From Vulcanimicrobiaceae bacterium (lineage in GTDB: Bacteria > Vulcanimicrobiota > Vulcanimicrobiia > Vulcanimicrobiales > Vulcanimicrobiaceae), in assembly GCA_046262595.1 (NCBI GenBank), contig JBHEMM010000013.1:27662-41804 (forward strand): a DNA stretch of 14,143 bases, given 5' to 3'. The first letter of the stretch is position 1. Every line of letters begins with the position of its first letter. Both the position numbers and the translations under genes were made by a program. The notes below the pieces were generated by a model that was given only the letters and a program-made list of their open reading frames with translations, made no database searches and had not been told where the DNA came from. Shown here piece by piece: positions 1 to 14,143 of this stretch.

Positions 1-231
1 ATGGCGGCGATGAGCGGATATATGAATCAGACACCGATCGATCCTGCCGCAGGCGGCTCCGCATATTATACCTACACGAACACCAGCTCCGGCGGGGTGT
101 ATAGTTACAACATCGACTGCCCGGGCGTCCACGACCCGAACACGCTGCAAGCGATCACCGGCGGCGCAACGACCACCAACACGCACATAAAGTACGACAG
201 CCAGCAGGGCTTCGCGACGAGCTCTTCCTGA
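1..231 (+). CDS. C-terminal fragment of a probable type IV pilin/pseudopilin (5' truncated by window edge)
   Basis: Open frame from base 1 to TGA 229-231; Ser/Thr/Gly/Tyr-rich with 'YMNQTPIDP', resembling the GspG/pilin 'YL..xPxDP' motif; C-ending codons dominate; sits directly upstream of prepilin peptidase and pilMNOPQ. The N-terminal methylation motif is not visible. Confidence 0.6.
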   Translation: MAAMSGYMNQTPIDPAAGGSAYYTYTNTSSGGVYSYNIDCPGVHDPNTLQAITGGATTTNTHIKYDSQQGFATSSS

Positions 232-881
232 TGATTGACTTCGGTTCGGGCGCGATGCTTGCGGTTGCGCAACAGCAGCCTGCGGCTTATGGACTCGTCT
301 TTCTCGCGGGACTTGCCGGCAGCGCCGGCCCATGCGTCGCTCCCCGGTTTGTTGCGGCCGCGGGTTTGGCGGCAGGGACTTCACCGCTGCATGCTCGCAC
401 TCGCGTTGCGGCGATGATCGCCGGACTCGTGGCCGCGTACGCCTGCTTTGGATGCTTTGCGTCGTTGATCGGCGTTGCTGCGGCATTTTCTCCGGCCATT
501 TACGCGCTTGCCGGCGCCGCCATGCTCTTTTGTGGAATTCGCACGCTCGTAAGGGAACCGGTTCATGGTTCCCCACGGTGCTCGGCGGCGCGTCCGGGCG
601 GCGCATTTTTCTTAGGTGCGTCCTTTGCGCTGGTCGTCTCTCCGTGCTGCACGCCGGCGGTGCTGGGAATTCTCGCGTATGCCTCGGCATCCGGCGCCCA
701 GCGCGCGCCGCTGCTTTTGGCGTGCTATGCGCTGGGCCATGCCGTTCCGTTAGGGTTTGCCGCTATGGGCAGCGCGGCGCTTCGCGGAGTGTTCGCGCGC
801 GCGGACATCGGCCGCGGCATCGACGTGCTTGGCGCCGCTCTTTCCGTGGCGCTCGGCATGTACTACATGGTAATGACATGA
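231..881 (+). CDS. ccdA: CcdA/DsbD-type transmembrane thiol-disulfide interchange protein (cytochrome c biogenesis family)
   Basis: About six hydrophobic segments with the two conserved Pro-Cys motifs: 'FLAGLAGSAGPCVAP' and 'FFLGASFALVVSPCCTPAVLGIL', plus 'YALGHAVP'. ATG overlaps the upstream TGA (TGATG). Confidence 0.85.
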   Translation: MIDFGSGAMLAVAQQQPAAYGLVFLAGLAGSAGPCVAPRFVAAAGLAAGTSPLHARTRVAAMIAGLVAAYACFGCFASLIGVAAAFSPAIYALAGAAMLFCGIRTLVREPVHGSPRCSAARPGGAFFLGASFALVVSPCCTPAVLGILAYASASGAQRAPLLLACYALGHAVPLGFAAMGSAALRGVFARADIGRGIDVLGAALSVALGMYYMVMT

Positions 882-1414
882 GGGAACCGTTCGGCAGGCC
901 GCGGCGCTGGATCGTCGTGCTTACCGCGCTTGTCCTTGCGCTGCTGTTTTTTCATGCCGCGCTCGCGCGCTCGCTGGTGGTGCGCGGCGACGACTTTCTT
1001 TATCGCAGCGATCGAGCACAGGCAATCGCGCATTACAAACGAGCGCTGCTGTTCGACGGCGGCTCCGAAGACGCTTCTGACCGGTTGATTTTTGCCGCGC
1101 TCATGGAGCGTACGCCGGCGACCCTGCGCGAGGGAGTCCGCGAGGCCGACCGGTTTCTTCGCCGTCATCCTGCGAGTGTTACCGTGCGAGCCGACCGCGC
1201 GTTATGCTATCTTATAACGCGCCGCTACGATCGCGCTTATGCCGATTTCGAACGTGTCGCCGCGCAGACGCACCAGGCACGTGATTATGCCTTTGCGGGA
1301 TGGGCTGCGGCGCATGCGGGCGATCGCCGGGCGGCGCGGGCGCTCTGGGAACGGGCCCTGCAGATCGAGCCGCACTTTGCGCCGGCCGTCAACGCATTGT
1401 CGAGGCGTTCGTGA
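878..1414 (+). CDS. Membrane-anchored tetratricopeptide-repeat (TPR) protein
   Basis: True start is ATG 878 (ATGA overlap with ccdA stop) inside the 332..1414 ORF. Basic N-terminus plus TM helix (WIVVLTALVLALLFF); TPR-like units 'AIAHYKRALLFD', 'RALCYLITRRYDRAYADFERV', 'ARALWERALQIEPHFAPA'. Confidence 0.8.
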   Translation: MREPFGRPRRWIVVLTALVLALLFFHAALARSLVVRGDDFLYRSDRAQAIAHYKRALLFDGGSEDASDRLIFAALMERTPATLREGVREADRFLRRHPASVTVRADRALCYLITRRYDRAYADFERVAAQTHQARDYAFAGWAAAHAGDRRAARALWERALQIEPHFAPAVNALSRRS

Positions 1415-2025
1415 TTGGTTTAGCCGCAGCGATTGTTTTCTCTGTTACGGCGCTCGCTGCAGCGGCGTGTGCTGCAACAGCCGTCTCCGAACGCTGCGGG
1501 GTAACGGTACGCCTTTTCGCGCCGGTTTCGCTAACGGTTCTGATCGGGTCCGCCGCGCTCGCATCTTATGTTGCAGCAGGCAAATTGCCTGCTGCAGCGG
1601 CGGTGGTCGTTATTGCCTGCGCGTGCTGCGCCGTGTGCGCAGTGTGCGACGCGCAGACGGGCTATGTGTTCGACGCCGTTACCCTGCCCGCGTTAGGATC
1701 GATCGTGCTTTTATCTTCCTTACAGAACGCTGCAACGCCGGCCTTGACCGGAATGCTGCTGGCTGCCGGGGCGCTCTTCGTGCTGTTTGCGGCTTCGCAC
1801 GGCCGGGCGCTCGGCTTCGGCGATGTAAAATTGGCTGCCGTCCTCGGCGCGGCGATGGGTTCTGCAGAGGCGCTGCCGGCAATTGGACTGGCATTCATTG
1901 CCGGCGGTGCACACGCAGCGTATCTGTTGCTATCAAGAAAGGCCGGACGCGGCGATGCCATGCCGTTCGCGCCATACCTTTCGGGCGCATTGTTCTGCAT
2001 GTTGCTCTCAAGAACCACGGCATGA
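1411..2025 (+). CDS. pilD: Prepilin peptidase, family A24 (PilD/ComC-like, peptidase domain only)
   Basis: GTG 1411 overlaps the TPR gene stop (GTGA). Catalytic aspartate motifs 'CDAQTGYVFD' and 'LGFGDVKLAAVLG', C-terminal 'MPFAPYL'; polytopic membrane protein. Confidence 0.9.
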   Translation: MIGLAAAIVFSVTALAAAACAATAVSERCGVTVRLFAPVSLTVLIGSAALASYVAAGKLPAAAAVVVIACACCAVCAVCDAQTGYVFDAVTLPALGSIVLLSSLQNAATPALTGMLLAAGALFVLFAASHGRALGFGDVKLAAVLGAAMGSAEALPAIGLAFIAGGAHAAYLLLSRKAGRGDAMPFAPYLSGALFCMLLSRTTA

Positions 2026-2984
2026 AGTGCGCGCCGCTGCCGCTTGGAATTGACATCGGCGCCGCACGCGTGCGCGTCGCGCACGCTCATCAGACGCCTC
2101 AAGGCCGCCGCGTGCGCGCGGTTGCCGTGCGTACGATTGCCCCGGGTGCGTCTTCATCGGGAAACGTTGCGGACGCCGAGTATGTCGGTGCGCTCATTGA
2201 AGATGCTCTCGCGGAATTGAATACGAAGGAGCGCCGCTGCGTCTGCGCGCTCGGAGAACCCGACGGCATACTGCGTTCCATCCAGTTACCTGCGATGAAG
2301 GCGCACGAACGCGAGCGCGCGTCGCGCTACGAGGCGTCACGCTACGTGTCGTATCCGATGAGCGGTGCGGTCGTGCGGCTACACCGCTCGCCGGTGCCTG
2401 GCCGGTGGATGCTCGGCATCGCACGGGCCGAAGCGGTCCAGTCGCGTCTTGCCGCGTTACGGCAAGCGAACGTGCGGCCCGTGGCGATCGATCACGAATC
2501 ATGCGTCTTGGCGCGTGCTTTGCCCGGTTTTGACGCGATCGTCGACATCGGCCTCGACCGCACGACCCTGCATGCGATAAAGGACGGCGTACCGTTCTCA
2601 TTTGTTGCGTCCATGGGAGGCGCCTCAGTGACACGCGCAATTGAAGAAGAGCTCGGCCTGCAGCCGGGAGCGGCGGAAAAGCGCAAGCGCATCTTGGGAA
2701 CGGCCGGAGCGGGGGAGCACGCGCGGTCGGCGCTGGTCGGCGAGATCGCAAAGATGCTGGTTGCCGCGCGCGCCGTTACCGCTGTTGGCCGAATTGCGCT
2801 CTCGGGAAACGGCGCGCGACTACCGGGCGTAGCGCGCGATCTCGAAATATCGTGCGCCGTACAGGTAGAACTGCCGGTGAGTTTCGCGTTGCGCGCAGCG
2901 GCCTATCCGGAAGACGTGCTACGATCCGCAGCGCCCGATTGGAATCTGGCTGCGGGCCTCATCCTGTGGCAGCGGAACGCGTGA
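2022..2984 (+). CDS. pilM: Type IV pilus assembly protein PilM (actin/FtsA-like ATP-binding fold)
   Basis: ATG 2022 (ATGA overlap) inside the 1239..2984 ORF. Motifs 'LGIDIG', 'IVDIGLDRTTL', 'GGASVTRAI...AEKRKR', 'LSGNGARLPG', 'AAGL'; first gene of an MNOPQ-like series. Confidence 0.9.
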   Translation: MKCAPLPLGIDIGAARVRVAHAHQTPQGRRVRAVAVRTIAPGASSSGNVADAEYVGALIEDALAELNTKERRCVCALGEPDGILRSIQLPAMKAHERERASRYEASRYVSYPMSGAVVRLHRSPVPGRWMLGIARAEAVQSRLAALRQANVRPVAIDHESCVLARALPGFDAIVDIGLDRTTLHAIKDGVPFSFVASMGGASVTRAIEEELGLQPGAAEKRKRILGTAGAGEHARSALVGEIAKMLVAARAVTAVGRIALSGNGARLPGVARDLEISCAVQVELPVSFALRAAAYPEDVLRSAAPDWNLAAGLILWQRNA

Positions 2985-3538
2985 ACGGATTCGATTTCCT
3001 ACACTCTCCCTTGCCTGAATGGCTGCTTCGTGCGCAACGTGTGCGCGTTTGCACGGACGTGCAACTCGCAGCGCTCGCCTTCGCCGCCGCCTTGGCCATC
3101 GCGTGCGGAGCGGGCGCGATCGAACGGCACCGCTGCGCGCGAGCATTTGTACTCGAGTACGCCTACGCGCAGCGCGAGCGGCAAAGCGGGGCGCGGCTCG
3201 CCGCCGGCAACCTCCTTTACCGCCGTGCGGTTGAGCTCGTGCGGCTGGACGGGCTTGCTCAAAAGATCGTTTCCTCAGGAGATGACCACGTGCGCCGTAT
3301 TGCCGCCGTCGCTAACGCGGTTCCCCGCCGCACGTGGTTAACGGCTATTCGGGGCGAGAGCACCGGTCTTTCGCTTGAGGGCGGCGCGAGCGATTTTGGC
3401 AGGCTCGGCACGTTAATGCGCAGTTTCATGCAATCCGACGCACTGCACAACCCGTCGATCAAAGACGTAACGCTCGTATCGGACCGCCCGCATTCCAACA
3501 CCGTAAGATACGAGCTGCACGTGGATGCCGTACGATGA
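2981..3538 (+). CDS. pilN: PilN-domain protein
   Basis: GTG 2981 (GTGA overlap). Single TM helix, coiled stretch, then the PilN-like 'VPRRTWLTAIRGESTGLSLEGGA...LGTLMRSF...NPSIKDV...VRYELHV'; position after pilM. Confidence 0.8.
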   Translation: MNGFDFLHSPLPEWLLRAQRVRVCTDVQLAALAFAAALAIACGAGAIERHRCARAFVLEYAYAQRERQSGARLAAGNLLYRRAVELVRLDGLAQKIVSSGDDHVRRIAAVANAVPRRTWLTAIRGESTGLSLEGGASDFGRLGTLMRSFMQSDALHNPSIKDVTLVSDRPHSNTVRYELHVDAVR

Positions 3539-4137
3539 AACGACGATCGCCCGAGGCCGATGCGCGTACAGCCTGCTTCGGACTGCTTGTCTGTGCCGGG
3601 GTCGTGCTGTTTGCCGGCGGCGGCGGACTCATCGCGCATTACGAACGTGCGATCGCCGCGGCGCAGTCGCATTCCGATGTCCTGTACGCGCAAACCCTTT
3701 CCAACGATCGCGTGAGCACGCGCGCTGCCGCGTTTACCGGCCTCGCGAGGAGCGCCTCGCGCGACCTGGCAACGCTTGGCCTGCAAACGAGCCAGGCCGG
3801 CGCAACCGCGGAATTTATTTCAACGCTGCGTGCAGCCTCGCGTACATTCCGCGCGCGCGTGGTTTCAGTAGAGTTTGAGGCGCCGCCGCTGAGTGCGGCG
3901 CAAAGCGGTCCTTTCATGCGCATGTCGGTCGTTGTAAAAGTTCGCGGCCATTTTGCAGACCTCATGCGCTTTGTGTCAGCACTACCGCGGCAGCATGCAC
4001 TGATAGGCGTTGACGGTCTTGCGTTGACATTGGCCGGTCCAGCGGCGTCGAATGGGCGCCCGCCGCTGCTCGAAGCCGTCATGCATGCGACCGTGTACCG
4101 CCTCGTTCGTCCTTTGCAAGGAGCATGGAATGCATGA
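3535..4137 (+). CDS. pilO: PilO/GspM-like alignment-complex protein
   Basis: ATGA overlap; N-terminal TM helix; PilO-like 'MSVVVKVRGHFADLMRFVSALPRQHALIGVDGLAL...ATVY'; position after pilN. Confidence 0.8.
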   Translation: MKRRSPEADARTACFGLLVCAGVVLFAGGGGLIAHYERAIAAAQSHSDVLYAQTLSNDRVSTRAAAFTGLARSASRDLATLGLQTSQAGATAEFISTLRAASRTFRARVVSVEFEAPPLSAAQSGPFMRMSVVVKVRGHFADLMRFVSALPRQHALIGVDGLALTLAGPAASNGRPPLLEAVMHATVYRLVRPLQGAWNA

Positions 4138-4558
4138 AAACCGCCGCATCGTTTTAGCATCGGCCTTGGCGGTCTGCGCGATCTCGATGTGCTTGCTGCC
4201 GCTTGCGGCGCGCTCATCGCTCGAAATGTCCGAGGGCACCGCGGCCTCTGCCGGCCGCTTTGAGCATGCGCCGGTGCGGCTGCGTCAAACCACAACGCCC
4301 CCGCTTGTCTTGCGCGATCCGTTTATCGCTGAGGGTGAAGGCCCGGCGCATGACCTGCATGCGGCAATGCCGTCGGCCGTGTTTGTGCGCGCCGTGATTA
4401 CCGGATCTTCGCCGCGCGCGCTCATCGAGGACGGCGGGAGAATTCGCATCGTGCAGCCGGGCGATGCGGTCGCGGGCTCGACGGTGCGGTCCCTAGGCGT
4501 CAAGGGCATCGTGCTTGAGAACGGCATTCGTCTGCCGCTTGCAGCTCAGTCGCTGTGA
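4130..4558 (+). CDS. PilP/GspC-like periplasmic pilus protein
   Basis: AAGGAG (4118-4123) 6 nt before ATG 4130; N-terminal hydrophobic segment, 'RDPF' motif and beta domain 'VRAVITGSSPRALIEDGGRIRIVQPGDAVAGSTVRSL' typical of PilP/GspC HR domains; between pilO and secretin. Confidence 0.7.
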   Translation: MHENRRIVLASALAVCAISMCLLPLAARSSLEMSEGTAASAGRFEHAPVRLRQTTTPPLVLRDPFIAEGEGPAHDLHAAMPSAVFVRAVITGSSPRALIEDGGRIRIVQPGDAVAGSTVRSLGVKGIVLENGIRLPLAAQSL

Positions 4559-5928
4559 AAGCCGCAGGCGCTCTCGCACTGGCGCTGCTCTTGTGCGGCA
4601 TCGCCGCACGACCGCCCGGCGCCGCAATCAGCATCGACGTTCGTGATGCGGAACTGACGGACGTGATTGCGTTGTTGGCCGCCGAGTCCGGGGCAAACAT
4701 CGTTGCCGATGCATCGCTGGTTCCTCAGCGTATCACTCTGCATCTGCATGGGGTCACATTCGGAGATGCACTTGACGTGCTCGTGCAGTCGCGAAGCCTT
4801 CAAATCAGGCGTATAGGCGGCGTGCTTCTTATCGGCACTGCGGAGTCCATGAGCCGGCGATACGGCGATACAAATGACGCACAAGGCAGTAAAACGGCGG
4901 TTCTTGCGCTCGCTCGCGCGCAACCGGACGATGCCGCGAAGGAACTTGCGGCCGGTTTGCCGCCCGGAACGGTCCTTATTCCGGACAAGCGGACGGCCAG
5001 TATCATTGTCAGCGGCAGTGCGCAAACGATCGCGCGCGCGCGCGTGCTGCTGACTGCGCTCGATGCGCCGAACCCCGAAACCGGCACGAACGGCGCCCAC
5101 GTTTACCGGCTACGGTACGCCAAGCCGCTGGCGATTGCGGCGAACCTCAAAGGTGTTTTGCCCGACGGGAGTTTTGTGGCGGACGACGCCCAAAATGCGA
5201 TCGTCGTGAGCGGGAACGACGACGTGCAGCGTTCTGCGCGGCAATTCATAGCAAGCATGGACGTCGAAAGCGCGCAGGTGCTGTTCGAAGTGCGTGTTGC
5301 GGACGTGATTCCGGATTTGGAGACAAGGAATGTCGGCATCGAGTTCGGCGGCTATGACTTCTCGGGGCAAACCCTGAGCGGCGCAGCCACGTACGCTTTT
5401 GCAAAAAGCTCGCTCGCGATCAATGCAAAGTTGAACGCACTCGTGAGCACCGGACGCGCGCAAATCCTGGCAACGCCGAAACTGGTGAGCTTGAATAATA
5501 AGGAAGCGGATCTCTTGATCGGGCAGACATACCCGGTGATCTATTACGACGCGCGGGTAGGCGGCCAGCAAGTGCAGTTCGTTGACGTTGGGGTAAAATT
5601 GCGCCTAACCGCGACGATTGGCTCGGAAGGCAGCGTCACCGCTGAAATGCATCCGGAATACAGCGCCATCCAGTCGTTCGTCGGGGGATATCCCGTCATT
5701 GCAAACCGCAAAATCGATTCGACGCTGCGTGTTCGTGACAACGAAACCATCGTGCTTGGCGGTCTGCTGAGCGACATCGACTCACAGACCGTCACGAAGG
5801 TCCCGTGGCTTGCCGACATCCCCGTGTTCGGAAAAATCTTTCAAAACCGCCAGAGCACGCGCGAACGCGACGAAGTGGTGTTTTTCATCACGCCGCATAT
5901 CATGCCGGCAGCGGCCGCGCAGCCGTAA
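4555..5928 (+). CDS. pilQ: Outer-membrane secretin (PilQ/GspD family)
   Basis: GTG start (GTGA overlap), signal peptide, N0 domain 'ISIDVRDAELTDVIALLA...NIV', two secretin-N repeats, C-domain motifs 'QVLFEVRV', 'ILATPKLVSLNNKEA', 'ETIVLGGL', 'KVPWLADIPVFGKIF', 'FFITPHI'. Confidence 0.95.
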   Translation: MKAAGALALALLLCGIAARPPGAAISIDVRDAELTDVIALLAAESGANIVADASLVPQRITLHLHGVTFGDALDVLVQSRSLQIRRIGGVLLIGTAESMSRRYGDTNDAQGSKTAVLALARAQPDDAAKELAAGLPPGTVLIPDKRTASIIVSGSAQTIARARVLLTALDAPNPETGTNGAHVYRLRYAKPLAIAANLKGVLPDGSFVADDAQNAIVVSGNDDVQRSARQFIASMDVESAQVLFEVRVADVIPDLETRNVGIEFGGYDFSGQTLSGAATYAFAKSSLAINAKLNALVSTGRAQILATPKLVSLNNKEADLLIGQTYPVIYYDARVGGQQVQFVDVGVKLRLTATIGSEGSVTAEMHPEYSAIQSFVGGYPVIANRKIDSTLRVRDNETIVLGGLLSDIDSQTVTKVPWLADIPVFGKIFQNRQSTRERDEVVFFITPHIMPAAAAQP

Positions 5929-5995
5929 AGCGGCCGGGCTCCAAGCGGGGCAGGACGGGAGCTCCATGCGCAGGCGGTGAACTAGCGCTTCCTAG

Positions 5996-7549
5996 ATGCT
6001 TTGGATGCTCTCCGTCGCTCTGAATACCGTCATTGCAGCGGCCTTCGTCATGATTGCCTATACGGCCGCGCGCGGGCTGAGCCGCAGCGGTCAACTCACC
6101 TCAAATATGCTCGGCGTCGCCACAGCGGCGATGTTCGCCTCATGCGCCATCAGTCACGAGACGCACGCCGTTCATATGCTGCTGCCGGCGCTCGGCCTGG
6201 AGCACGAAGCAGGCATGGCGATGCGCAGGGCCATCGACTGGCACCTCGATGGCGCCGACTCCCTGACTGCCGCTATCGCCTTATGGTATTGGACGCAGCG
6301 GCCGAAGTTCAACGCGCTCCTGGATGGCGGCCAACTGTTCGCCGATCTGCATCAACGGCTCGAGGTAACCGGACGGGCGCTTGCCGAGAAAGGCCGCATC
6401 GCCGACGCGCTTCAGCGAGCGCTCGCGCCAAAAGATCTGCCGTTCAACGATAAGCTGTCCTTTCATGCGGCGTATTTGCCGGCTGACGAGGAGGCGCAAA
6501 TCGGCGGCGACTGGTACGACGTGTTCGCGTTGCCGGCCAACCGCATCGGGTTCATGGTCGGCGACGTTACGGGCCACGGCCTGGAAGCCGCCGCTATTAC
6601 GAGCCGCGTCCGAGAGTCGATCATTGCTGCAGCGTTCGCGAACGACGACCCCAGTATTGTGCTGCAGCGCGTCAATGACATTTGGTTTCTGCGCGCGGCC
6701 CCTATCGTCACCGCGACGTACGGCGTCGTCGATCTCGACACGCTCCACGTACGCTACGCTACGGCCGGCCATCCTCCGCCCGTTTTTTGGTCACGCGCCG
6801 AGGGCGTGCGCTTCGCTCCGCACGACGGCCTTCCGCTTGGCGTCGAGCGCGATGCGGCGTTCCCGACGGCGTCTGTGCAGATGAGTGCCAATTCGGTGTT
6901 CGTGCTCTACACGGACGGCGTCACGGAACACAACCGCACGCCGGTAGACGGCGAGCGGCAGTTGCTTGCGGCGGTGCGAGCGTCGTGCGAGCAGAACCGT
7001 CGGATGCTCGCGCGCGACATTCTCCACGGGGTCCTCGGGCGTTCGCGCACGCGCGATGACGCCGCCGTGCTCGCGATAAAGTTTGTCGGCGAGCCGACGC
7101 TCGTGCGCGGGAGGGACTCTCTGCGCTGGACGTTCGACGTCGCCGATCCCGAGGCCGCAAACAGGCTGCGGACACGCGTCATGATCGCCGTAGCTGAATA
7201 CGGCGCAAGCGGCTGCGACATGCCGGCAACCGAGCTCGTGTTGGGCGAGCTGCTTGCAAACGTCGTCCGGCATACGCCCGGGCCGATCGTCATCGAGCTC
7301 AGCGGCCGATCGCCGGCATACGTGCTGAGCGTAACCGATGCCGGCCCGGGTTTTGCACTCTCGCGCGATCTGCCCGAAGACCCGCTGAGCGAGCACGGGC
7401 GCGGAATGTTTCTCATTCGTGCGCTCGCGGACGACGTCGAAGTGACGCGAGCGCCACAGGGCGGCTCAACAGTGCGCGTCGTCCTGCCCGCGGCACGCAT
7501 GCACGCCTTCGATGGAAGCGCCGGCCCCGCTGTCGCGATGCACCCGTAA
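5996..7549 (+). CDS. Membrane sensor fused to PP2C/SpoIIE (RsbU-like) phosphatase and RsbW-like HATPase_c kinase domain
   Basis: SpoIIE motifs 'GGDWYDV', 'GDVTGHG', 'AGHPPP', 'LYTDGVTE', 'DDAAVL'; HATPase motifs 'ELLANVVRH', 'DAGPGF', 'GRGMFLI', 'GSTVRV'; N-terminal ~105 aa with three hydrophobic helices and a CxxxH motif. An in-frame TAG immediately precedes ATG 5996. Confidence 0.92.
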   Translation: MLWMLSVALNTVIAAAFVMIAYTAARGLSRSGQLTSNMLGVATAAMFASCAISHETHAVHMLLPALGLEHEAGMAMRRAIDWHLDGADSLTAAIALWYWTQRPKFNALLDGGQLFADLHQRLEVTGRALAEKGRIADALQRALAPKDLPFNDKLSFHAAYLPADEEAQIGGDWYDVFALPANRIGFMVGDVTGHGLEAAAITSRVRESIIAAAFANDDPSIVLQRVNDIWFLRAAPIVTATYGVVDLDTLHVRYATAGHPPPVFWSRAEGVRFAPHDGLPLGVERDAAFPTASVQMSANSVFVLYTDGVTEHNRTPVDGERQLLAAVRASCEQNRRMLARDILHGVLGRSRTRDDAAVLAIKFVGEPTLVRGRDSLRWTFDVADPEAANRLRTRVMIAVAEYGASGCDMPATELVLGELLANVVRHTPGPIVIELSGRSPAYVLSVTDAGPGFALSRDLPEDPLSEHGRGMFLIRALADDVEVTRAPQGGSTVRVVLPAARMHAFDGSAGPAVAMHP

Positions 7550-7798
7550 AGCGCGCGCCGCAACCGTAGCGAAGACGCGCGTCCAACGCACGGCATCTGC
7601 TACATTCTCAAACGCTCCGGGTTGGTGATAGAGCAGGCGCCAATGCGACGAAGTACTGTTTCATCACGCCGCAGGTCATGTATCCGGGCCGACGGGCTCG
7701 ATGATTCGTACCGCCGGGGGTCCGCACTTGAAGTGTGGAGGCGCTTGCCGGCCGCGCTTTTGTTGCTGTCGACGTGTCCTCTGCGTTTTGAGGCCGCT

Positions 7799-8182
7799 CT
7801 AGCGATCGTCAAACGCTTTTTGCGCAGCGTACACTTCGGCGATATGATCGTTTGCCCAGCGCGCCAGCTCGCCGATCGGCCCGCAGAGCGTGCGGCCCAG
7901 CGGCGTAAGCGCATACTCGACGCGCGGCGGCACCTGGGGAAAAATCGTGCGCTGCACGAGCCCGTCTCGCTCAAGGTCGCGCAGCGTTTGGGTAAGCATC
8001 TTTTGCGAGATTCCGACGATCGCGCGTTTGAGTTCATTGAACCGCATCACCCGCGCCTGAGCGAGCAGGCCGACGATCAGCACCGTCCACTTGTCGGCCA
8101 CGCGGCCGAGCACCGTACGCATCGGACATGCGCCCAAGTACATCTCTGCGTCGGTGGGGATCGGGAGCGCGACGGTTTCCAC
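7799..8182 (-). CDS. HxlR/YodB-family winged-helix transcriptional regulator
   Basis: 'ACPMRTVLGRVADKWTVLIV', 'RFNELKRAIVGISQKMLTQTLRDLERDGLVQR', 'VPPRVEYALTPLG'. Likely start GTG at 8182 preceded by AAGGAGCTGAGG on the minus strand (ORF track extends to 8263). Confidence 0.93.
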   Translation of the reverse strand: METVALPIPTDAEMYLGACPMRTVLGRVADKWTVLIVGLLAQARVMRFNELKRAIVGISQKMLTQTLRDLERDGLVQRTIFPQVPPRVEYALTPLGRTLCGPIGELARWANDHIAEVYAAQKAFDDR

Positions 8183-8238
8183 GGAGTGCCTCAGCTCCTT
8201 TCGCGTGCGTGCTTGTGAATCATTGCCTAGTATGAAAT

Positions 8239-8264
8239 AGTTACTTACATAACGGTAGCACACT
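8239..8264. promoter_or_regulatory. Candidate operator for the HxlR-family regulator in the divergent promoter region
   Basis: AT-rich island containing the imperfect palindrome AGT-N4-TAC-N6-GTA-N4-ACT (agttacttacataacggtagcacact) between the divergent regulator and yceI. Confidence 0.5.
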
Positions 8265-8297
8265 TGCCGCCGGCCAGCAACCGCTCAAGGAGATCCT

Positions 8298-8846
8298 ATG
8301 GAAACCCAAACCGCGCTAAAAACGGTCTACGCCATCGACCCGAGTCACTCAATGGTCGAGTTCAGCGTCCGGCACCTGATGATCAGCAAAGTCAGGGGGC
8401 GTTTCACGGCGTTTCAGGGCAGCATCGCCGTCCCGGCCGGCAGCGACGTCCCGAGCGAGCTCGAGGTCACCATCGAGGCAAAATCGATCGACACGCACGA
8501 AGCGCAGCGCGACACGCACTTGCGTTCCGCCGACTTTTTCCATGCCGAGCAATTCCCGAGCCTCACGTTCAAAAGTACGGGCATCAAGCGCACAAGCGGC
8601 GGCTCGTTCGAAGTCACCGGTAACCTCACCATGCACGGCGTGAAGAAGTCCGTCACGTTCGATGCGGAATTTGAAGGACGCGGTAACGACCCATGGGGCA
8701 ATCAGCGCGTCGCATACAGCGCGCACACGAAGCTCGATCGCAAAGATTTCCGCTTGAACTGGAATGCCGCACTCGAAGCGGGCGGCGTGATGGTCAGCGA
8801 TGAGGTGAAGATCGAACTGAACGTCGAGGCGAGCGCAGCGAAGTAA
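8298..8846 (+). CDS. yceI: YceI-family polyisoprenoid/quinone-binding protein (no signal peptide)
   Basis: 'IDPSHSMVEFSVRHLMISKVRGRF', 'SIDT...RDTHLRSADFF', 'GNLTMHGVKK', 'DPWG', 'DRKDF.LNWN...GGVMVSDEVKI'; AAGGAG at 8287-8292. Confidence 0.95.
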   Translation: METQTALKTVYAIDPSHSMVEFSVRHLMISKVRGRFTAFQGSIAVPAGSDVPSELEVTIEAKSIDTHEAQRDTHLRSADFFHAEQFPSLTFKSTGIKRTSGGSFEVTGNLTMHGVKKSVTFDAEFEGRGNDPWGNQRVAYSAHTKLDRKDFRLNWNAALEAGGVMVSDEVKIELNVEASAAK

Positions 8847-8850
8847 ACGC

Positions 8851-9636
8851 ATGAGCGGCACCGCACAACCGGCAATCTTTTTCGGGCACGGCAATCCGAT
8901 GAATGCCATCGCGGCGAACCCGTATGCGCCGCGCTGGAACGCGATCGGCGCCGCGCTCGAAAAACCGAAAGCGGTGCTCGCGATTTCCGCGCATTGGTAC
9001 GTCGAACAGAGCGCGGTGACGGCCGTTGCCGCGCCGCGCACGATCCACGACTTTGGCGGTTTTCCCCGCGAGCTGTTCGACGTGCGTTATCCCGCGCCCG
9101 GCGAACCGCAGCTCGCGCGCCGCGTGCGCGAATTGCTCGCGCCGGCCGCATCAATTGCGTTGGACGAGCAATGGGGCCTGGATCATGGCACGTGGTCGGT
9201 GCTCATGCACGTCTTTCCGCGTGCCGACGTGCCGGTTGTGCAATTGAGCATCGATGAAACGCAGCCGCCGCGCTATCACTACGAACTGGGCAGACGTTTG
9301 GCGCCGCTGCGTGAGGAAGGCGTTCTTCTTGTGGGCAGCGGCAACGTCGTGCACAACTTGCACGCCTTCGCCTGGGGGCGCCATTCCGTCGAGCCTTTCG
9401 ATTGGGCGCAGCGCTTCGAACAGCGCTTGCGCGAACGAATCTTAGCCGGCGACCACGATCCGCTGGTCGATTACGAATCGCTGGGGCGCGATGCCGTGCT
9501 TTCGGCGCCCACTCCCGACCATTATCTGCCGCTGCTCTACGTCATTGGCGCGCGCCTGGCGAACGACACGGCGAGCTTTCCCGTGCAGGGTGTGGACGGC
9601 GGATCGATTTCGATGCTCGCCGTCGACCTGCGGTAG
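8851..9636 (+). CDS. ygiD: 4,5-DOPA extradiol dioxygenase (YgiD/LigB family)
   Basis: 'PAIFFGHGNPMNA', 'ISAHW', 'TIHDFGGFP', 'WGLDHGTW', 'PVVQLS', 'GSGNVVHNL', 'PTPDHYLPLLY'. Confidence 0.95.
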   Translation: MSGTAQPAIFFGHGNPMNAIAANPYAPRWNAIGAALEKPKAVLAISAHWYVEQSAVTAVAAPRTIHDFGGFPRELFDVRYPAPGEPQLARRVRELLAPAASIALDEQWGLDHGTWSVLMHVFPRADVPVVQLSIDETQPPRYHYELGRRLAPLREEGVLLVGSGNVVHNLHAFAWGRHSVEPFDWAQRFEQRLRERILAGDHDPLVDYESLGRDAVLSAPTPDHYLPLLYVIGARLANDTASFPVQGVDGGSISMLAVDLR

Positions 9637-9642
9637 TTCCCC

Positions 9643-9789
9643 CTATGCCTCGCCGCGGATCGCGCGGACCATTTCGCCGCGTTCAACGGAGGCGAGCTGC
9701 ATCTCGCGGTCTTGTTCGCACGCCGAGCAAAGGGAACCGGCGCGCACTTGGCGGCCGCAATCGGGGCAATGCGATTCGAGTTGCATCAT
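9643..9789 (-). CDS. Small (48 aa) four-cysteine zinc-ribbon-like protein
   Basis: MMQLESHCPDCGRQVRAGSLCSACEQDREMQLASVERGEMVRAIRGEA; CxxC-x9-CxxC; AAAGGAG 9 nt upstream of ATG 9789 on the minus strand; fills the gap between ygiD and aroC without overlap. Confidence 0.7.
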   Translation of the reverse strand: MMQLESHCPDCGRQVRAGSLCSACEQDREMQLASVERGEMVRAIRGEA

Positions 9790-9877
9790 AGATGCTCGCT
9801 CCTTTCGGTAAACGGAGCCTCCTTTATACCCGGTTTGCGACCAGGGTATCCGCCGCCGGGCGCTTGAAGCGTAGGTG

Positions 9878-11023
9878 GTGTTCCGATATCTGACCGCAGG
9901 CGAATCGCACGGCCCGGCACTGGCCGGCATCCTAGATGGCATTCCGGCGAGGCTTCGCTTGGACGTCGGACAGATCAACATTGAATTGAGCAAACGCCAA
10001 GGCGGTTACGGCCGCGGCGCACGGATGCAAATCGAGAAGGATGCAATCGAGTTCCTCGCCGGCGTCCGCGGCAGCGAAACGCTCGGTTCACCCATCGCCG
10101 TCGCGATTCGCAACCGCGATTTTGAAAACGTGCGCGCGCTCATGGACCCGGTCAGCGGAAGCGGCAAGCCGCTGACCAATCCGCGGCCCGGCCACGCCGA
10201 TTATGCAGGTGCGCTCAAATACCGGCAGCGTGACCTGCGCAACGTGCTCGAACGCGCGAGCGCGCGCGAAACGGCAATGCGCGTCGCGCTCGGGGCGATT
10301 TGCGCGCAATTCTTGCAGGCGCTGGGCATCCGGACGCAATCGTACGTGCATCGGATCGGATCGGTCGAAGCGCCGGTGCTCGACACCATCGATGCGCAGG
10401 CCGTCGAAGAAAGCGACGTGCGCTGCCCCGACACGCACGCATCGTCGGCGATGATCGGCGCAATCGACGAAGCAAAGGCCGCCGGCGACACGCTCGGCGG
10501 TCAGTACGTCATCGTGGTCGATGGCGTACCGGCGGGCGTCGGGAGCAACCGCCAACCCGACACGCGGCTCGACGGCGTGCTGGCCGGCGCGATCATGGCG
10601 ATGCAGACCGTCAAAGCCGTCGAAGTTGGCCTAGGCGCGGACGCGGCTTCGCGTCCGGGCTCCGCGGCGCACGACGAGTTTGCAATGAGCGGCGGCGCGG
10701 TCGTGCGCACCACCAACCGCGCGGGCGGTATCGAAGGCGGCATGAGCAACGGCCAGCGCATCACCTTACGGGTGAGCGTCAAGCCGATCCCAACGTTGAT
10801 GAAAGCGTTGCCCTCGGTGAATCTGCACGAGAAAACGGGCGCGCCCGCATCGATCGTCCGCAGCGACGTGTGCGTGGTTCCGGCCGCCGCCGTCGTGGGA
10901 GAAGCGATGGTGCGGCTCGCGTTGATGGCGCCGGTCTTGGAAAAATACGGCGGCGACTCGATGGAGGAAACGCTCGACAATCTGCAGCGCAGCACCGGCG
11001 CCGCGCGCGAGCTGTTCCGCTGA
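9878..11023 (+). CDS. aroC: Chorismate synthase
   Basis: 'FRYLTAGESHG', 'RQGGYGRGARM', 'PRPGHAD', 'ERASARETA', 'NRAGGIEGGMSNG', 'KPIPTL', 'RSDVC'. Start is GTG 9878 or 9875. Confidence 0.98.
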   Translation: MFRYLTAGESHGPALAGILDGIPARLRLDVGQINIELSKRQGGYGRGARMQIEKDAIEFLAGVRGSETLGSPIAVAIRNRDFENVRALMDPVSGSGKPLTNPRPGHADYAGALKYRQRDLRNVLERASARETAMRVALGAICAQFLQALGIRTQSYVHRIGSVEAPVLDTIDAQAVEESDVRCPDTHASSAMIGAIDEAKAAGDTLGGQYVIVVDGVPAGVGSNRQPDTRLDGVLAGAIMAMQTVKAVEVGLGADAASRPGSAAHDEFAMSGGAVVRTTNRAGGIEGGMSNGQRITLRVSVKPIPTLMKALPSVNLHEKTGAPASIVRSDVCVVPAAAVVGEAMVRLALMAPVLEKYGGDSMEETLDNLQRSTGAARELFR

Positions 11024-11547
11024 TGCGCCGCCATATCGCCCTCACGGGCTTCATGGCTGCCGGCAAGTCGACGATTGGAAAGAAGTTGGCGCGCACGCTC
11101 GCCTGCGCCTTTTACGACGTCGACGACCTGATCGTCGAATCGCACGGTGCGATAGCCGACATTTTTTACGCGCAGGGCGAACAGCAGTTCCGCGCTTACG
11201 AGTACGACGCGATCGAGCACGTGATCGAAACGGGAGAGCCCGGAATCATGGCGCTCGGCGGCGGCGCAGTGACGTACGAGAAGACGCTCAAGCTGCTCAA
11301 GAAACGCACCTATCGCGTCTTCATCAAAGTGCCGCCCGAACAGATTTTGGGGCGTTTGCGCCGCAGTAAACGCGTTCGGCCGCTCGTTGGCCCGGCGCCG
11401 TCGCTCTCGAAGATCAAGGAACTGTACGCGCATCGCATGCCGGCCTATTCTCACGCCGATCTCGTCGTCGAAGCCGACAACATGACGACGCCGCACATCG
11501 TCGAGCGGATCGTCGAGTGGCTGCACCACAAACACATCAAACTGTGA
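11023..11547 (+). CDS. aroK: Shikimate kinase
   Basis: ATG 11023 (TGATG overlap); Walker A 'GFMAAGKSTIG', 'D.D..I', 'GEQQFRAYE', 'ALGGGAV', 'RPL'. Confidence 0.96.
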   Translation: MRRHIALTGFMAAGKSTIGKKLARTLACAFYDVDDLIVESHGAIADIFYAQGEQQFRAYEYDAIEHVIETGEPGIMALGGGAVTYEKTLKLLKKRTYRVFIKVPPEQILGRLRRSKRVRPLVGPAPSLSKIKELYAHRMPAYSHADLVVEADNMTTPHIVERIVEWLHHKHIKL

Positions 11548-12596
11548 GCGCCGCGCAGATCACGGTCGAAGGTTCGGTGCGCGAGCCGCTGCACGCGTTC
11601 TTGCGCGAACGCGCCGGCCCGTGCGTCTTTCTCTGCGATGCCGCAGTTGCGGAAAAGACACGGTCACTTGCCCGGGGCTTTCCGTCGAGTTTGGGTGTGC
11701 ACGCTTTTGGGCTCGGCGAACGGCGCAAAACGCTGGCAACCGTCGAGGATGTGCTGCAAAGCTTGCTGCGCGCGGGCGCTGACCGGCACACCACGGTCGT
11801 CGGCGCCGGCGGCGGCGTCGCGAGCGACGTGTTCGGCTTTGCCGCGGCCATCTATATGCGAGGCGTTCCCTATGTGCACGTGGCGACCACGCTCGTCGCG
11901 ATGGTCGATGCGGCGATCGGCGCAAAGACCGGCGTCGACTTGCCCGGCGGAAAGAACCTTGCCGGAACCTTCCGCGATCCGCAAGCCGTCTTTGCGTGGG
12001 TAGACGCGCTGCGCACGCTGCCGTACCGCCATCTGCGGGAAGGACTTGCCGAGGTCGTCAAGCACGCCATCATTGAAGGCGACGAACTGTTCGATTCGCT
12101 GGAAACGCTCTGCCCGCATCCGTTTTGGCGCTGGCCGTGGGAAACGCTCGTCGCGCGTGCGCAGCAGGTCAAGATCGCCATCGTGAACGACGATCGCACC
12201 GAGCAAGGCATGCGCGAGACGTTGAATCTGGGGCATACCTTCGGTCACGGGATTGAGACGGCGTCGCGCTACCGCGTTTCGCATGGGGCGGGCGTTTCCG
12301 TCGGCTTACGAGCCGCAGGGTTGCTGGCGCTTCGCACGGGCCGTTTCTCGCGCGAGGAGCATCTGCGCATCCTGACGCTGCTGGCGCTGCTTCGCATGCC
12401 GGCTGTCACCTCCGTACCGCCGGACGCCGTCTGGAACGCGATGCAGTCCGACAAAAAGAAGCGCGACGGACGCTTGCGCTTCGTCCTGCCGCGCTCCATC
12501 GGCGACGTTGAATACGGCGTGCACGTGGCGGACCGCACGGTGCAAGCCGTCCTCAAGGATCTGCAGACGGTACCGGGAGGCCGCGAATTCCGCTAG
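11544..12596 (+). CDS. aroB: 3-dehydroquinate synthase
   Basis: GTG 11544 (GTGA overlap); 'GERRKTL', 'GGGVASDVFGFAAAIYMRG', 'TTLVAMVDAAIGAKTG', 'GLAEVVKH', 'LNLGHTFGHGIE', 'HG..VSVG', 'DKK'. Confidence 0.96.
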   Translation: MSAAQITVEGSVREPLHAFLRERAGPCVFLCDAAVAEKTRSLARGFPSSLGVHAFGLGERRKTLATVEDVLQSLLRAGADRHTTVVGAGGGVASDVFGFAAAIYMRGVPYVHVATTLVAMVDAAIGAKTGVDLPGGKNLAGTFRDPQAVFAWVDALRTLPYRHLREGLAEVVKHAIIEGDELFDSLETLCPHPFWRWPWETLVARAQQVKIAIVNDDRTEQGMRETLNLGHTFGHGIETASRYRVSHGAGVSVGLRAAGLLALRTGRFSREEHLRILTLLALLRMPAVTSVPPDAVWNAMQSDKKKRDGRLRFVLPRSIGDVEYGVHVADRTVQAVLKDLQTVPGGREFR

Positions 12597-14143
12597 TCCG
12601 CTGCGTCGATGTCGTCGCTGCCATCCGCTCCTCGCGATTCGACATGCCGCTCAGCTACGACGCCGGCGACTTGACGCTGGAGATCGGCGATGTCGTGCGC
12701 GTGCCGCTCGGCCCGCGCGAACAGCTGGCGTTCGTGGTTTCGGATCCGAAGCCGCCGGCATCCGAGCGCGCGTTGCGGCGCATCATCGAACGCGCCGGAG
12801 TTCCCCGCGCGTTCGATGAAACGGGGCTTGCGCTGGCGCGGTTTCTGGCGGACCAGTATCTGTGCACGCTCGGCGAGGCGCTGACCGCCGTCGTGTTGAG
12901 CGCAGCGGTCCCGCGCGCGATCGATACCTTCGTGCCTTCCGCCAACGAACCGGACCGCTCGCGGTATCCCTCCGTGCCGGGCCGTTTCCTTGCGCTGCTG
13001 TGGGGCGATCTGCGCGAGGGATTCGCTTTGGAGCGGCTGCTGCGGCATCCCGAAGCGCGGCGCGCCGGCGATCGTTCCGCGCTGCTGCGCTACGTCAACG
13101 CGCTGGTGCGCAATGGAGACCTGCGGCGCGAGCGGCGCTTCATCGATCCGCGCACGAACGAATACCGGATTCGCGTGCTGCATTTGGGCGATGCGCCGCT
13201 GCGCGGGCCGAAAGCGGCGTCGTTGCTGCAATTCGTGCGCGAGCAGCCGGGCGTTCCCCGCGCCGATGCGTTGCTCGCCGGCTTTTCAAACGCGGTCGTC
13301 GCACGCGCCGTTAAAGCGCGCGCGCTGCGTGAAGAAGAAGTGGCTCCTGCGCGCCTCAGGCGCAAAACACTCGAGCCGCCCACGTTCGAACCCACGCCGG
13401 AACAACGGGAAGCGATCGCGGCGTTGCTTGAGCGCATCGATGCGCGGGCGTTCAATGAAACGCTGCTCCATGGAATTACCGGGAGCGGTAAGACGTTCGT
13501 TTACATTCAAGCAATAGCGCACGTGCTGCGCTCGGGCGGGCGCGCCATCGTTCTCGTTCCGGAGATCTCGCTGACGCCGCAAACCGCGCGCCGTTTCGAA
13601 CAAGCCTTCGGGGAGCGCGTTGCGGTGCTGCACTCGGCGTTGTCGGAGCGCGAGCGGTTTGACGCGTGGCGGGCATGCGCGCAGGGAGAGATCGACGTCG
13701 TCGTCGGCGCCCGCAGCGCCGTGTTCGCGCCGTTGCCCGGAGTGCGGCTGCTGATCGTCGATGAAGCGCACGAATCGTCGTACCGGCAAGACAGCTCGCC
13801 GCGCTACCATGCGGTGGCGATCGGGCGCGAACGGATGCGCTTGGCTGAGGGTGTGCTCCTTTTGGGAAGCGCGACGCCGGCGCTCGAGACTTATGCGCGC
13901 GCGCGCCAGGAACGTATCGGTTTGCTGCGTTTGCGCACGCGCGCAACGCAGCAGCCGCTGCCGGCGGTCCGCGTGATCGACATGGCGAAGGAATTCGAAG
14001 CGGGCAACCGGCGCATCTTCAGCAGCGCTCTCGCGCAGGCACTGGACGATCGGCTCGGCCGCGGTGAGAAGGCAGTGCTTTTCCTAAACCGCCGCGGCAG
14101 CGCCGGTTTTCTGTTATGCCGGGCATGCGGCGACGTTCCGGAG
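12587..14143 (+). CDS. priA: Primosomal protein N' (replication-restart helicase), 3' truncated by window end; start codon uncertain
   Basis: Missing from the ORF track (no stop in window). Frame reads 'VDVVAAIRSSRFDMPLSY...IGDVVRVPLGPR', Walker A 'LLHGITGSGKTFVY', 'LVPEISLTPQ', 'VVGARSAVFAP', 'VDEAHESSYRQ', 'LGSATP', 'LFLNRRG', and the first zinc knuckle 'CRACG'. First in-frame ATG is 12644; candidate ATT start at 12587. Confidence 0.95.
   Translation, partial: MPLVRCVDVVAAIRSSRFDMPLSYDAGDLTLEIGDVVRVPLGPREQLAFVVSDPKPPASERALRRIIERAGVPRAFDETGLALARFLADQYLCTLGEALTAVVLSAAVPRAIDTFVPSANEPDRSRYPSVPGRFLALLWGDLREGFALERLLRHPEARRAGDRSALLRYVNALVRNGDLRRERRFIDPRTNEYRIRVLHLGDAPLRGPKAASLLQFVREQPGVPRADALLAGFSNAVVARAVKARALREEEVAPARLRRKTLEPPTFEPTPEQREAIAALLERIDARAFNETLLHGITGSGKTFVYIQAIAHVLRSGGRAIVLVPEISLTPQTARRFEQAFGERVAVLHSALSERERFDAWRACAQGEIDVVVGARSAVFAPLPGVRLLIVDEAHESSYRQDSSPRYHAVAIGRERMRLAEGVLLLGSATPALETYARARQERIGLLRLRTRATQQPLPAVRVIDMAKEFEAGNRRIFSSALAQALDDRLGRGEKAVLFLNRRGSAGFLLCRACGDVPE

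Follow-up and report, generated by a model that had tools for sequence, protein, structure and literature searches.

The locus described here raises the question of whether an open reading frame that ends in a phosphatase and an anti-sigma kinase-like domain begins with a relative of the domain by which the plant receptor ETR1 binds ethylene and, if so, what such a sensor might detect. The open reading frame lies between pilQ and hxlR in the window, by which we mean the whole 14,143-nucleotide stretch of DNA analysed, and comprises the following features.

5996..7549, forward strand: the whole open reading frame (517 aa, ATG start), a divergent ETR1_N-type membrane sensor followed by a linker, a SpoIIE/PP2C phosphatase and an RsbW-type ATPase.
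5999..6085, forward strand: predicted helix I (residues 2-30), with Asn10 (ETR1 Asp25), Phe17 (Tyr32), Ile20 (Ile35) and Ala21 (Pro36).
6107..6193, forward strand: predicted helix II (residues 38-66), with Phe47 (Ile62), Cys50 (Cys65), His54 (His69), His57 (Asn72) and His60.
6143..6166, forward strand: the C-x3-H-x2-H motif (Cys50, His54, His57), a predicted metal site on the grounds of conservation and of the joint loss of the Cys and His57.
6194..6238, forward strand: a variable insertion (residues 67-81), likely extracytoplasmic, with a short helix at 70-79.
6239..6325, forward strand: predicted helix III (residues 82-110), with Trp82, His83, Asp88 (Lys91 position), Thr91 (Thr94), Tyr98 and Arg102.
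6326..6430, forward strand: the linker to the phosphatase, a putative coiled coil in which residues 113-132 (132 being the end of the modelled part) are helical.
6503..7084, forward strand: the SpoIIE/RsbU-type PP2C phosphatase, with intact GGDWYD, GDVTGHG, YTDG and RDDAA motifs.
7142..7480, forward strand: the RsbW-type (HATPase_c_2) domain, with N box (ELLANV), G1 (DAGPG) and G2 (GRGMFL).

The preliminary description had named three hydrophobic helices, peptides quoted from them and the positions of Cys50 (TGC, 6143-6145) and His54 (CAC, 6155-6157), and all were present as stated, with three long helices among those predicted by AlphaFold2 (residues 2-30, 38-66, 70-79, 82-110 and 113-132; pLDDT 94.7). 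The codons of the other residues discussed here are Asn10 (6023-6025), Phe17 (6044-6046), His57 (6164-6166), His60 (6173-6175), His83 (6242-6244) and Asp88 (6257-6259). Pfam matches placed SpoIIE (PF07228) at residues 181-363 (E 4.7e-41, 141.3 bits against a cut-off of 25) and HATPase_c_2 at residues 383-495 (E 1.8e-15, 57.5 bits against a cut-off of 27.4). Four close full-length homologues, 63-67% identical in the sensor part and one of them named as Candidatus Velthaea (a genus of Vulcanimicrobiota), have the same architecture as the 517-aa frame, which was found in P0002-P0005, P0007 and L056. In base composition the sensor part (GC 0.63; GC3 0.78) does not stand out from the neighbouring genes and so gives no sign of recent transfer, and a promoter scan for the gene found none.

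The sensor was placed in a family using a profile of five close sequences searched against 1.84 billion representatives (E <= 0.001). In this way 247 clusters, formed at 50% identity, were assigned to the branch and the best 150 of them retrieved, and a second search gave 50 matches, 40 of them new. Most members carry no taxon and the named ones are mostly actinobacterial (among the matches listed, Acidimicrobiia, Propionibacteriaceae and several Actinoplanes species); the family is a widespread soil-bacterial branch. Among 52 members scanned for domains, chosen mostly by length, the output was a histidine kinase in 19, GGDEF in 24 (many with EAL, one with HD), SpoIIE in one and PAS only in four, with four lacking any further domain, and since the sensor precedes such varied outputs we regard it as a mobile sensor domain. 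Only four of these 52 passed the Pfam ETR1_N cut-off and 48 fell under it, so that most members are likely unannotated. No account of this branch appeared among the literature matches listed, although published surveys and their supplements may list phosphatase outputs. Within the phylum, the family profile detected the divergent sensor in none of 400 other genomes (seven candidates scored in each), a shallow profile likewise matched none of 300, and DNA-level searches with the locus gave no match in genome_contigs, none in plasmids or phages and one in metagenomes.

Several members are unusual in their own right. In Actinoplanes (P0208, P0210, P0211, P0221-P0224) the sensor stands on PAS plus CckA-like hybrid kinases and has extra outer-loop histidines. 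A set of short proteins of 150-260 aa (P0190, P0006, P0010 and others) consists of the sensor and one short helix resembling the HisKA_3 dimerisation helix, in which the apparent phospho-histidine position is Asn in 26/85 and His in 8/85, 50/85 falling outside the pattern; these are possible kinase-less partner subunits. P0060 (426 aa) is a tandem duplication of sensor and short helix in which copy 1 lacks His57 and copy 2 has C-x3-H-x2-H, and may represent an asymmetric dimer within one chain.

The N-terminal domain is genuinely homologous to ETR1_N, though distantly, at the level of the superfamily. The sole Pfam match for residues 1-110 was ETR1_N (PF25487; E 0.0062), at 17.2 bits and hence under the cut-off of 27. 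When the deep family profile was aligned with 14 canonical domains (hhalign, profile-profile), the probability was 84.8% and the E value 6.6e-6 over 63 gap-free columns; a shallow profile of five sequences gave 5.4% and was uninformative. With the family profile, seven of 19 fetched canonical loci outranked the best unrelated ORF among 17,637 ORFs, whilst the other 12 stayed at background, which counts against the ETR1-like reading that we favour below. AzoEtr1 scored 9.7 bits with this profile, a thin margin over the maximum of 9.1 in 2000 shuffles. The top match in the Atlas scored 0.93 (215/256 features shared) and its cluster was 35% ETR1_N; all ten of the best family-bearing Atlas matches concurred on ETR1_N and the nearest Atlas cluster was mostly Actinomycetota.

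The register of helices I and II was unique, a single one of 15 offsets scoring positive (+28.5; runner-up -20.7), and gave N10=D25, F17=Y32, I20=I35, A21=P36, C50=C65 and H54=H69. The 40-residue N10-C50 spacing, equal to D25-C65, and the placing of F17 at Y32 that had been proposed by eye are those of this positive-scoring offset. For helix III the proposed alignment of D88 with K91 and of the LTA motif was ambiguous from sequence (-4.2, against -7.0 and -8.4 at other offsets) and gained its support from covariation, computed on 174 sequences: the strongest diagonal between helices I and III contains the pairs N10-D88 (z 5.0) and I13-T91 (z 4.0). Published ETR1 couplings include the pairs 25-91, 72-91 and 25-72 (Table S1 of PMC10266040), and when 81 such pairs were mapped onto the family, the pairing of K91 with D88 fitted best (mean z 0.96, against <=0.50 elsewhere), whilst for helices I-II the optimum was offset 0 (mean z 0.91; next 0.64). 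Covariation and the ETR1 contact map together settle the register as D88=K91, and the alternative register D88=Ser98, suggested by two alignments in which D88 was paired with the second Thr-Ala motif, was disfavoured by covariation. The homology claimed at the outset accordingly stands on the family profile, the unique helix I-II register and the ETR1 contact map. Sequence searches of the PDB turned up no solved ethylene-binding domain and, with the protein as query, gave nothing at E <= 0.001, and fold searches of the PDB and BFVD gave no match at E <= 0.001 and generic bundles only, the best being a GPCR at a VIA Z of 9.4, an ordinary value for helical bundles.

Homology of the scaffold leaves the pocket to be compared. 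Conservation was counted over 198 aligned domains with gaps excluded, and joint residues over the 174 rows left after 24 rows with >=25% gaps were dropped. The residues matching the ETR1 copper ligands Cys65 and His69 are nearly invariant (C50 in 189/196, H54 in 193/196), as had been expected of a genuine metal site in the preliminary description. The departures from ETR1 that it had noted also recur across the family, namely Asn at the D25 position (N10, 171/192), Asp at the K91 position (D88, 154/177) and the additional histidines H57 (178/196), H60 (138/196) and H83 (81/176). Position 17 is Tyr in 179/194 and Phe in 15, including this protein; I20 is found in 186/194, F47 in 190/196 and T91 in 126/176. 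Among the 174 rows a basic residue (Lys or Arg) never occurs at 88, nor does Pro at position 21 or Ile at position 47, and N10, C50, H54, H57 and D88 occur jointly in 126/174. In other words, the Asp25/Asn72/Lys91 network of ETR1 is replaced across the subfamily by Asn10/His57/Asp88, so that the Asp25-Lys91 polar bridge is absent, the acidic residue now stands in helix III and His57 follows one turn past His54. The spacing from His54 to Asp88 is 22-43 residues in the family against 19 from His to Lys in canonical bacterial domains. The divergence noted earlier is consequently real, though it belongs to the subfamily and not to this protein in particular, and the output of most members is a histidine kinase or GGDEF/EAL.

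The seven ETR1 residues used here as binding-critical are D25, Y32, I35, P36, I62, C65 and H69, Y32 being one that we take to belong to the set. Three of these are kept in the present protein (I, C and H), leaving four that differ, and four are kept in the family consensus, leaving three; the replacement of Ile62 by Phe47 had been overlooked in the preliminary description. By its defining residues the protein is thus predicted to fall outside the functional ethylene-receptor class. Seven residues are reported as needed for ethylene binding (PMC6682694, PMC11819568, PMC6586836), and the wider receptor literature was also drawn on (PMC9603746, PMC10452086). In the model reported for ETR1, Asp25 polarises His69 and bridges to Lys91, which explains nanomolar binding (PMC10266040). 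According to the same source, Asp25 is 93.55% conserved, with natural Asn25 variants (3.67%) working as low-affinity receptors; D25N remains a working receptor that releases ethylene ~100-fold faster and still mediates ethylene responses; K91M and K91A keep copper and bind ethylene at 6% and 1%; and D25N combined with K91A is ethylene-insensitive (PMC10266040). The D25N and P36A differences noted earlier are real but on their own do not exclude ethylene, since D25N exists as a natural low-affinity variant (PMC10266040), and P36A also occurs in 3/15 canonical domains.

Residue pairs offer a further view of the pocket, with the caveat that p values for co-occurrence are overstated because kin are not independent. 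N10 and D88 co-occur (138/152 against 10/19; coupling z 5.0), as do His60 and His83 (73/118 against 7/55; z 4.3), C50 and H57 are coupled (z 4.9), and His57 is lost in five of the seven Cys50-less members, themselves mutually 30-57% identical, against 11 of 167 that bear Cys50. Direct N10-H57 coupling was absent in the 174 sequences (z -0.7) and H57-D88 coupling weak (z 1.9), both of which count against our preferred explanation, as does the separation of Cys50 and His57 by seven residues, which is probably long for sharing one ion. A homodimer was predicted with a score of 0.74 (best control 0.00; runs agreeing in >=85% of contacts; pLDDT >=79), and this score reaches a mark attained by 20/30 solved homodimers and 1/23 single chains, a rough calibration given that the run had its own alignment and zinc; the zinc yielded no position for a metal. 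In the predicted dimer Cys50 contacts Cys50' at the axis and residues 57, 60, 83 and 88 lie within the interface.

As the copper ligands are kept whilst the pocket is rebuilt, a different small molecule or metal is likely sensed, or ethylene weakly. The explanation we favour, to which we give about an even chance, is that the protein works like ETR1, as a copper-cofactor membrane dimer signalling via helix III, with altered specificity. Cu(I) would be bound by Cys50 and His54, as by Cys65 and His69 of ETR1; the carboxylate polarising the metal-binding histidine would now lie on helix III (Asp88) instead of helix I; and His57 would join the site as third ligand or relay and so change ligand preference. 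Most likely the site would then respond to CO or another small molecule that binds Cu(I), or else to its own occupancy by copper. Occupancy of the site would shift helix III and the linker coiled coil and thereby set phosphatase dimerisation, upon which the phosphatase and kinase domains would alter phosphorylation of a STAS anti-anti-sigma factor, e.g. the RsbV of this genome, and switch a SigB-type stress response. Against this explanation stand also the ethylene responses that D25N is reported still to mediate in ETR1 (PMC10266040) and the lack of a match to the P-type ATPases (PF00122; copper suppliers of the CopA/RAN1 type) in this genome, which is 89.7% complete; PF00122 was present in 14/14 control genomes.

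The same residues can be read as those of a receptor still tuned to ethylene or another small alkene, with low affinity and fast release, in which Asp88 would polarise His54 and His57 would replace Lys91 as the positive partner. The retained Cys and His ligands, the prevalence in the family of the Tyr32 and Ile35 residues counted above, the reported natural Asn25 receptors (PMC10266040), the H54-D88 coupling (z 2.4) and the canonical ethylene domains found on the same output in relatives within the phylum all speak for it. We nevertheless consider it unlikely, as the differences at binding-critical positions include Pro36 and Ile62, found in none of 174 rows, and a non-basic residue at 91 is reported to nearly abolish ETR1 binding (PMC10266040). 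Slightly less probable again is that the protein senses metal ions or redox state and has no gas ligand, using Cu or Zn at an outer His57/His60/His83/Asp88 cluster or a Cys50-Cys50' redox pair; this draws on the H60-H83 covariation and on the modelled interface, in which these residues would lie and the two cysteines would touch, and is set against the far lower conservation of H60 and H83 than of C50 and H54, a lack of H60-C50 covariation (p 0.21) and the absence of copper-handling genes near the gene, with none in the window and none evident among the ORFs of L056. A domain that has degenerated to a membrane anchor or a module for dimerisation, its resemblance carrying no sensory meaning, is very improbable, for despite the sub-threshold Pfam score of the single protein and the absence of the Cys in 7/174, the buried Cys/His/His/Asp/Asn set is kept jointly by most of a diverse family and the domain precedes several different outputs.

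The partner-switching output proposed for the protein agrees with the intact catalytic motifs of its phosphatase and ATPase, including the metal-binding aspartate motifs of PP2C, and with a complete rsbV-rsbW-sigB/F/G operon on contig C1 of the same genome (L021, G000:C1:120247-123546), a candidate target of the genome's many phosphatases. The protein scored under the NCBIfam cut-offs for both SpoIIE and RsbW, the RsbW equivalog, a model of the stand-alone protein, giving 14.7 bits against a cut-off of 145. There are 17 SpoIIE matches with varied inputs and five STAS matches in the genome; several of the 17 SpoIIE proteins in these 2.4 Mb also bear an RsbW-type ATPase, their inputs, judged by eye, being GAF-, PAS-, receiver- or HAMP-like. 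In RsbU-type phosphatases a helical linker is reported to activate by coiled-coil dimerisation, with sensors swappable among phosphatases, kinases and cyclases (PMC12143880), and such a mechanism would fit the anatomy of the linker here.

The preliminary description had also contrasted the PP2C/anti-sigma wiring with the output of characterised receptors; this wiring does not mark the protein out. ETR1_N exceeds the Pfam cut-off in 19/301 genomes of the phylum, and six of the 19 fetched loci encode a canonical sensor fused to SpoIIE and an RsbW-type domain (L027:1444-2994, L033:1444-3024, L034:286-1845, L036:277-1851, L038:1447-2958 and L039:1444-3009). Their domain order is identical (504-527 aa as scanned), their sensors have all seven residues in four cases and P36A in two, and their phosphatases are 34-38% identical to that of the present protein. 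As the same wiring occurs under canonical sensors, the novelty lies in the rebuilt sensor. In a phosphatase tree that took in 10 of the 16 other SpoIIE proteins of the genome (six missed the motif filter), the phosphatases of seven divergent-sensor proteins formed their own clade (100/99), and one clade uniting them with the six canonical fusions, tested after the tree had been seen, was rejected (p-AU 0.0048). The seven sensors likewise formed one clade (SH-aLRT 98), nested in the divergent family and far from canonical domains, in a tree of 69 rows (55 divergent, partly a random subset) and few columns. Two independent grafts are the likeliest origin of the divergent and canonical fusions, the divergent sensor having likely come from a family of actinobacterial type and been joined to a phosphatase-kinase module that was already resident. 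No ethylene-domain/PP2C fusion was found among the literature matches listed, although published surveys may list phosphatase outputs; for the canonical fusions we predict ethylene-controlled partner switching. At a further locus (L037:1408-2151, genome G011) a canonical ethylene-binding domain lies in a frame that ends at 248 aa, with a tail resembling an out-of-frame phosphatase, and here a frameshift is likely.

The gene's surroundings vary among relatives. The pilQ-aroC interval (window 4555-11020) is a variable slot: pilQ lies within ~0.5 kb of aroC in 8/20 relatives (G036, G041, G055, G067, G071, G151, G168 and G305), the slot in close kin is filled by hxlR-yceI-dioxygenase or other genes, and the gene was found in none of six fetched stretches. 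Upstream lies an ordinary cluster (window 231-5928) encoding a DsbD-like membrane protein, a TPR protein, a prepilin peptidase and pilM-N-O-(P)-Q. A link to this type IV pilus operon, considered as SynEtr1 affects motility, was rejected given the variable slot and the different neighbours at L056.

We tentatively propose, at somewhat less than an even chance, that these proteins are a second, unnamed class of ETR1-type receptors, with a charge-inverted Asn/His/Asp network round a Cys/His/His copper site and a non-ethylene ligand, e.g. carbon monoxide. Such a class would number no fewer than 247 clusters from soil bacteria, with cultured Actinoplanes among its carriers, in which the presence of the sensor on hybrid kinases makes genetics feasible. 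If the proposal is right, it provides a natural experiment on how the ethylene-receptor scaffold sets ligand specificity. A branch with a concerted inversion of the network offers a ready test of the Asp25/His69/Lys91 model of ETR1 and is a candidate scaffold for binding a new ligand through copper. The canonical domains on partner-switching modules in six genomes, for their part, lead us to predict that ethylene governs a SigB-type response in the phylum.

Compared with known systems, the protein resembles Arabidopsis ETR1 in its three helices, gap-free helix I-II alignment, retained Cys65/His69 and Ile35, contact map and predicted homodimer, and differs from it in D25N, P36A, I62F, N72H, K91D and Y32F, in the insertion between helices II and III and in having no GAF/histidine kinase. 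AzoEtr1 of Azospirillum brasilense Sp7, whose sequence (L064, Sp7 plasmid) agrees with the published numbering D35/C75/H79/K98 (PMC11819568), and SynEtr1 of Synechocystis (Slr1212), known here from papers (PMC6682694), are bacterial N-terminal domains of the same superfamily but have all seven binding residues and a histidine kinase output. The cyanobacterial Asn25 receptor variants share Asn at the Asp25 position and are described as keeping the polar bond to Lys91, whereas here the Lys position is Asp and Asn72 is His (PMC10266040, PMC11971883). The output is like that of RsbU/SpoIIE phosphatases and RsbW kinases in its catalytic motifs and helical linker, and unlike it in joining phosphatase and kinase-like domain in one chain behind a membrane sensor.
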